Notes under the pieces: model-generated | Database searches by the model: none | Told to the model about the DNA's origin: nothing | What the model saw: the letters and a program-made list of their open reading frames with translations, nothing else | Origin: Dictyostelium discoideum | Taxonomy: Eukaryota | Length of the DNA stretch: 64,000 nt | Direction of reading: 5' to 3' | NCBI GenBank assembly: GCA_000004695.1 | Contig: CM000152.2 | Span: 5,536,001 to 5,600,000, forward strand | Shown here: positions 1 through 64,000 of the stretch, in pieces | Numbering within the stretch: position 1 is the first letter of the stretch | How the letters are laid out: each line of letters begins with the position of its first letter | Program-made: the position numbers and the translations under genes

Positions 1-1
1 A

Positions 2-679
2 TTGGCAAAATTAGATAACAATTCATCAGAGAATAATTCATCAAATGCAATCATTACACTAATTGAAGAGATTTTAATTAAAAATAATCATTTAATAATT
101 GATATTCTTCAATTTTTAATTTCAAATTTATTTAATCCCTATAATTTTAATAATAATAATAATATTAATAATAATAGAAATAGTAATAATAAAAACTATA
201 TAAATGGTAATTTATTAGTACTACTTCAAAAATTACAAATACTATTACCAAATTTATATAATAACGATAATAATAATAATAATAATAATTTATTCAAAGA
301 AATAATTTCGAAATCTTTAAAAAATATTGAAAAATATGAAAATAATATTCAGCTACTTCAATATCAATTACTTTCCAATATAATATTTAATAATAATAGT
401 AATAATAATAATTTATTGGAGACTAAATTCTTTAATGAATACTTATCATCATTAATTCAAGGGGTTGTATCTTCACATTTCTCTGTAAGAATATTATGCC
501 AAACTATTATTCAAGAATTTATAAATCAAAATCCAATTCTATATAAAAAACGAGTTGTTGATTATATTTTATATAGACTAAAATCATTACAAGTATATTC
601 AGAATACAATGAACAAATACCATTTTTAAGAAAATCTTTTGAAGCTATCCAAATTTCTTCTTTATTAAACTCTCAATAA
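2..679 (+). CDS. C-terminal fragment (225 aa) of an Asn-rich hypothetical protein; the gene starts upstream of the window
   Basis: The ORF is open from the window edge to TAA at 677-679. Composition is non-repetitive outside the Asn tracts. No homolog recognised. Confidence 0.4.
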   Translation: MAKLDNNSSENNSSNAIITLIEEILIKNNHLIIDILQFLISNLFNPYNFNNNNNINNNRNSNNKNYINGNLLVLLQKLQILLPNLYNNDNNNNNNNLFKEIISKSLKNIEKYENNIQLLQYQLLSNIIFNNNSNNNNLLETKFFNEYLSSLIQGVVSSHFSVRILCQTIIQEFINQNPILYKKRVVDYILYRLKSLQVYSEYNEQIPFLRKSFEAIQISSLLNSQ

Positions 680-929
680 TAAAAATAAAAAAATAAAAAA
701 TAATTAGTTTTGTTTTTTTTTTTTTTTTCTTTTCTTTTACTAAAATTTTTTCATTTTGCAAGTTCATTTTTGACCAAAAAAAAAAAAAAAAAGAGATAAA
801 GATAAAAACAAAAACAAAAATGGGATTGCAAGAAATTTCATTTTTTTTTCATTTTTTTTTTTTATTTTTTTTTATTTTTTTATATTTTTTTTTATATTTC
901 ATTTTTTAATTTCTTTCTATTTAAAATAA

Positions 930-3307
<2,378 letters not shown>

Positions 3308-3487
3308 TAAAATCTTTTTTTTTTTAATTTATTTTTTTAACCTATTTTTTATTTATTTTTTTTTTGGGTTTTTCAAAAAAAGGTCTGAAAACCTAATTAT
3401 TGGAAAAAAAGTGTTTTGATATAGAACAAAATAAGCGAAAATGAATTTAGAAGATCGTTTCAAATTTCATTTGATTTTTATTAAATT

Positions 3488-3527
<40 letters not shown>

Positions 3528-3828
3528 GGACAACACCAGACCAAATCAAATTATTTTTTAAAATGGGAACAAATAAAGAATTTGGTTAATGTCAATTTAC
3601 TGGTAAAAGAAAAAAAAAAAAAAATATCTAACAATCAAGTATGTGATTTTCAAAAAATGTATAATCATTGGATTATAATAAAAATAAAATAAAAATATTT
3701 TTATAAATACTACAAAAAAATTAATTAATTTACAGTTTAGTGGTTTAAAAAAAATAAAAAAAAAAAAAGTTAAAATAAACTTAAAAAACCTATTATTAGA
3801 ACACACAGATCGAAATTACAAATCACCA

Positions 3829-3875
<47 letters not shown>

Positions 3876-4110
3876 GAAAAAAAAAAAATAAAAAATAAAA
3901 AAAAATAAAAAATAAATTTGGGCTCACCCACAAAAGATCAGTATCTGATTGTTTTTTTTTTTTTTATAATATTGATTTTGAAAAATTCAAATTTCTAAAA
4001 ATTGGATAGATACCTTTTGATTAAACAAAATTTTTTAAATTAGAGATGTTTCAAATAAAACCAGTTTTTATGCTCCAAATTATTTTTTTTTTTTTTTTTT
4101 TTTTTTCTTC

Positions 4111-4149
<39 letters not shown>

Positions 4150-4642
4150 AGAAAATATAATACAATAATTTAAAAAAAAAAAATTAAAAAATAAAAAAAT
4201 TTATTTATTAGTTTTTTTAATTTTAATTTACAAATCTATTATCATATTTAAATATTTTTTTATAATCAAAATAAATCAAAATCAAAAAATATTTTAATTC
4301 TTAACCAAATTCAATAAAAAAAAAAACAATTATAATAATTGTCAAAAATCAAATCAAAAAATAAAAAAAAAAAAAAAATAATTAAAAAAAATAAAAAAAA
4401 ATAAATTTTTTATCGTCCATTTATCGTCTTTGGGATTGAAATAAAAACCCTTTGAAAAAAAAAAAAAAAAAAAAAAAAAGCAAAAATAAATTTGTCTGCA
4501 AAGATATACGAAAAAAAAAAAAAATAATAAAAAAAAAATTGGCACACTAAAATTAAAAATAACAGCAAAGATAAAAAAAAAAAAAAAAAAAAAAAAACAG
4601 CAAATATATAATTATATAAAACAATATAATAAAAAAAAAGAT

Positions 4643-6909
4643 ATGGAAATTGATAATTTATTTTTTTACTGTTGGAGAAATGTTTATATTAGAGGTTTAA
4701 TATTTAATTTTATTAAAACCAATAAAACAGAATTAATAAATCCAAATTTTGGTATTTACAATTATTATCAAATGAATGATGTAAATTTAATGGCAACAAA
4801 TAAAGGATTAAAGCAATTGTTAGTTGAAAAGGTTGAAAAAAAATATCATTTAAATTTTAATTTTTCAAAATCTGGAATTCCTTTTGAAAATATTTTTAAA
4901 AATTTTAAAAATGAAACTGATAAAGAATTTTTTAATAATCTATTCAAAAATTATCCAAATTATTTTTTATCTTCAATTGATATAACAGCAGAATATTCAA
5001 TGGCCTGTGATTGTGTTGTTGCATTCCAAGTTTTAGTAAATAATTTTAATTATACTCCAATTAATTGTAAACAATTATTTATTGATTCAATTTTAAAAGG
5101 TTCTATCGAAACTTCAAAATTAATAAATGAAAAGTTTAATCCAAAACTAAACCAAATTGATTATGATGAAATTTGGAAATTATTATTAAATAAGAATGTT
5201 GACCTTGTAATAGAAGAAACTATTCCAAATAATGACCCAATTGGTAAAATTAATAAATCAATTGAATATTTAGTAAAAGAATTAAATGCACCCTTACCAC
5301 CACCTATCGATAATAATTCATTTAAATGTTTTATTGATTTTTCAATTAAAAATAGAAATCTTGAATATATTTTATCAACTTGTTATTCAATTTCCTATTT
5401 AAAATCATCTTTGGAATTATTTATTTCTCCATTTCCAAATTTAACCAATTCATTTAAAATTTTAACAATTAAAGAATTGGATGAAATTAAAATGAAATTA
5501 ACTAGACAAGAATTAGAAAGTAATGTACAAGATATTGAAACTAATAATGAAATAATTTCAAAATTAGTTGGAATGGCTTCAAAATTTACAAGTATTAATT
5601 TTTATTTTAATATGGTATTTTATTATCAACATTATGAAAATAATTATATAACTTTAATGAAATTGAAAATCAAAATCAAAATTTATCATTATTTAATGAA
5701 ATTTTAATTGCACATGGTAATTATAAAGGAATAGTTGAAAATGTTGATTTAATGGAACTTGAACCACATCAAAAAGGTAAATCAATTATAATCACTGGTA
5801 AAGAATCATTTAAAATTTTTAGATCATGTAAAAATAATATTGAAAATGTTTTTAAAATAATGGTACAAGATATTATTGATAATTTCACATTTAGAACTAA
5901 ACCATTAACTGAGATTCATTCAGTTTTAGATATTATTAAATTTTTAGCTACTTTTGGTGATACAAAATTAGTTTTAGAATTATTTGCAGAAATTAATAAA
6001 AACTATGTAATAGTTTCAGGGTACCCAAATCAAGCATATTCTCTAGTAACTTCAACTGAAATGTTTGATATTATATTTTTTAAATTTAAAAATGCATTTA
6101 GATTAAATGAAATTTATGATCTTGTTGATTCAAATAATGATAGAACAAATACTTATTTAATTTTAGATCATTTTAAATCAAAATATCCAAATGAATATAA
6201 TAAAGTAGTAGCACATTATAATCCATTGCCAAATCATTTATTAAATGAATTTATTTTCAATAATTTAGAAGAACATAAACAAAAACTAATTGAAAGTGAA
6301 TGTTGGCTAAATAGAGTAAGAAATGGTGTTGTACCATTAGAACATTTTAAAAAACTTTTAGAAATCACTCCAGATGATCAAGAATATCATTGTTTTGAAA
6401 GTAGTGAAATTTTTAATTATGTTTTCAATCAACGTATGCATGATATTGAAAATGGTAGATTTCAATTAACTCAAAGATCAAATTTATTAAATTATTATGT
6501 TACTGGTAAATTAGAAACAACAATTTTAAATTATATTGAAAAACCAATAAATTTTCCAAATTTAAATAGTTGTATAGATTTATTAATTAAATTTAATGAT
6601 TTAATTTCATTGAAATTCATTTTTGATTATTTTAATTTACCAAATTGTTCAAATTATCAAATATTCTTTAAAAATCATTTAATATTGATATCAGAACAAA
6701 ATAATTTACAAGTTTTATCATTTATTTTTCAAAATTATCCAACATTACTAACTCAAGAAAATTTACAATTCTTATTTAATCATTGTTATCAAAAAACTGC
6801 CTCGATTGAAATAATTAATTATATTATTAAATCAATTAGATTTAAACCAAATTTATTAAATTTATATTCTATTCCGATTGTAAAAAATTATTTTAATTTT
6901 TCAAATTAA
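4643..6909 (+). CDS. Dictyostelium-specific Asn-rich family protein, paralog A. The reading frame is broken near 5640-5750 (ORFs 4643-5707 and 5752-6909), so it is a possible pseudogene or carries a frameshift.
   Basis: Both ORFs are collinear with the intact 788-aa paralog at 7803-10169 (MEIDNLFFYCWRNVYI vs ELFFYCWENVYI; NAPLPPPIDNNSFKCFIDFSIKNRNLEYILSTCYSISYLKSSLELF shared). The second ORF continues the homology (KGKSIIITGKESFKIFRSCK vs NGKSIYFLGFESYTLFRSCK) only after a +1 shift. TAA and TAG stops fall in the gap, and there is no GT..AG intron of plausible size. Confidence 0.5.
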
Positions 6910-7518
6910 AAAATTATATTAATAAAATTTTAAATATATAAAATAAATAAAAATAATTTTTTTTTTATATATAACATTTATTTTTATGTGTTTGTTATTG
7001 TAATAATAACTATTCAAAGATAATATATTTATATTTGATCGTTTTAAAATATTTTTAATAATAATAACAAACCAATATAAAATAAAAAATTTTTTTGTAA
7101 ATTAAAAAGGTATTAATTAATTATTGTTATTAAACATTAAAAAAATAAAAATTATTTCATTTACTAGATATTGAGAATAAAAATTACAAATTTGTTTGTA
7201 TTTTTTTATTTTTTTTATTTGTGTTAAAATTGTTTTATAAAAAAATAAATAAATAAAGATAAAAATAAAATAAAATTAAATTTTTATCAATAAATTGGAA
7301 AAAAAAATAATAACAACACTAGGTTTTAATATGGGGGTTTTAATTTGTAATTTTGAAATTATTAATTTGTTATTTTATTTTAGATCACACACCACACAAT
7401 TTAAATTCATTTTACATGTTCTCATCATTAAAATTAATTTTTTATTTAATTTAACACTATAAAAAACAATCGTTTTGTGCAATAAAAAAATAATTTGTTT
7501 ATTTATGTTACAATTAAT

Positions 7519-7560
<42 letters not shown>

Positions 7561-7802
7561 CATAATTTAACACTTTATTAAAATTATTATTTTATCTAGG
7601 TGTTAAAATTATTTATATTAAATATAGTTTAATATTTTAATATTTTAATATTTTTTATATTGCCATAAAGAAAAAAAAAATAATAATAATAATAAAAAAA
7701 AAAAAAAAAAAAAAAATAATAATAGTAATAATTTAATTTTTTTAATTTAATTTTTATAATTTATAATTAATAAAATTATAACAAATTAAAAGAAAGAAAG
7801 AA

Positions 7803-10169
7803 ATGGAAATAAATAATGGTACATTAAAAAGGAATTCAGAATTATTTTTTTATTGTTGGGAAAATGTTTACATAAAAAAAGTAATTTTTGAAAATTTAAA
7901 AACAAATAAAACTTCAATAATAAACCTATTATATGGAATATATAATTATTTACAATTAAATGATGTTAATACAATTACAACAAATGAAAACTTACATATT
8001 TTATTAATAGATAAAATTAAAAAAACAAGAAATTTAAATTTTAATTTTCCAAAAACCAAGATTCCCTTTGAATTAATTTTCCAAAAGTTTAATTCAAATG
8101 AAACAATTGATTTTTATAAAGATTTATTTAAAAATTATCCAAAGTATTTCCTTTCTTCAATGGATGCAATTTGTGAATATGCAATCAAATGTAATAATAT
8201 AGTTGCAATTCAAGTTTTAATAAAACATTTTTCATTTGTCCCAAATAATAGTAAAGAAATTCTAATAAGTTCAATTTTAAATGGGTCATTCAAAGTTGCA
8301 AGTTTTTTAAAAGAATCTTTTAATATAAACCTTACCAATGAAGATTATAATAAAATATGGAATTATTTATTATACAATGAAAATGTGGAAGGCACAAAAC
8401 AAGAAGCCCATTCAATGTTTGAAGTAATAAAACATAATAAAAATATAAATTTTAATAAAATAAATGATTCAATTGAATATTTAGTAAAAGAATTAAATGC
8501 ACCATTACCATCACCTATTGGTAATAATTCATTTAAATGTTTCATTGATTTTTCAATTAAAAAAAGAAATCTTGAATTTATTTTATCAACTTGTTATTCA
8601 ATTTCATATTTAAAATCATCTTTGGAATTATTTATTTCACCCAATCCAAATTTAACGAATTCAATTAAAATTTTATCAATTAAAGAATTGGATGAAATTA
8701 AAATGAAATTAACTAGACAAGAATTAGAAAGTAATGTACAAGATATTGAAACTAATAATGAAATAATTTCAAAATTAGTTGGAATGGCTTCAAAATTTAC
8801 AAATATTAATTTTAATGTTAATATGAAGTTTTATTATCAACATTATTATTTTAATGAACCACCTAAACAATGGGGAGATTTTTTAACAAATATTTATAAC
8901 TATATTGAAATTTCAATATCACACGGAGATTATAAAGATTTGGTACTAAATATTAATAAACTACCAATTGATCCTACAATTAATGGTAAATCAATTTATT
9001 TTTTGGGTTTCGAATCATACACATTATTTAGATCATGTAAAAGTATAATGAACCAAAAATGTGAAATATTTATTCAAGATGTTGTTAATCATCAATTAGA
9101 TACAACAATTGCACCAGAATTAAAACATTCAATTATTGATGTTATAAAATTTTTTATTACTTTAGGAAATATTGAATTGATTCAACAACTTTTTATACAA
9201 CTAGATTATTTCAATATTCAAATTAATCCATCAAATTTAATATACTCTTTTATTAATTCAACTGAAATGTTTGATTTAATTTATCAAAGATTTAGAGAAA
9301 CATTCAATTTAAATGAAATTTTAGAAATTGTAAATATGTATAATAAGGTTGAAATTAAATATTTAATACTATACCATTTTAAAAACAACTATACCCAAGA
9401 TTATTATCAACAACTTGAAAATTATATACCATGTGTAAATAATTTATTAAATGAATTTATTTTTGAAAATATTCAAGATTTTCAAAATAAATTAATAGAA
9501 TCAAATTTTTGGTCAAATTCTTATGCAATTAAAACTATAAATACCAATCTCCCATTAAAACATTTTAAAAAATTATTAGAAATAACTCCTATTGATCATG
9601 AATATTATCATTGTTTTAATAATTTTGAAAATTTAAAATATGTAATAGATTTTAGAAAACAAGATATAATCAACAATCGTAGATTTTATATACAATTTGA
9701 AAATTCATCAATTTATAATATATATGCATGTGGAATGATGGAAGAAATTTTTGAGGAATGTTTAGAAAAACCAATTAATATCCCAATGGAAAATTTAAAT
9801 AATACATTTGATTTAATGATTAAATCAATTGATTTAAAATCAATTAAATTTATAATTGATTATTTTAATCTAACAAATAATAATACATTTATTCAAAACT
9901 TTAAGGGATGTTTAAATACAATCTCAAAGTTTAACCGAATTGAAGTTTTATCATTCATATACAATAACTATCCAACACTATTATCTCAAAATAATTTACA
10001 ATCATTATTTGAACATTGTTTACAAGTAACAGGTTCAATTGAAATAATTCAATTTTTAATTAAAGATATTAGATTTAAACCAAACCTTGAAAATATTGAT
10101 AAAAATATTAATTTTACAGATAAAACTTTTATAACTAAAAATTATTTTTTAAAATATTTAAATAAATAA
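7803..10169 (+). CDS. Dictyostelium-specific Asn-rich family protein, paralog B (788 aa, intact single exon)
   Basis: Long uninterrupted ORF. It is a tandem paralog of 4643-6909 and shares a ~126-nt block at 100 percent identity with it. No domain recognised. Confidence 0.65.
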   Translation: MEINNGTLKRNSELFFYCWENVYIKKVIFENLKTNKTSIINLLYGIYNYLQLNDVNTITTNENLHILLIDKIKKTRNLNFNFPKTKIPFELIFQKFNSNETIDFYKDLFKNYPKYFLSSMDAICEYAIKCNNIVAIQVLIKHFSFVPNNSKEILISSILNGSFKVASFLKESFNINLTNEDYNKIWNYLLYNENVEGTKQEAHSMFEVIKHNKNINFNKINDSIEYLVKELNAPLPSPIGNNSFKCFIDFSIKKRNLEFILSTCYSISYLKSSLELFISPNPNLTNSIKILSIKELDEIKMKLTRQELESNVQDIETNNEIISKLVGMASKFTNINFNVNMKFYYQHYYFNEPPKQWGDFLTNIYNYIEISISHGDYKDLVLNINKLPIDPTINGKSIYFLGFESYTLFRSCKSIMNQKCEIFIQDVVNHQLDTTIAPELKHSIIDVIKFFITLGNIELIQQLFIQLDYFNIQINPSNLIYSFINSTEMFDLIYQRFRETFNLNEILEIVNMYNKVEIKYLILYHFKNNYTQDYYQQLENYIPCVNNLLNEFIFENIQDFQNKLIESNFWSNSYAIKTINTNLPLKHFKKLLEITPIDHEYYHCFNNFENLKYVIDFRKQDIINNRRFYIQFENSSIYNIYACGMMEEIFEECLEKPINIPMENLNNTFDLMIKSIDLKSIKFIIDYFNLTNNNTFIQNFKGCLNTISKFNRIEVLSFIYNNYPTLLSQNNLQSLFEHCLQVTGSIEIIQFLIKDIRFKPNLENIDKNINFTDKTFITKNYFLKYLNK

Positions 10170-10264
10170 TAATTTTATTTATATTTCTCTATGGTTGTAC
10201 AACAAATTATTTATTTTTTATTTATTTATTATTTATTATTTGTTTTATTTATTATTTAATTTAT

Positions 10265-12140
10265 TTATTTCTTCTTTTTTACAGCTTCTAATTTTAAGAG
10301 AGTTTTACCAATTTTAATAGTATCACCAGGTAAGAGATAAGCTTTACTAATTCTTTTATGATTAACTTTAGTACCATGACCAGAACCTAAATCAATGATA
10401 ATTACAGAATTTTCAGAAACTTCAATTTTACAATGGCTTCTTGATACTTTTTTATCACCAACAGTGACAATACAACTTTCAGAACGACCAATTGTATTAT
10501 TACCTAAATTTAATTTGACAACAGCTGGTTTTTCAGTTGGTGGTAAATCGAAGGGTGTGATAATTAAAGTTGCAGTGAACTTTTTACCATAACCATTGAT
10601 TGGTTGTTGATGAACACCTTCTTCTGACACTCTTGGTTGTTGATTTAATTTTAATTTATCCATTGGTGGCATATCAATTAATTTCTTACCTTCTTTTGCA
10701 TTATTTAATGCTAATACCCAATCTTTCATTGCAACATGATGTTTAGCTTTCAATATAAATACACTTAATGGTGTTGATAATTTAAAGCAATGTCTAAGAT
10801 CTGGTGAATCACAAACTGAAATATCTGTATATTTTAATGTAATAACACCTTGTGGTGGCTAAAAAAAAAAAAAATTAGTAATCTAAAGATTTAATAAAAA
10901 CATATATATATATGTATATATATATAATGTAATAGTTTACCATTTTTGAACTTTTATAATAATATAAACATCTTTCAACTAAAACGAAATAATAACCTTT
11001 CCAAGTTATTTGATCATCACTATCTTCCATTATTAATAGATTACCAGATTTATCTTTTTTAGATTTATTCAAAATATTTGAAGAGTAAGTATCAATCTCT
11101 TGAAGTAAAATTAAAAGACGATCCAATTCAACTTGAGTTTTTTGTTCAAACAATGGTGAAACTACAGTGTAAGCTTCGAGACGTTCATCATAATCGGTTT
11201 GAGTTAGATTAGTTCTAACTAGATTTTGTAAAACTGAATTCCATTGTTCAAATTCTTCATTTGTAGAGGCACAAAGTGAATCGATTCTTTTATTCTTTGA
11301 AAAGATTTGTAATTGATAATTACCAACGTTTGGAGTTTTCATATCGATAAGATTCTTTTCTTTCAATGGGATTGGTGGTGTGATGAATGAGATTGTGATT
11401 GTACCTTTTGGTTTTCTTGCTTTTTTGGTTTTAAAATAATGTAAATGATTACCAATCAATACGAAATAATATTTCTTCCAACCTGCGGCGAATCTACTCT
11501 TTTTCAATAACTCACCCTCCATAGTTGCATGATTATGTTCTGCTTCCAATACCCAACCACGATCGATAACTGATAAATGTGATGATATCTTTTTGTCAAG
11601 CGAACTTTGTTGTTCTGTTAATAATTTAATATCAGTTTTATTATCCTTTTTACCACCACTGCCACCACGTACACCATCAACTTCATTACCACTGTTGTCT
11701 TCATTTGATGAGGTTATTGGTCTAATCTCTTTTGGTTTCTTTGAAGATGATGATGCTTTTTTAATTGCTTTATGATCATCATCTGCTTCATCCTCTGATG
11801 ATGAATAAATATCATAACTATAATAATTTGAATTAATTCTTTGATTAAATTCATCCTCTGTAATTGGTACTGGTCCTCTAATACTACCTGAACTTTCATT
11901 CTTTCTATGAATTACATCAAATTCATCCTCATCATGATTTTTATGATTACTTGGGCTACTTGATGTTGTTGTAGTTGTTGTTTGTTTTTTACTAATACTA
12001 CCACTTGTAGATGATGATGATTCTTTCTTTTTACTACTACTGTTACTACTAGATGATGATTTCTTTTCTTTCTTTGATGATCTTGTTAATGGTTCTTCAA
12101 TAAATTCATCCTCTTCTAAGTCTACTAATTTACCAAACAT
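10265..12140 (-). CDS. PH-PH-FHA domain protein (~597 aa). Two exons, 12140-10941 and 10858-10265, on the minus strand.
   Basis: Two PH-like segments are present (GWKKYYFVLIGNHLHYFKTKK...EEFEQWNSVLQNL and ITWKGYYFVLVERCLYYYKSSKM|PPQGVITLKYTD...VAMKDWVLALNNA). The second is split by an 82-nt intron with a GTAAAC donor and a poly-T tract before AG. The C-terminus has an FHA signature (GRSESCIVTVGDKKVSRSHCKIEVSENSVIIIDLGSGHGTKVNHKRI...LLPGDTIKIG). The N-terminal region is Ser-rich. Confidence 0.7.
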
Positions 12141-12259
12141 TTCTTTTTTTTTTTATTTATAATATAATATTGTTTTTTTTTCTTTTATTTTATTTGTATG
12201 TATTTTAAAAAAAAAAAAAATTAAAATTTTTTAATATGGGCTATTCGATGAGCAAAGGC

Positions 12260-12283
12260 GTGTGTGAATTGCGGTTGAGGGGG
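12260..12283. promoter_or_regulatory. G-rich GTGTGTG...GAGGGGG element ~120 bp upstream of the minus-strand PH-PH-FHA gene; candidate G-box (GBF)-type promoter element
   Basis: An isolated GC-rich island in otherwise >85 percent AT intergenic DNA. Similar motifs recur at 25362-25374, 46128-46143 and 47105-47117, each upstream of a gene start. Confidence 0.25.
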
Positions 12284-12613
12284 TTTAATATATATATATT
12301 TTTTATTTTTTTTTCAAATATATAAACTATTAAAAATTATAAAAAAAAAAAAAAAAAATTTTTGAGGAAGGTGATCAAGATTGAACTAAATTTAAATTTA
12401 TTAATCTGTATTCAAATAATAGTGGGTGAAAGAAATTGGGTATAAAAAAAAAAAAAATGTTTAAAAAAAAAAAAAAAAAAAAAAGATTTTTTTTTTTTTT
12501 TGTTTAAATACAATAGCGGTTTGTGTGAAAAAGAAAAATAAAAAAAAAAAAAAAATGGCTAATAGAATTTTTATGGATTCGATGAATTTGTAGATTTTTA
12601 TATTTATTTATTT

Positions 12614-12651
<38 letters not shown>

Positions 12652-13000
12652 ATATAGTTTATTTTAATATATTTTGCTATAAGACACAAAAAAAAAAAAA
12701 AAAAAAAAATAAAAATAATTATAAAATAAAATAAAACGTGGTATATTCACATGAAAATTTGTACACTATCAATCACGAAAAAAAAAAAAAAAAAAAAAAA
12801 AGAATTAATTTTCTTTCATTCTTTGAATCTAAAAAATTCAACAAATAATGGGATCTCGATATTTTCAATCTTTTTTTTTTTTTTTTTTTTTTTTCTTTCA
12901 CAAAATTACAAAAATTTGTCAAAAACTCGCATCTATTTTTATAACCAATTTTTTATTTTTTGTTTTTTTTTTTTATTTATTATTATTGTTATTTTATAAT

Positions 13001-14148
<1,148 letters not shown>

Positions 14149-14410
14149 TTTTTTTTTTTTCTATCTGAAAAAAAATGAAAAAAATAATAAATTATAATTT
14201 GATGTGTTCACACAAAAACGCGATAAAATTTAAAAAATAAAAAAAAAAAATAAAAAAAAAAAAAAAAAATTTAAAAAAAAAAAAATAAAAATTAAAAAAA
14301 AAAATATTAATTATGTTTGAAATAATATAATTAAAATATTATTTTTTATTTATTTATTTTTAACTAAATCATTTCAATTATAAGCTTTTTTTTATCTTAT
14401 ATTATTATTT

Positions 14411-14444
<34 letters not shown>

Positions 14445-14676
14445 TATTAATTTATTATTTTTTTTTTAATTTTTTTTTTAATTTTTTTTTTTTAATTTGG
14501 GATAAATAAAATTACTTGTGAAAAATAAAAAGAAGATTTGATTTGAAAACTATTTAAACCTTGGGTATATGCATTTAATTTGCTATTATATTTAAATATT
14601 TAAATAATTAAAAGGTGGATTCACCGACGTGTTTAAAAAAAATTTTTTTAATTTTTTAAATTTTCGAGTATATTCA

Positions 14677-14713
<37 letters not shown>

Positions 14714-14967
14714 CAATTTAAATTATTATTTTATTTAAAAAGACTATTTTTGTATTTTATTTTTTTAATATTTAATATATTTTTTTACAGATTTGCTATA
14801 TTGTTTTTTGTTTTTATTTTTTTTTTTAATTTTTATTTTTTTTTTTTTTCATTTTTTTAATTTTTAAATTTTTTTTTTAATTTTTCAATTCCCTCACAGA
14901 TATCACTGTATATACATACACAAATATATTTATTATTATTATAAATTAAAAAAAAATTAAAAAAAAA

Positions 14968-17004
<2,037 letters not shown>

Positions 17005-17805
17005 TTAATAATAATAATAATTAATAATAATAATAATAATAATAGTTATACTTTATTTATATATTATTAACTTGTATATAATATTTTTTTTATTATTTTT
17101 TTTTTTTTACCCTTTTTTTTAATAATTTTAATTAAACATTTAAAAAAAAAACAAAATCCATCAAAAAATTTTTATATGAATATTCATTTATTTTTATTTT
17201 TATTCTTTTATTTTATTTTTATTTTTATTTTTATTTTTATATTTTTAATTTATAAATTACTAACTTAAATATTGGATTTAAAAATATAGAAAGAAATGGT
17301 AACATTGAAGAAACAACAGAGGACCTTTTAAAAGGTAGAACAATAAAAAGATCAACAACTCCAACAAAGGGTGGTGGATTTAATTTAAAAAAAAGTTTTG
17401 ATTTTACTTCCCGTTCAAAATCCAAAAGTCCAAAACCAGATTTACAATTCGGAAGTGGTGAAAAATAAATAATGTATAAATAAAATAAACACTTGATTTG
17501 GACGAAAGAAAATCAAATGTTTATTTAAAATTCTTTGATTTTTTTTTTTTTTTTTTGTCCAAAAAAAGGTAAAACAGAATAAAGTTTATTTTAATTGTGT
17601 TTATTTTTAATTTTTAATTAAAAAATATTGTGTTTAGGTTTGGCTTATTTTTTATTTTTTTTTTTATTTTTAATTTTCACTTTAATTTTTTTTTTTTTTT
17701 TGGAATTGCGCCTTTTTTTCATATAAAAAAAAAAAAAATAAAATAAAAATAAAAAAAAATAGTTGAGGAAAACAAAACGAATAAAACTGTACAGATAAAA
17801 ACAAC

Positions 17806-19127
17806 ATGGAAATAGATATGGCAGATAAAACAAATAAATTTAAAACAGATATAGAAAGAAAACAGTTTGAAAGTTTACCTTGGGTAGAAAAATATAGACC
17901 AAAGAATTTAGATGATTTAATTGCACATGAAGATATTACACAAACAAGTAATGTTAACATTACATTAATAATGATTCACACCTTTTTTAATAATTATTTA
18001 ATAATTTACTAATAAATAAAAACAACAATAACAACAACCAACAATAATAATAATTATTTTATAAATAGTTACAAAATTAATAGATAATAATACATTACCA
18101 CATTTACTATTTTATGGACCACCGGGTACAGGTAAAACATCAACTATTCAAGCAATTGCAAGAAAATTATATGGTGATAATTACTCTAGAATGGTGTTAG
18201 AATTAAATGCATCTGATGATCGTGGTATTGATGTTGTCAGAGAACAAATTAAGACATTTGCAAGTTCAATGTTCTTTTTTAAGTATGAACTTTTTTCTTT
18301 CTTTTTTTTTTTTTTTAAAATTATAATTAAATATTAACAACAAAATAAAAAAATAAATAAATAGTACAACAGTACCATATAAATTAATTATTTTAGATGA
18401 AGCAGATTCAATGACAAATATTGCACAAACAGCATTAAGAAGAGTAATTGAAAAGTATACAAAAACAACTAGATTTTGTATAGTTTGTAATTATGTTATT
18501 AAAATTATACCTGCTTTACAATCAAGATGTACAAGATTTAGATTTAGTCCATTACCAACTCCACCAACTGAAATTAGATTAAAAGAAATTATTGAAAAGG
18601 AAAAGTAAGTTTTTAAAATATGTATATATAATTTGAAAAAATATCATATTAATTATTATTATTATTATTATTATACTAGTGTTAAAGTTGATAGTAAAGC
18701 AATGAATGCAGTATTAGAATTAGGATGTGGTGATATGAGAAAATGTTTAAATATATTACAATCAGTATCAATGTCTTCAATAGATAACAACATTACAGAA
18801 GAAGCAATCTATAAATGTACAGGTTATCCAATGCCATCTGATATTGAATTGATGGTTGATTGGTTATTAAATAGTGATTACGAAGAAGCTTTTCAAAATA
18901 TTAGTGATTTAAAAAAGAAAAAAGGTTTATCATTGAATGATATCATCGCAACACTTCAAAAATTCGTCGTTCAAATTGATTTGGATAATGTTATCCTTTG
19001 TAAATTATTATCTCATTTATCAGATATCGAATATAATCTATCAATTGGTTCCTCTGAGAAATTACAATTAGGTTCTTTAGTTGGTTGTTTTCAATTGTCA
19101 AGGGATGATGAATTATTACATAATTAA
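17806..19127 (+). CDS. rfc5: Replication factor C small subunit, RFC5-type. Four exons: 17806-17947, 18069-18282, 18365-18604, 18680-19127.
   Basis: [21 protein letters not shown] matches human RFC5 [21 protein letters not shown]. Walker A is [18 protein letters not shown], followed by [17 protein letters not shown], a DEAD-like [11 protein letters not shown], and [29 protein letters not shown] (vs [29 protein letters not shown]). The SRC-like [12 protein letters not shown] motif is present. Exon phases are consistent. Confidence 0.85.
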
Positions 19128-19258
19128 TTGTTTTTTAAAAAAAAAATAAATAAAAAAAAATAAATAAAAAGAAAAATAAAATAAAAATTAAAACAAAATA
19201 TATAAAACTTATTATAATGCTTTAAAAAACAAATAAATACATCCAAAATAAATTTAAT

Positions 19259-19289
<31 letters not shown>

Positions 19290-20335
19290 CAAAAAGTATA
19301 TCTGAAAAAAAAAGGAGAAAATCTTTTTTTTTATTTGTTTAAATTCTGAAAACTGGCTTGCCAACTAACATTGGGCTATTACAAAAATTTGATCTAAGAG
19401 CATCTGGTTGTGCGAATTTAATTCTCTAAAAATAAATAATAATTAAAATTTTGTTGATTGTTTTTTTAGGAATTATATTTAATGGTTTGTATAATATAAA
19501 TTTCTTACAATTGGGGTAATATTTTGTTGCATTTTTAATTTAGGAATATAGAAATAATAATTTTAAAATTGTAAAGAAATTTATATAAAATTTTTTTTTT
19601 AAAAGTGTGTTATTTTTTAAAAAAAAATTTCTAAGAAAATAATCAAGTATACTGTGATTATCTTATAATAAAAAAAAAAAAGTTTGATTTTTTAAATCCA
19701 AAGGAACCATCCAATTTCCAATTCAAAGAAATTTTTTTTTTTATCCAATCCACAAACCAAGCAAGTGGCATTTTGAGAAAAAACCTAATTTTTAAAGGGG
19801 TTTTTTTTTTTTTGAAAATATCCTTTTTTTATTAAATATTCCAGATAATCCAAACAACCAATAAAGATGGATGAAAGTCCTTCAAAACCTGATATTTTAT
19901 CAAATCTTTTTGTTTTATTGGTAATGTTTAAAATTAAAAAAAAAAAAAAAAGAGGAAAAAAAAAGAGGAAAAAAAAAGAGGAAAAAAAAAAAAATATTGA
20001 TATAGGCTAAATAGATTTTTCGCCATGTTATTTCAATAGTTATCAAGTTTAAAAAATACAAGAAAGAAGAGAGTAAGAACCAACACAGTAGGATTTGAAT
20101 TCAAATGGGTAATGGAGTATGGACCTTTACTATTTCTTTTAATTTTTTTTTTTTTTCTTTTTATTTAAAAAGTTTAATAATATAAAAATCATTAATATCG
20201 ATTGTTTTCAGATTTTTTATTATTATTTTTATATTATTGTTTTATTATTATTTTTTAATTTTGTTTTTATTTTTTATTTTTTTTTTTATTATTTTTTTTT
20301 TTTTTTTTTTATTATTATTTTTATTGTTTTTTTTT

Positions 20336-22732
20336 TTAATAATCATATTTATTTTCCCAAGATATATAGGATTTTTCAGTATAAAGTTGTTTAATACGTT
20401 GAGATCTTTTTGATTCAAATTGAATTTGTTCGATAATTTCTTTATTCTTTTTCTCTAATTGACTAACAATGAAATCATATTTTGGTTTAATATTGAATAA
20501 AAGCTTTCTTTCACGAATACCTCTATTATCCAAATACTTGATGAGGTCATCCAACTCCTTCTTACTAGAGTAGTATTCCCAACCACCATTTTCATTTTCA
20601 ACATAAATTTTACTTGGCAATTGATACCAATACCAATAGTTTCTATAGTTTCTATCTCTTCCAAGTGATTCTAAACGTGTGGAATATTTCTCCAACTTTT
20701 CATCTAAAATCTCTAATTTCTTTTCTAGCTTTTCGATTTCTTTTTCTACGACAGGAGTAATTGGTTTCTTTTGTTTAGCACCCTTTGGTTTTTTAACTTC
20801 TTGTTGTTGTTGTTCTTCATCATCTTCATTATTTTCATCATCATCCTCAGCAGCAGCGGCAGCATCATCTTGTTTTAATTGTTTTTCCTCTAAGATGATA
20901 CCTTTTTTCTCTTGTTTAACTTCATTACCCAATTCAACATTCTTTTCCAAATGTTTACGAATCTTTTCAGATGCGATAGTTTGTTTAACTAAATAAGCGA
21001 GAATGTAAATTCTTTCTTCAACAGAGAGTTTAAAATAATTCTTTTTCTTTAAAACTTTACAAATTGTATTTGCATCTGCAGATGTAATAATTTCATTTTC
21101 TTCTTTCCATTCTTCTTCACCTTCATCAGATGCAACTTCTTCTTCTTCTTCTTCCTCTTCTTCCTCCTCTTCTTCATTCTCTTCATCATCTTTTTTAGTA
21201 TCTTTAGTTCCATCATTATCTTTCATTTCAACATCTTTTTTAATTTCATTACCATCTTCATCTAATTTCATTTCATCGTCTTCATCATCAGAACCTGGTA
21301 ATTCATTTGCTAAATTTAACATTCTAATATTTTGTTCTTCCAATTGTTTTAATTTCTCTTGTTTCTCTTTTTCTTCGATTGCAATTCTTTTAACTTCATT
21401 TTGAAAGTATGCTCTGAGTGTTGCTAACCAATTACGATCGGTAATGGCTTTGCCACCAAAGGTTTTCTTTGGTGTTCCACTTGAATATGATGGTAAAGTG
21501 AAGATGGTTTTCATTAAACGAATATGAGATTCCACCAAGATATTGGTTTCTGTATGATGTTGAATTGCCATTTCAAAATCGTCCAATGGGAAAGGTGATA
21601 AGAGTAGCACCTTTTCAAAATGATTAAGAAAATGCCAGACCATTAAAAAGTCACCAAAAGTATTTGATAAACAAAAGAAATCTGAAGATGCAATTGGACG
21701 TTCATTTTCTTTACCTGTTTCTTCATTCTCTCGATCAACATCTTGATCCTCAATTGGATATTTTGGCCTCTTTCTCTTTCTTTCAGTTTCTGATTCATCA
21801 CTACTATCTAAATTATTATTACTATTACTATTACCATTACTATTACTGTTATCATTACTCTCAATATCTACACTTTCCTCTTCAGTATCTTCAAGTATTT
21901 CTCCATCTGCAATTCTTTTTCTTTTTAAATGTTGTTCAACCTCTTTCCTTACAGATGATGGTATTTTCAAACCCTCTAAATTATACTTTTTAATTAATTC
22001 TGGTTCAACCTCCCAAAAACCACCAAGATGTTTTGTTTTTTTTGCTACAGTTTTAATGGTATCTTTTACCATTGGTTTAAAGATTGGTGGTTCTCTCTTT
22101 TGGATATCTTTAATATTGATAATAAAGTTTTTACCTTGAGAATCAACATAAATTTTATAATATTTTTTAATTGAATCTAATTTCTTTCTTGGATCAACAT
22201 ATTTTCTAACTGATTTAGTATCACTATCTTTTTCTTTTTCTTTTTCTTTCTCTTTTTCTTTTTCTTTTTCTTTTTCTTTTTCTTTTTCTTTTTCTTTTTC
22301 TTTTTCTTTTTCTTTTTCTTTTTCTTTTTCACCTTTTTTATCAGAAGAGGTGTCACCATTGTTTTTTTCATCCTCTTCTTCATTTTCATCATCACTATAC
22401 AATTGTAATTTAATTTCTTTCTTTGGTATTGGTATTGCTGATAATGCATTGATTGAACTTGATGTTGTGGTGGTTGTTGTTGGTGGTGTAGTTGGTGTTG
22501 TTGTTGTTGTTGTTGTTGAAGAAGATGATGATGATTTCTTTTGTTGTTCATTATCTGATTGTTCATCAGATTCATTATAGTTTTCCAATAATTCTATGAT
22601 TCTTCCAGTATATTTAACATTTGCTTTTTTAAAAGATACAATTTCACCTGGATAATAATTCATCAATAAAAATTCATATAATTGATTTGTCATTTCTTCA
22701 AGTGTAATTTCCTCTATATTTTATTAAATTTT

Positions 22733-22777
<45 letters not shown>

Positions 22778-23347
22778 AGATTTATGATAAATAATAATAA
22801 TAATAATAATAATTAACTATATTTTTAAAATACTTTACTATATTGAATAAATTCTAAACAATGTGGTAATAATAATTCAGACACTTTTGAAACTTTTTCA
22901 GAAGCATTCTTTTCACTTAATAATGCTTCTTCAAATGTTAAATTTTGTTTACCTGTAATTGAACATGTCCAAATCTTTTGTCTATATAACTCATATCTAT
23001 CAATATAATCCCTAATTATTAAAATTTTAATTTTTTTTTTTTTTTATATTAAAGAAAAGGTTTAGTATAATAATAAAAATAATAAAATAAAATAATATAA
23101 TAAAATAAAATAATAATAATAATATAATATAATAAAAATTGAAAAAAAATAATAATAATAAAAAAAAAAAAAAAAAAAAAAATGAAAAATAAAATAAAGT
23201 AATATAAATATATATATATATAATAATACTAAATACATACTTATATCTTTTAAAATGTTCTTTTGTGAATTTAATAACGAAATATTCTTCACCAGATTTT
23301 ACTCTAGTTTTATTTAATTCAAAGGGATCTTTTCCATGAAGTGGCAT
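20336..23347 (-). CDS. WAC-DDT-WSD domain protein (ACF1/BAZ1A/Itc1-like ISWI accessory subunit). Three exons, approx 23347-23241, 23011-22839, 22713-20336.
   Basis: The N-terminal WAC domain is split over exons 1-2 (MPLHGKDPFELNKTRVKSGEEYFVIKFTKEHFKRYK | DYIDRYELYRQKIWTCSITGKQNLTFEEALLSEKNASEK), as in Acf1/BAZ1A WAC. A DDT motif is present (FGDFLMVWHFLNHFEKVLLLSPFPLDDFEMAIQHHTETNILVESHIRLMKTIF). The C-terminal WSD-like motif is YWYWYQLPSKIYVENENGGWEYYSSKKELDDLIKYLDNRGIRERKL. Acidic tracts and an (EK)17 repeat lie between the domains. Confidence 0.65.
22228..22330. repeat. (TTTTTC)n on plus = (GAAAAA)n on minus, encoding the (EK)17 repeat of the WAC-DDT protein
   Basis: Perfect hexamer run lying in frame within the minus-strand ORF. 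Confidence 0.85.
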
Positions 23348-23699
23348 TTTTTCTCTTTTTTTAAAAAAAAAAAATTTATAAATATAAATAAATAGATATT
23401 ACTATATTATTGTTATTATTAATATTATTTTAACTGTTGGTGATCTGCTTAATTGTTTCGAAAATTAAAAAAAAAAAAAGAAAAAAAAAAAAAATTATGA
23501 AAAATTGAAAAATTTTGGATTCTTGTGTTAAAAGGGTTAAAAAAAAAAAAAATAGGTTTGGCGCCTAAGAAATTTTTTTTTTCCACAATTGTTTTGTGTT
23601 AAACAGTGTTGATCAAAAATTAAAAATAAAAAAAGTAAAAAAAGTAAAAAAAAAGTAAAAAAAAATAAAAAAAATAAAAATCATAAAATTTAAATTTAT

Positions 23700-25218
<1,519 letters not shown>

Positions 25219-25438
25219 ATCTTAAATTTTACTTCTCGATGAATTTGAACAAATAATTCATTTTCCCAAAAAAAAAAAAAAAAAAAAAAAAAATTTATTT
25301 TTTTTGTTTTTTGTTGTTTTGGTTCATTTTATTTTTTTTTTATTTTTTATTTTTTTTTTATGGAGGTGTGCGGGAAAAAATTAAAAATTCAAATTTAGAT
25401 GTTTTAATAAAAATATTTGAACACCAAAAAGAACCGAG

Positions 25439-27916
25439 ATGCCAAATAATGAAAATGAAGATTCAATTGTTTTATTACCATTAGATAGATATACAGTTGG
25501 AATTGACGAGTTTATTGGATTTAATGAATTTTATGATGATTATAAAAATAATAATTTTAATGAAAAAGATTCAATAATAAATGAATTATGTTATATGTCA
25601 ATTCAATTAATGGAAAAGTTATCATTAAAATTAGGAGATTGGATATTTATTGATGTTCAAAAACAACAACAAAAACAACAAAAACAACAACAACAACAAC
25701 AACAAAATAAACAATGTATTATATCAAAAGTTTGGACTTCAAGATATATTCAACAAAATTATTATATTCAATCAAATTCAAAACTAATATTAAACCAACA
25801 AATAAATGATGAAGAACAAGAACAAGAACAAGAACAAGAACAAGAACAACAAGAACAAGAACAAAATAAAAAACAAAACAAATCAATAAAATATCCAAGT
25901 TTTGTCAAAATTTATAAAGTTAATGAATTTGAAAATAATTTAAATAATGTTGATATTGAAATTATAGTTTCAAATAATAATAATAATAATAATAATGAAA
26001 ATATAAGAACATTATTTAGTAGTAAACAATTTATAAAGCAATTATTAATAAATAAATTAATATGTAGTGGAATGAATATATCACTTTATAATAATAATGT
26101 TAATTTAATTATAAAAAATGTAAATAATAATAATAATTTAAAAATTGGTTTAATTAGTCAATCAACAAAAATAAATATAATAATAATAACAAATGAAAGT
26201 TTATCATGTTTATACTCTTCAAATTCATCAAATTTATTAAATTTAAATTATAAAAATAAATTATTTAAAAAATTTAAATTAAATAATAATAATAATTTTA
26301 AAATTGGTGGATTAAATGAACAAATTAAATTATTGGAAGAAATGATGATTTATCCAATTTTATTTCCACAAGTTTTTAAAACTTTAAATATTGATCCACC
26401 AAAAGGAATTTTATTAAAGGGTCCACCAGGTACTGGTAAAACTCATTTAGTTAGGACTGTTTGTGATGCATATGATATTGAGATGATATCAATTGATTGT
26501 GCAAAAATCTCTGGTTCCTATATCGGTGAAACTGAAGAGAATTTAAGAAACATTTTTCAAGAAGCATCAGATAAATCAATTGCAAAATCAAATTCACCAA
26601 TTGTTGTATTCATTGATGAAATCGATACTATTTGTCCACCAAGATCTAAATCCACTCAAAACGAGTCACGTGTTGTTGGCCAATTCTTGACGTTACTAGA
26701 TGGTATTGGTGCTCGTAAAGGTAATTTAATTATAATAGCAGCTACGAATAGACCAAATCAAATCGATAATGCACTTAGAAGACCTGGTCGTTTAGATAGA
26801 GAAATTGAGATACCAGTACCAAACAAACAACAACGTTTAGACATTCTAAAATTATATTGTTCAAAATTACCAATCTCACCAACTCCTTCCAATTTATTAG
26901 ATCAAATAGCTGATGAAACCGTTGGTTATGTTGGTGCAAATATTCAATTCCTTTGTAGAGATTCTGCATTTATTGCATTTTCAAAATATAATTTATTAAA
27001 GTATCAAAATAATGAACAAAATGAAAATGAAAATGAAAAAAAATACCTTATTGAAATTGAAGATTTTAGAGAATCAATTAAAAATAATCCAGCATCAATT
27101 TTAAAAGGTGAACATTTAGTTGAGAATATTAGTAATGTAAGTTGGGATGATATAGGTGGTTTGGATGATATAAAAGAAGAATTGAGACAAGCTATAGAAT
27201 GGCCAAATCTTTACAAGGAGTCATTTGAAAAGTTTGGATTATCACCACCAAAAGGTATCATTTTGTATGGTCCACCAGGTTGTTCAAAAACTACACTGGT
27301 CAAAGCAGTGGCATCAAGTTCGAAATTATCATTTCTATCACTAAGTGGTGCAACTATTTTTTCACCTTATTTAGGTGACTCTGAACAAACAATTAGGGAT
27401 ATTTTTAAAAAGGCCAGACAAACAACTCCATCAATACTATTTTTCGATGAAATTGATGCAATTGTTTCAAAAAGAAATCTTTCAGATAATTCTAGTGGTG
27501 ATAATGCACAGTCAAGAGTGTTGTCAACATTTTTAAATGAAATGGATGGTGTTGAACAATTGAATGGTGTAATTGTAATTGGTGCAACCAATAGATTAGA
27601 TATGATCGATAATGCATTACTCAGACCTGGAAGATTCGATAAAATATTGGAAATCAAATTACCAGATCAATTATCAAGATTAAAAATTTTAAAAATTAAA
27701 ACAAAATCAATACCACTCTCAGATAATGTTAATTTAATTGAAATCTCAAATTTAACAAATGGTTTCAGTGGTGCTGATCTTGAAAATCTGTGTAGAGAAG
27801 CTTCATTTCAATCTTTAAGAAGAGATTTATTAAATGGTTTTGTTGAAATGTATGATTTTTTAAATTGTTTATCAAAAATTAATAATCAATCAAAAAATTT
27901 AGAAAATAAAATCTAA
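25439..27916 (+). CDS. Tandem-AAA ATPase, SPATA5L1/AFG2B-like (825 aa, single exon)
   Basis: D1 has [15 protein letters not shown] ... SGSYIGETEENLRNIFQEA ... SRVVGQFLTLLDG ... IIIAATNRPNQIDNALRRPGRLDREIEI. D2 has GIILYGPPGCSKTTLVKAVASSSKLSFLSLSGATIFSPYLGDSEQTIRDIFKKARQTTPSILFFDEID ... VIVIGATNRLDMIDNALLRPGRFDKILEI ... SGADLENLCREA. Both align closely with human SPATA5L1 (SVSGADLFSPFVGDSE; GETEENVRRVFQ; SRVVAQVLTLLDG). The N-terminal 300 aa are Asn/Gln-rich low complexity. Confidence 0.7.
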   Translation: MPNNENEDSIVLLPLDRYTVGIDEFIGFNEFYDDYKNNNFNEKDSIINELCYMSIQLMEKLSLKLGDWIFIDVQKQQQKQQKQQQQQQQNKQCIISKVWTSRYIQQNYYIQSNSKLILNQQINDEEQEQEQEQEQEQQEQEQNKKQNKSIKYPSFVKIYKVNEFENNLNNVDIEIIVSNNNNNNNNENIRTLFSSKQFIKQLLINKLICSGMNISLYNNNVNLIIKNVNNNNNLKIGLISQSTKINIIIITNESLSCLYSSNSSNLLNLNYKNKLFKKFKLNNNNNFKIGGLNEQIKLLEEMMIYPILFPQVFKTLNIDPPKGILLKGPPGTGKTHLVRTVCDAYDIEMISIDCAKISGSYIGETEENLRNIFQEASDKSIAKSNSPIVVFIDEIDTICPPRSKSTQNESRVVGQFLTLLDGIGARKGNLIIIAATNRPNQIDNALRRPGRLDREIEIPVPNKQQRLDILKLYCSKLPISPTPSNLLDQIADETVGYVGANIQFLCRDSAFIAFSKYNLLKYQNNEQNENENEKKYLIEIEDFRESIKNNPASILKGEHLVENISNVSWDDIGGLDDIKEELRQAIEWPNLYKESFEKFGLSPPKGIILYGPPGCSKTTLVKAVASSSKLSFLSLSGATIFSPYLGDSEQTIRDIFKKARQTTPSILFFDEIDAIVSKRNLSDNSSGDNAQSRVLSTFLNEMDGVEQLNGVIVIGATNRLDMIDNALLRPGRFDKILEIKLPDQLSRLKILKIKTKSIPLSDNVNLIEISNLTNGFSGADLENLCREASFQSLRRDLLNGFVEMYDFLNCLSKINNQSKNLENKI

Positions 27917-28222
27917 AAATAAATTAATCACTCAATAAAAAAAAATAAAAAAAAAAATAAAATAAAATAATTAAAAAAACGAAAACAATTAAATTTTATT
28001 TTTTTTGAATTATTTTTTTAATTTTTCGTTTATTCGTTTTTTTTTTTTTTTTTTTTTTCGAAAGTTGCGACTATAAAAATTTTTTTATTTTTTTTATTTT
28101 TCTTTTTTTTTTTTTTTCATTAAATACACTTTATCTTTCATTCTTATTTATTTTTTTTTTTTTAATAAAAAGAAGAGCGTGAAGCATATTTTCTATAGTA
28201 TACCACTTATATTTTATTTAAA

Positions 28223-28709
28223 ATGGTAATGTATTTAATAATAATTAAAAATTTTACACTTTATTTTAAAATTAACATATTATTAATTTATTTATTTAAT
28301 TTTTTTATTATATATAAAATAGGCCGATTCTTCAAATAACGAAAAAGCTAAACCATTAGCTGATAGCAAACTTACTCTTACCATTTTGGATCTTATTCAA
28401 CAATCAAACAATTTAGGCCAATTAAAGAAAGGTGCTAACGAATGTACCAAAGCCGTTTCACGTAGTACTGCTGAATTTGTTGTTTTAGCCGCTGATGCTG
28501 AACCATTAGAAATTTTATTACACATTCCATTATTATGTGAAGATAAGAATATTCCATACGTTTTCGTTTCAAGCAAATCCGAACTCGGTAGAGCTTGTGA
28601 TGTTTCAAGACCAGTTGTTGCTTGTGCTGTTACTGTCGATGATAAGAGTCAATTGAAATCTCAAATCACTAACGTTAAAGATTCATTAGACAGATTATGG
28701 ATCGTTTAA
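28223..28709 (+). CDS. snu13: SNU13 / NHP2-like protein 1 (15.5K, L7Ae family). Two exons: an ATG-only exon at 28223-28225 and 28323-28709.
   Basis: M|[104 protein letters not shown] aligns almost residue-for-residue with human SNU13 (...[97 protein letters not shown]). ATG is followed directly by a GTAATG donor, and the ~97-nt intron ends ...AAAATAG. Confidence 0.85.
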
Positions 28710-28783
28710 ATTCGATTCATTTCATGTATTTTTTTTATAATACAAATGTGTACATATATACATCAAAATTATCTAAATTTTAA

Positions 28784-28818
<35 letters not shown>

Positions 28819-29414
28819 AAATAGATAATAATTTTTTTGTATTATTTAAATAATATCAGCTAAAATTAGTTTATTTCAACCACCCTTTTTTTTGAAATGG
28901 ATTTTTTTAAAATAAAATTAAACTTTAAAAAAAAAAAAAAAAACAAAACCTTTCCGATTTATTCTATTTTTAAAAATATCCTTTTATTTTTTAATTTTTT
29001 TTTTAATTTTATTTTTTTTTTTTTTTTATTTTTTTTTTTTTCCAATATTCAAATAAAATTAAATGAAAGAAAAATATTATATATATTAATTTATTATTAT
29101 TGCCCCATCTTTAACCCACCTCATTGTACAATTTTTGGAAAAGAGTGGGTAGTGTATTGAATAATAAAATTGAAACCTTTCATTTTTCATTTATTTTTTT
29201 TAATTTCATTGTGTGTTTGGATTAATTTTTTTTTTTTTTTATTATTTTTTTTTTTATTATTTTTTTTTTTTTTTTAATATTTTTTTTTTTATAATTATTA
29301 TTTTTTTTTTTTTTTTTTCATTTATCTATTCAACAAACTTTCGAACACCACTACCAATTCCTCTTTTTTTATATTTGTAAAAATTGTGTGAATGTTTTTT
29401 TAAAATACAATTAT

Positions 29415-29450
<36 letters not shown>

Positions 29451-29584
29451 CCTTTATATTAAAATATAGTTTTTTAAGAATTGGTATTTATATATTAAAA
29501 TATAGATTATAGATTTTATAACAAATCCATTTTTTTATTATATCTTTTTTTTTTTTTAAAAAAATAAAAAAAAAATAAAAAAAA

Positions 29585-32500
29585 ATGGTAAAATTGTTTG
29601 GAAAATCGAAGAAAAAGGAGGAATCTCCTCAATCCATTGATATTGCATTCCAAAGTATTTTGGTAAGTTTTTAAAATAATTTTCTTTTTTTATTTTTATT
29701 AGTTTTATTTAACTTACAAATAACATATTTATTTAAAATTATTATTATTTTTTTTTTATTAGGATGAAATTGGTGTTGTTGAAACAGAAAAAAAACATTT
29801 AATGGCAACAATGTAATATATAATTTTTTTTTTTTTTTTCTATTTTTTTTTTTTTTTTTTTTTTTTTTCTAATATTTTTTATTTTTAATTTTTTTTTTTT
29901 CAATTTTAATTATAACAAATATAGGGATACAGTTAGAAAACAACAATTAATTCAATCATATTCAAGTAAAAAATTTTCAAAGAATGAATTTGGGAATAAA
30001 TCAAAAAAGAAATCAATTATAACTCAATCACCACATTACTTTGTAGATTGTTTAAAAAATGACCCATCTAAAGAAGTATTGACATCATTACGTGTTCGTT
30101 TGGGTAATCAACCACTAAAATGGTTGAAAGAATTTTTATCATTAGATGGTGTATCATTATTAATTAAAGTTTTAATTTTAAATGAAATTAAACAAGTGTA
30201 TGTATTTTTAAATAATTTATTTATTATTAAAAAATTAAAAAATTATTACTATTTATTAATAAATTTATTTGAAAAAAAAAAAAAAAAGTAAAAATCAAGA
30301 AGATATTTATAAAATTGCACAATGTTTACATTCATTAAAATTAATAATGAATACAAAATTTGGATTAGAATCAGTTATAAAACAACCAACTAATATACAT
30401 TCAATTTCATTGGTTATGGATACACCACATTTGAAGACTAGAATCATGGTTATAGAATTATTGGCAGCATTATGTGTTGTAAATTCCAAAGGTTTACCAT
30501 TGGTATTGAGTGCAATGGATAACTATAGAGAAGTAAAGAGAGAGAAGAAACCATTCATTCATCTTTTTCAAGGTTTAAAGAATCCTTCTGGTTCATTACA
30601 AGCTACTACATTTGCATTGATTAATACATTGATTAGTAGTAGTCAAAGTGTTGAAGAGAGACAAAAGATTAGAAATCAATTTAAAAAGTTGGGTATTACA
30701 AAGGTGATTGAGGAATTGGAGCCAGAATATGCAAATAATCCAGATTTGGCAACACAAAAAGATCTATACGAACAGGAATGTAGATGGGATGAACAAGAAC
30801 AAATTGAAAATGCACGTGGTGATATCTCTGATGAAAACCCTGAAGCATTGGTAAAGGCAATCCTTGATAGAACTGCTGGTGGTCCATTGTATTCTTCATT
30901 CACTTCAATCTTAAGATTATTGGCAAATTCAATCACTGATCAAACAAAGGATCAGTCATTGTCAAACTATTTATTCGTAGAGAAGGTCATTGGTAAAATG
31001 AATAATGGTGAATCTTATCTCGATGATATTGGTACATTTTTTGGTGGAGGTGGTGGTGGTGATGGTAGTTTAGATATCGCTCATGTATCTGGAGAGAAAG
31101 CAGTACTCATTCAAAAGGAGATTGAAGATTTAAAGAAACAAAAAAAGAGAGATCAAGATAAATTGGCAGAGAAAGATAAACTCTTAACTAAATTGGCAAA
31201 GAGAATGAGAAAGATGGAAGAGGCAATTAAATTAGGTAAAGGTTTAGAATATTTAAATAATCAAATTGAAATTGAATCACCACCCGATTCATCTACAAGT
31301 ACACCACAAGAAACAACACCTGGTGGCACCAAAGTACCTTTGAAAACTTCACCAGTTACAAAGGCTGATCTTAAACATAAACTTTCAACATTTACAACTG
31401 CTAAAGCTCCAAATGGTGTAAGTGATTTCCTTAGCGGTCTTGATACCACTAATCAACAAGGAAGTACGGATGCATCTCAAACTGAAGCTGGTAGTGGCGA
31501 CGGTATACCTTTACCACCGGGAGCACCTCCCCCACCTCCACCACCAGGTGGTAAATTAGCACCATCAACACCACAACTATGTTCACGTCCACCATCAATT
31601 AAAATGAAATCATATCAATGGACACGTTATCGTACTAGAAACGTTACCAATACATTCTGGAAGAATGTTAATCTCACAAAGTATAATGACTGTTTACCAC
31701 ATGAACAAATTGAAGGTTTATTTGGTGCAGCCATATTTGAAAAGAAAGAAAAGGAATTGAAAAAAGGATCAGAGGTAACTGTTATTGATACAAAGAGAGC
31801 TCAAAACATTGGTATTCTCTTATCAAGATTTAAAAATGTTACTCATGATGCAATCTATGATGCAATCTATAGTTTGGATGAGTCAATATTGGATCTTGAA
31901 ACCATTAATCAATTCATAAAGTATATTCCATCAAAGGAAGAAATTGATTGTATCATTGCATTTAAACAACAACAAGAACAACTACCAGAGGAAGAGAGAA
32001 TGAAATTGGGTAAATCTGAAATTTTCATTGATAAAATCTCTACCATTCCAAGATTAGAACAAAGAATTCAAGCATTACATTTCAAATTGAATTTCCCTGA
32101 TAAATTATATCATGCAAAACCAGACATTAGAAAATTCAATGAGGCATTTGTTCAACTTCAAAATAATAATATATTTGCAATTATGGAGTTAATTCTTTCC
32201 ATTGGTAATTTCATTAATTTTGGTACAAATCGTGGTAATGCAAGTGGTTTCAAAATAGATTCAATCAATAAAATGGCTGATACAAAATCAAATATTCGTG
32301 AAAAGTATACACTAGTTCATTATCTCATTGAGTTATTAGAAAGTACTCAACCAGAATTATTAAAAGTTTTCGATGAAATTCCATCAGTTGTTGATGCTGC
32401 TACTCTTTCATTTAATCAATCATCTTCTGAAATTAAATTATTAAGAGCTGGTTTAATTAAATTAGAAAAAGAAATTTTTGTTAGACAACCAAAATCAGTT

Positions 32501-33532
32501 GAACCAAAACCAGATGATGAAACTATTAATAATAATGGTGAAGATGATATAAATAATACCTCTAGTGATGAAAAAACTGAAGGTCAACAACAAAGACAAG
32601 GAGAAGAAGAAGAAAATGATGAAAGTGAATCAACTGGTAATAGTTTTGCTGATAGTTTAAAGAAAAAGAAATCTCAAGTTAATACAAATTCAACATCAGA
32701 TTCAAAACAATCATTAGAACCACTTAAAGATGATGATCCATTAAAATTGAAATTGTCAGAATTTTTATTAGCATCAAAGACAGAATTGGATGATACTGAA
32801 ACTTTGATAGCAGAGACAGAGGTTCTCTTTAAATCGATTTGTAAATTCTTTGGTGAGGATAGTACAAAAATTCAACCAGAAGAATTTTTAGCAATCTTTA
32901 AAAAGTTTAATGATAAATTTATAATGTCTAAAAAGGATTTGGAAATTGAAAAATCCATTAAAGATAAATCAACTCAAAGAAAGAATGAAAAGGAGAGAAA
33001 AGAAATGGAGATTAAAAAATCGAAATTGGAAATGATTCATTCGAAATTAAAGAAAATTGGTTCACCTTCATCCTCCAATAGAATTCTTGCTAGTAATGAA
33101 TCATCACCAACCTCTTCCACAAGTTCAGTGGTTCATCAACATGATGATGAAGATGAAGAAACTATCAAAGAGTATATCAATAATCCAAGTCCATCTCAAC
33201 AATCAAATTCTTCAGAGGAAGAAGGAATGATGGATGATTTATTGAATTTAATTCGTGATGGTAATTTCAGAGAATTGAGAAGGATGAATCTTCAACAAAA
33301 GAAACCAGTTAGAACTAAAAGAGTAATTGCTAAACAACCAACTCGTCCACAAGCTTTAGATACACCTTCTTCAACATATTCTTCAATCTCATCTATATAT
33401 GATGCTGAACCTCTTGATATGAGTGATCAAGAAGATGAAGATGAAGAAGAAGAAGAAGATGAAGAGGAGGAAGAAGAAGAAGAGGAAGGAGATGACGATA
33501 ATGATAACGATGAAGAAGAAGGTGAAAACTAA
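29585..33532 (+). CDS. Formin (Diaphanous-related: GBD/FH3-FH1-FH2-DAD-like acidic tail). Four exons: 29585-29662, 29763-29812, 29925-30197, 30289-33532.
   Basis: The N-terminal GBD/armadillo region is NDPSKEVLTSLRVRLGNQPLKWLKEFLSLDGVSLLIKVL...HLKTRIMVIELLAALCVV...NQFKKLGITKVIEEL. A coiled coil follows. The FH1 is a single PPGAPPPPPPPGG stretch. The FH2 runs SIKMKSYQWTRYRTRNVTNTFWKNV ... GLFGA ... ESILDLETINQFIKYIPSKEEI ... AFVQLQNNNIFAIMELILSIGNFINFGTNRGNASGFKIDSINKMADTKS ... YTLVHYLIELL. The C-terminus is acidic DEE-rich. Splice phases are consistent (..LNEIKQ|V|KNQEDIY..). Confidence 0.8.
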
Positions 33533-34014
33533 AGAAAAAAATAATACATTATACTTTATAAAAATACTTAATAAAAATATAAAAATAAAAATATAAAATA
33601 AATAATTGTTTTTTTTATTTCATTCCTTTATTAATAAATTAATTTGAATTTCCTGTTTAAAATTATTATTAACTAATAAAATTACAAAAAGGATTAAATA
33701 TACTCAATATCAAACTAGTTTGGTGGACTTAAATTCTAAAAATAGTTTTAAACAATGTTTTTTTTTTTTTATTTTTTCATTTTTTTTACTATACTTTTTT
33801 TTAAAAAATAGTTAAATGTGATTTTATAAGTTGTAATTAAATTTATGCGCATTTATTTAAATTAATTATTTTTTTTAATAAATTAATGATACTATTTTTA
33901 TAGTAAACAATAAAGTTTTTTTAAGACAATTTTTTTAATATATACAAATGAACTCCATTATATAAGAAATTCACTTTTTTTTTTTTTTTTTTTTTTTTTT
34001 TCAATCCTTTAATT

Positions 34015-34865
34015 TTAAATTTGTTCCATTCCTTTTGTAGAATATTTTGAAATTACATTAATTAAAGCTGAAGCCTTTTCAGAATTTTTACTTGTAAAAG
34101 CTGGTGTATTTCTTAATGATGCAGCACCTCCAACCACTAAAAAAAAAAACAAATTAATTAGTTTTTTTGTTCAAAAACCAAAAAATTTTTTTTAAAAAAA
34201 AAAAAATAATAACATAAATAAATAAATAAATAATTACTTTTTTGGTAAAGGAAGTTTCTAAAGGAATCATCTTTTTCAAAGATTGGTGGATCAGGTAATG
34301 GTGGGCCATAGTTTGGAACTTCATCTCTATTTGAAATTGAAACTCTATATTTAATTTTATTTGATGGTGTTGGAGAATTTGAATTGATTGTTGGGGATGT
34401 GGTTGTAGTAGTTGTTGTGGTTGTTGTTAAGGATGGTGATGGTTGTTCACCAACTACTCTATTTTCATCATTTGAAATACCAATTGTTGTTTTACTATTA
34501 CCAACAAAATTTTTAATTGGTTGAATTAAAATAATAATTTCTAAAAATAAAAAAAATAGTAAAATTAATATTTATATACACATATACACACATATATACA
34601 TATAAAACTATTTAATAAAATTATAATTCCAAAATTTATAAAATATACATACGAGTTGATTTTGATTTAATACAGTTTGGTGACATTGGTTTTGAACCAT
34701 CATTAAATATTATAACAACTCTATCTAATGATATTAACTTTCTTCTTTCAGATTGTTTTGGATCACTTGGAAAGAATGGTAACATTGTTGCAACATGATA
34801 CATTACCTCAACATCATTAATTTGTGAATAAATTGAATGTGTGCCATGTGAATTATCTTTTTTAA

Positions 34866-34897
<32 letters not shown>

Positions 34898-35588
34898 TAT
34901 GTTAATACTAATAATAATTGAAAAAAAAAAAAAAAAAGATTTGAATTAATTAAATCTTACTTTTAATATCTAAGCCACCATTGAATTTTGAAAAATCTTT
35001 TAATTCTACTTTTTCACCCAAAAAATTTAAAAAATCATTATATTCTTGAGAAACATTTGAGCTGATATTTTTAAGCATATCATTATCATCACGTTGAGAC
35101 TCTTTGCAATAGAGTAGAGCAGATTTAATAACTTTATTAAATTCTGGTTCACAAACTTTTACTAACTCTTCTTGAATTGATTTATCTGTAACTTTACATA
35201 GAGGTACCTTTGTTAATTCTGGACGGACACTTGTAATAACATTCAATGATGTTGGTCTCATTTTAAGGAATGATCTTGTTGTTTTTGATTTTTGTAATGA
35301 ATCTTTATTTGCTCTTACCTCTTCAAATCCTTTTTCAGTACAAACTAATAAATAGAAATCATCTGATGAATTACCAACCTTTTTAATACAAACTAAAATT
35401 GGACCATTAGGTGAACTTAAACTCATAAACGTTTTATGAGGTTTACCATAGAATTGTTGTTTATATATTGATGCCATAACTTTATTATTATCATTATTAT
35501 TGTTATTTTGATTGAAATTATTATTCCAATTTGTTTCTCCATCAGTTACACCACCTTCAATTCTATATCCTTCACAATGTGAAAACAT
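34015..35588 (-). CDS. Rap GTPase-activating protein (RapGAP domain, ~455 aa). Four exons, approx 35588-34961, 34856-34653, 34540-34238, 34136-34015.
   Basis: Collinear with the human RAP1GAP catalytic domain. Matches include QQFYGKPHKTFMSLSSPNGPILVCIKK vs [71 protein letters not shown] vs [93 protein letters not shown] vs [47 protein letters not shown], and YRVSISNRDEVPNYGPPLPDPPIFEKDDSFRNFLYQK vs [37 protein letters not shown]. A Thr-rich insert is present. The N-terminal limit is uncertain because the sequence upstream of 35588 is AT-rich. Confidence 0.7.
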
Positions 35589-36245
35589 TTTTATTTAAAA
35601 TATATATATATATATATATTTTATTTTATATTATTACTTTTTTTTTATTTATTTTTAATTATTGTTTTATTATTTTATTATTATTATTATTTTTTATTTA
35701 TTTTTTATTTCTAATTTTATATTATTACTTTTTTTTTTTTTTTTTTTTTTCTTATTAAATCAATTTATGTATATGTGTTGGGATTTTTTTTTTATTTTTA
35801 TTTTTATTTTAATTTTTTTTTTTATTCTTTTTTTTTTATTTTTTTTATTGTTTTTTTTGATATGTTTTTAAAATAATTTTATAAAAAATTCTAAATGTGG
35901 AATGAAATGTTTAATTAATTATTTTATTTGAACAATATAAAATTTTTATATATACTAATTTTGATTAATAATTGATAGTTTTTCTATGAGTGTTATTATT
36001 ATAATTTTCAAAAAAAAAAAAATAATAAAAACAATTGATATTGGGGTCCAAAAAAAAAAAAAAAGATAATACTGATGAAAATATTGATGTTTTAAAATAA
36101 AAAAATGTAATAATTGATTTATTTTTAAATATTAATTTTAATAATAATAATAAAAATAATAATAACAAAAAAAAAAAAAAAAAACCTTAATGTTGGAATT
36201 GATTTATTTTTAAATATTAATTTTAATAATAATAATAAATAAAAA

Positions 36246-36292
<47 letters not shown>

Positions 36293-36397
36293 TATTATCA
36301 CAAACTGACACTCCCCCTTTTAAATCTATTTTTGTCACTCACTAAAAAAATAATAAAAATAAAAAAATAAAAAAAATAAAAAAAAATAAAAAAAAAA

Positions 36398-36411
36398 CAC
36401 ACACACACACA
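36398..36411. repeat. Short (CA)7 run inside a 2.6-kb low-complexity intergenic desert (35590-38230)
   Basis: Seen directly. The desert is dominated by A/T homopolymers up to ~40 nt. Confidence 0.6.
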
Positions 36412-36451
36412 CAACTAAACCCACAAAGATAATGCACAAAAGCATTAATTT

Positions 36452-36491
<40 letters not shown>

Positions 36492-37808
36492 TTTGGGTTA
36501 AATGATATTAATATATAAATAGAAGTGCACATGATTGAGAGAGATTTCAATATTAATTTTTAACAAAAATTGGATGATCAACGAATCATACAATTTAAAT
36601 ATATAATTTTTATCATCTCACACAAAAATACACACTAACACACCCCAAAAATACAAAGAATTAAATTCTAAAAAAAATAAAAATAAAAATAGAAAATAAA
36701 AAAAAAAAAAAAGAAAAAAAAAAACACTATTTTTTGATATTGGATTATTAAATATATATATAAAAATTTTATTATTTTTTTTTTTTATCTGTTTTCTATT
36801 CTTTGTTAAGTTTTTTTTTTTTTTTATTTCTTGTGGAATTTGCCTTGATTTAAAAGAACAAAAAAAAAAAAAAAAACACCTTTTTATAAATTTTTTTTAA
36901 ACTATTATTATAATATATTTCCATGTTTAAAAAAAAAGACACTTTTTTTAAAACAAATAATTTTTTTTTTTTTTTTTTTTATTTTAAAAATTTTACAATT
37001 ATTTGTTTTAGAGCGATTGCCTTGTGAAAAAATAATTTTTAAATTAAGTTTAAAAAAAAAGACACTTTTAAATTAAATTGTTATATTCAAACACAAATAA
37101 ATAAAAAAAAAATAAAATAATAATAATAATAATAAAATGTTAATATAATTTTTTATTCGTAGATTTTTATTTATTGTTATTTTTTAAAATCTATTTGTTT
37201 TCGGATCTTTTTTTTAAAAAAAAAAAAAAAAAATATGTGAATATATATTTATATATATTTTTAAAAATAAGGATAAACAAATGGATTGTCAACTGATCAG
37301 TTTTTTAAAAAAAAAAAAAAATACCACAACAATGGTTTTCAACTGGCAAATTGCAAATTTTATTTTTATTTTTTTTTTATTTTTTTATTTTTTTATTTTT
37401 TTTATTTTTTTAATTTTTTATTTTTTTATTATTCTTCACCTGCGATATTTGAAACAGTTAAATTTCCTTTAAATAGTATAATTTTTATTTATTATTATTT
37501 TTCCCCTTCTTTTTCAAATATGTATAATTAAAATAAAAGTAAAGTTTTTTTAATATTATTATTTATTTTTTTTTTCTCTTATATTTGATCAAAAAAAAAA
37601 ATAATAATAATAATAGTAATAATAATAATAATTAAAAAAAAATAACATAAAAAGAAAAGAAAAAAAATATTCGAAAATAAAAAAAAGAAAAAATAATTAA
37701 AAACAGATAATAACTTAAATTTTGTTTAGTGTTTTCAATGTAATGAACTATTTAAATTAATTTTGGTGTTCTTTGAAATTTGAACCGTCAAAAAAAAAAA
37801 TCATTTTT

Positions 37809-37844
<36 letters not shown>

Positions 37845-37952
37845 CATTTAAATTGAATTTTTATTAATTTTTTTTTTTTCTCACATCACCTCCAACAAAT
37901 AACAACCAACTTTAATTTTTCAATTTTTTTTTTTTATTATTTTTATTTTTAA

Positions 37953-37983
<31 letters not shown>

Positions 37984-38240
37984 TTTTTTTCTAAATACAA
38001 AAAGGAAAATTTCTTTACCCCACAATAAAAAAAAAAAAATATAAAAAAATAAAAAAATAAAAATTAAATTTTTTTAAAAAAAAAAAAAAAAAAAAATATT
38101 ATAATTAAACAACTCCTCTCATACGACAAATATATAAATATAGATACATAATAGTAATAATAATAATAATAAAAATAGAGTAAATCAAATCAAATATATT
38201 ATAATATACATTAAACAACACAAACACAATAACTATTAAA

Positions 38241-40373
38241 ATGTATGGCAGAACTGCAAGAGCCTCTGAGCTCTTGGATAATTTAAAAGGTGAGATTGAT
38301 GCCCTCAACCATGAATTATCATTATATAAACACCAAAAAGATGACTATGAAAGAAAATGTATGTAAAATTTATAAATAATTTTTTTTTTTTTAAAAAAAT
38401 TTATAATTAAATAATGTAATAGTTCAAAATCAATTAGCAGAATTAAATACAATACAACAAACATTATATGATTTGGAGAGGGGTCAAAATAAGATGAAGA
38501 TACATTATGAAGAGGAGATTAGACAATTAAAGAGACAACTTGAACAACAAAATATAAATGCCAGTCAAAGAGATTTGAATAGTCCTTCAACATTTAGATC
38601 AAATAGTCCAGCTCCACCAGCACAACATAATAACAACAACAATAATATCATCAACAACAACAATAATAATAACAATAATAATAATAACATGCAAAGAAAT
38701 ACACCAACCCCAACTATTCCTGATAAAGGTCAACCAAAACAAAGACAACGTTCAGGATCTGGCGAATTTTATCAACAACCAGGTTTAGGTCCACAACAAT
38801 TAAATTTCCAACAATTAAATTTACAACAACAACAACAACAATTACAACAACAACAACAACAAGGAAGTGGTCAATCTTTCCCATCATTATCACCATTAGA
38901 TTCAAATAGACATCCAAAAGAAATGGGTAATAATATGAGTGGTAATAGTATGAGTATGAATAACAATAATAACAATTTAAATAAAAAACCAGATATGGAA
39001 GAAGTTAAAGAAGAAGATAGAAGAAGACAGTATGTATTCATTTTATTTAAATTTTTTAATAATTACATCACACACACTCATATATATATAAATATTAATA
39101 TATTTCTTTTTATTATTTTTTAAATCAATAATAGTGATACTGAAATGAGTGAAGAGAATGGTAAAGAAAAAGGTACAGATTGGTTAGTTGGATATAATCC
39201 AAGTGTTCAAACAAACCTAAATATTGATCTTCTTCATAATTTACAACACAATAGTGTTGTTTGTTGTGTAAACTTTAGTAATGATGGTAAGTATTTGGCT
39301 ACTGGTTGTAACAGAAGTGCTCAAATCTATGATGTAGATACCGGTAAAAAAGTTCAGTAAGTAATTTATTTTTATTTAAAAAAAAAAAAAAAAAAAAGAA
39401 ATTAAAATATTAATTTATTTTTATTATTATTATTATTATAATTATTATTATTATTATAGTGCATTTGTTGATGAAAGTGAAAAAGATGGAGATTTATATA
39501 TTAGATCAGTATGTTTTTCACCAGATGGTAACTATTTAGCAACTGGTGCTGAAGATAAAACTGTTAAAGTTTGGGATATTCACACTAAAAAGATTCAACA
39601 TACTTTCTATGGTCATGAATTGGATATCTATTCTTTGGATTACTCAAGCGATGGTAGATTCATTGTCTCTGGTAGTGGTGATAAGAAAGCAAAAATCTGG
39701 GATATTGAAAAAGGTAAATGTGCTTTCACACTTGGTAATGAAGAAGTTGGTCCAAAGAATGGTGTAACTTCTGTTGCTATGTCACCTGATGGTAGATTGG
39801 TTGCAGCTGTATGTATAAAGAATTATAATAGTAATAGTAATAACAATGATAAAGTGAGAGATATAAAGAGTTAAATTTAAACTAACATTTTTTTTTTATT
39901 TTTTTAATTTTATTTTTTAAAAAAAAAAGGGTTCATTGGATAATATTGTACGTTTATGGGATGCTCAAACTGGTTATTTCTTAGAGAGATATGAAGGCCA
40001 TTTAGATTCAGTTTATTCAGTTGCATTCTCACCAGACGGTAAATCTTTAGCATCAGGTAGTCTTGATAAATCCTTGAAACTTTGGGATTTATCCGGTTCT
40101 AGATCACGTTCAAGATGTAGAGCTACCTTTAATGGTCACAAAGATTTTGTCTTATCTGTAGCATTTTCACCAGACGGTAGTTGGTTAATTTCTGGTTCAA
40201 AGGATAGATCAGTCCAATTTTGGGATCCAAGAAATGGTACCACTCATATGATGTTACAAGGTCATAAGAATTCTGTAATTAGTGTTGCCCTCTCTCCAAA
40301 GAATAATTCTCATGGTGTGTTTGCTACTGGTTCAGGTGATTTCCGTTCAAGATTATGGAAATATGACTCTTAA
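38241..40373 (+). CDS. tupA: General transcriptional corepressor Tup1 homolog (TupA). Five exons: 38241-38349, 38423-39029, 39135-39356, 39460-39808, 39930-40373.
   Basis: Tup_N coiled coil: [39 protein letters not shown]|F|[41 protein letters not shown] (vs yeast Tup1 [35 protein letters not shown]). A poly-Q/N middle region follows. The seven WD40 repeats are collinear with yeast Tup1. Matches include [62 protein letters not shown] vs [93 protein letters not shown] vs [43 protein letters not shown], and [16 protein letters not shown] vs [16 protein letters not shown]. Confidence 0.85.
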
Positions 40374-40768
40374 ACAATTCCACCTCTCTCACTCTCCCTC
40401 CCCCTCCACTCTCGATAATTCATATTCTTTAATTACAACTTTAATATGAAAAAAAAAAAAAAAAAAAAAAAAAAGAAAAAAAAAATTTAAAAAAAAAAAG
40501 AAAAAAAAAAAGAAAAAAAAAAAAAAAAAAACTAAAATAATTCTCTTAATGAATTATGTATTAAAAGTAACAACAATCCACAATAATCCCAAAATAAAAA
40601 ATAAAATAAATAAAAAAACTGAATAAATTAAAAATATTTTGTATTATTGATTTCAATTATTTCATTTTTTTTTTTTCAGTCTTTGATATCCTAAAACTAC
40701 TTTTTTTTATTACTTGGAATTATTTTTTATTTATACAAATTATTATTATTATTATTTATTTTATATCA

Positions 40769-42232
40769 CTATATAAAGATAAGTTCTTTTACATTTGGTA
40801 AATCATTTTCTTGAATTATATGATCATATAACCGATTACAAATTGTTAATGATTTTACAGAAGGAATAATAAATGTGTCAAGTTTTTTATTAAAACTAGA
40901 ACCCAATTCTAATGATTCAACCAAAGGTATTACATTAATTGGAATATCTTGATTAAATTTATAACCTAATCTTAATTTTTTAATTGAATCCATGGATCCA
41001 ACTATTAATGGTTTATTAAATTCTGCACCAAGTTTTAAATATTTTAAATTATTAGGAAGATAACCTTTGTTAATTGATTGATTATATCTATCACCCAATA
41101 TTAATGAAGTTATTGAAGTTGATGATAGATTTGCATTTTCAAGTGGTTGATCAAAACAATAACCAAGTTCTAATGATATAATTGATTTTGGAATAGAGTA
41201 TGATTGTAACATTTGGTTAAAAATTCCTGTAATTGATAATGATGTACAAGAATTTGGTATTGAACCTTCAATTAGTGGTTTATCAAATGATACACCTAAA
41301 AATAAATCAACAACAGAGTTTGGTATTGAATTTGGTAAAAGGTTTTGATTAAAATTACTTTTAAATGTTAATTTTAATAAAGAACAAGGTAAATCACCTG
41401 GTGAAATTGGATGATTAAATTTTGAAAATGTTAAATCTGTAATGGATTGACCAAATGAATTTGCTATGATTGGTTGTGACCAACCATTTCCAAAATAAAG
41501 TGTTTTCAATTGTGATGGAAGTTGACCAATTTGAATTTGTTGATTGAAATTATTACCAAATATTAATGTAGTAATACAAGTTGCACCTAAATTTGCATTC
41601 TCTAATGATTGATTAAATGAATGACCAAAATTTAGTAATGTTAAACTTTGTGGTATTGAATATTCTACAATGGGTTGATTAAATAATAAACCAAATTCTA
41701 AAGTTTCCAATTGTTCAGGTAAGCAATCTTGTTGAATTGCTTGATTAAATATTGAAAATCTAATAGTTTTAACTGAATTTGGAATTGATCCATATGATAA
41801 CTGCTCATCATATCCTAATAAATTCAATTCTGTAATGGAGTCTGATTCAAAATATCCCTCTCTTAAATATCTCTTAAAATTTGGAAGTGATAGTTTAGTT
41901 ATTGATTTTGGTAATTTAATTGTTGACGGTTCCATATTATCCAAAATAATAATTGATTTTAAAAAATTTTTATTTTTATATTTATTTAATCTTTTTATAT
42001 CTAAAAAGGTTTTTTCATTCTCACCTATTCTTTCAATCGTACCTTTTAATAATTGATTTGAAATAATTTTTCTTAAATATTTATTTTTCCAAATTTTATT
42101 ATAAAATAATTCACCAATTTCATTATCATTTAAAATTTTAATCAATTGATTTTCTTTATTATCATTCCTAATTAATTTAAATATTAAACTATATTCTTTA
42201 ATAATTATAATTGTACGATTTCTATTATTCAT
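40769..42232 (-). CDS. FNIP-repeat-containing protein (487 aa, single exon)
   Basis: About 15 tandem ~22-aa repeats fit the Dictyostelium FNIP repeat pattern (...L.FG..FNQPL..GSIP.S...L.FG..FNQ.I...LP..L..L.FG; e.g. LEFGLLFNQPIVEYSIPQSLTLLNFGHSFNQSLENANLG, LYFGNGWSQPIIANSFGQSITDLTFSKFNHPI). Uninterrupted ORF. Confidence 0.75.
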   Translation of the reverse strand: MNNRNRTIIIIKEYSLIFKLIRNDNKENQLIKILNDNEIGELFYNKIWKNKYLRKIISNQLLKGTIERIGENEKTFLDIKRLNKYKNKNFLKSIIILDNMEPSTIKLPKSITKLSLPNFKRYLREGYFESDSITELNLLGYDEQLSYGSIPNSVKTIRFSIFNQAIQQDCLPEQLETLEFGLLFNQPIVEYSIPQSLTLLNFGHSFNQSLENANLGATCITTLIFGNNFNQQIQIGQLPSQLKTLYFGNGWSQPIIANSFGQSITDLTFSKFNHPISPGDLPCSLLKLTFKSNFNQNLLPNSIPNSVVDLFLGVSFDKPLIEGSIPNSCTSLSITGIFNQMLQSYSIPKSIISLELGYCFDQPLENANLSSTSITSLILGDRYNQSINKGYLPNNLKYLKLGAEFNKPLIVGSMDSIKKLRLGYKFNQDIPINVIPLVESLELGSSFNKKLDTFIIPSVKSLTICNRLYDHIIQENDLPNVKELIFI

Positions 42233-42398
42233 TTTTTTAAACTAAAATAAAAAAAAAAAAAAAAATCAAATCAAAAAAAAAGTAAAAAAAAAAAAAAAAA
42301 AAAAAATCATTGAGAGTTTTAAATTTAAGTTTTTTCTAAAAAAAATCATTGAGAGGAAAAAAAAAAAGGTAACCAACCTATTGATTCCATCAGGCTTA

Positions 42399-42509
42399 TT
42401 TTCGTCATCACTTATTAACAAAATGATATTGCCCCATAAAATTGTTACAAAATGGAAGAGGTAACAATTTTATGAGGCAATATTATAATGCTAATAAGTG
42501 ATGACGAAA
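42399..42509. repeat. Inverted repeat: ~49-bp arms (42399-42448 and 42461-42509, ~88 percent complementary) around a 12-bp spacer, in a locally GC-richer block upstream of the FNIP gene
   Basis: The left arm is TTTTCGTCATCACTTATTAACAAAATGATATTGCCCCATAAAATTGTTAC. The right arm is GTAACAATTTTATGAGGCAATATTATAATGCTAATAAGTGATGACGAAA, the reverse complement apart from ~6 mismatches. Each arm contains GTGATGA. A CTGA lies ~70 nt downstream (42572), giving a C/D-box-like arrangement. Confidence 0.6.
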
Positions 42510-43875
42510 CTAAGCTTGATGATGATAAAGGAAATTTTAAAAAAAAAAAAAAATCCTCGTTATTTATGATTTCTTCTGATACATCATCGAGACACCATGC
42601 CAATGCCACCATCCTATCTGCCATATCTTCCAAGGCAGGTTTGCCTCATTGAAAGAATTGTACTCCAAGTTTCTGGTTGTGAAAACTGAACTATCACCAC
42701 AAATTAACAAGAAGCTCCTCCATTTTCTTGGGATAATTTCCAAATATTGATAAAAAAGATGTTTGCAAAATTTGCCATTTAAATTATTTGATGTGTAATT
42801 ACATTTTTAAAAAAAAACAATTTAAAATATATTTATATTATAATTAATTACTTATATTTGTTAATGATTATTTTATTTATATTTGTTAATAAAATAAAAA
42901 ATAAGGGAATTTTAAAAGAGCTTTAAATAGTTTCTTGATTTACAACGAATTCAAATTTTTAATTTTATTAAATTTTATTTTAATTATTTTTTTATTTATT
43001 TTATTTTAATTTTTTTTTTTTTTTTTTTTTTGAAATTCAATGGTTATGGATATTTATTTAACAAATCAAATTATTTAAAAGGTATGTTAATTTATTGATT
43101 ATTTAAAAGGTATGTCAATTTTTTTATTGATTTTCTATTTTAATTTAAAAAGTTTTTAAAATCTTTTGGGAAAATGAAATGGAACAAAAAAAAAAAAAAA
43201 AAAATAACTTAATAATATTTAAATTATTTATTATTATTTTTAATATAGAGCCTAAGTTTATTAAAAAAAAAAAAAATTCATTAACTCCCATAACCATAAT
43301 CTAATCAAATAAATCAATATTTATCAGTTATCTTTTGGAAAATGAATAAAAAGTAAAAAATAAAAATAATTTAAAAACAATAGTAAGGAAATTCAACCAA
43401 TATTTAATTTTATTTACCCCCTCACCATATTAAAAATAATTATTATTTTAAGTTATTATAACTAAAGATAAAAAAATTATTATTAATATTAAAGTAATAT
43501 TATTAGTTATGGATTCAAAGTGAAAAATAAAAAAAAAGTAAAAAAAACTGGATTAAAAAAAAAAAAGATCACCTGAACACCTTAAAGAAAGATTGGAGAG
43601 AAGATTGAATGCATTACAATTAGGTGTAGAAATTGGTAATGAATATAGAAATGATAAAGTTAGACAATCACATAGGGGACTCCAACATTTTCAAAAGAAC
43701 AATATCAATTATTGGTTACCATTGTTGTTGAATTGGTTAAAAAAAAAACAAAATTTAGGTATGAATGAAATTGCTCAATTTCTTAATAATAATCAATTAA
43801 ATAAATAAAAGAAAAATAAAACTTTTTTTTTTTTTTTGGCGAGTTGTAAATTAAAATTTTATTTACTGTGTTGTT

Positions 43876-45670
43876 TTAACAAGATGGAGTGCCAGTTATT
43901 GGAGTGAGTGATGTTGATCTTTGGATGTAACCAAATTGGTGAGCACCATTTACAGGGATTTCACCTAACCAACTTGGGAGTTTGTAATTGTTGGTTGAGG
44001 TTTGATCAGCATTCCATATGTCTTGAACGTTTTGTAATTGGAAGTTGAAACCTCTTACTGGTTTAGAACCTTTGTTATTGATGGTAGCATCAACTTGAAT
44101 ATAGTAAACATTGTTACTGTACCATTGATTAATAATCTTTTGGGTAACATTTGCTGAACACGCTGATGGAGTTGGACTTGGTGTTTGAGTTGGGGTTTGT
44201 GTTGGTGTTTGTGTTGGGGTTTCAGTTGGTGTTTGTGTTGGGGTTTCAGTTGGGGTTTGTGTTGGAGTTTGAGTTGGAGTTTGAGTTGGTGTTTGAGTTG
44301 GAGTTGGGGTTTGGGTTGGGGTTGGAGTTGGAGTAGTTGGTTTAGTTGGTTTAGTGTTACCAAAGTATCTGGATGGTCTTGGGCATTCTCTGGTCCAGTT
44401 TTCTTTATTGTTTGGAAGAAAAAAAAAAAAAAAAATAATAATTAGTTTATATTATCTTTTTTTAAAAAATAATAGATTAAAAAAAAAATGAAATAAATAA
44501 TTACCTTGACAAACTGGTACAACACTCCAGCCTCCAATGGTACCACAAAGACTTGGGAAAAATGTATCGGTAATATTTTCTAAAACTCCACCAATTAAAA
44601 CAGTATTATGATTAATACCATAACCTAATTTGAAGATTTCATTGGCATCCATTGGTAATTGATTGAAGCAACGTTCGCAATACATAACTGAAACATATGA
44701 TGCAAAAATAACTTTATCAAATTTAGTCCACATGGCAGCTGCTGAGCACCTATTTTTTTTTTTTATTAAATTATGAAAAAAAAAAAAAAATATTAATAAG
44801 AATAAAAAAAAAAAAAAAAAAAAAAAACAATTTAATAAAATAAAATAAAAAACATACATTGGACATGGTTCACCAGTAGTATACAAATAATGATCTTCCC
44901 AAGTAGCTTTACCATAGAGATCAGTGCTATATTTATATGAATTTAGTTAGAAATATTTAAATTTTTCTTTTTTTTTTTTTTTTTTTCTTTAAAAAAAAAA
45001 TCTTCCAAAGAAATAATAATAAATAATAATAATAATAATAACTTACCAATTCATGATGGCTTTAACTTCACCATGATACATTCTTGAACCACCAGTGTTG
45101 GCACCAGTACACATTAAAGTACCGTTTTTGTGAACAATAGCAGCACCAAATTTAGAATTATTCTCAACAGCAACATTAATTGCACTAATATTTAAAATAA
45201 AAAATATATTTTAGAATAAAAAATAAAAAATAAAAAATAAAAGAAAAATAAAAGGAAGTTGATATATTTACATTCTCATATATTTTGCATGGAATTGTTG
45301 ATCATCCTGTAGTTAATATAATTATTTTAAAAGTTAATAATAATAAAAATAATAATAACAATAATAATAATGTGTAATAACAATAAAGAAAATATAACTT
45401 ACTGGCGATAAATCTTTGAATTGAGTTAAATCTGACTATATGTTTTGATTGATAAAAAAAAAAAAAAAAAATGAAAAATTAGTTTTTTTTTTTGCAAAGC
45501 AAAAATAAAAGAAAAAATGTGTAAAAAAATAAAAAAATAAAAAAAAAAAAAGATTAATAAATTACAGGTGCAATATCGAAATAAGCTGATTTTGGACAAT
45601 TGTTTTTATGTGCTTTTGCAGTTGAAAAAGCAATGATTAATAAAATTAATAAAGAGTAAATTAATTTCAT
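43876..45670 (-). CDS. Secreted Fcy1-type cytosine deaminase (CDA-fold zinc deaminase) fused to a Thr/Pro-rich linker and a C-terminal ~95-aa carbohydrate-binding-like domain. About seven exons on the minus strand; the ATG is at 45670 and the stop at 43876-43878.
   Basis: Exon 1 encodes a signal peptide (MKLIYSLLILLIIAFSTAKA). The deaminase core runs QQFHAKYMRIAINVAVENNSKFGAAIVHKNGTLMCTGANTGGSRMYHGEVKAIMNC|TDLYGKATWEDHYLYTTGEPCPMC|SAAAMWTKFDKVIFASY. It aligns with yeast cytosine deaminase Fcy1 (HGEISTLENCGRLEGKVYKDTTLYTTLSPCDMCTGAIIMYGIPRCVVGEN), with the HxE and PCxxC zinc motifs at canonical spacing. The last exon encodes a (PTQT/PTET)n linker and then SACSANVTQKIINQWYSNNVYYIQVDATINNKGSKPVRGFNFQLQNV...NYKLPSWLGEIPVNGAHQFGYIQRSTSLTPITGTPSC. 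All junctions are GT..AG with consistent phases. Exact exon ends are approximate. Confidence 0.55.
44150..44340. repeat. Degenerate 12/24-nt tandem repeat (GGTGTTTGAGTTGGAGTT... on plus) encoding the (PTQT)n linker of the secreted deaminase
   Basis: About 15 near-identical 12-mers on the plus strand, in frame on the minus strand. Confidence 0.8.
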
Positions 45671-45681
45671 TTTTTTATGAT

Positions 45682-45724
<43 letters not shown>

Positions 45725-47349
45725 AAGTTAATTATTTAATTAAAAAAAAAAAAAGAAGAGATAGGTAATGTTACAAGTGTAATAATATTGAAAGTAATTA
45801 ATATCAGAAAAAGAAAAAAAGAAAAAGAAAAAAAGAAAAAAAAAAAACAAAAAAAAAAAAATAAATAAATAAAAGATTTTTTAGTCTCCTCAAAATGAGA
45901 ATAGTTTGAAAATAATTATTTTAAAAAATTAACCAATCATCTGAGCACAAGCTTGTAATTAATAATAATAATAATTTTGTGATTTTATCGTGATTGGGAC
46001 ACAATATTATTATGAGAAAAATAGTATACAATAATTTTATCTAAAGTATTTTAGATTTTTAATCAATGATTGGCTAAAAAAAAAAAAAAAAAAAAAAAAA
46101 TTTAGATTTGGGAAGATATTAAAAATTGTGTGGGCGAGGGGGGTCAGCAATGAACGATGATTTTTTTTTTATTGAAAAACATTACAATAATTTTATTTTA
46201 TTTTTTTTTTTTTCTGCCGAGCCAATCAAAAAATTATCTCGTTTTACGATTATTAGAAATAATTCGTTTTGTCGAAATTTTACAATCAAAAAACCAAGAA
46301 CACAAAAAGGAAATCGTTTTTGGTCAAAAATATTCAACAGAAATTAAAAAGAACACAATATAACTTTCTTTTATTGATTTTTTTTTTTTTTTTTTTAAGT
46401 TTTTTTTTTTTTTTTTTATCTATTTTTTTATTTTCATTTTTTTTTTATTTAAAAACTTAAAAAGAAAAAAAAAAAAAAAAGAAATAATTTTTATGACATA
46501 AATTCATATACTAAATAAAGTAATATTTATCTAGATTATCATTATTAATAATAATAAAAACAATTAAAATTATTTAAATAATCTTAATTGGGCAAAATAA
46601 AAATTAAAAAAAAGGTGGTTAGAATGTGTATACTTGTGGTTAAAGAATAAAAAAAAATAAATAAAAAAAAAATGTGAAACTTGAAAATTTAAATTAAGGA
46701 ATGTTTTTTATGTAATACACATGTTTTAAAAGCAAACCCCTTAACAGTAAACACACAGTTGTGTTCAGTGTAATGTAAACACAAAAAAAAAAAAAAAAAA
46801 AAAAAAAAATAATACTAAAAAATAAATTTATTTTTTAAAGTCAAAAGACGTTATATACAAATAAAAATAAAAAAAATAAAAAAAAAATAATTTCTTTGAA
46901 AAATTACAGAAAATAAAGAAAATCTTAAAAAACCAATAATGCAACGGTTTTTAAATTTATTTTTGTACTCCCTAAGCTAAAGGGTACTAGTATTTTAATT
47001 ATTTAATTTAAAAATAATTTTTTCAACTTTTTTTATTTTTATTTTTTTTTTATTTTTATTTTTATATTTTTTCTCTTGTAACCCACCAAACTTAGCCGAC
47101 ATATGTGAGGTGGAGGGTTTGCATGTAATCACATTTTTTTATAATTGTTTTTTTTTTTTTTTTTTATAAGTTTTTTTTTTTTTTTTTTTCTTTTCTTATG
47201 TTCTTAAAAAAAAAGTAATAATAATATAATAATAATAAAAGTTTAAAAAAAAATAAAAAATAAAAAAAGACCAAAGTTATAAATATATTTAAAAATAAAA
47301 ATAAAAACTTTATAAAAATATCTAAAGAAATAAAAAAAAATAAAATAAA

Positions 47350-47939
47350 ATGACATTCTTGAGTAAAAAACCTCAAATATTTAAAAATATTGAAAAAGAT
47401 ATAAATAAAATAAAATTTAAAAAATCAAATAAAATAAAATCAGATTGTAATAATAGTAATAATAAAAATGGTTTGATAGAGTGTATATCAACTTTAGAAG
47501 ATGATAATCCATGGGATGTTTATACCAAAATAATGAAAGAAGAAGGATTTTTAAAAAGTTGTATATTAGATTTAAATGATGGTGAAGTTAATAGTAGTAG
47601 TGGTGCATCACCATTAAATGTTGCATACCAAGAATACCAAGAAATTAAAAATATTTTGGAAGGTAATAATTCAATTTATATAAATTGTGACTCAACTAGA
47701 TTCTTTATATCAAATTCAAATGACATAATGATTACTGGTATAAGTTCAAATTCATTATCATTCATATTACGAAGAACTGCAAATAAATGTATTATTGGAA
47801 TTTTTCAACCTTCAACAATTCTAGTCGACCATGCTCATTGTAAAGTCTCTGATATTTATAATAAAATTACAAATTTTGATAAAAATGAAAGAATTACAAA
47901 TTTAATTTTTTCATTCTCCGAAGATAGTATAAAAAATAT

Positions 47940-47949
<10 letters not shown>
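47350..47949 (+). CDS. Profilin-like protein A (199 aa) with an N-terminal Lys/Asn-rich extension
   Basis: The C-terminal ~125 aa follow the profilin pattern. PWDVYTKIMKEEGFLKSCILDLNDGEV matches Dictyostelium profilin SWQAYVDEQLVGTGHVTKAAILGLDGGV. TRFFISNSNDIMITGISSNSLSFILRRTANKCIIGIFQ matches [38 protein letters not shown]. A C-terminal helix ...VSDIYNKI follows. It is a tandem paralog of 48485-49237. Confidence 0.5.
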
Positions 47950-47979
<30 letters not shown>

Positions 47980-48484
47980 AAATCTTTGTAAATAAAAAAT
48001 GTATTTTTAAATCAACCAAAAAAAAAAAAATATCTTGTTTATTTTTTATTTTTAATTTTTTTTATTTATTTATATTAAAAGAGCTGCAAACAAAAAAAAA
48101 ATCCAAAAAAAAAAAAAAAAAACAATAATATTTTGACACATGACATTTCAATGATGCGATTGTTTTTTATTGCAAATTTCCAATTTAATATAGATATTTT
48201 TTTTTATTTTTTTTCTTTTTTTTTTTTTTTTTTCTTTTTTTTTTTTTTTTTATTTTTTTTTTTAAGTGCCAGTATTTTTTAACAAAATCGTTAATATTAA
48301 TCTTTTGAATACGAAATACTAAAATGAGAAATTAAATTGTTTTTTTTATATTGTTTTTTTTTTTTTTTTGCTTTCATTTCCTTTTTTTTTTAATAGCTTT
48401 GCTACTAAAAAAATATCTTTTAATTTATAATAATAATATTACTTTTTTTAAAAAAAAAAATTAATTAAAAAAAAAAAATAAAAT

Positions 48485-48595
48485 ATGTCCTTTTTAAAAA
48501 AAAGAAAGAAGAAATCAACATCAACACTAACATTAAATAGTAATAGCAATAATTCTAATATTGTTTGTGTAAATAATAATAATAATAATAATAAT

Positions 48596-48656
<61 letters not shown>

Positions 48657-49235
48657 TAAATAGTCATGGTATCAATTTAATAATTAATAAAAAAATTAAA
48701 AAATTAACATCAAGTACAAGTTGTCCAAATATGTTAACAATAAAAGAAGAAGAAAATGAAAAATATAATAATAATAATAATAATAATTCCGATAATTTAA
48801 ATGATAATTTAAAAGATACAATAATATTAAATTGGAATAAATATACAGATAAATTAATAAAACAAGGTTATTTAGAATGTGGTATTTTAGATTTAGATAG
48901 TGGTGAATTAAATAGTAGTAGTAGTTGCAATAGTAGTATTAGATTTATAATTAGTTATCAAGAATGGCAAGAAATTAAAAATATTTTACAAGGTAGTTAT
49001 TTAACAACAATAAGTTGTTCAAAAAAAAGATTCTATGTAGTTGCCTCAAATGATTTCATAATTGCTGGTCGTGATTCTCAAAATCAATCTTTTATTCTTA
49101 GAAAAACTCAAACTAAAGCAATCATTGGTATATTTAATATGAATAAATTACAAATTGATGATGCTCATAAACTATTAAATGATTTATATAATGAAATTAT
49201 AAAAGATGATAAAACTGAAATTTATCCAGTTGAAT

Positions 49236-49237
<2 letters not shown>
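48485..49237 (+). CDS. Profilin-like protein B (250 aa) with an N-terminal poly-Asn extension
   Basis: NWNKYTDKLIKQGYLECGILDLDSGEL...KKRFYVVASNDFIIAGRDSQNQSFILRKTQTKAIIGIFNMNKLQIDDAHKLLNDLYNEI fits the profilin fold (W..Y.D..L...G....AILGLDGG ... KKYFVL....I.GKKG..G..V.KT...I..G.Y.E......A...VE.L.DYL). A poly-N tract is encoded by (AAT)n at ~48573-48660. Confidence 0.5.
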
Positions 49238-49266
<29 letters not shown>

Positions 49267-49354
49267 TAGATATTAATAAATAAATAAATTAATGAATAAA
49301 AAATTTAAAATATATTAAAATAATTTTATGGTTTTTTTTTTTTTTTTTTTTTTT

Positions 49355-50328
49355 TTATAAATTACACTTGAATATTGGTTGACGTTTTTCAAAGAAAGAA
49401 GTTGCAGATTCATTTAAATCATCAGATTTTAAGAAAGCAGCATTTTGTAAAGCTACACGATATAAACCTTCATCAATTGTATGATCATCAGCATGATTTA
49501 AAGTGAGTTTTGTAGCTTGAACAACTAGTGGTGAATTTTGAGCGATTGATAATGCTAATTTTCTACCCTCTGACAAGAGAGTATCATGATCTGGATAGAC
49601 ATGATTAACCAAATTAAATCTTTCAGCAGTTTTTGCATCAATATCTTTACCAGTTAATGCCAACTCTCTTGCGAAACCAGAACCAACTATTTTTGAAATT
49701 CTTTGTAATGTACCTAAATCGGCGATAATTGATAGTTTAGTTTCTCTAATTGAAAATTTTGCATCAGAACTGCATAATCTAATATCACATGCTGTTATCA
49801 TATCAACACCACCACCAATGCATGCACCATGAATTAAAGCGATTGTTGGTTTTGAACATTTATTAATCTTATCCAATGATGCTTGCCAACGACGAATCAT
49901 TTTAAATAAATCTAAATTATTTTGTGATTGTGATACTTCTGAATCACCAGTTATTAATGGTGCAATCTTTCCTAAATTTAAACCTGCTGTTAATCCTTTA
50001 CCTTCTCCTCTTAAAATTACACATCTAATCTTTGAATCATTTTGAATTTCATCATAAATTGAAATAAATTCTAGGAATTAAATTAAAATAAATAAAATTT
50101 TAAAAATTAATATATACACATATATATTTAAATTTTATTAATTTTTTTTTTTATTTAAATACCATTATAAAAATCATCATCCATTGAATTATATTGTTTT
50201 GGTCTACATAAAACAAGTTCTGCTACAAAAGTACTATCATTTTTTTCTAATCTTAAATATTTGTAATCTGTTATTTTAAGAATTGATGTTGATGGTGTAG
50301 CATTTGTAAAAAATAGTGAACCTTCCAT
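49355..50328 (-). CDS. Enoyl-CoA hydratase/isomerase family protein, ECH1-like delta(3,5)-delta(2,4)-dienoyl-CoA isomerase. Two exons: 50328-50163 and 50070-49355.
   Basis: Crotonase-fold signatures align with human ECH1. Matches include KPTIALIHGACIGGGVDMITACDIRLCSSDAKFSIRETKLSIIADLGTLQRISKIVG vs KPVIAAVHGGCIGGGVDLVTACDIRYCAQDAFFQVKEVDVGLAADVGTLQRLPKVIG, ARELALTGKDIDAKTAERFNLVNHVYPD vs NELAFTARKMMADEALGSGLVSRVFPD, and SPLVVQATKLTL vs SPVAVQSTKVNL. Exon 1 is MEGSLFFTNATPSTSILKITDYKYLRLEKNDSTFVAELVLCRPKQYNSMDDDFYN, and the junction phase is consistent (..YN|E|FISIYDE..). Confidence 0.75.
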
Positions 50329-50894
50329 TTAATTTATATTTATTTATTTATATGTATATTTATTTGTTTTATTTATTATAATTATTGAAACATAAAAAAA
50401 AAAAATAAAAAAAAAAAAAAAAAAAAAATGAAATTTTGAAATTTAAAAATTAATTTTTTTTTGTTTATTAATTTTTTTTTTTTTTTTTTAATGGAAACAT
50501 ATATTTCCTTTTTTGGATTTCATTATTGGAAGATAAAAAATAAAAAAGTGTTTAGAAAAAATGAACTTTTTTGGTATTAGAACCTTTTTTCTTTTCTTTT
50601 TTTTTTTAAATTCTTTATTTTTATTATTATCTTTTATTAAACATTTAAAAAAAAAAAAAAGATAGTTGTTTTATGTTTTAAAAAAAAAAAAAGAAAAAAA
50701 AAAAAAAGATATTTTTGGCTGAGCTTAGATGATGTGAAATTTTTTTTTTATTTTTTTTTTATTTTTTTTTTTTTTTTTTCTTGTCGTTTGGATTATATTC
50801 AGTTTTTTTTTTTTTTTGATTCACTTACTTTGCCATTAAAACAAAAGTCATCAAAAAAAAAAAAAAACTTAAAATTTATGTATATTTAAACAAA

Positions 50895-53680
50895 ATGAAT
50901 TACGAAATTGTTATGGACGAGCATCAAAGTTTGTATTAAAAAAAAAAAAAAAAACTAAAAATAATTAAATTTTTATATGTAAATATTAATATAAAAAATT
51001 CAACAGAATTCATTGATGAAAATTTAAAGAATTTCTATGGAGAGCATAAACATTTTGTAGAATGGATGGATTCAAGATCATTAGCATCAAAAAGATTTAA
51101 AAAAAGATTAATTGTTATTGGTGAATATAGAATTTTAAGTGTAAAAAAAGGAAAAGTTTCAATATCTTTAAATAAAAATATTCATTTTTATGATATAGCT
51201 GATATAATAGTCGTTGAAGATACTGTATGTATTTTTTTTTTTTCTCAAAAATATTATTATTTAAAATACTAACATATAATTATTTATTAATTTTCAAAAA
51301 AAAAAAAGATTGAAATTAGACAAAAACAAGTTATAAAAGGTGATCAAATTGGTATATTAATAAAATCAAAACAAAAAGAAAGTTTACAAATGATATTAAA
51401 ATTGTTAAGAGAAAAGATTAGAAATATTACACATGGATTTCCAAGTACTAGTCAATTGAGAATTAATGCAAATGAGAGTTATTTATTACCAATTCAAGAG
51501 AAAGTTATTGGAATAGCTGATAATTTCATAGAGACTTATAAAGCACAATCATCCTACAAAAATAATGAACCAAGTACAGAGGTGATTAGATTGGTTGAAA
51601 AGTATGTTCAAGATTGTTGTAGAGAATTTGATTTATCAAAATGTCCAGGATTTGAAGGTAAAAGTGAATTAAATTTTCAAATTGATACTGTAATTTCATC
51701 ATTAAATTATAATGGTTATTTCAATTCAATTATTATTAATGGTAATAGTTGTGGTGGTAGTACTAATATTGGTGGCAGTGGTGGTGGCAGTGGTGGTGGT
51801 AATAGTAGTATAGGAGTTAATCAAAAAGGTTTAGTTGAAAAAGTTGGTGAATTATTATCAACAAATTGTTGTGTTAGAAAAATATCAATTTTTAATTGTA
51901 AAGATGATGATCAAGTATTATCAACCATTGGTACATCGTTAATTGGTAATCAATTTAATTTATTACAAGTTATAGATTTACATAGTAACCATTTAAATCA
52001 ATCAACATTTCAAACATTTGCAGATGGTATTGAAACAATGACACATCATTCACTTAGATATTTAAATCTATCAGATTGCAACCTATCATCAAGATCAGTT
52101 GAAATATTATTTAATTCATTCTGTAAGAATAGTAAAATCTCTACATCATTAGAGTATTTAAATTTATCATACTCAAAATTCGACGAGGTTGGTAGTAGTT
52201 CATTCACAAGTTGGTTAGCAAAGATCAAAGATGATAATGTATTAAAGTTTTTATATTTAACCAATTGTAATTTAAATTTAATTGTGATTGGAGCACAACT
52301 TAGAAATTTACCTTTGCTACGTGTATTGGATATTTCTAATAATAGATTAGAGAGAACTGAAATTGAAGAGTTAATTGCATTCATAAAGAATTCAAGGGCA
52401 TTGGAATCATTGAATATTTCAAATTGTTCACTTAATCATGACTATTTCCTCTACATTTGTAATACACTAAATAAGAATGAATATATTAAACATTTAGATT
52501 TAAATGTATCACATAATCAAATTTCAAAGTCGCCAAGTATCTTTGTTAGCGCATTGGAGTTTCTTACTATGGTGAATTCGTTAAATTTATCTCATATTCC
52601 CATTACTTATAAAACTTTGATTAGAGTTGTTGATTCAATTAGAATCTATTGTAAAAATATTAGAGAATTGATATTGGATGCTTGTTTCTCCCATTCAAAT
52701 GATAAATCTCATGATGGTATTGATTTCATTAATGAGTTGAAACAATTCCTTAGAGAGAGAGAATCATTGAAATCTTTATCTATAGGTGGTGACAATTCAA
52801 ACTACTTATCACCAAAATTGGTTATACCATTAATTGAATATTTAACCAACGAAAATGGTACATTGGAGCAATTGAATATTCAACACTCCCATCTTGGTGA
52901 TTCAGTTATGCCCTATATTGCTAATTTATTAGAACGTAATTCAACTTTGAAATCTTTATCATTGGATAGAAATTATTTCACTATTAATTCCTTCCAAACT
53001 CTATTGCTATCATTACAAAATAATCATACACTTTTAAATATACCTTTCCCATCATATGATTTTGAAAAAATTTTAATTACATTACCAACAGCTCAAAAGA
53101 AATCATTATTATTTAATTTACTTTATAGAATTCAATCAATTTTAGAAGAAAATGGTGGTTGGAGAATACCTGATCCTCATTTTTATCCTGTACCAACTTC
53201 ATTAACTACTGGTAATAATACTAGTGGTGGTTCAAATTTACAATTATTAGGTGGTGGTAGTGGTGGTAGTGGTAGTAATAGTGGTGGTTCTAATTTACAA
53301 TTACAACAACGTCCATCTTCACCAACTAGTAGTTCAAGTGGTAGTGGTTATAGAAGTAAAAGCCCAACACCTGTAACAACTTCATATGGTTCTTCTGCAT
53401 ATTCACAACAACATTATGATAATTTATCATTACCACCTCCACCTGTTGATAATTATTATAACAATAACTATTATCAAAATGAAAGTGAAGGTGGTGATGA
53501 TGATTATTATAATCATCAACAACAATCATCCCAACAAAAATATCAAAATAGAGCAACATTAAGTCCAACAAATAGAAATCAACAACAACAACAATACCAA
53601 AATAGAAATCAAAGAATTGAATTAACTGATAGTTTTGTTGAAGCTGTTGATCATTTAAATGATGAAGAAAATCTTGATTG

Positions 53681-53681
<1 letters not shown>
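50895..53681 (+). CDS. CARMIL-like leucine-rich-repeat protein (PH-like N-terminus + LRR cap + ~15 LRRs + Pro/Gly/Ser-rich tail). Three exons: 50895-50928, 51007-51224, 51309-53681.
   Basis: The N-terminus (FKKRLIVIGEYRILSVKKGKVSISLNKNIHFYDIADIIVVEDTV | IEIRQKQVIKGDQIGILIKSKQKESLQMILKLLREKIRNITHGFPS) resembles the non-canonical PH domain of CARMIL (VLVLTSCRAFLVT...LELTFSYLEIHGVV). It is followed by many LxxLxLSxNxL repeats (LQVIDLHSNHLNQ, LRYLNLSDCNLSS, LEYLNLSYSKFDE, LRVLDISNNRLERTEIEEL, LESLNISNCSLNH, LKSLSLDRNYFT...). The C-terminus has GGGSGGSGS and PPPPVDNYY tracts. The family call is an inference. Confidence 0.45.
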
Positions 53682-53741
<60 letters not shown>

Positions 53742-54475
53742 TATTAATAAAAAATTTTATTTAAAGTTCTCAATAATCCTAATCTATAATCTGTTTCAAA
53801 ATTTTAGGTTAACCTTTTTTTTTTTTTATTTATTTTTTTTATTTCTAAAAACTATTAACACCCCAAGTGGTTATTTAAAAACAAAAAAAAAAAAAAACCT
53901 ATCATCGTATTGATAATCACTCTAATCTAAATTCAATGGTTTTTTTTTTAAAAATAAAAAAATAGGTGAGACCCATTTTCGTTTATGGATATTTATTTTT
54001 TCACTTCGTTCAATTGCGAACAAAAAACAGATCAAAACTTAATTTTCTACTATTTTTTTTTTTTTTAATTTTTTTTTTTAATTTTTTTTATAGAAAATAT
54101 CTAGCTTGAAATTTAAAAAAAAAAAAAAAAAAAAAGTGATTGGGAAACCATTAAATACAGACGATAATTTTTTTTTTATTCTTCATTATTCATAAAACTT
54201 ACTCCACCCATCACAATAAAAAAAAATAAAATTAAAATTAAAAATAAAAATAAATTTTCCCCCCCCATAATTATTTATTTTTAATTTTTTTTTTTTTTTG
54301 CATTTTTGCTTAATTTTATTTGTATTTTTAATATTATTATTTATTATTTTTTTTTTTTATATTTTATTAATTTTTTTTTTTTGTATTTTTGATAAATTAA
54401 TTTAAATTTATTTTTAATAAATAAAACAAAAAAAAAAAAAAAATCAAAAATCAAAAACTCATAGTTTGTAATAAA

Positions 54476-54661
54476 ATGAAATTTCGGAATAATTTAACTC
54501 TTTATTTAATATTTATAATAGTATTTACAATTTATATTAGTTTAACTATCTCTATTCCATTAAAAAATGGAAAGTTTTGGTATGTATAAAAATAATAAAA
54601 ATTAATTAAATTGAAACCTTGCCATAAATAAAAAAAAAAAAAGAAAATAATGTGTGTTTAG

Positions 54662-54692
<31 letters not shown>

Positions 54693-56144
54693 TTGTTAAT
54701 AAAAAATAATAATAATAATAGGCATATAACAGATACACACTATGATTTTATGTATATTGAAGGAGGTGATGAAGATAAACAATGTAGAGAGGTAACATAC
54801 AAAAGTAAATATGAAAAAGGTGGTGCATCATCAATTGGTAATTATAAATGTGATACATCATTTGAACTATTACAATCATCATTTGAATATATGGTAAAAC
54901 ATGAAGAAAAACCTGATTTTATAATTTGGACTGGTGATGTATGTATCCAACATATCTTTTTTTTTATTATTTTTAAAATTTATATGTTTATTTATTTTAT
55001 TTTTTAAAAAACAACAAATAGGATCCACCACATTTAGGTAATTCACAATTAAATGAAACATTAGTACTTCAATCAATTACAAATATGACAAATTTAATTA
55101 AAGGGTATTTCCCAGATATACCAATATTTCCAAGTATTGGTAATCATGACAGTTATCCTCAACATCAGATTGGAGTTGGACCAAATTGGTTATTTGAAAA
55201 TGTTGCACAATTATGGTCACCATTTCTATCAAATGATTCAATTGAAACTTTTAAATTGGGTGGATACTATACTGAATTGGTTAGTGAAGGATTTAGAATA
55301 ATATCATTGAATACAGTTTTCTATTATAATGAGAATAGACAATGTTTAAATCTAACTGACCCAGCTGGTCAATTATTATGGTTGAATGAAACATTGGCAA
55401 ATGCATCTTTAGCAGGTGAAAGAGTTTGGATCATTGGTCATGTACCACCTGGTTATAATGAGAAATATGATGTTTTCAATTTTCATAAACAATTCAATGA
55501 TGAATATTTATTCTCATTCTCTCAATATTCCGATATAATCGAATTTCATATCTATGGTCATGAACATACTGATACTTTTAGATTATTTTATGATGATCCA
55601 AATGATCATATAAATGATATTGAACCAACTGGTATTATGTTTTTATCACCATCTGTATTGTATTAATTTATTAAATTTATAAATTACTTTATTTTATTAC
55701 TATTTTTTTTACTAATATTTTTTTTTTTATATATCTATTAAAAAAAAAAAAAAAAAGTTAACACCATGGATGAATCAATTTTTACCAGCATTACCAAATA
55801 ATCCAGGATTAAGATTATATGAATATAATATTACATCATTTGCATTATTAGATTATTATCAATTTTGGACAAATTTAACAGATAATATTATTAGTGGAAA
55901 TATTGATTGGCAACTTGAATATCGTGCAACTGAATTCTTTAATACTTTTAATTTATCACCAGTTTCAATGTATGAAGCTTATTTACTAATTCAATCAGTT
56001 ACAAGTCAATTGTTAAAATTTCATTTCTATAATTCTGTATCTTATCCAACTAAAGGTTGTGATGAAATTTGTAAAAAAATTCAATTATGTTCAATTAGAC
56101 ACCCTTTCACTAAAGGTTTTAAGGAATGTTTAGTTGAAATTTAA
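54476..56144 (+). CDS. Acid sphingomyelinase-like phosphodiesterase (ASM/SMPDL3 family calcineurin-like metallophosphoesterase). Four exons: 54476-54579, 54722-54938, 55022-55654, 55758-56144.
   Basis: Signal peptide MKFRNNLTLYLIFIIVFTIYISL. The metal-binding motifs are present: HITDTHYD, IIWTGD, PSIGNHD, RVWIIGHVPPG, and GHEHTD. The C-terminal domain aligns with SMPDL3A (LSPS|LTPWMNQFLPALPNNPGLRLYEYNITSFALLDYYQFWTNLTD vs LGPSVTPVKSVLEKQTNNPGIRLFQYDPRDYKLLDMLQYYLNLTE), and the conserved C-terminal Cys pattern CDEICKKIQLCSI is present. Confidence 0.8.
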
Positions 56145-56465
56145 ATCAATTAATAATTTCTTTTTTTTTTTTAAAAAAAAAAAAAACAACGGGTGTAATA
56201 AAAAAAAAAAAAAAATAAGAAAAAGAATAAAAATAATACAAAATAAAAAAAATGAATAATTTTATTTGTTTAATTCTTACAAACAAACTCCTAATTAAAT
56301 TCCAGCTTTTTTTTTTTTATATCCAACTTTTTTATTTTTAACTTTTTCATTTTCAACTTTTTTTTTTTCAACTTTTTTTTTTTTTTTTTCAACTTTTTTT
56401 TTTTTCAACTTTTTTTTTTTAAAAAAAAAAAATTTATTATTTTAAAACATTAAATTAAAAAAATA

Positions 56466-57048
56466 ATGAAATTATTATATTGTTTATTATTAGTCATTTT
56501 GGCTTTAGTTGGTTTATCATCAGGTGCTAAGCCAAGTGATAAATTACAAATTGGTGTAAAATATCGTCCAGATGAATGCACTGTTAAAACTAAAAGTGGT
56601 GATAAATTAAAGATTCATTATACTGGTACTTTATTAAATGGAGACAAGTAGGTTATCATAGTTTTACATCATTATACATAGATATATATATAATACAAAA
56701 AAAAAAAAAAAAGAATATACTAAAATTTTTAATAACAATATTTAGATTTGATTCATCAGTTGACCGTGGAACACCATTCGAATTCAAAATAGGTGTTGGT
56801 CAAGTAATTAAAGGTTGGGATCAAGGTGTTTTAGGTATGTGTGTAGGTGAAAAGAGAAAATTAATAATCCCAGTAAGTATTTTTTTTTTTTTTTTTTTTT
56901 TTATTTATTATTTTATTTTGAAATAATTTCAATTTTACTAATTCATTAATAATAGCCAAGCCTTGGTTATGGTCAACAAGGAGCAGGTGATAAAATTCCA
57001 GGAAACTCTCATTTAATTTTTGATGTTGAATTAATTGGAATTAATTAA
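56466..57048 (+). CDS. FKBP-type peptidyl-prolyl cis-trans isomerase with signal peptide (FKBP2/FKBP13-like, secretory pathway). Three exons: 56466-56647, 56746-56872, 56956-57048.
   Basis: [21 protein letters not shown] signal peptide, then [33 protein letters not shown]|[42 protein letters not shown]|[30 protein letters not shown], matching the FKBP consensus (HYTG.L.DG..FDSS..R..PF.F.LG.G.VI.GWD.G...M..GE.R.L.IP..L.YG..G....IP.N..L.F.VEL). GTAGGT and GTAAGT donors. Confidence 0.85.
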
Positions 57049-57105
57049 AAGAAACACAGTAATGATTTTTAATAATAAATTGAAAAAAATAAAAAAGAAC
57101 CCAAA

Positions 57106-57142
<37 letters not shown>

Positions 57143-57607
57143 AAAATAACAATTTATCTATTCAATTTTTTCCTTTTTTTTTTCCTCATAAGATTTACCC
57201 AATTTTTTTTTTTTTTTTTTTAATTAAATTGTTCAAATATTTTATTTTGTAATTCTTGGTGATTAAATTATTTGATTTATAATAATCTTTTCATTTGACC
57301 ACTTGGCACCACTTCTACAATTCTTAATTTCTAAATTCTTTTAAAATTTTAATTTTTTTTTTTTTTTTTGGACTTTACAACGAATAAAAAAAAAGCCAAA
57401 GAAAAATAAAATGAAAAAGTCTTTTTTTAGAATTTATTAACTTTTTTTTTTTTAGTTTCAAAGTGATAAAAAAATGAATAATAATAATAAAAATAATATT
57501 AATAATATTATTAAAAATATATAATACTTATATTAATAGTAAATTGTAAAATTATATAATAATTTTAATAATTATTTTATTTTTACAAACACTTGTTGGT
57601 TTGGATG

Positions 57608-57645
<38 letters not shown>

Positions 57646-57705
57646 TCATCCCACTCTTTTTATTATAAAAAATAAAAAAAAAAAAAAAAATGAGGCCAAC
57701 CAAGA

Positions 57706-57756
<51 letters not shown>

Positions 57757-57860
57757 TTTAATTTTTTAATTTTTTAATTTTTTAATTTTAAATTTATCCC
57801 ACTTTTTTTTTTCATTCCACAAGATTCTCTTTATAATATTTTAGTAATACTTTCTCTCAT

Positions 57861-57907
<47 letters not shown>

Positions 57908-57995
57908 GAGAAAGAGTTGCTAAATTTGTAATTATAGGAAAAACAAAAGAATTTTTTTTTTTATATTTGGGAAATTTATTTTTAATTAATTTATT

Positions 57996-58027
<32 letters not shown>

Positions 58028-58029
58028 AT

Positions 58030-58033
<4 letters not shown>

Positions 58034-58096
<63 letters not shown>
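58034..58096. repeat. (CA)n / (GT)n dinucleotide microsatellite (~31 units) ending 43 bp upstream of the RhoGEF ATG
   Basis: Perfect CA run, flanked upstream by (ATTT)n. Confidence 0.9.
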
Positions 58097-58101
<5 letters not shown>

Positions 58102-58138
58102 ATCAAGTTTAGATAAAAAAAAAAAAATAATAAATAAA

Positions 58139-61368
<3,230 letters not shown>

Positions 61369-62460
61369 GAAAAAAAAAAAAAAAAAAAAAAAAGCAATAA
61401 AAAAAAAACAAAAACAAAACAAAACAAATAAAAAAAAAATAATAATAATTCGAATGTTAACTAGTTAATTAGTCAAAAGGTTTAAAATAAAAATAAAAAT
61501 AAAAATAAAAAAATAAAATAAAAATAAAATTTTTTTATTATTAAAAATTATAAGGAGTTGGAATTTAAATTAATAATAATCAATGATTTAATTAATAAGA
61601 TAAATTAATCAAATTAATAAATATAAATTTAAATTCACATTTATTTAAAAAAATAAATATTTTCAATCGAAAATGGACTAGTGATAAATCAAAAAAAAAA
61701 AAAAAAAACTTAACAAAACAAACAAATAAAAAAATTAAAATAAATTAAAAAATTTTAAAAAAAAAAAAAAATATCAACCCATTTTAGGAACTATTATAAA
61801 TATGTATTTAATCATTGATAAAAAAATTAGTGTGGTGTTTTGTTTGATTAGTAATTTTTAAAAAAAAATAAAAAAATAAAAAAAATAAAAAATAAAAACA
61901 ATAAAAAGGTTATGATTACCTTTCTCATATATTCACCATTAAAAAAAATATGATGTTTTTTATAATTCCATTGTTTAAAATACATTTTTATTATCAGATT
62001 GAATTATTTATTGTTTACTATAATTGTCGTCACTTCAAGAAAAAAAAAAAAAACCTTTTAAATATATATATGTGTCTTTTAAAAAATTAAAATATAATAT
62101 ATATATATATATATATATTATTAATTAAATATTATTTTTATTTTTTATTTTTATTTAATTTAATTTAATTTAATTTTTTTTTTTTTTTTTTTAAAACTTA
62201 TAATTTTGTTTCTTTAAATTTTTAGGAATAGTATTTTTTAGTTTTTTTAATTATTTGATATCTTTTTGATTGATTTATCTTTTTTATATTTTATTACCCC
62301 AAAAATTTATAAAAGTTTTTAAATTCTAAAAAGTTATATTAATTTATTTGTATTTATAAAATATAAAAAAAAAAAAAAAAAAAAAATGGTATGTGTTTAA
62401 TTTTTAGTTTTTTTTAACCAGTATTAATATTATTATAATTCATTTTCAAAATTATTATTA

Positions 62461-62609
<149 letters not shown>

Positions 62610-62818
62610 TATGCAGACCTTTTTTTTTTAAAAAAAAAAATTTATTGTAATTGTGAAAAAAAAAAAAAAAAAGTACACAAACTTGTTTTTTTAATTTTAT
62701 TGTTAAATATTTTTTTTTTAAAAAAATAATAAAAGAAATAAAGATAGGTAATTTTGTTTTAACAAATAATAAAAAAAAAAAACAAAACTATATTTTTCAT
62801 TTTTATAATTACCATATT

Positions 62819-62861
<43 letters not shown>

Positions 62862-63116
62862 ATACAAATCTTTGATCCTAAACATTTGAATATAAAATGT
62901 ATTTAGATAGAAATAAAATGTATTTAGATAGAAATAATGTATCATCAATAATGCTATTTTTTATAAAAAAAAAAAACAAATTAACCCATTTACATAAAAA
63001 TGTGGTTTTGTTTTAATTGTATTTAGAAAAAAAAAAAAAAAAAGTGTGAAAATAACAATAAGAATATTTATATTTTTCATTCTTTATTTGGATGTGGAGT
63101 TTTGTTTATATTTTTT

Positions 63117-63190
63117 TATATTTTATTTTATTTTATTTTATTTTGTTTTATTTTATTTTATTTTATTTTATTTTATTTTATTTTATATTT
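63117..63190. repeat. (ATTTT)n pentanucleotide repeat (~15 units)
   Basis: TTTTA/TTTTG units seen directly. Confidence 0.85.
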
Positions 63191-63290
63191 TGTTTTTTTT
63201 TTTTTTTTTTTTTTTTTCATTATTTGTTAAGAAAAAAGATAATTATAAATAATAAAAATAAAAAATTAACAAATTATAATTACTATATAG

Positions 63291-63891
63291 GTAAAATTAT
63301 CCCAACAAGATCTCGAAAATTTTGCCCTATTTGAATCAGTATTAAAACCAGTTAACGATCCTAAACAAAAACCAGAACAATATATATCATCAATTGAAAG
63401 TAGTGGTATGCCAAAAAAAGAAGTAGTAATGAATAAATTTAGATCCTCAACTACATATGAATACGTTATTGAAAATAGTGTAATTATTACTTTATTTTAA
63501 TTATTTTTATTATTTTTATAAAATATTAATATCATATTTGATAATTTAATTTAGCCACCACCAAAAATCTTTGTAAATAATGAAAGTAAAAATGAAAACA
63601 ACAATAATAATGATAATAGTAATAATAACAATAAAAACAATAATAATAATTACTCTACCAATACAAAGCCAAGATCAAAATCATGTCCACCAGCTAAAGA
63701 ATTACCATGTAACAACTGTAAAAGAATGAGTCCAATTGATTTATTGGAACCATGTGAAAGATGTGGAAATGGATGTTATTGTTCAGAAGAGTGTCAGTAT
63801 TAAAATTGGATATCACATCGTAAAAATTGTAAATCAGTTTGTAAGGTTGTGAAAATGTCTAGAAATAATAGTTTTTAATGATTAAAATAAA
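63291..63891 (+). CDS. MYND-type zinc-finger protein. The exons in view are 63291-63486 and 63558-63803, ending at TAA 63801-63803, but the MYND consensus continues in frame to TAA 63889-63891. A possible ATG-only first exon lies at 62386-62388.
   Basis: Exon A is ...QQDLENFALFESVLKPVNDPKQKPEQYISSIESSGMPKKEVVMNKFRSSTTYEYVIENS, followed by a GTAATT donor. Exon B is PPPKIFVNNESKNENNNN...KPRSKSCPPAKELPCNNCKRMSPIDLLEPCERCGNGCYCSEECQY*NWISHRKNCKSVCK. This fits the MYND consensus C-x2-C-x(7-9)-C-x2-C-x5-YCS-x2-CQ-x3-W-x2-H-x3-C, except that the middle of the three Q-to-W spacer residues is an in-frame TAA. Confidence 0.4.
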
Positions 63892-64000
63892 AAGTAATAT
63901 TTGAAAAGTCTATTTATTTATTAAAAAATCTTTGTGGATCTTAATTTTTTATTATTTTTGTCAAGATATTTTTTTTTTTTTTAACAAATTTTTTTTTCTT

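Follow-up and report, generated by a model that had tools for sequence, protein, structure and literature searches.

Why should two tandem genes that have diverged over most of their length remain almost identical over one short internal segment? The question is raised by a pair of genes on the forward strand of the window, the whole stretch of 64,000 nucleotides of Dictyostelium discoideum AX4 DNA that was analysed. Paralog A (4643-6909), which by database match is DDB_G0282225 (Q54SU0), is represented in the window by two open reading frames, and paralog B (7803-10169; DDB_G0282227, Q54ST9) by a single one of 788 amino acids. The two lie in tandem on the same strand, their starts ~3.2 kb apart, and are about 65% identical in DNA. 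Their proteins are 48-50% identical outside, and 91% identical inside, an internal tract of ~345 bp or 115 codons (A 5258-5600, delimited from quartet sites, identity profile, synonymous divergence and trees; B 8469-8811, encoding B residues 223-337). It is very likely that this segment has been repeatedly overwritten by interlocus gene conversion between two genes that otherwise evolve separately.

The high-identity zone in AX4 (A 5245-5635, B 8456-8846) is a single gapless diagonal at an offset of +3211, with 24 mismatches in 391 nt (93.9% identity). The first-pass annotation of this DNA had pointed to a region of ~380 nt at more than 90% identity, which is indeed found; the bounds given for it disagree in length (372 nt in A against 380 nt in B). 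Its description of a sharply bounded island also holds, as the profile is far from uniform: identity per 60-nt sliding window is 88-100% inside the tract and 47-78% elsewhere, with sharp edges, and the longest exact match beyond the tract is 22 nt. Inside it, A 5466-5591 and B 8677-8802 are identical over 126 nt. This block had been placed correctly in A, its B coordinates (8683-8808) being 6 nt off and not identical. At a background identity of 65% a given perfect run of 126 nt has a probability of about 3e-24, so that chance is excluded, and the run exceeds what is expected even from the mismatch density of the tract itself (permutation P = 0.009 over 5258-5600; P = 0.002 over 5245-5635). 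As read from the sequence, the block marks the probable footprint of the latest conversion in the AX4/AX2 lineage.

Paralog A had been taken as one gene across 4643-6909, but in the window no single frame stays open over this range. The loss of 1 nt, a T, at 5650/5651 (ATATA-AC against ATATATAC), 15 nt past the high-identity zone, shifts the frame and breaks A into the open reading frames 4643-5707 and 5752-6909. In L008, an independent and near-identical assembly of a lab strain, the sole difference from the window over 4643-10169 is one inserted T at 5651. Since both genes are reproduced there base for base, bar one T, the island is not an assembly artefact; the missing T is likely a base-calling or strain difference. 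Splicing 5592-5734 out of the window gives P0011 exactly. A real intron at this position was rejected, as it would drop 47 codons that all orthologs conserve and keep in frame, and one added T already restores the frame. The current AX4 gene model of DDB_G0282225 (707 amino acids, one intron) is almost certainly wrong. Orthologs of A, intact in 7 other genomes and in L008, are 754-766 amino acids long and have no introns in any relative.

Comparison of synonymous divergence (dS) inside and outside the tract, which the first-pass annotation had suggested, comes out as conversion would have it. Between the AX4 paralogs the tract has a dS of 0.11-0.12 and the core block one of 0, whereas the flanks reach 0.66-0.73; across all 8 wild genomes the range is 0.085-0.23 within the tract and 0.69-1.34 in its flanks. 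From AX4 to D. firmibasis, ortholog dS is 0.53 and 0.51 in the tract, against 0.56 and 0.91 in the flanks; being near normal, it shows that the synonymous sites of the tract are not frozen. Where A and B carry the same amino acid, the codon too is identical at 105 of 112 positions in the tract and at 39 of 39 in the core block; in the flanks the count is 214 of 286 (Fisher P = 6e-6 for tract against flanks). No rise in GC3 is seen in the tract of any of the 16 sequences (0.03-0.13 against 0.07-0.18 in the flanks), so the signature of GC-biased gene conversion is absent.

The set compared consists of 8 wild genomes, each assembled independently and together covering at least 5 species (16 sequences, A and B together), L008 bringing the assemblies to 9 in all. 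The B ortholog lies directly downstream of A in all genomes fetched, and copy number and gene order are constant in all 9 assemblies, which argues against unequal crossover. The tract is not peculiar to AX4: at 7 of 7 syntenic loci of other strains and species, where the first-pass annotation had proposed to look, the island is present with the same borders (about 5258-5600). Within it, A and B of D. firmibasis differ from each other by 4.8%, against 16% between AX4 and D. firmibasis, and those of D. dimigraforme by 6.6%, against 13.5% to the ortholog. Quartet sites give the same result, the ratio of concerted to orthologous sites being 41:2 in the tract and 25:253 outside for AX4 with D. firmibasis, 31:3 and 9:344 for AX4 with D. 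dimigraforme, and 48:3 and 24:270 for D. dimigraforme with D. firmibasis. Neighbour-joining trees of the flanks separate A from B at 100% bootstrap; in the tree of the tract that split has 0%. There, A and B of the same genome are sisters at 100% in both D. firmibasis and D. dimigraforme, at 87.5% in D. cf. discoideum ACTFIZ and at 60% in D. citrinum. Resolution of the tract tree is poor inside the discoideum complex, where the AX4 copies are sisters in only 21% of bootstraps.

Bases private to one lineage and common to both of its copies are concentrated in the tract. For D. firmibasis there are 24 in the 343-nt tract (7 synonymous, 17 non-synonymous) against 16 in ~1950 nt outside, for D. 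dimigraforme 12 (10 of them non-synonymous) against 3, and for AX4 one (5505) against none. The longest identical run between A and B is 146 nt in D. firmibasis, 126 in AX4, 98 in ACTFIZ and 93 in D. dimigraforme, and the runs sit at different positions, each genome having its own mosaic. With borders shared by the 8 wild genomes, these mosaics and private shared bases speak for more than one recent event. What had been called recent ectopic gene conversion is thus conversion by the evidence of dS, trees and species comparison; "recent" fits only the last event, the tract itself being long-lived.

At the left border quartet sites change from the orthologous to the concerted type between 5257 and 5263, and at the right border they revert between 5581 and 5603, the switch points of the three quartets agreeing to ~20 nt. 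There are indels at both edges of the tract; compared with A, B carries 24 extra nt (8 codons; 8430-8453) in a poorly aligned stretch directly to the left, an insertion that serves as a marker of the left border. Beyond the right border, the last 33 nt of the AX4 zone (5603-5635, ending in FYYQHY) have stable paralog-specific sites and invariant residues in all 16 sequences, and their similarity is simple conservation. Within the tract, position 5505 (8716 in B) is a G in both AX4 copies (AGA, Arg), private to that lineage, and another base, mostly encoding Lys, in all 14 other sequences. Alignments reveal at 5296-5315 a microsatellite-like patch of Pro, Ser and Asn codons (CCA/TCA/AAT repeats), whose length differs among strains and between copies. 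A comparison of diagnostic sites and of the Pro/Asn indel gives an ambiguous signal on the direction of the last AX4 event: the AX4 A copy shows the short, B-like state of the indel, which lies in a slippage-prone repeat, but is A-like in its substitutions. In the discoideum complex paralog-specific sites remain inside the tract at 5432-5433 and 5453, so that homogenisation is incomplete or opposed by selection. There is no third copy of the tract within the 64-kb window that could be a donor, nor a near-identical segment in any other protein of the databases searched.

How could such an island arise and last? The duplication would be older than the common ancestor of D. discoideum, D. citrinum, D. 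dimigraforme and D. firmibasis, with ~85% of the length of A and B evolving since then as separate orthologous lineages that differ at ~35% of nucleotides and 50% of amino acids. In the remaining segment the sequence of one gene would be overwritten by that of the other through homologous recombination, probably non-reciprocal. Each event would wipe out the differences in a stretch of some tens to a few hundred bases and bring new mutations into both copies; by this erasure and spread, the segment would be concerted within a genome and yet diverge between species. The last event in AX4 would have left the 126 identical bases and placed the private Lys-to-Arg change (G5505/G8716) in both genes. 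The likely route is that a break in one copy is repaired from the other, on the same or the sister chromatid, by synthesis-dependent strand annealing with mismatch repair of the heteroduplex. The tract would be confined because the flanks lack usable homology (the 22-nt longest exact match; indels at the edges), and may sustain itself, high identity allowing conversion and conversion maintaining high identity. It probably began as an island because constraint in the protein family is strongest on this segment. The concerted evolution, restricted to one domain, has lasted for roughly 50-100 My, the divergence time behind this estimate being from PMC12745789.

The family is an unnamed one of helical-repeat proteins of 700-890 amino acids that includes DDB_G0270810 and DDB_G0289685. 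A profile search for full-length similarity found 17 representatives at E <= 0.001; the named members are all from Dictyostelium, save for one weak mollusc match (E 1.2e-5, a 53-residue stretch), and by sequence similarity the family appears restricted to that genus. Pfam gives nothing above threshold for A or B, the sole match being Ank_2 (PF12796) on B residues 120-178 at 21 bits, below the gathering threshold of 27.3, with none for the A fragments. The AlphaFold2 model of B is of moderate quality (pLDDT 65) and predicts a generic helical repeat, with PPR-like Foldseek matches in the PDB (E > 0.001, TM < 0.3); with matches this generic, no function can be assigned from the fold. In the predicted structure the tract is a discrete helical block (B residues ~217-334) flanked by low-confidence, indel-rich linkers (193-214 and 335-416, pLDDT < 50). 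A literature search on DDB_G0282225 found no papers, and a tRNA scan of the 64-kb window found none.

Could purifying selection on a conserved domain of the protein be enough to keep the two copies alike, with no exchange of DNA? Across the wider family the tract is conserved best, with 28-43% identity to distant members against 22-31% for the rest, ortholog dN is ~1.5-2 times lower in it than in the flanks (to D. firmibasis, 0.12 against 0.18-0.26), and at 5603-5635 paralog-specific sites and invariant residues are stable. For D. citrinum and D. dimigraforme ortholog dS is also lower there (0.26-0.29, against 0.44-0.49 in the flanks), and with the reduced dN this means that extra constraint adds to the similarity. 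However, the higher conservation among distant members is only modest, and constraint alone cannot turn 49% into 91%. It would not homogenise synonymous sites between paralogs (dS 0.09-0.23) while orthologs reach ~0.5 to D. firmibasis, nor bring the paralogs of one species closer than orthologs (the 4.8% against 16% of D. firmibasis), and the incongruent trees of tract and flanks, at bootstraps of 100%, and the excess of identical codons (P = 6e-6) stand against it as well. It is very improbable that constraint sufficed. Parallel substitution in both copies under a shared selective pressure, again without exchange, would fit with the private shared changes being mostly non-synonymous (17 of 24 and 10 of 12), but in D. 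firmibasis 7 synonymous ones are common to the two copies, the density of shared changes is ~9 times higher within the tract than beyond it, and a site-by-site process is not expected to give perfect runs of 93-146 nt, so that the chance of such convergence is extremely slim. As identity between A and B extends to synonymous sites, a functional element at the nucleotide level that lies in the coding sequence of both genes, be it a structured RNA, an antisense transcript or a regulatory site, might also be thought of; however, synonymous sites of the tract diverge between orthologs to a near-normal degree, the sequence takes a different form in each species, an Rfam search of both strands of 4000-10500 gave no match at E <= 0.1, and no opposite-strand open reading frame of at least 80 amino acids lies within either gene. 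Such an element is very improbable, slightly less credible than domain constraint and slightly more credible than convergence.

One nearby base that is likely a base-calling or strain difference, the missing T at 5651, gives some colour to an error of assembly or annotation, in which part of one paralog was built from reads of the other. The chance of this is vanishingly small, as the same island is found in eight other independent assemblies, including the near-identical one, and the AX4 tract retains 16-24 differences specific to one copy. (The new Dictyostelium genomes of PMC12745789 were assembled from Nanopore and Illumina reads; we infer that the assemblies compared here are among them.) A different kind of alternative accepts conversion as the mechanism and has selection keep the island, the same module being needed in both proteins, for example for a shared partner or for pairing of A with B; homogenised haplotypes would then be favoured and conversions reaching the flanks removed. 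Borders unchanged in every lineage over an estimated 50-100 My (time from PMC12745789) fit with this, as does the match of the tract to a discrete predicted helical block between low-confidence linkers, and a dN/dS of about 0.22 in the tract indicates that the module is functional. But loss of homology in the flanks explains fixed borders equally well, and paralog-specific residues remain inside the module; selection of this kind is unlikely, and repeated conversion between copies that otherwise go their own way remains the preferred reading.

The phenomenon is well known, and the case is one of clean but ordinary gene conversion that adds no new principle. The human fetal gamma-globin genes HBG1 and HBG2 are duplicates that lie in tandem at a distance of about 5 kb, and their conversion tract covers part of the gene only and ends at a simple-sequence repeat. 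A and B resemble them in being direct tandem duplicates separated by a few kb, in having an internal conversion tract with sharp bounds beside diverged sequence, and in having a simple-sequence patch in or at the tract (the CCA/TCA/AAT patch of A), but their flanks are far more diverged (35% of nucleotides). In mammalian gene pairs, concerted evolution and gene conversion have lasted for over 100 million years (PMC2720389); there too, homogeneous stretches lie in diverged paralogs, paralogs are closer than orthologs in them and the pattern survives speciation. Unlike those pairs, the host here is an extremely AT-rich amoebozoan, haploid during growth, and the tract is short, with identical borders in all lineages examined. 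The GOT1 paralogs of Tigriopus, with their islands of divergence and conversion (PMC3728101), and the CEA family, with its escape from concerted evolution (PMC7042247), are similar mosaics of converted and non-converted sequence, the latter being read as escape through divergence or selection; there, however, small diverged islands lie in a homogenised gene, whereas here a small converted island lies in diverged sequence. In what is probably the same set of species and assemblies, recombination between related copies has also shaped the coding sequence of the mosaic allorecognition genes tgrB1/tgrC1 (PMC12745789). In that case it generates diversity at a structurally unstable locus, while between A and B it homogenises one module at a locus perfectly syntenic in all genomes. 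A and B show no tgr-like hyper-polymorphism: the neighbouring PH/FHA gene has diverged just as much among these strains (95.5% against 96-97.5%).

As a natural case of concerted evolution confined to one domain, the pair is very clean, and the 9 assemblies from at least 5 species, perfectly syntenic at the locus, already form a comparative series. As the host is haploid during growth and genetically tractable, the rate, tract length and direction of conversion could be measured directly, as can its dependence on recombination or mismatch-repair genes. That selection may actively hold the island as a shared module, both proteins needing an identical helical block of ~115 residues, is doubtful, a shade more so than selective upkeep in general; if it did, the partner could be common to both or A and B could be each other's, the borders fixed over 50-100 My would be a functional domain boundary, and conversion would let A and B co-evolve in lock-step with a common partner while their other domains specialise. 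Trees or dates taken from the tract segment would falsely show the duplication as recent and species-specific.

A ~345 bp segment (the tract, A 5258-5600 / B 8469-8811) has been repeatedly homogenised between the tandem paralogues A (DDB_G0282225, Q54SU0; 4643-6909, + strand) and B (DDB_G0282227, Q54ST9; 7803-10169, + strand), lineage by lineage and with stable borders. The two genes lie ~0.9 kb apart and are the sole duplicated pair within the 64-kb window, which is extremely AT-rich (GC 13-32% in 2-kb windows), with long poly(A)/poly(T) tracts in its intergenic DNA. Translation of B is exact to the D. discoideum AX4 protein, and that of A to its 707-aa database model if 5592-5734 is spliced out. 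Both belong to an unnamed, Dictyostelium-restricted family of predicted helical-repeat proteins of 700-890 aa, whose ankyrin-domain signal is below threshold and whose predicted fold gave no significant match in a comparison with structural neighbours. Homopolymer runs (T ~45, A ~25-30) surround both genes (3820-3880, 4085-4150, 4455-4600, 7520-7555 and 7690-7715); their lengths differ by 3-10 nt between the window and L008 (GCA_054883475.1), an independent, near-identical assembly that probably corresponds to the AX2-214 genome described in PMC12745789, and account for most inter-assembly differences.

The longest exact match between the paralogues is 126 nt (A 5466-5591, B 8677-8802). The first-pass annotation had recognised this block but set its B copy 6 nt off, at 8683-8808, where the two are not identical; the surrounding region of >90% identity that it described was recovered as a gapless zone of 391 nt (A 5245-5635, B 8456-8846) with 24 mismatches and 93.9% identity. 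Neighbouring long exact matches all lie on a single diagonal, offset +3211, and the longest beyond the zone is 22 nt. The sliding-window profile is not uniform: in 60-nt windows identity is 88-100% within the zone versus 47-78% elsewhere, with abrupt edges, and protein identity is 91% versus 48-50%. At background identity a perfect run of 126 nt has a chance of ~3e-24, and it exceeds the expectation from the tract's own mismatch density (permutation P = 0.009 and 0.002).

Synonymous divergence, estimated by the Nei-Gojobori method in AX4, falls from dS 0.66 (dN 0.39) in the left flank and 0.73 (dN 0.44) in the right flank to 0.12 (dN 0.044) in the tract, and to zero for both measures in the 126-nt block. 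Codons for the same amino acid are identical in 105/112 cases in the tract against 214/286 in the flanks (Fisher P = 6e-6), and in 39/39 within the block; thus homogeneity extends to synonymous sites.

A protein search found homologues in Dictyostelium only, sorting into A-type and B-type orthologues. The comparison covered the syntenic locus of seven other genomes: D. firmibasis (L001), D. cf. discoideum ACTFIZ (L002), D. citrinum (L003), D. dimigraforme (L004), D. discoideum ACTFIR (L005), D. cf. discoideum ACTFIY (L006) and D. discoideum ACTFIW (L007). All seven carry A and B in tandem, intact and intronless, with a KBP_C-domain gene on one side and a PH/FHA gene on the other. In a codon alignment of 16 sequences (both copies from these genomes and the window) the island is present in every genome, the A-B nucleotide distance being 0.048-0.14 in the tract versus 0.33-0.40 in the flanks. 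Within the tract paralogues are nearer than orthologues: the A-B distance is 4.8% in D. firmibasis versus 16% between it and AX4, and 6.6% in D. dimigraforme versus 13.5% between orthologues.

The quartet-informative sites agree. Concerted to orthologous counts are 41:2 in the tract and 25:253 outside for AX4/D. firmibasis, 31:3 and 9:344 for AX4/D. dimigraforme, and 48:3 and 24:270 for D. dimigraforme/D. firmibasis. In every comparison the left-hand switch in pattern lies between 5244-5257 and 5263-5264, and the right-hand one between 5572-5581 and 5603-5615. Neighbour-joining separates A from B in the flanks with 100% bootstrap and in the tract with 0%, where copies of one genome pair instead (D. 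firmibasis 100%, D. dimigraforme 100%, ACTFIZ 87.5%, D. citrinum 60%) and the discoideum-complex sequences form a single mixed cluster. Of lineage-private bases present in both copies, D. firmibasis carries 24, 7 of them synonymous, across the 343-nt tract versus 16 in ~1950 nt outside, and D. dimigraforme 12 versus 3; the single AX4 case, G5505/G8716 (Lys to Arg, 'LTRQ'), lies within the 126-nt block, and AX4 shows none outside the tract. The longest identical run differs by genome (D. firmibasis 146 nt, ending at 5445; ACTFIZ 98 nt, 5408; D. dimigraforme 93 nt, 5401; AX4 126 nt, 5591); each has its own mosaic, and the events are independent.

Could constraint alone produce such an island? 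The tract is modestly better conserved than the remaining protein (28-43% versus 22-31% identity to distant paralogues), with orthologue dN ~1.5-2 times below the flanks and dN/dS ~0.22. However, its synonymous sites are not frozen: AX4-D. firmibasis orthologue dS is 0.53 and 0.51 in the tract versus 0.56 and 0.91 in the flanks, while paralogue tract dS is 0.085-0.23 in 8/8 genomes, and this orthologue control tells exchange from constraint. Pure purifying selection is thus contradicted by the synonymous, quartet, tree and distance data. Comparative data likewise contradict convergence and an embedded nucleotide-level element; an Rfam search of both strands of 4000-10500 (E <= 0.1) found nothing, and neither A nor B contains an opposite-strand ORF of 80 aa or more. 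An assembly artefact is rejected, as independent assemblies agree; L008 matches A and B base for base except for an extra T at 5651.

Conservation does account for 5603-5635, the right end of the AX4 zone, since paralogue-specific sites 5603, 5615 and 5617 are stable across all species and FYYQHY is invariant. Inside the tract the discoideum complex keeps paralogue-specific sites at 5432-5433 (Phe/Asn) and 5453 (Phe/Ile), so homogenisation is patchy or locally opposed by selection. The tract encodes a predicted helical block (B residues 223-337) lying, in the predicted structure, between two indel-rich linkers (residues 193-214 and 335-416, pLDDT < 50). As a refinement of the conversion reading, the island and its borders could be upheld by selection for one identical module common to both proteins and not by passive homology, but this is unlikely. 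The borders would most simply be set by missing homology: the left edge has an indel of 24 nt and a stretch that cannot be aligned, the right edge has indels and ~55% identity, and no exact match beyond exceeds 22 nt.

The events would be non-reciprocal, repair-templated copying, i.e. interlocus gene conversion; all nine assemblies keep the same copy number and gene order, which argues against unequal crossing-over. GC3 is not enriched in the tract, hence no sign of GC-biased conversion. Homogenisation has been under way since before the D. discoideum/D. firmibasis split, roughly 50-100 My ago (PMC12745789). Paralogue tract dS (~0.1) resembles orthologue dS between AX4 and ACTFIR/ACTFIW (0.08-0.10) and is at most about one fifth of the D. 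firmibasis distance, suggesting that a typical site may be re-homogenised on roughly the AX4-ACTFIR/ACTFIW timescale. Those two isolates, labelled D. discoideum and named here by their locus tags, share with AX4 only ~95.5% identity in the PH/FHA gene (10265-12140) and ~92% upstream (1900-3700), which fits the divergent 'discoideum-related clade' of PMC12745789.

Outside the tract B has evolved faster than A between AX4 and D. firmibasis (dN 0.26 versus 0.18, dS 0.91 versus 0.56, nucleotide distance 0.27 versus 0.20), an asymmetric divergence after duplication. A CCA/TCA/AAT (Pro/Ser/Asn-codon) repeat within the tract (A 5296-5315, B 8507-8523), compared in L002-L007, varies by strain and copy from 0 to ~30 extra nt. 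In AX4 the A copy is in the short, B-like state, which the other five A orthologues from the discoideum and citrinum lineages do not share, reflecting either slippage or a small B-to-A conversion.

Gene A in the window lacks one T at 5650-5651 (ATATA-AC) present in L008 and in 7/7 orthologues; over 4643-10169 it is the single difference from L008. The gene is consequently split into ORFs 4643-5707 and 5752-6909, through either an AX4 reference error or a genuine strain-specific frameshift. The 143-nt GT...AG 'intron' of the database model (5592-5734) removes 47 codons that are in frame and conserved in all orthologues, and seems to have been modelled to bridge the frameshift; its GT donor arises from a G private to AX4 at 5592, which is also the first mismatch past the 126-nt block. 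Gene A is probably intronless, with a true product of 755 aa.

The human gamma-globin pair is a further example of concerted evolution restricted to a segment. Long-lived cases are well documented, in mammalian pairs for >100 My (PMC2720389), and mosaics of converted and escaped regions have been described (PMC3728101, PMC7042247). A and B show every defining feature of concerted evolution that was tested, and we infer non-reciprocity. No description of the pair was found in the literature; the single Dictyostelium paper found near the topic deals with recombination that generates diversity at the tgr locus (PMC12745789). In contrast to the tgr genes, divergence of A and B between strains does not exceed that of the gene next to them. 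The recent conversion originally proposed holds for the 126-nt block, the latest event; the island itself is older, a recurrent conversion island kept across species and a stronger case than first envisaged. The pair adds another case to a known phenomenon and its general interest is modest, but the island offers a tractable model and a warning for anyone dating the A/B duplication.

Follow-up and report, generated by a model that had tools for sequence, protein, structure and literature searches.

Paralogs A and B and the reading frame of A

The window analyzed here is a stretch of 64,000 nt from the AX4 reference assembly of Dictyostelium discoideum (GCA_000004695.1, contig CM000152.2, positions 5,536,001 to 5,600,000, forward strand). 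It contains two related genes, paralog A (DDB_G0282225) and paralog B (DDB_G0282227). When B was compared by tblastn with the whole window, A and B were the only copies found, arranged in tandem and both on the + strand. Comparisons were made with GCA_054883475.1 (locus tags ACTFIT, hereafter ACTFIT), an independent Nanopore plus Illumina assembly that carries the A gene on a chromosome of 6.43 Mb, and with the syntenic locus L001 of a divergent D. discoideum strain. The features of the locus are as follows.

4643..5707, + strand: paralog A (DDB_G0282225), upstream open frame, 354 codons, taken as true coding sequence up to 5650
5644..6909, + strand: paralog A, downstream frame, open from 5644, first ATG at 5752, stop at 6909
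5245..5635, + strand: A-side arm of the A/B conversion tract, 391 nt, 93.9% identical to B
5592..5734, + strand: "intron" of the public AX4 model, 143 nt (GTATTAAT...GGAATAG), judged spurious
5636..5650, + strand: insert of 15 nt present in A but not in B, GAAAATAATTATATA (ENNYI); forms the heterology boundary on the 3' side of the tract
5650..5651, + strand: one T missing between these two positions; the window reads AATTATATA-ACTTT, ACTFIT and ACTFIR read AATTATATATACTTT
7803..10169, + strand: paralog B (DDB_G0282227), intact single-exon gene of 788 codons
8456..8846, + strand: B-side arm of the tract, matching A 5245-5635

The coding sequence of A is split between two frames. As the first-pass annotation had described, both frames and a TAA at 5641-5643 are present in the window, and the break lies at the edge of the conversion tract, just 3' of the stretch of high A/B identity. 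Frame 0 reads ...YYQHYENNYITLMKLKIKIKIYHYLMKF and ends at a TAA stop at 5705-5707; its codons past 5650 (T LMKLKIKIKIYHYLMKF) are out-of-frame read-through. The other frame is preceded by the TAA at 5641-5643, is open from 5644 and reads LYNFNEIENQNQNLSLFNEILIAHGNYKG...; in every relative, the corresponding sequence simply continues one and the same ORF. The change of frame had been recorded as +1. The downstream frame is actually -1/+2 relative to the upstream one, which is the signature of a 1-nt deletion. About 15 codons of B had also been reported as missing from A. With the T restored, A is colinear with B and no codon is missing, so that the "15 missing codons" are an alignment illusion produced by the frameshift. 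Compared with B, the repaired A has the 5-codon insert ENNYI (5636-5650), then the shared YFNE, and then a stretch that is 4 codons shorter, which gives net lengths of 34 and 33 residues, respectively.

A homology search with the frame-corrected A protein returned only A-type and B-type proteins, all of them from group-4 Dictyostelium, and by this search the A/B family appears restricted to that group. Eight intact A-type orthologues of 754-764 aa were found, each a single uninterrupted protein. They derive from two further D. discoideum strains, two "cf. discoideum" isolates, D. citrinum, D. dimigraforme and D. firmibasis. Across the position of the break these proteins read ...YYQHYENNYI(Y/F/H/N)F(N/D/E)E..IENQNQNLSLFNEILIAHGNYKG.... 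The two half-ORFs of A (354 aa and 385 aa) had zero exact matches among ~15 billion proteins from assemblies including Logan; this look-up carries no information on AX4 reads, as the intact A and B proteins, too, were found there only from NCBI assemblies. A Pfam scan of A and B gave nothing above threshold. Residues 120-178 of B showed a sub-threshold match to Ank_2 (ankyrin repeat; E = 5e-4, 21 bits, cut-off 27.3). A search of the literature on DDB_G0282225 found no papers naming the gene.

The B protein is identical in AX4 and ACTFIT. Its orthologues elsewhere (L001 9304-11493; P0010, P0016, P0011) are annotated ~58 residues shorter at the N-terminus, with lengths of 729-733 aa in other strains compared to 788 aa in AX4 and ACTFIT. 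This contrast reflects either the choice of start codon or a 5' region that differs among annotations or strains.

The conversion tract between A and B

Within the tract, A and B align over 391 nt without a gap and with 24 mismatches, and an identical run of 126 nt extends from 5466 to 5591. Both edges of the tract are indels: a 24-nt B-specific insert lies just 5' and the 15-nt A-specific insert just 3'. These edge indels plausibly stop the extension of heteroduplex. The tract was found at the same place and with the same edges in all six genomes, corresponding to five species. Inside it, A and B group by species, while outside they group by paralogue. Informative sites inside the tract comprised 41 concerted sites (varying between species and identical within a species) and a single paralogue-diagnostic site, compared to 11 concerted and 123 paralogue-diagnostic sites outside. 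In D. firmibasis the two tract arms are 95% identical, compared to 80-84% for A-to-A comparisons between species, and in D. dimigraforme they are 93% identical. Outside the tract, A/B identity is 60-64%. Judged from these alignments, the conversion tract is real, recurrent in five species and so ancient that it and its edge are older than the species, and it is unrelated to the frame break. Grouping by species inside the tract and by paralogue outside is also known from the concerted evolution of tandem paralogues such as the globin genes. The present tract, in contrast, measures only 391 nt, lies within the coding sequence and is bounded by indels. For the frame break, it is context and not cause.

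The missing T and the comparison with an independent assembly

At the break the window reads TATATA-AC, while the other genomes have TATATATAC; the T-less form can be written TATATAAC or AATTATATAACTTT. The codon at this position is TAC (Tyr) in ACTFIT and ACTFIR and TAT, TTC, CAT or AAT in other species. The missing T is the base immediately after the A-specific insert, 15 nt beyond the last base of the tract. It lies outside any long homopolymer, the commonest site of consensus errors, which counts against an error of the reference. Addition of one T at position 5650 of the window in silico resulted in an ORF of 755 aa, and by exact look-up the repaired protein was KAM9950515.1 / ACTFIT_011772, residue for residue. 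The lesion is the only one in A. The rest of its coding sequence is identical to that of the ACTFIT gene, and no further decay in the form of added stops, frameshifts or relaxed constraint was found beyond the single missing T. A DNA alignment of the window with the L001 locus, which diverges from it by 3-4%, contained ~70 substitutions, one in-frame indel of 15 nt and exactly one single-base gap, the missing T.

ACTFIT has the T and carries A as an annotated single exon of 755 aa. Its identity to the window is 99.59% over 16.9 kb and 99.77% over the adjoining 22.5 kb. Within these ~39 kb, no indel other than the T lies outside repeats or breaks a coding frame; the others change the length of long A or T runs or that of a microsatellite, by one TCTTTT unit. 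Assemblies carrying such locus-tag prefixes were reported by Holland et al. 2025 from Nanopore plus Illumina data, and their D. discoideum set consists of AX2-214, the only lab-lineage strain, and two deliberately divergent tropical isolates (PMC12745789). From the near-identity to the window, the lack of private substitutions described below and this strain list, we infer that GCA_054883475.1 is AX2-214, a strain of the DdB/NC4 lab lineage. Ax2 and AX4 share common descent from DdB/NC4 (PMC4374526). The divergence of L001 fits a tropical isolate, just as the near-identity of ACTFIT fits AX2-214.

The polarity of the discrepancies was determined with L001 as the outgroup strain, for the first 17 kb only. 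At all substitution differences in this region (12/12) L001 carries the ACTFIT base. ACTFIT is thus without private substitutions, and all tested discrepancies are private to the window. Under symmetric divergence, such one-sidedness has a probability of about 2^-12. Most of the window-private changes are transversions (10/12), and in all 12 the window base copies a neighboring base. Nine cluster in 380 nt of low-complexity intergenic DNA (3965-4346) upstream of A. This region looks like a low-quality stretch of the reference.

Several further differences were seen along the window. In a large gene upstream, position 638 of the window has a private T (Phe, TTT), and ACTFIT and three outgroups carry A (Ile, ATT) instead; the reference is probably in error here as well, with an effect on a protein sequence. 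At 22250, within an ORF on the minus strand (20336-22693), a coding microsatellite is shorter in the window than in ACTFIT by one TCTTTT unit; this in-frame difference of 6 nt may be a real polymorphism or a difference between the assemblies. Long A/T homopolymers of the window are 1-11 nt longer than those of ACTFIT at 776, 3497, 3839, 4122, 4575, 7525, 12623 and 12781, and also at 14418, 14684, 19267, 22745, 33979, 36460 and 37820. This bias is nearly one-sided, with one exception at 37867, and probably reflects a platform-specific error in one of the two assemblies. For the 825-codon ORF at 25439-27916, the exact product is on record for ACTFIT only and not for AX4, meaning that the AX4 gene model differs, e.g. 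in its start or by extra introns. The exact product of the ORF at 51390-53681 was not on record in the look-up.

Origin of the frame break

Taken together, these comparisons favor a single-base omission in the AX4 reference assembly, combined with an artefact of the gene model, as the origin of the frame break in A (probability roughly 85%). Of the options listed by the first-pass annotation, it is thus the assembly or sequencing indel that the evidence supports. The single-nucleotide correction restoring an ORF of about 750 aa, which that annotation had set against its own proposal, was indeed found at the assembly level (ACTFIT, 755 aa). A recent pseudogene, also listed there, is less favored with the lesion being absent from ACTFIT and no other decay present. 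We consider the discrepancy to be most likely a reference error rather than a mutation of the AX4 clone.

A real intron would also restore the frame. Ten frame-joining, stop-free GT..AG pairs exist in the window, contrary to the earlier statement that no intron-sized pair is available, and one of them, GT5592..AG5734, is the intron of the public AX4 model. Translation of the window with this 143-nt intron yields 707 aa, identical to DDB_G0282225 / UniProt Q54SU0, and the AT content of the segment (85%) is slightly higher than that of the flanking exons (80%). Nevertheless, it is highly improbable that this intron, or one of 137 nt, is real and that a spliced AX4 mRNA encodes the 707-aa protein. 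In six related genomes the coding sequence runs through the segment without interruption (47-50 codons), with many third-position changes and with indels only in multiples of three, and its dN/dS of 0.08-0.48, compared to 0.15-0.32 for the rest of the gene, indicates purifying selection. The donor GT is absent in five of these six genomes: AX4 and ACTFIT alone have AGT as this codon, and the remaining five have AAT, a distribution indicating that the donor was created by an AAT>AGT change in the AX lineage. ACTFIT, with an identical GT donor and AG acceptor, is annotated as one exon. Furthermore, the donor GTATTAAT agrees poorly with the GTAAGT-type consensus, and the neighboring PH/FHA gene, whose real intron is 82 nt long with 89% AT (GTAAACTA..TTTTTTTTAG), contains dozens of frame-compatible GT..AG pairs by chance. 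On the basis of dN/dS, in-frame indels and the non-conserved donor, the annotated intron was rejected.

The most serious competitor of the reference error, though unlikely, is that one base pair was truly lost only very recently, either in the AX3/AX4 laboratory lineage or in the AX4 clone that was sequenced. DDB_G0282225 would then be a new pseudogene confined to AX4, with a truncated product of 354 aa. The lesion is present in both the window and the public AX4 model, its absence from every other genome would make it lineage-specific and recent if real, and one lesion with no other decay is compatible with a recent origin. In addition, AX3 is mutagenesis-derived, its ancestry including treatment with nitrosoguanidine. 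This agent gives mainly G:C>A:T transitions and seldom single-base deletions, and as the source of the window-private changes it was rejected, with only 2/12 being G:C>A:T transitions. The number of discrepancies also argues against true mutations. D. discoideum mutates at 2.9e-11 per site per generation (PMC3466296), and at this rate well under one true difference should have accumulated across 17-39 kb since the split from DdB. About 20 discrepancies were nevertheless observed, and those tested in the 17 kb are all private to the reference, with a non-mutagen, artefact-like spectrum. Of the 1917 candidate differences from the reference that the same study recorded in AX4 lines, 1916 recurred in more than one line; its authors put these down to errors in the reference, to differences between stocks or to mutations that arose early (PMC3466296). 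A more specific form of real mutation, namely a genuine AX4 change on the laboratory timescale at the heterology edge of the converting tract, is very unlikely; it could have arisen, for instance, if a heteroduplex loop at the 15-nt insert underwent error-prone repair. If true, it would be a case of conversion-associated frameshift mutagenesis caught in the act, and DDB_G0282225 would be a pseudogene specific to the reference strain.

The least probable explanations, to which we give almost no weight, are an imprecise conversion or deletion at the tract edge, programmed -1 ribosomal frameshifting, and two half-genes. The missing T does lie exactly where A/B homology resumes after the A-specific insert, and the first-pass annotation had seen in this coincidence a sign of imprecise conversion or deletion. 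Such an event is at odds with several observations: no codons were lost, and the tract with its 3' edge is common to five species and hence long predates the lesion. Moreover, the window and ACTFIT do not differ at any base of the tract, either in A or in B, and this includes the A-type markers at 5592-5617 next to its edge, so that no conversion event separates the T-bearing from the T-less sequence. Programmed frameshifting and half-genes were rejected, as every relative has a single ORF, with neither a need for frameshifting nor a split gene, and by inspection no canonical X XXY YYZ slippery site was seen in 5644-5707.

Under the favored reading, that of a reference error, the real gene would be one uninterrupted exon of 755 codons. 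Loss of the T of TATATATAC at 5650/5651 in the reference assembly would have shifted the frame, and automated annotation would have bridged the shift with the nearest frame-compatible GT..AG pair (5592-5734), resulting in the 707-aa model DDB_G0282225, which is short of 48 conserved residues. Why the base was lost at this place is a matter of speculation. Consensus building may have failed at the point where the reads of A and B cease to match, the site being the edge of the 15-nt A-specific insert beside the 126-nt identical run. Alternatively, the position of the lesion near the tract edge might be due to chance, unless it is a by-product of assembling reads from two paralogues.

The case resembles Sanger-era consensus errors that were bridged by artificial short introns: one base is missing from a coding sequence, the intron that restores the frame removes conserved codons, and the ORF is uninterrupted in all orthologues as well as in a second, independently made assembly of the lineage. 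It differs from them in lacking a long homopolymer; instead, the base is missing at the edge of a tract in which the paralogues are identical, and this setting may have contributed. Strain-specific unitary pseudogenes of laboratory strains likewise show a single disabling lesion in the sequence of one strain. Here, in contrast, a near-identical sister assembly is without the lesion, and the pattern of discrepancies points to a sequence error.

The reference gene model DDB_G0282225 (Q54SU0, 707 aa) is therefore probably wrong and should be a single-exon gene of 755 aa, with the T put back behind the base of chr3 that corresponds to window position 5650. Users of the AX4 model in knockouts, proteomics or orthology analyses inherit a hole of 48 residues. 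More generally, a frame-joining GT..AG pair in DNA with 80% AT is no evidence of an intron, and the AX2-214 assembly in combination with outgroup polarity can flag reference errors. For the A/B family itself, the 391-nt tract represents a clean, small case of concerted evolution limited by flanking indels.

Follow-up and report, generated by a model that had tools for sequence, protein, structure and literature searches.

A 134-bp palindrome that folds into a near-perfect hairpin lies in intergenic DNA of Dictyostelium discoideum chromosome 3 (at about AX4 5,578,388-5,578,521), within the 64-kb stretch analysed here, which we refer to as the window. It is found at the same place in a second, divergent D. 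discoideum strain, from which it differs by a neutral-type pattern of substitutions, and it is absent from the published catalogues of small RNAs that we searched. With moderate confidence, we regard the palindrome as a young inverted duplication that is specific to the D. discoideum lineage and decaying neutrally, and thus as raw material for microRNAs (miRNAs) rather than as an established functional gene.

Structure and surroundings of the palindrome

A repeat search of the window placed the arms of the inverted repeat at 42388-42448 and 42461-42521, with 12 nt between them and complementarity at 54 of the 61 arm positions (89%). The original prediction had rightly recognised an inverted repeat here, but the true arms extend beyond the positions it gave (42399-42448 and 42461-42509). 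Its estimate of about 43 matches in 49 was close to the 44 that we counted (42400-42448 against 42461-42509), whereas its left arm, described as 49 nt, was off by one since 42399-42448 spans 50 nt. The locus comprises the following features (window coordinates).

40769..42232, - strand: FNIP-repeat protein gene, 487 aa, single exon (ORF; Pfam PF05725 FNIP), the downstream neighbour
42242..42297, - strand: T-rich runs ending in G, likely core promoter and start region of the FNIP gene, from a motif scan
42388..42448, no strand: palindrome left arm, 61 nt, fully paired in the MFE folds of both strands
42449..42460, no strand: spacer that forms the loop, 12 nt, AAAATGGAAGAG on the + strand, 12/12 identical in the second strain (contig L004)
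42461..42521, no strand: palindrome right arm, 61 nt, containing GTGATGA at 42498
42522..42555, no strand: linker from palindrome to block, TGATGATAAAGG and then an A15 run (42541-42555), as read from the sequence
42556..42800, no strand: GC-richer non-coding block adjoining the palindrome, 35% GC

When folded as RNA, the 151 nt from 42380 to 42530 gave -73.4 kcal/mol on the + strand (z -16.3) and -74.9 kcal/mol on the - strand (z -17.2), and as DNA -45.3 kcal/mol (z -13.6); none of 200 shuffled sequences folded as stably. The hairpin is far more stable than the energy of about -40 kcal/mol given in the original prediction, and the outcome named there as refuting, a fold no better than shuffled controls, did not occur. 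The 134-nt hairpin alone folded at -71.9 to -73.4 kcal/mol, which corresponds to about -0.55 kcal/mol/nt.

The palindrome is the sole inverted repeat of complex (non-low-complexity) sequence within the window, as all others with arms of at least 30 nt consist of an A-run paired to a T-run. Its description as lying in a GC-richer block is correct: the hairpin has 31% GC and the block 35%, as compared to 16% in the remaining intergenic region, so that the two together stand out as a module of about 413 bp.

The palindrome is situated 156 bp from the ATG of the FNIP-repeat gene and on its upstream side, as originally proposed. An identical protein is listed in the annotation of a D. discoideum assembly, and its relatives outside D. 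discoideum are only about 30% identical. A scan of the - strand for stretches of 25 nt with 20 or more T and a G after them, the type of motif described for Pol II starts in D. discoideum (PMC6161686), detected such runs with the G at 42272, 42267 and 42242. These runs likely mark the core promoter of the FNIP gene and the region in which its transcription starts, which would place the palindrome about 115-280 bp upstream of the predicted start. The Logan contigs that cover the FNIP gene (L002 and L003) terminate in homopolymers, and the 5' end of the transcript is therefore not definable from them.

With regard to the block, all six reading frames are broken, and no frame is preserved in the second strain, to which the block is 95% identical with indels of 7, 1 and 1 bp and 18 gap columns over 42556-42800. 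A Pfam search of the frames of block and hairpin in both strains gave no match and no transposase, and blastx of the same region against the FNIP family was equally negative. The open reading frame at 42445-42645 (- strand) had no homologue by phmmer among 1.84 billion representative proteins, and an exact look-up of the block and hairpin frames in a collection of 15 billion proteins found none of them. The block itself gave no sign of RNA structure (z +0.1 and +0.5).

Change between two D. discoideum strains

The divergent isolate carries the palindrome in the same place (L004:9702-9836), where it is 135 nt long and folds at -72.8 and -74.8 kcal/mol. The two hairpins differ by 10 substitutions and one indel in 134 nt, corresponding to 92.5% identity or 7.5% change. 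As a neutral yardstick we used the four-fold degenerate sites of the adjacent FNIP gene, of which 5% (7/139) differ, and the block, which also differs by 5%; the hairpin has therefore changed no more slowly than neutral sequence. It should be underlined that this comparison covers two haplotypes, in which each lineage shows 6 substitutions where about 3 would be expected, and that its power is low for that reason. Judged from these sequences, the palindrome has most likely decayed at a neutral rate since the two D. discoideum lineages split, so that it most likely represents an inverted duplication of recent date, which could at most provide raw material for a miRNA to come.

To trace the individual changes, the four arm copies (two arms in each of the two strains) were aligned. 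All but one of the variable columns are singletons, confined to a single arm of a single strain, indicating that about 60 of the 61 positions were paired in the ancestor at the time of the strain split. Since then, each lineage has gained 5-6 changes that break pairs, and the alignment contains no compensatory double changes. Five of the 10 lineage-specific substitutions, all of them transversions, break the pair on both strands, while the transitions, together with an old shared A/G mismatch (column 6), leave G-U wobbles three times per strand. Since the wobble counts are equal, neither RNA strand is favoured. The longest run of pairs that is invariant between the strains measures 14 bp, and no 21-nt stretch of the stem has remained unchanged.

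Two features of the comparison count against a purely neutral palindrome: the loop is fully conserved, and the total pairing is almost constant between the strains (54/61 in the window and 55/61 plus a bulge in the second strain). In addition, a 175-bp in-place inversion separates the two strains within the same intergenic region, indicating that local rearrangements of the strand-switch type do happen here.

We also looked at the neighbouring genes in other dictyostelids. A search with exons of tupA (DDB_G0282189) retrieved short fragments only, and the one usable contig (L005) ends right after tupA. The closest relatives of the flanking deaminase-like gene in D. firmibasis and D. dimigraforme (L006 and L007) lie in non-syntenic loci and are probably paralogues.

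Alternative readings of the locus

An unannotated, weakly expressed miRNA or hairpin-siRNA gene, with a putative Pol II transcript diced to 21-nt RNAs by DrnB and RbdB, is an explanation that we consider unlikely. In its favour, the hairpin's 134 nt, -0.55 kcal/mol/nt and 12-nt loop are within the range of accepted D. discoideum precursors such as mir-1177 and mir-1183 (83-133 nt, -56 to -88 kcal/mol; PMC11014262), its energy is well below the -0.2 kcal/mol/nt used as folding criterion for pre-miRNAs (PMC6161686) and its size is typical of amoebozoan precursors. Like known amoebozoan miRNAs, it lies between genes and has a lower AT content than the DNA around it. The transcript of such a gene would probably come from the - strand, initiated at a promoter upstream of the block or reading through into the FNIP gene, for which there is a precedent in pri-mir-1177, which reads through into the next gene. 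A T-rich run ending in G is present on the - strand 664 nt upstream of the hairpin (G at 43185), but this G is not conserved in the second strain; on the + strand, no such motif was found upstream of the hairpin.

The locus was not found in the RNA collections searched. Rfam, which the original prediction had named as a check for a small ncRNA, returned no family at gathering thresholds for the whole window. Below threshold, the hairpin matched long plant-type miRNA precursors (for instance MIR4387, 58 bits against a gathering score of 84), but these matches reflect generic long-stem structure only. It counts against a miRNA gene that the locus is in none of the D. discoideum miRNA lists of PMC6161686 and PMC11014262 and is missing even from the candidates that passed only one of three criteria sets in the latter study, whose table, which is without coordinates, has no cluster between mir-7097 (chr3, 3.74 Mb) and the chr4 loci. 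Probes of 8-11 nt from the arms were absent from the miRNA supplements of both studies, no 14-mer is common to the hairpin and published mature miRNAs, 14-mers from the arms had no match in published paper text, and the main text of Hinas 2007 gave no match either. Likewise, the published lncRNA lists searched contain no lncRNA end within chr3:5,578,200-5,578,799. Stringent miRNA screens are acknowledged to miss loci of low abundance (PMC11014262).

The strain comparison also argues against a miRNA gene, both by the lack of an unchanged 21-nt stretch in the stem and by wobble retention without strand bias. On the other side, and against a neutral palindrome, constraint on a duplex of about 21 nt is enough for a miRNA gene, and evolution can be rapid in young miRNAs. 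The more specific version of this explanation, namely a newborn D. discoideum-specific miRNA or hairpin-siRNA gene that is putatively transcribed from the - strand, either jointly with the FNIP gene or immediately upstream of it, and whose RNA is diced by DrnB at a low level, seems to us quite unlikely. If it were true, the two haplotypes would show how a perfect inverted duplication begins to turn into a bulged precursor of the miRNA type.

A remnant of a mobile element, either foldback/MITE-like or a fragment of a Dictyostelium DNA transposon, with the palindrome as its terminal inverted repeats and the block as its degenerate interior, would account for a discrete 413-bp module of 31-35% GC within 16%-GC DNA and for the decayed reading frames of the block, and the thug-S element is known to give multi-copy miRNA hairpins in Dictyostelium. 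Even so, we rate this explanation as very unlikely. When we checked for the dispersed copies that such an element might have left, a pattern search of the window allowing up to 3 mismatches returned the arm itself and nothing else, a comparison of 42370-42810 with the remainder of the window by blastn-short and tblastx gave matches to A-runs only, and blastn against the other dictyostelid loci (L005-L007, about 75 kb) gave nothing significant. Over these sequences, the lack of further copies that the original prediction had listed among its refuting outcomes therefore holds. Moreover, the arm-gap-arm pattern had 0 matches in JGI metagenome contigs, and blastn against plasmid and phage collections was without a match. 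No transposase or other Pfam domain was detected in any frame, and the one frame tested is without protein homologue. There is no convincing target-site duplication either: no direct repeat abuts the arm ends in the window (flanks TTTATCAT and GAATCAAT on the - strand) or in the second strain (TTGATCGT and AAATCAAT), the sole candidate being an offset 4-nt ATCA on both sides.

In AT-rich Dictyostelium promoters, GC-richer islands are often regulatory. We nevertheless see only a slim chance that the palindrome is a cis-regulatory element of the FNIP promoter, be it a putative site for a dimeric factor or a cruciform-forming modulator of transcription. Its location, 156 bp from the ATG on the upstream side and about 115 bp ahead of the T-rich start-like motifs, would suit such a role, as would its retained position in both strains, but a palindrome of 134 bp far exceeds any transcription-factor site. 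It has diverged at least as fast as neutral sequence, its pair-breaking changes are scattered over the arms, and the invariant stretches are all 14 bp or shorter.

Among the options listed in the original prediction, the hairpin-forming locus was borne out by the structure, whereas the arguments from C/D-box and DUSE motifs did not hold. The palindrome region is not a box C/D snoRNA gene (C box at 42498 or 42519, D box at 42576), a reading to which we attach next to no probability, and it is a member of no described RNA family. The sequences TGATGATGA at 42517-42525 and CCCCATAAA at 42432-42440 are present as originally reported, but CTGA is at 42576-42579 instead of 42572-42575. GTGATGA, said to be carried by each arm, occurs on the + strand at 42498 only, while the left arm contains its reverse complement (- strand, 42411), so that one motif is seen twice owing to the palindromic symmetry. 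The spacing of GTGATGA (42498) or ATGATGA (42519) from CTGA is an allowed one, with 71 or 51 nt separating the C box from the D box as compared to 50-97 nt in D. discoideum snoRNAs, and the second strain retains UGAUGA and CUGA. However, 10 such C..D pairs occur by chance at snoRNA spacing in the window, and the arrangement is thus not discriminating. The C box at 42498 is base-paired within the 61-bp stem and has no freedom for a terminal k-turn, the one at 42519 reads ATGACGA in the second strain (TGATGA to TGACGA), and the candidate has the A15 run inside it.

The snoRNA models and catalogue point in the same direction. In a permissive Rfam scan, the best snoRNA scores were 14-24 bits against gathering scores of 40-70, and the top match, DdR5, reached 17.9-19.3 bits against a gathering score of 70 (E = 5-9). 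Nor is the locus among the 47 expressed box C/D snoRNAs of D. discoideum, which were obtained by a genome-wide snoScan and expression screen (PMC8817022 Table S5) and are discrete RNAs of 66-113 nt. Those on chr3 lie at 1.34, 2.04, 2.16, 3.89, 4.41 (two loci), 5.04 and 5.32 Mb (PMC8817022), the nearest to 5.578 Mb being OR8 at 5.32 Mb.

A DUSE-dependent ncRNA gene (Class I RNA, snRNA type) was rejected: against the criterion of a conserved [AT]CCCA[CT]AA about 60 nt upstream of the RNA start, CCCCATAA is confined to the left arm of the window, where it results from a T to C change in the window lineage (column 48) and is a derived single substitution since the other arm and both arms of the second strain read CCTCATAA, and no model of Class I or other Dictyostelium ncRNAs matches.

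Origin of the palindrome and comparison with known hairpin loci

Inverted duplication is known to form young MIRNA and hairpin-RNA loci, such as plant proto-MIRNAs and Drosophila hpRNAs. In the young inverted duplication that we favour here, about 61 bp would have been copied in inverted orientation around a 12-bp spacer, likely through a replication template switch or a fold-back repair event, giving a palindrome in the GC-richer non-coding module just upstream of the FNIP-repeat gene. Decay at a neutral rate would have followed the split of the two D. discoideum lineages, and the palindrome probably serves no function at present. If transcription ran across it, DrnB (Dicer-like) could plausibly act on the resulting RNA hairpin. 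Since its size, stability and base composition resemble those of Dictyostelium pre-miRNAs, the palindrome is best seen as a proto-hairpin, and it may be the kind of raw material from which Dictyostelium gains its miRNA "modules". The miRNA hairpins of D. discoideum lie between genes, have a lower AT content than the DNA around them, and are gained or lost as modules between close species (PMC11014262).

Amoebozoan miRNAs turn over very fast, only one being common to D. discoideum and D. firmibasis, and the way in which their new hairpins come about is an open question (PMC11014262). As a near-perfect, single-copy hairpin with essentially complete pairing at the strain split, the locus would be a concrete and datable example of such raw material. 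Should it give rise to small RNAs, it would offer a rare snapshot of miRNA birth outside plants and animals; if none are made, it is an ordinary neutral palindrome. In the latter case, motif evidence alone does not justify annotating it as a snoRNA or other ncRNA gene.

Compared with known systems, the locus has RUGAUGA and CUGA at a spacing of 51-71 nt in an intergenic GC-richer patch in common with the DdR/CD/OR snoRNAs of D. discoideum, but its motifs are due to chance and palindromic symmetry, and it has no covariance-model match and stands outside the expressed 47. As in the thug-S-derived miRNA hairpins, the hairpin is set in a GC-richer, non-AT-rich module; those hairpins, however, are multi-copy and located in the intron of a recognisable transposon, whereas this locus appears to be single-copy and is without transposon features.

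With intergenic D. discoideum precursors such as ddi-mir-1177 and ddi-mir-1183, the locus has in common a single-copy intergenic stem-loop of about 130 nt, a folding energy between -65 and -88 kcal/mol (roughly -0.45 to -0.7 kcal/mol/nt), a lower AT content than the DNA around it and a protein-coding gene shortly downstream on the same strand. Unlike them, the locus is absent from the lists of PMC6161686 and PMC11014262 and has no documented small RNAs, DrnB dependence or primary transcript, its stem is far more perfectly paired than that of most accepted precursors, and it differs from D. discoideum miRNA precursors in having no region of reduced divergence between the strains.

The arms of plant proto-MIRNAs match a parent or target gene, whereas searches of the window (blastn-short, tblastx) and of proteins revealed neither a source nor a target for the arms studied here, and the block likewise gave no source. 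In other respects the palindrome resembles the young loci formed by inverted duplication, such as plant proto-MIRNAs and Drosophila hpRNAs, and the intergenic inverted duplicates that have been surveyed in Drosophila (PMC3176832). It shares with such loci a near-perfect long stem and a short loop, lineage specificity, the lack of compensatory change and arms that were nearly identical until recently.

Structure and setting of the palindrome

A repeat search bore out the inverted repeat of the original prediction and carried its arms beyond the coordinates first proposed (89% complementary in the search, 54 of 61 positions matching by direct comparison). It lies in a 1.64-kb intergenic region of Dictyostelium discoideum chromosome 3, with the following features:

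42388-42448 and 42461-42521: palindrome arms, 61 nt each, 12 nt apart
42556-42800: GC-richer non-coding block
40769-42232 (-): FNIP-repeat gene, single exon, ATG at 42232
~43875-45669 (-): other neighbour, a multi-exon gene with its 3' end facing the hairpin

The 151 nt at 42380-42530 were predicted to fold into a single uninterrupted hairpin, with energies of -73.4 kcal/mol as + strand RNA, -74.9 as - strand RNA and -45.3 as single-stranded DNA. The fold proved far more stable than its shuffled controls (z-scores of -16.3, -17.2 and -13.6, respectively), none of 200 shuffles being as stable. Scanning the window for inverted repeats (arms of at least 30 nt, spacers of up to 150 nt) gave 60 pairs, and the longest 25 all paired A-runs with T-runs, the palindrome being the sole exception. 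The GC-richer setting also held, with 31% GC in the hairpin and 35% in the block versus 16% in the remaining intergenic region.

From the published position of tupA (DDB_G0282189, chr3:5574241-5576373; supplement of PMC5295588), window position p corresponds to approximately p + 5,536,000 in AX4, which places the hairpin at about chr3:5,578,388-5,578,521. Assembly GCA_054883475.1 has a 21-kb locus with 99.7% identity to the window, and its hairpin does not differ from that of the window. On the - strand, a motif scan detected T-rich runs that terminate in G (42242-42272), a motif type described in PMC6161686; judged by this motif, FNIP transcription probably starts in this region, so that the palindrome would lie ~115-280 bp upstream of the putative start.

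Strong T-run+G motifs also face each other ~150 bp apart at 43004-43032 (+) and 43185-43210 (-), with no annotated gene start nearby; motifs of this kind have been reported to precede pri-miRNA and Pol II start sites in D. discoideum (PMC6161686). The + strand motif is followed downstream by a 71-aa ORF (43593-43808, +). The gene at 43875-45669 (-) encodes a secreted CMP/dCMP-deaminase-like protein of 383 aa that contains a long linker rich in Thr and Pro (TQTPT) and is extended at its C terminus. The nearest relatives found (D. firmibasis, D. dimigraforme, D. purpureum) have 221-225 aa and lack this extension, and those of D. firmibasis and D. dimigraforme, the two loci inspected, are non-syntenic. 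By coordinate transfer, the published lncRNA CUFF_2921_1 (AX4 chr3:5571777-5572031) falls at ~35777-36031 (+), between the RapGAP gene DDB_G0282247 and tupA.

Divergence between two strains

The locus of a divergent D. discoideum isolate (L004, GCA_054859385.1) is collinear with the window, and its palindrome (L004:9702-9836, 135 nt) folds at -72.8 and -74.8 kcal/mol.

Divergence between the window and L004
FNIP coding sequence: 3%
FNIP four-fold degenerate sites: 5% (7/139)
Block 42556-42800: 5%, plus indels of 7, 1 and 1 bp, no frame kept
Hairpin: 7.5% (10 substitutions and 1 indel in 134 nt)
Loop: 0% (12/12 identical)

The most informative step was to align the four arm copies, two from each strain. 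Column 6 holds an old mismatch common to both strains; in each of the remaining variable columns a single copy, one arm of one strain, differs from the rest, indicating that ~60 of 61 positions were paired at the time of the lineage split. Since then, 5-6 changes that break pairs have accumulated in each lineage, and no compensatory double change was found between the two strains. Five of the 10 lineage-specific substitutions are transversions, which break the pair on either strand, while the transitions and the column-6 mismatch yield G-U wobbles, three on each RNA strand. Neither RNA strand is favoured, the more stable one differing between strains. Pairs that have stayed the same in both strains extend over at most 14 bp in a row, which falls short of a 21-nt small RNA. 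On this alignment, the pattern is what would be expected if a DNA palindrome of recent formation or recent homogenisation were decaying neutrally; it is not that of a structure held by selection. It should be underlined that the neutrality comparison (~6 changes per lineage observed versus ~3 expected) is one of two haplotypes and of low power.

The FNIP protein allele of the isolate is 96% identical. In the protein collection, no species other than D. discoideum has a close orthologue of the gene (next best hits at ~30% identity), and the haplotypes differ by 20 non-synonymous versus 22 synonymous codons, which suggests a fast-evolving, lineage-specific gene. Moreover, ~175 bp have been inverted in place (window 43242-43416, L004:8826-9007; 87% identity inverted, flanks collinear), so local rearrangements do occur in this intergenic region.

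Origin of the palindrome and competing readings

We favour a neutral inverted duplication over the other options. Specifically, we give about an even chance to the hairpin being a young, lineage-specific duplication of ~61 bp around a 12-bp spacer, set in a 413-bp GC-richer non-coding module and evolving neutrally; it would probably have arisen by replication template switching or fold-back repair.

It is rather unlikely that the hairpin would represent a miRNA or hairpin-siRNA gene that is expressed weakly and has escaped annotation, perhaps reading through into the FNIP gene. The structure fits, and pri-mir-1177 sets a precedent by reading into its neighbour, but the hairpin has no region of constraint and is absent from all catalogues examined. 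Published mature miRNAs have no 14-mer in common with it (their sole match in the window is at 3267), and arm-derived 8-11-mer probes had no match in the miRNA supplements to PMC6161686 and PMC11014262, files that a positive control confirmed to contain sequences. On chromosome 3, PMC6161686 was found to place miRNA loci at 3.66 and 3.74 Mb, and between mir-7097 and the chr4 loci there is no entry in the PMC11014262 table of candidates that satisfied at least one criteria set. For the lists covered, a known miRNA is thereby ruled out. An annotated lncRNA was likewise rejected, as no lncRNA boundary among the entries listed in PMC5295588 falls within chr3:5,578,200-5,578,799.

A transposon or MITE remnant is improbable: palindrome and block do form a discrete GC-richer module, but the 64-kb window contains no further copy of an arm, and neither a target-site duplication nor any trace of a transposase was seen. 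The block may derive from an exon that has decayed or from an insertion of DNA. It shows no RNA structure signal (z +0.1 and +0.5), and protein-coding sequence was rejected, since all reading frames are broken, no Pfam match occurs in the block, and a search of 1.84 billion representative proteins found no homologue of an overlapping ORF (42445-42645, -). The L004 copy of the block has two 1-bp insertions that fuse two frames of the window into one extended open stretch (…FLPPETWSTILSMSQNLPWEDMTDRMVALAWCLDEVSEEIINNED), with no Pfam match.

We regard a cis-regulatory palindrome of the FNIP promoter as highly doubtful; its upstream position fits, but it is far oversized for a factor site and evolves neutrally.

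The chance of a box C/D snoRNA gene is close to nil, since the C box at 42498 lies paired within the stem, the window has 10 cases of RTGATGA with a CTGA 50-100 nt after it, Rfam gave no match at gathering thresholds (snoRNA matches at E up to 10 scored 14-24 bits versus gathering scores of 40-70), and none of the 47 box C/D loci from a genome-wide snoScan and expression screen (PMC8817022) lies near chr3:5.578 Mb. The GTGATGA predicted for each arm is one motif mirrored by the palindrome (42498, +; 42411, -); the CTGA exists, at 42576 instead of 42572, and its pairing with an alternative ATGATGA (42519) would enclose an A15 run. A resemblance to DUSE had also been pointed out, but the DUSE-like CCCCATAA is confined to the left arm of the window, the three other arm copies reading CCTCATAA, which rules out a DUSE-driven ncRNA gene.

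With regard to known systems, the palindrome belongs to a familiar type of feature, of which it is a new example that had not been annotated. In length, base composition and folding energy per nucleotide, the hairpin matches accepted D. discoideum pre-miRNAs, and dictyostelid miRNAs reportedly come and go as modules between closely related species (PMC11014262). Together, these likenesses lead us to read the neutrally evolving duplication as probable raw material for a miRNA, a proto-miRNA, and not as an established gene.

Follow-up and report, generated by a model that had tools for sequence, protein, structure and literature searches.

CDA-fold base and nucleoside deaminases are, by textbook account, cytosolic salvage or tRNA-editing enzymes. 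A Dictyostelium discoideum gene that appears to combine such a domain with a signal peptide and a carbohydrate-binding module raises two questions: whether its parts really belong to one protein, and on what an enzyme of this kind might act outside the cell. The gene lies within a window of 64,000 nucleotides (assembly GCA_000004695.1, contig CM000152.2, positions 5,536,001 to 5,600,000), to which all coordinates refer. From its sequence it is predicted to encode an exported zinc deaminase joined via a Thr/Pro spacer to a CBM49 module.

Gene structure and domain organization

The gene extends on the minus strand from an ATG at 45670 to a TAA stop at 43878-43876 (whole gene 43876 to 45670). Removal of six introns, all of the GT...AG type, joins seven exons to an open reading frame of 1152 nt without internal stops, coding for 383 amino acids, as the original prediction of a seven-exon gene had it. 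The annotation of assembly GCA_054883475.1 contains a gene with identical DNA, the identical span (1795 nt) and a 383-residue product, a product called by two independent annotations, and the frame is kept in a second D. discoideum strain. Exon 1 (45566 to 45670, minus strand like all features below) codes for the putative signal peptide (aa 1-20, nt 45670-45611) and for the first part of a conserved N-terminal extension, with Cys25. The splice model and the family alignment assign to exon 2 (45403 to 45435) the residues 36-46 of this extension, SDLTQFKDLSP. The deaminase domain begins in exon 3 (45272 to 45306, phase 2), where the first residue of the Pfam match, residue 51, falls at about nt 45294. 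Beta1-beta2 and helix 2 fall in exon 4 (45047 to 45184), which contains the zinc/catalytic motif H95-G-E97 (nt 45075-45067) together with the conserved sequon N103-C104-T. Exon 5 (44858 to 44926), again placed by splice model and family alignment, contains HYLYTTGE and the first part of P-C125-P-M, while exon 6 (44505 to 44749) contributes the remainder of PCPMC (C128), helices 3-4, beta4-5 and the start of a Cys-rich tail (C151, C154, C195, C207). Exon 7 (44402-43876) encodes the deaminase tail, the linker and the CBM49 module together. Its first part (44356 to 44402) specifies the family-conserved C-terminus ENWTRECPRPSRYFGN, at which all paralogues end (...SRYFG(N/F)); the Thr/Pro-rich linker (44167 to 44355) and the CBM49 module (aa 288-383; 43879 to 44166) follow. 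Since all three parts lie in one exon, joining them needs no splicing.

Several features speak for export of the protein. The N-terminus, MKLIYSLLILLIIAFSTAKA followed by HK, was judged a signal peptide by hand inspection: it has a hydrophobic core with a Kyte-Doolittle value of 3.2 and Ala at -3 and -1, and no further hydrophobic segment occurs in the protein. Eight non-zinc cysteines (of 12 cysteines overall) and six N-glycosylation sequons point in the same direction. Each of the 20 dictyostelid relatives retains the catalytic and zinc residues, seven Cys columns besides these and an N-C-(S/T) sequon, and the hydrophobic N-terminus is found in every full-length family member except P0035, whose gene model is atypical. 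On account of the signal peptide, these cysteines and sequons, and the conservation of the Cys columns and of the N-C-(S/T) sequon, the protein is probably secreted, as originally proposed.

The deaminase core, residues 51-143, is matched by Pfam dCMP_cyt_deam_1 (PF00383) with 64.9 bits (E = 6.6e-18; cutoff 25 bits), and the motifs HGEVKAIMNC, HYLYTT and PCPMC (P124-C125-P-M-C128) are present, so that the proposed HxE/PCxxC alignment persists under the worked-out splice model. A minor error concerns the spacing between NC and PCxMC, which had been given as 22 residues and really amounts to 19 here and to 18 in Fcy1. The linker, described at first as (PTQT)n, comprises 63 residues (225-287) with PTQT/PTET repeats. 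The C-terminal module, suspected to be carbohydrate-binding, could be specified as CBM49 (residues 293-369; 88.3 bits and E = 4.2e-25 for the whole protein, cutoff 23.4 bits). The module alone scored 91.9 bits (E = 3e-26), besides a weaker match to CBM_2 (2.8e-4). Three to four conserved Trp residues make up the CBM49 binding face (PMC6541295); Trp301, Trp338 and Trp353 are present here, and Cys290 and Cys383 lie at the module ends. A single-sequence AlphaFold model of the module was poor (pLDDT 54).

The second D. discoideum strain has a syntenic gene for 383 amino acids whose exons differ at 32 positions without any indel; introns and flanks show 83 mismatches and 189 gap columns. The annotated protein of this strain is 97% identical to the fusion protein, and the CBM49 part is conserved to the same degree (97%). 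dN/dS between the strains is about 0.1 (deaminase part 0.11, linker 0.07, CBM49 0.19). Both halves of the fusion protein are constrained by purifying selection.

The dictyostelid family and the origin of the fusion

Sequence comparisons place the gene in a family of predicted exported deaminases that extends across all major dictyostelid groups and of which no earlier description was found in the literature. The nearest members in D. discoideum are deaminase-only paralogues (DDB_G0272030, DDB_G0282171, DDB_G0272442, EAL71481 and orthologues), which are 60-77% identical over the first 224 residues; the best match in the protein collection reached 77%. They share the signal peptide, the Cys pattern and the C-terminal ...CPR.SRYFG with the fusion protein, but comprise only 221-242 amino acids and lack linker and CBM49. 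Their genes are compact (approximately 750-910 bp, one or two introns), whereas the fusion gene has six introns. DDB_G0282171, which is enriched in fruiting bodies, was considered as a candidate for the gene studied here; it proved to be a paralogue of its own, 227 aa long and encoded on the same chromosome. The paralogues DDB_G0282171, DDB_G0272030 and DDB_G0292096 show up predominantly, or exclusively, in culminants and in fruiting bodies. For the fusion gene itself, no record of transcript, peptide or activity came to light, and none of its expected accessions (EAL66295-66299) appeared in the portion of the proteome tables that was covered. For the 77% identical paralogue P0001, the AlphaFold model has a core with pLDDT above 90 and a Cys-rich tail of low confidence.

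Judged by their sequences, the members differ mainly at the C-terminal anchor, which is missing, a GPI-signal-like tail, WSC or CBM49. Hydrophobic GPI-signal-like tails occur in 8 of 18 full-length relatives, none of them seen among the D. discoideum members, and one relative has a WSC carbohydrate-binding domain. A canonical CBM49 is present only in the gene described here. The tail of the Cavenderia protein P0032 was examined as a second CBM49 fusion and rejected, its weak match (E = 0.004, 17.8 bits) lying below the cutoff. An exhaustive search of 1.84 billion proteins gave no CBM49 match in any of the 150 best family representatives, and the architecture may rightly be called unusual, as had been surmised. 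At the syntenic position, D. purpureum and P. violaceum have no such gene. The fusion is thus probably young, and its function may be marginal. No candidate donor came out of a word-index homology search in which the CBM49 module was the sole query. In the alignment, the linker begins precisely where the paralogues carry their stop codon. Loss of this codon, or an insertion at the exact C-terminus, would be the route of accretion. Even if the substrate turned out to be mundane, the gene would represent a clear case of domain accretion retargeting an enzyme to the cellulose matrix, within a family that seems to be fitted with interchangeable surface or matrix anchors.

Possible function and substrate

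Which characterized enzymes the deaminase domain resembles most was assessed with profiles and structural models. A dictyostelid-only HMM gave 58 bits with guanine deaminase, 50 with Fcy1 and 48 with TadA, while exported bacterial relatives reached 120-147 bits. Searched against the PDB, the family profile retrieved TadA and B. subtilis guanine deaminase at about 1e-22 and yeast cytosine deaminase at 1e-13 to 1e-15. In Foldseek searches with the model of P0001, TadA, the guanine deaminase NE0047, Msmeg3575 and plant guanosine deaminase were the best matches, and Fcy1 was absent from the top 50. Tat- or Sec-like leaders are recognizable in at least 19 of the 31 closest sequences from outside the dictyostelids that were inspected.

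With a probability of roughly 60%, we regard the protein as an extracellular hydrolytic zinc deaminase that would be held on cellulose and act on a small heterocyclic base. Its signal peptide would route the protein into the secretory pathway, where, to judge by the conserved Cys columns and sequons, disulfide bonding and glycosylation may follow. The catalytic domain probably adopts the three-layer alpha/beta/alpha CDA fold of the helix-4 division, with helix 4 preceding strand 5, as it does in the paralogue model. H95, C125 and C128 are the putative zinc ligands and E97 the putative proton shuttle. Following the mechanism established for its superfamily, the enzyme would exchange an exocyclic amino group of a heteroaromatic ring for oxygen, with release of ammonia. 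The Thr/Pro linker may serve as an extended, probably O-glycosylated spacer, and by analogy with other CBM49 proteins of D. discoideum, the module would anchor the enzyme on the cellulose of the slime sheath, stalk tube or spore coat. Rather than tRNA, a free heterocycle of small size is the most probable substrate (for example a purine, pterin or pyrimidine base or a nucleoside), since the enzyme is probably extracellular and its nearest relatives are bacterial proteins with Tat or Sec leaders. In Dictyostelium, purines, pterins, folate and ammonia all serve outside the cell as morphogens or chemoattractants, so that a family deaminating such compounds would be relevant to signalling.

One signal of this kind is folate. 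Folate deaminase inactivates this chemoattractant by taking the 2-amino group off the pterin ring, a ring that resembles the corresponding ring of guanine. The enzyme shapes self-generated folate gradients, degrades pterin acrasins and is central to present work on such gradients. It is rather unlikely, though conceivable, that the family includes the folate/pterin deaminase and that the CBM49 paralogue represents a matrix-immobilized version clearing a pterin- or purine-type signal in the cellulose sheath, stalk or sorus. That the fusion protein or a paralogue of the same family is itself the uncloned Dictyostelium enzyme also seems unlikely. The folate deaminase has been described as 'yet to be cloned' (PMC8616412), and no later cloning was found in the literature. 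According to PMC4794234, citing Bernstein 1981, it occurs in secreted and cell-surface forms and is reported to have about 40,000 Da. The mature polypeptide of the fusion protein has a mass of 40.2 kDa, but this match leaves out glycosylation and oligomerization. The family comprises both free and GPI-signal-like members, one of the latter in T. lacteum, from which pterin deaminase activity has been reported (PMC13197243), but no GPI-like tail was seen in those of D. discoideum. Guanine deaminase is, marginally, the best-scoring characterized relative, while the characterized pterin deaminases are described as enzymes of the amidohydrolase superfamily. Folate chemotaxis is moreover vegetative, and the folate deaminase is an enzyme of growing and early starving cells, whereas the detected paralogues are late-developmental and the cellulose anchor likewise suggests a role in development. 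Should the family contain this enzyme after all, it would add to SNAD and AAD a second class of secreted deaminases in eukaryotes, independent of theirs. The family provides a short list of candidate genes for an activity that has resisted cloning for some 45 years.

A role in defence was also considered. In this case, the protein would deaminate nucleic acids on the matrix of the fruiting body, in the manner of the metazoan SNADs, the dictyosteliid AID/APOBEC-like proteins or bacterial toxin deaminases. Krishnan et al. 2018 propose immune roles for secreted deaminases, some of them dictyosteliid, and TadA is the best structural match of the paralogue model. The Pfam model MafB19-deam matches the fusion protein above cutoff (35.5 vs 27 bits), but it also matches 149 of 150 relatives and is thus non-discriminating, and no AID/APOBEC model matches at E <= 1. 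At the loop-7 position corresponding to D103/D104 of S. aureus TadA, the fusion protein has Tyr146-Val147, while most relatives have Ser or Thr with Ile or Asn; the aromatic residue of the AADs is therefore not conserved. Furthermore, with a pI of 6.3 the deaminase part lies slightly on the acidic side, and it is devoid of the basic C-terminal helix of TadA. The T. lacteum member P0024 is located outside the reported immunity locus, on a contig other than that of the AADs and without MACPF or peroxidase neighbours. Low dN/dS speaks against an arms race, and altogether a defence function appears improbable.

The original prediction of an Fcy1-type enzyme, with a catalytic core nearly superimposable on that of yeast cytosine deaminase, is not supported. 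An exported enzyme of this type would turn extracellular cytosine into uracil. HxE, PCxxC and the LYTT strand are indeed alike, and yeast cytosine deaminase is matched at 2e-8 to 6e-7. However, guanine deaminase and TadA are at least equally close, Fcy1 ranks outside the top 50 structural matches, and the closest relatives are the uncharacterized exported bacterial proteins. The deaminase motif is E-P-C, which TadA and guanine deaminase also have; in Fcy1 it is S-P-C. The HMMER match to chains of cytosine deaminase stops at about chain residue 112-116, leaving the lid region unaligned, and a DWFED-like motif is absent from the C-terminal part of the deaminase, which has a Cys-rich tail instead. 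The motifs common to Fcy1 are features of the whole clade, and the substrate can thus not be called cytosine; that it is cytosine seems quite improbable. It is still more doubtful that the protein is a matrix or structural component whose deaminase domain is no longer an enzyme but, for instance, a ligand-binding module. Apparent pseudo-enzymes do exist in the family (P0036 and P0043, which lack the PCxxC cysteines), but here none of the four catalytic/zinc residues is lost, 20 relatives show them without variation, and purifying selection acts on the domain. Finally, the view that adjacent deaminase and CBM49 genes were wrongly joined, suggested by annotated paralogues all ending exactly at the linker start (...RYFG(N/F)), is hardly credible, as the paralogue-like C-terminus, linker and CBM49 form one open frame in a single exon, which is free of indels in a strain with indel-rich non-coding DNA and yields a 383-aa product in two independent annotations.

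Comparison with known deaminases and CBM49 proteins

The likeness to Fcy1 (1UAQ/1P6O) is confined to the HGE...NC helix, the LYTT strand and PCxMC. In Fcy1 structures, a C-terminal lid helix with Trp152 and Asp155 closes over cytosine; this lid is not alignable with the fusion protein, and Fcy1 is cytosolic. The guanine deaminases of B. subtilis (1WKQ) and Nitrosomonas (NE0047) have E-P-C-P-M-C and the CDA fold, predicted here, in common with the fusion protein, whose Asn87 is aligned to Asn42 of the enzyme from B. subtilis. They rank first or joint first among the characterized matches, though with an identity of only about 21-30%, and are cytosolic and without appended domains. The B. subtilis enzyme is reportedly marked by Asp114 in a 'GFDD' loop and by a domain-swapped C-terminal Tyr156. 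Neither the loop nor the Tyr could be aligned, the alignment stopping at chain residue 115 of 1WKQ. The GFDD motif occurs in P0042 and P0052 and is absent from the fusion protein. In the corresponding loop, the acidic residue of 'LPMD160' (D161 in the family table) is 75-90% conserved and at most a possible counterpart of it.

TadA gave the best Foldseek and profile matches, and its alignment continues through beta5 and the last helix. On the other hand, the fusion protein has an insertion of 7-8 residues in the loop after beta4. TadA is cytosolic and binds the anticodon loop of its tRNA substrate with a basic C-terminal helix, while the slightly acidic fusion protein is predicted to be exported and its last helix, ENITDTFFPSLC, contains no basic residues. 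The top-scoring non-dictyostelid relatives are exported bacterial TadA/GuaD-like deaminases (among them P0038, P0041, P0047, P0048, P0055, P0067). They share HGE, YTTGEPC(P/A)MC, the 'Q(I/L)x(I/L)xS' loop and the 'GGVL...TD..F' helix, but have neither the disulfide cysteines, the N-glycosylation sequon, the CP.SPY extension and the Cys-rich tail nor linker and CBM. Experimental characterization of these relatives, or of any periplasmic CDA-fold deaminase, was not found in the literature.

Among eukaryotes, a 2018 survey names SNADs and dictyosteliid AADs as the only secreted deaminases (PMC5889660). According to Krishnan et al. 2018, these proteins belong to the helix-4 division and have signal peptides, lineage-specific expansions and a Cys-containing C-terminal extension, as is seen or predicted here; the AADs are reported there from D. 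fasciculatum, T. lacteum and Acytostelium, D. discoideum not being among the sources. The dictyostelid family to which the fusion gene belongs is probably distinct from those AADs, and the gene points to a further family of exported eukaryotic deaminases, of the TadA/GuaD type.

With regard to its other half, the protein has numerous counterparts. D. discoideum CBM49 proteins bind cellulose (PMC6541295) and account for many of the proteins secreted at the culminant and fruiting-body stages (PMC12821622). The described CBM49 proteins contain no deaminase, the partners being glycoside hydrolases, proteases, expansin-like modules or nothing. Known CBM49 matrix proteins are cellulose-binding and late-developmental. 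CelB, St15, StaB, EcmC/D, the GH5 cellulase and the cysteine protease fusions of D. discoideum, as well as the Luke lectins of Acanthamoeba, are kin of this module. Like the fusion protein, they combine a signal peptide and a spacer of the Ser/Thr/Pro type with one CBM49 at the C-terminus; the conserved Trp residues of their modules probably have counterparts in those of the fusion protein.

Gene structure and coding evidence

The deaminase-CBM49 gene is located on the minus strand of the window (approximately 20% G+C), adjoining tupA (DDB_G0282189) and close to an FNIP-repeat gene. It comprises seven exons (45670-45566, 45435-45403, 45306-45272, 45184-45047, 44926-44858, 44749-44505 and 44402-43876), whose boundaries are all of the GT...AG type and which are spliced to an ORF of 1152 nt (383 codons). 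Three independent lines of evidence indicate that the fusion is real. First, exon 7 opens with ENWTRECPRPSRYFGN, for which each paralogue has a homologous stretch at its very C-terminal end; the paralogues terminate with ...CPRPSRYFG[N/F] and a stop codon, while in exon 7 this end runs directly into the linker and CBM49, without splicing at the junction. Second, the annotation of GCA_054883475.1 contains a gene with identical DNA, the same 1795-nt span and a 383-residue product. Third, GCA_054859355.1, a second strain labelled D. discoideum, harbors a syntenic gene for 383 amino acids. Between the two strains, the 1152 nt of exons differed by 32 substitutions without a single indel, giving eight amino-acid changes with the frame kept, against 83 mismatches and 189 gap columns in introns and flanks. 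The dN/dS ratio (Nei-Gojobori) was 0.10 overall (deaminase part 0.11, linker 0.07, CBM49 0.19). Since it is low in the deaminase part and in CBM49, both halves must be coding and constrained. The seven-exon model of the original prediction is thus confirmed. The existence of the gene is not new, as genome annotations already call it.

Relative to window positions 43676-45870, the locus of the second strain diverged by 2.8% in exons (dS approximately 0.10); its non-coding DNA differed by about 9% and, in addition, by numerous indels. This is high for within-species variation, and the strain may represent a cryptic species. Upstream of the ATG (45680-45740 and 45800-45870), a run of about 46 A abuts the start codon and long T-rich tracts lie farther upstream, a composition typical of Dictyostelium promoters. 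The gene (43876-45670) has six introns in 1.8 kb, the deaminase-only paralogues at loci L001, L002, L003 and L008 (742-912 bp) only one or two. Intron loss (or retrocopying) in the paralogues would account for this, as would an ancestral status of the CBM49-bearing copy. On the plus strand, two adjacent intron-less ORFs (47350-47949 and 48485-49237; 199 and 250 aa) are mutual paralogues sharing the motifs G(F/Y)L..(C)ILDL..GE(V/L)NSSS and SFILR(R/K)T. A counterpart of one of them in the second strain matched Pfam Profilin (PF00235), and the two resemble divergent profilin-like genes arranged in tandem.

Domains and affiliation of the deaminase

Pfam matches far above the curated cutoffs were obtained for dCMP_cyt_deam_1 (residues 51-143, 6.6e-18) and CBM49 (residues 293-369, 4.2e-25), separated by a 63-residue spacer of PTQT/PTET repeats. 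The N-terminus, MKLIYSLLILLIIAFSTAKA followed by HK, exhibits the features of a cleaved signal peptide (charge, hydrophobic core, Ala-x-Ala pattern); no hydrophobic segment was found in the remainder of the protein. Thus, the originally predicted signal peptide, CDA-type deaminase domain, (PTQT)n linker and C-terminal carbohydrate-binding module were all recovered. The mature polypeptide (40.2 kDa) contains 12 Cys and six N-glycosylation sequons, and its deaminase part, with a slightly acidic pI of 6.3, is devoid of the basic terminal helix of TadA, the tRNA adenosine deaminase. Elsewhere in the window, no paralogues of either domain were detected.

The proposed likeness to the motifs of yeast cytosine deaminase (Fcy1) is genuine, but these motifs are common to the whole TadA/guanine deaminase/cytosine deaminase clade, so that neither the label 'Fcy1-type' nor cytosine as substrate is supported. 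In a single-sequence search, the match to B. subtilis guanine deaminase (1e-8) was about as good as that to yeast cytosine deaminase (2e-8 to 6e-7). With a family profile, TadA (1.4e-22) and guanine deaminase (2.4e-22) left cytosine deaminase well behind (1e-13 to 1e-15). As this profile included two bacterial sequences, the test was repeated with an HMM of 20 dictyostelid members only, which gave 58 bits for guanine deaminase, 50 for Fcy1 and 48 for E. coli TadA, these three reference sequences having been partly checked against search alignments. The specificity-deciding loops of guanine deaminase and Fcy1 did not align with the family profile. In an AlphaFold model of P0001, a 77% identical paralogue, the core reached pLDDT values above 90 and the tail was of low confidence. 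Foldseek related this model to TadA, NE0047 guanine deaminase, Msmeg3575 and plant guanosine deaminase, and Fcy1 was absent from the top 50 matches.

A set of bacterial proteins scored 120-147 bits with the dictyostelid-only HMM. Among the 31 closest non-dictyostelid sequences inspected, a crude classifier assigned Tat-like leaders to 12 and Sec-like leaders to seven, and in a few more (e.g. P0045, P0065) leaders were visible by eye. Presumably, these bacterial deaminases are periplasmic or secreted. The leader-bearing bacterial and amoebal proteins share the family-specific motifs 'GGVL...TD..F' and 'Q(I/L)x(I/L)xS'. The leader-bearing bacterial clade of TadA/GuaD-like deaminases is sizeable and comprises P0038, P0041, P0044-P0048, P0053, P0055, P0059, P0062, P0067, P0072, P0074, P0077, P0082 and P0085; no characterisation of it was found in the literature. 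Several members have a low-GC, Legionella-like composition, and gene transfer between amoebae and bacteria is therefore possible. With export leaders on both the bacterial and the amoebal side of the family, tRNA is an unlikely substrate, and a small heterocycle would be the most economical assumption.

The putatively exported dictyostelid family

All proteins returned by a word-index search were from Dictyostelium, 221-242 aa long and deaminase-only; the D. discoideum paralogues include at least EAL71481, DDB_G0272030, DDB_G0282171 and DDB_G0272442. Exhaustive HMMER analysis of 1.84 billion representatives yielded 38 matches below 1e-30. Matches extending from the signal peptide to the Cys-rich tail came from Tieghemostelium lacteum, Synstelium polycarpum, Cavenderia fasciculata, Dictyostelium species and unidentified eukaryotic metagenome contigs. 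Conserved in 20 dictyostelid members are H95, E97, C125 and C128, along with another seven Cys columns and an N-C-(S/T) sequon directly after the HxE helix; such a pattern is to be expected of folding in the secretory pathway.

In eight family members, the C-terminus consists of a Ser-rich stretch and a terminal tail of 15 hydrophobic residues (Kyte-Doolittle above 2.2), resembling a GPI signal. Such C-termini occur in dictyostelids outside group 4 (P0024, P0026-P0033); the retrieved members of the D. discoideum group showed none. The T. lacteum protein P0024 (locus L012, 10001-10907) combines such a tail with a TP linker, the TPVPTPTPTPTPT spacer. P0051 carries a C-terminal WSC carbohydrate-binding domain (8e-19), which looks like an independent glycan tethering of the same enzyme. 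Like P0083, it derives from a JGI metagenome contig some 1 kb long, and the two form a divergent eukaryote-like branch with HGEINAIINFTN and acidic linkers. Cavenderia P0032 ends in a 100-residue tail with a weak CBM49 match below the cutoff (E = 0.004). P0035, P0036 and P0043 retain H-S-E but have other residues in place of the PCxxC cysteines (AEPDSLSS); they are apparent pseudo-deaminases inside the exported family. P0036, a D. cf. discoideum protein of 429 aa, additionally bears a long and highly charged tail rich in Lys, Asp and Ser.

CBM49 was not matched in a Pfam census of the 150 best family representatives, and both domains are missing from the syntenic loci in D. purpureum and P. 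violaceum. Hence, among the representatives and loci compared, D. discoideum alone is known to have the canonical CBM49 fusion.

Probable function and alternatives

The data are best explained, with a probability of roughly 60%, by an exported, cellulose-held zinc deaminase of a small extracellular heterocycle. The protein would be glycosylated and stabilised by disulfides, the flexible Thr/Pro spacer and CBM49 would hold it on cellulose of the sheath, stalk tube or spore coat, and deamination of its substrate would release ammonia. The sequence comparisons directly show the gene model, the domains, purifying selection, intact catalytic residues and the family setting, whereas export, glycosylation, binding to cellulose, timing and substrate class are inferences. 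D. discoideum CBM49 modules bind cellulose (PMC6541295), and CBM49 proteins are prominent among the signal-peptide proteins accumulating at culmination and in fruiting bodies (PMC12821622). In that study, the deaminase-only paralogues DDB_G0282171 (fruiting-body logFC +7.4), DDB_G0272030 (+1.8 at culmination, +4.9 in fruiting bodies) and DDB_G0292096 (detected only in culminants and fruiting bodies) appeared late. The CBM49-bearing gene, which may be timed similarly, was not among the proteome entries listed.

It is conceivable, though improbable, that the window protein or a relative is the Dictyostelium folate/pterin deaminase. A secreted folate deaminase of ~40,000 Da is mentioned in a passage of PMC4794234 citing Bernstein 1981. 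According to a 2021 review it "is yet to be cloned" (PMC8616412), and no later cloning was found in the literature. Several features make the exported family a reasonable candidate set for this activity: the mature polypeptide has a matching mass, the family includes free and GPI-like forms as well as a member in pterin-using T. lacteum, and the nearest characterised chemistry, that of guanine deaminase, concerns a 2-amino-4-oxo-pyrimidine moiety also present in pterins. However, the pterin deaminases known so far are described as having the amidohydrolase fold, the paralogues detected belong to late development, and the mass match disregards glycans and oligomers.

A secreted nucleic-acid mutator is just as improbable: no AID/APOBEC-like deaminase profile matched the protein, loop 7 lacks a conserved aromatic residue, dN/dS is low, and P0024 lies outside the 'immunity' locus described for T. 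lacteum by Krishnan et al. An Fcy1-like cytosine deaminase has slightly poorer prospects still, Fcy1 being no nearer than guanine deaminase or TadA. The catalytic residues are intact and a pseudo-enzyme is very improbable; mis-joined genes are the least credible explanation. No paper on this gene, its family or a deaminase-CBM49 architecture was found. The dictyostelid family to which the protein belongs seems to constitute one more lineage of exported deaminases, of the type of TadA and guanine deaminase.

Follow-up and report, generated by a model that had tools for sequence, protein, structure and literature searches.

The in-frame TAA codon that interrupts the MYND zinc finger of the Dictyostelium discoideum gene DDB_G0282275 is, in all likelihood, a Sanger base-calling error in the 2005 AX4 reference and not a feature of the gene. 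The codon occupies positions 63801-63803 of the window, i.e., the whole stretch of 64,000 nucleotides of AX4 chromosome 3 analyzed here, which has a composition of 21% G+C. In the proposed scenario, a low-quality stretch of the Sanger reference would have led to four wrong calls within 44 bp (63801, 63826, 63832, and 63844). The actual AX4 sequence would most likely read GAA...AGT...AGA...ATG at these sites, the same as in the sister strain AX2. With the corrected bases the finger would be intact, the last His and Cys completing its second zinc site. The product of DDB_G0282275 is an ordinary, conserved, intact small MYND-finger protein of dictyostelids.

The stop codon within the MYND finger

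Direct reading of the sequence places the TAA in frame with the exon at 63555-63878, between the CQ and the W of a complete MYND finger. The conceptual translation of this exon ends in ...CNNCKRMSPIDLLEPCERCGNGCYCSEECQY-stop-NWISHRKNCKSVCKVVKMSRNNSF-stop (in a longer form, ...KPRSKSCPPAKELPCNNCKRMSPIDLLEPCERCGNGCYCSEECQY-stop-NWISHRKNCKSVCKVVKMSRNNSF-stop). Across the TAA, the consensus Trp and all eight zinc-ligand positions are kept with canonical spacing, so that the ligands follow the C4-C2HC order as C-NN-C-x11-C-ER-C-x5-C-SEE-C-x7-H-RKN-C. The sequence-only reading, in which the stop had been placed inside the MYND core among exactly spaced consensus residues, is borne out in every detail by the sequence and its translation. 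The feature is delimited as follows:

63708..63830, plus strand: MYND zinc finger, C-x2-C-x11-C-x2-C-x5-C-x3-C-x7-H-x3-C, defined by Pfam PF01753 (model positions 1-39 of 39) and by the alignment with SMYD2

The effect of the stop on the recognition of the domain was followed with the Pfam zf-MYND profile (PF01753), for which the gathering score of 22.7 bits served as the cutoff. When X is put at the stop position, the protein scores 30.6 bits over model positions 1-39 of 39, above the cutoff, and when it is cut at the TAA the score falls to 18.8 bits over positions 1-28 of 39, below the cutoff. The sequence repaired with the AX2 bases reaches 32.0 bits over the whole model (1-39 of 39) and is a member of PF01753. 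The annotated AX4 protein (XP_640322 / Q54SR3) ends in ...CSEECQY and fails to reach the cutoff, with 16.7 bits over positions 1-28 of 39; as had been predicted from the sequence, it lacks the last His and Cys ligands. In known MYND structures, the second zinc ion is held jointly by the second Cys pair and the last His and Cys. A product cut at the TAA would, by analogy, lose one of the two zinc sites. Family membership further predicts the binding of two zinc ions and protein-protein contacts with PxLxP-type ligands for the complete product.

The closest known system considered is the MYND finger of human SMYD2, with which the finger shares the eight-ligand arrangement C-x2-C...C-x2-C...C-x3-C...H-x3-C and the YC(S/N)xxCQxxxW core. 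It aligns to the SMYD2 MYND sequence as CQKEDWPMHKLEC / CGRCKQAFYCNVECQKEDWPMHKLEC, and SMYD2 has Glu at the stop position (CQKEDW). Unlike SMYD2, the DDB_G0282275 product is a stand-alone protein of 171 aa with a dictyostelid-specific N-terminus, an Asn-rich linker, and a VVKMSRNNSF tail. A Pfam profile search found no partner domain in it, whether SET, PWWP/bromo, or another.

Orthologues and the structure of the gene

Nine orthologues were collected by protein search: the D. discoideum assemblies ACTFIR, ACTFIW, and ACTFIT (the last treated below as AX2), D. cf. discoideum, D. firmibasis, D. citrinum, D. dimigraforme, D. purpureum, and Heterostelium album. Comparison with orthologues and other strains had been proposed from the sequence as a check on the stop, and it shows that none of them terminates at 63801-63803. 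All nine have a sense codon there, encoding Glu except for Ala in D. purpureum and Heterostelium. At the DNA level, which could be read for seven orthologues, six have GAA and D. purpureum has GCA, with no intron nearby. The eight-ligand MYND pattern is kept in 9/9 orthologues, as are the W, H, and C and then the tail ...VVKMSRNNSF. Therefore, the absence of termination in the orthologues, together with the absence of splicing before the TAA, implies that the sequence after the TAA is genuinely coding.

In the C-terminal 70 codons, the comparison of AX2 with D. firmibasis gives a dN of 0.023 and a dS of 0.39. For the diverged D. discoideum strains ACTFIR and ACTFIW, 6-8 differences are synonymous and none is non-synonymous. 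Such counts indicate that purifying selection acts on the gene, the 25 codons after the stop included. A rival explanation is that the exon ends by splicing before the TAA, or that the likeness of the downstream residues to the MYND consensus is coincidental. No supporting point was found for this explanation, which has a negligible chance of being correct. The orthologues read through the same codons without an intron, contrary to what the sequence-only reading had named as the observation that would overturn it, and the tail is under purifying selection. The argument that the consensus residues after the stop are not due to chance holds, given the rise in the Pfam score from 18.8 to 30.6 bits and the sense codon and identical downstream residues of the orthologues. 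A paralogue acting as the donor of gene conversion was considered as well and rejected: tblastn of the window revealed no second copy, and the homologue search revealed no AX4 paralogue.

The same comparison bears on programmed stop-codon readthrough, or recoding, in which the TAA would be decoded as an amino acid and the full finger made. The sole support for it comes from the MYND consensus that continues in frame past the stop, and in this conserved coding potential the locus resembles the leaky UGA and UAG codons of viruses and metazoans. It differs from them in that the stop is conserved in no relative, being replaced by Glu or Ala in AX2 and the rest of the 9/9 orthologues, so a recoding signal would have no evolutionary history. 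TAA-A is the most efficient terminator context of eukaryotes. The context here, TAT TAA AAT TGG, is of this strong type, and neither a CARYYA- nor a CUAG-type motif follows downstream; no leaky context or stimulatory element is present. The single paper on stop-codon readthrough centered on Dictyostelium that the literature search retrieved raises it only as a possibility under eRF3 aggregation (PMC11537047). Readthrough at this codon is thus extremely improbable.

The gene at 63291-63878 on the plus strand of the window corresponds to AX4 DDB_G0282275 (XP_640322 / Q54SR3, model P0009), annotated with 223 aa. Its structure, as compared with the orthologous loci, is as follows:

62386..62388, plus strand: putative first exon of one codon, ATG followed by the splice donor GTATGTGT, the likely true start, with a conserved motif
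62389..63290, plus strand: putative intron 1, 902 bp, very AT-rich, ending in ...tatatag, with a conserved acceptor
63291..63479, plus strand: exon 2, 63 codons, VKLSQQDLENF...YVIENS, from translation
63480..63554, plus strand: intron 2, 75 bp, GT...AG, phase 0; all orthologous proteins join ...IENS/PPPK...
63555..63878, plus strand: exon 3, closed by the true stop TAA at 63876-63878, from translation and orthologue comparison

The AX4 model begins with MYLDRNNVSSIMLFF...FYFILFYFILYF, which is the translation of AT-rich (ATTTT)n repeat DNA. The 5′ end of this model is wrong, its N-terminus being repeat-derived junk. The motif aaaaATG/GTATGTGT stands at the annotated starts in ACTFIR, ACTFIW, D. 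firmibasis, D. citrinum, and D. cf. discoideum and is also found in the window, and this conservation suggests that the true start of DDB_G0282275 is the one-codon exon at 62386-62388. An intron of 700-900 bp follows the one-codon first exon in five orthologous loci and would be 902 bp long in AX4, which would be unusually long for Dictyostelium. The acceptor of this intron, tatatag/GTAAAATTA, is the same in AX4 and ACTFIR (L001). The loss of a start codon, with tatatAG/GTAAAATTA as the destroyed ATG, was rejected, as the splice acceptor is found in all strains and a conserved ATG/GTATGTGT lies upstream. Exon 2 is identical to that of AX2 and differs from those of ACTFIR and ACTFIW by 2-3 synonymous and 0 non-synonymous changes.

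Read with the AX2 bases, the gene yields a product of 171 aa, which comprises a conserved N-terminal region (PEQYISSIESSGMPKKEVVMNKFRSSTTYEYVIENSPPPK), a linker that is rich in Asn and varies in length, KPRSKSCPPAKELP, a single MYND finger, and the VVKMSRNNSF tail. The literature search found no paper mentioning DDB_G0282275. The annotations of AX2 (P0010) and D. dimigraforme (P0005) each have their own different 5′ exon. The inferred intron 1 includes, at 62453-62610, an uninterrupted (ATT)n microsatellite with about 50 units, which has about 4 units in the diverged D. discoideum strain L001; in this repeat the AX2 assembly matches AX4.

Reference-only bases in the gene and across the window

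Among the ten genomes described by Holland et al., AX2-214 alone comes from a laboratory strain of the AX4 lineage, and the rest are stated to have diverged from AX4 (PMC12745789). Assembly ACTFIT (GCA_054883475.1) presumably represents AX2-214, since this is the only one of the ten not described as diverged. Its record CM142509.1 (6.43 Mb; L002) matches the window at 52841-64000 with 99.2% identity. Inside the gene, only four bases differ between the two, all within 44 bp:

63801, plus strand: T in the AX4 reference, G in AX2 (TAA vs. GAA)
63826, plus strand: A in the AX4 reference, G in AX2 (Asn vs. Ser)
63832, plus strand: A in the AX4 reference, G in AX2 (Lys vs. Arg)
63844, plus strand: A in the AX4 reference, T in AX2 (Lys vs. 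Met)

At all four sites, the diverged strains L001 and L003 agree with AX2, and the AX4 reference alone differs among the D. discoideum strains. The T at 63801 is confined to the AX4 reference; all other Dictyostelium sequences read have G. The Arg (63832) and Met (63844) are kept in other species too. The reference base at 63826 is also found in D. cf. discoideum (Asn, AAT), and D. firmibasis likewise has Asn (AAC). Each of the four reference bases is a copy of its 5′ neighbor. The nearest other substitution relative to AX2 lies about 850 bp upstream, at 62948, and none occurs in the last 156 bp of the window. In the gene, the AX4 reference thus differs from AX2 by 0 synonymous, 3 non-synonymous, and 1 nonsense change. 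The sequence-only reading had listed several causes for the stop. Its branch of a strain-specific change or sequencing error stands, the AX4 reference alone carrying the TAA, and its branch of programmed readthrough falls with the GAA of the sister strain, the three companion substitutions, and the TAA-A context.

On the minus strand, 63697-63858 contains a stop-free frame of 54 codons, in which the reference-only substitutions are synonymous at three of the four sites and the only changes are Asn/His. This synonymy looks like a coincidence. A search with the alternative-frame ORFs of 63200-64000 returned no homologues of the 54-codon frame.

The four bases can also be taken at face value, as a real lesion of the AX3/AX4 lineage in which clustered mutagenesis or error-prone repair introduced one nonsense and three missense changes in 44 bp. 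The T, A, A, and A do stand in the deposited reference. AX2 and all outgroups differ from it, which would make the change derived on the AX4 branch. The excess of non-synonymous and nonsense over synonymous changes is compatible with the absence of constraint. G-to-A changes, such as a chemical mutagen would give, account for two of the four, which counts against a base-calling error, as does the Asn at 63826, which is shared with D. cf. discoideum and D. firmibasis and could be ancestral.

The rate of mutation in this lineage speaks against the lesion. A single laboratory clone, DdB, gave rise independently to AX2 and to AX3/AX4 (PMC2643946), so real divergence between them should be close to zero. 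Mutations have been measured to arise at 2.9e-11 per site per generation (PMC3466296). A group of four within 44 bp, with none in the approximately 850 bp upstream or in the last 156 bp, lies far beyond this rate. The discrepancy extends over a much longer distance: 32.5 kb of the window were aligned to the AX2 assembly in two pieces (L002 and L008), which revealed 50 substitutions, about 1.5 per kb, 39 of them in seven clusters. At 2.9e-11, their accumulation would need on the order of 5e7 generations.

The seven clusters contain 3-11 substitutions each and span 10-70 bp apiece. Besides the one in the gene, six more, equally tight and reference-only, fall in non-coding parts of these 32 kb. 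Transitions and transversions stand at 10:40 among the 50 substitutions. A neighboring base is matched by the reference base in 46/50 cases and by the AX2 base in 24/50, and only 6/50 are G:C-to-A:T changes. The spectrum consists mostly of A/T transversions and of run-lengthening A-to-C or T-to-G changes. An example of this pattern is 54256-54265, with TTTTCCCCCCCCATA in the reference and TATTACAACCACATA in three other strains. Similarly, 57969-57972 reads TTTGGGAAATT in the reference vs. TTTTGTTAATT, 37913-37942 has T-runs in the reference vs. TATATATA, and 37926-37934 has a T-run vs. TATATATATA. In the tight clusters that separate the reference from AX2 at 37913-37942, 46707-46729, 53744-53813, 54256-54265, and 57938-57988, mixed sequence is mostly replaced by homopolymer runs. 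These five are probably base-calling errors of the reference.

The direction of the differences could be determined with L001 and L003 at 53744-53813, 54204-54265, 54531, 54623, 57938-57988, 62948, and 63801-63844. The reference is always the private one and AX2 never is. Natural polymorphism between two wild strains was rejected on these grounds, as no polarizable difference is private to the AX2 assembly. Changes that copy a neighbor and extend a run are typical of poor Sanger traces and unlike the G:C-to-A:T changes of a mutagen. The spectrum of run-extending changes therefore points to base-calling errors rather than to a mutagen, and mutagen-induced clustered mutation was rejected as the general cause, with 6/50 G:C-to-A:T changes. 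The differences are clustered and recurrent in a pattern that no realistic mutation process would give, and all those that could be polarized are private to one assembly. From the sequences compared, we infer that the clusters are base-calling errors and not real AX4 mutations. The real lesion is left as an unlikely explanation, opposed by the six other reference-only clusters in non-coding DNA with their neighbor-copying A/T transversions and A-to-C changes. The literature search on the mutagenesis history of AX3 was unproductive.

The base-calling error can be set beside earlier resequencing. Saxer et al. reported in 2012 1916 candidate reference differences common to AX4-derived lines, which they put down to errors in the reference or to differences between stocks (PMC3466296). 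The approximately 11 substitutions of the window outside the seven larger clusters amount to about 3e-4 per site, comparable in order of magnitude to these discrepancies. Reads of 31 bp were mapped in that study with no more than one mismatch each (PMC3466296), and 63826 and 63832 are 6 bp apart, so reads over clusters such as 63801-63844 would have remained unmapped and the clusters been missed. No published list of reference discrepancies naming the 63801 site was found in the literature search.

Several further differences were observed in the same comparison. Isolated differences of a single base separate the reference from AX2 at 54531, 54623, and 37438; the first two fall within the annotated span of a Metallophos/ASMase_C gene (54476-56144, projected from L002), and the one at 54531 may alter the protein. 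At many sites in 33975-62829, nearly every long A/T homopolymer is 1-16 bases shorter in the Nanopore/Illumina assembly of AX2 than in the AX4 reference. Such shortening could be a length-calling bias of either technology or real slippage. The Logan contigs of the public Dictyostelium runs SRR26869256 and SRR26869267 (L009 and L010) are 100% identical to the window at 40513-42278, non-coding flanks included, a segment that covers no discrepant site. Reads of this lineage that are independent of the reference are thus publicly available. Searches with the 30-aa exon-2 ORF and with the alternative-frame ORFs of 63200-64000 retrieved no Logan contigs over the TAA locus.

Consequences for DDB_G0282275 and the AX4 reference

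If the TAA and its three companions were real, DDB_G0282275 would be an AX4-private null allele of a conserved MYND gene that is intact in AX2, an outcome to which we give a low probability, slightly below that of the lesion as such. The gene would then have been recently inactivated in AX4, its protein lacking both the second zinc site and the conserved tail. Such a natural knockout, in the Dictyostelium reference strain that is in widest use, would constitute one more difference between the AX2 and AX4 backgrounds.

With the TAA read as a base-calling error, the biological interest of the stop is small, and the practical value lies in the corrected annotation of DDB_G0282275 (Q54SR3). The present entry is truncated by a spurious stop, falls below the MYND threshold, and begins with a junk N-terminus; the corrected gene would give a MYND protein of 171 aa, with its start in the conserved one-codon exon. 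The comparison over 32 kb further indicates that the 2005 reference holds tight clusters of miscalls, which can create false stops and to which short-read resequencing with strict mismatch limits is blind. For in-frame stops in AX4 gene models, a comparison with the AX2-214 assembly is due before recoding is proposed.
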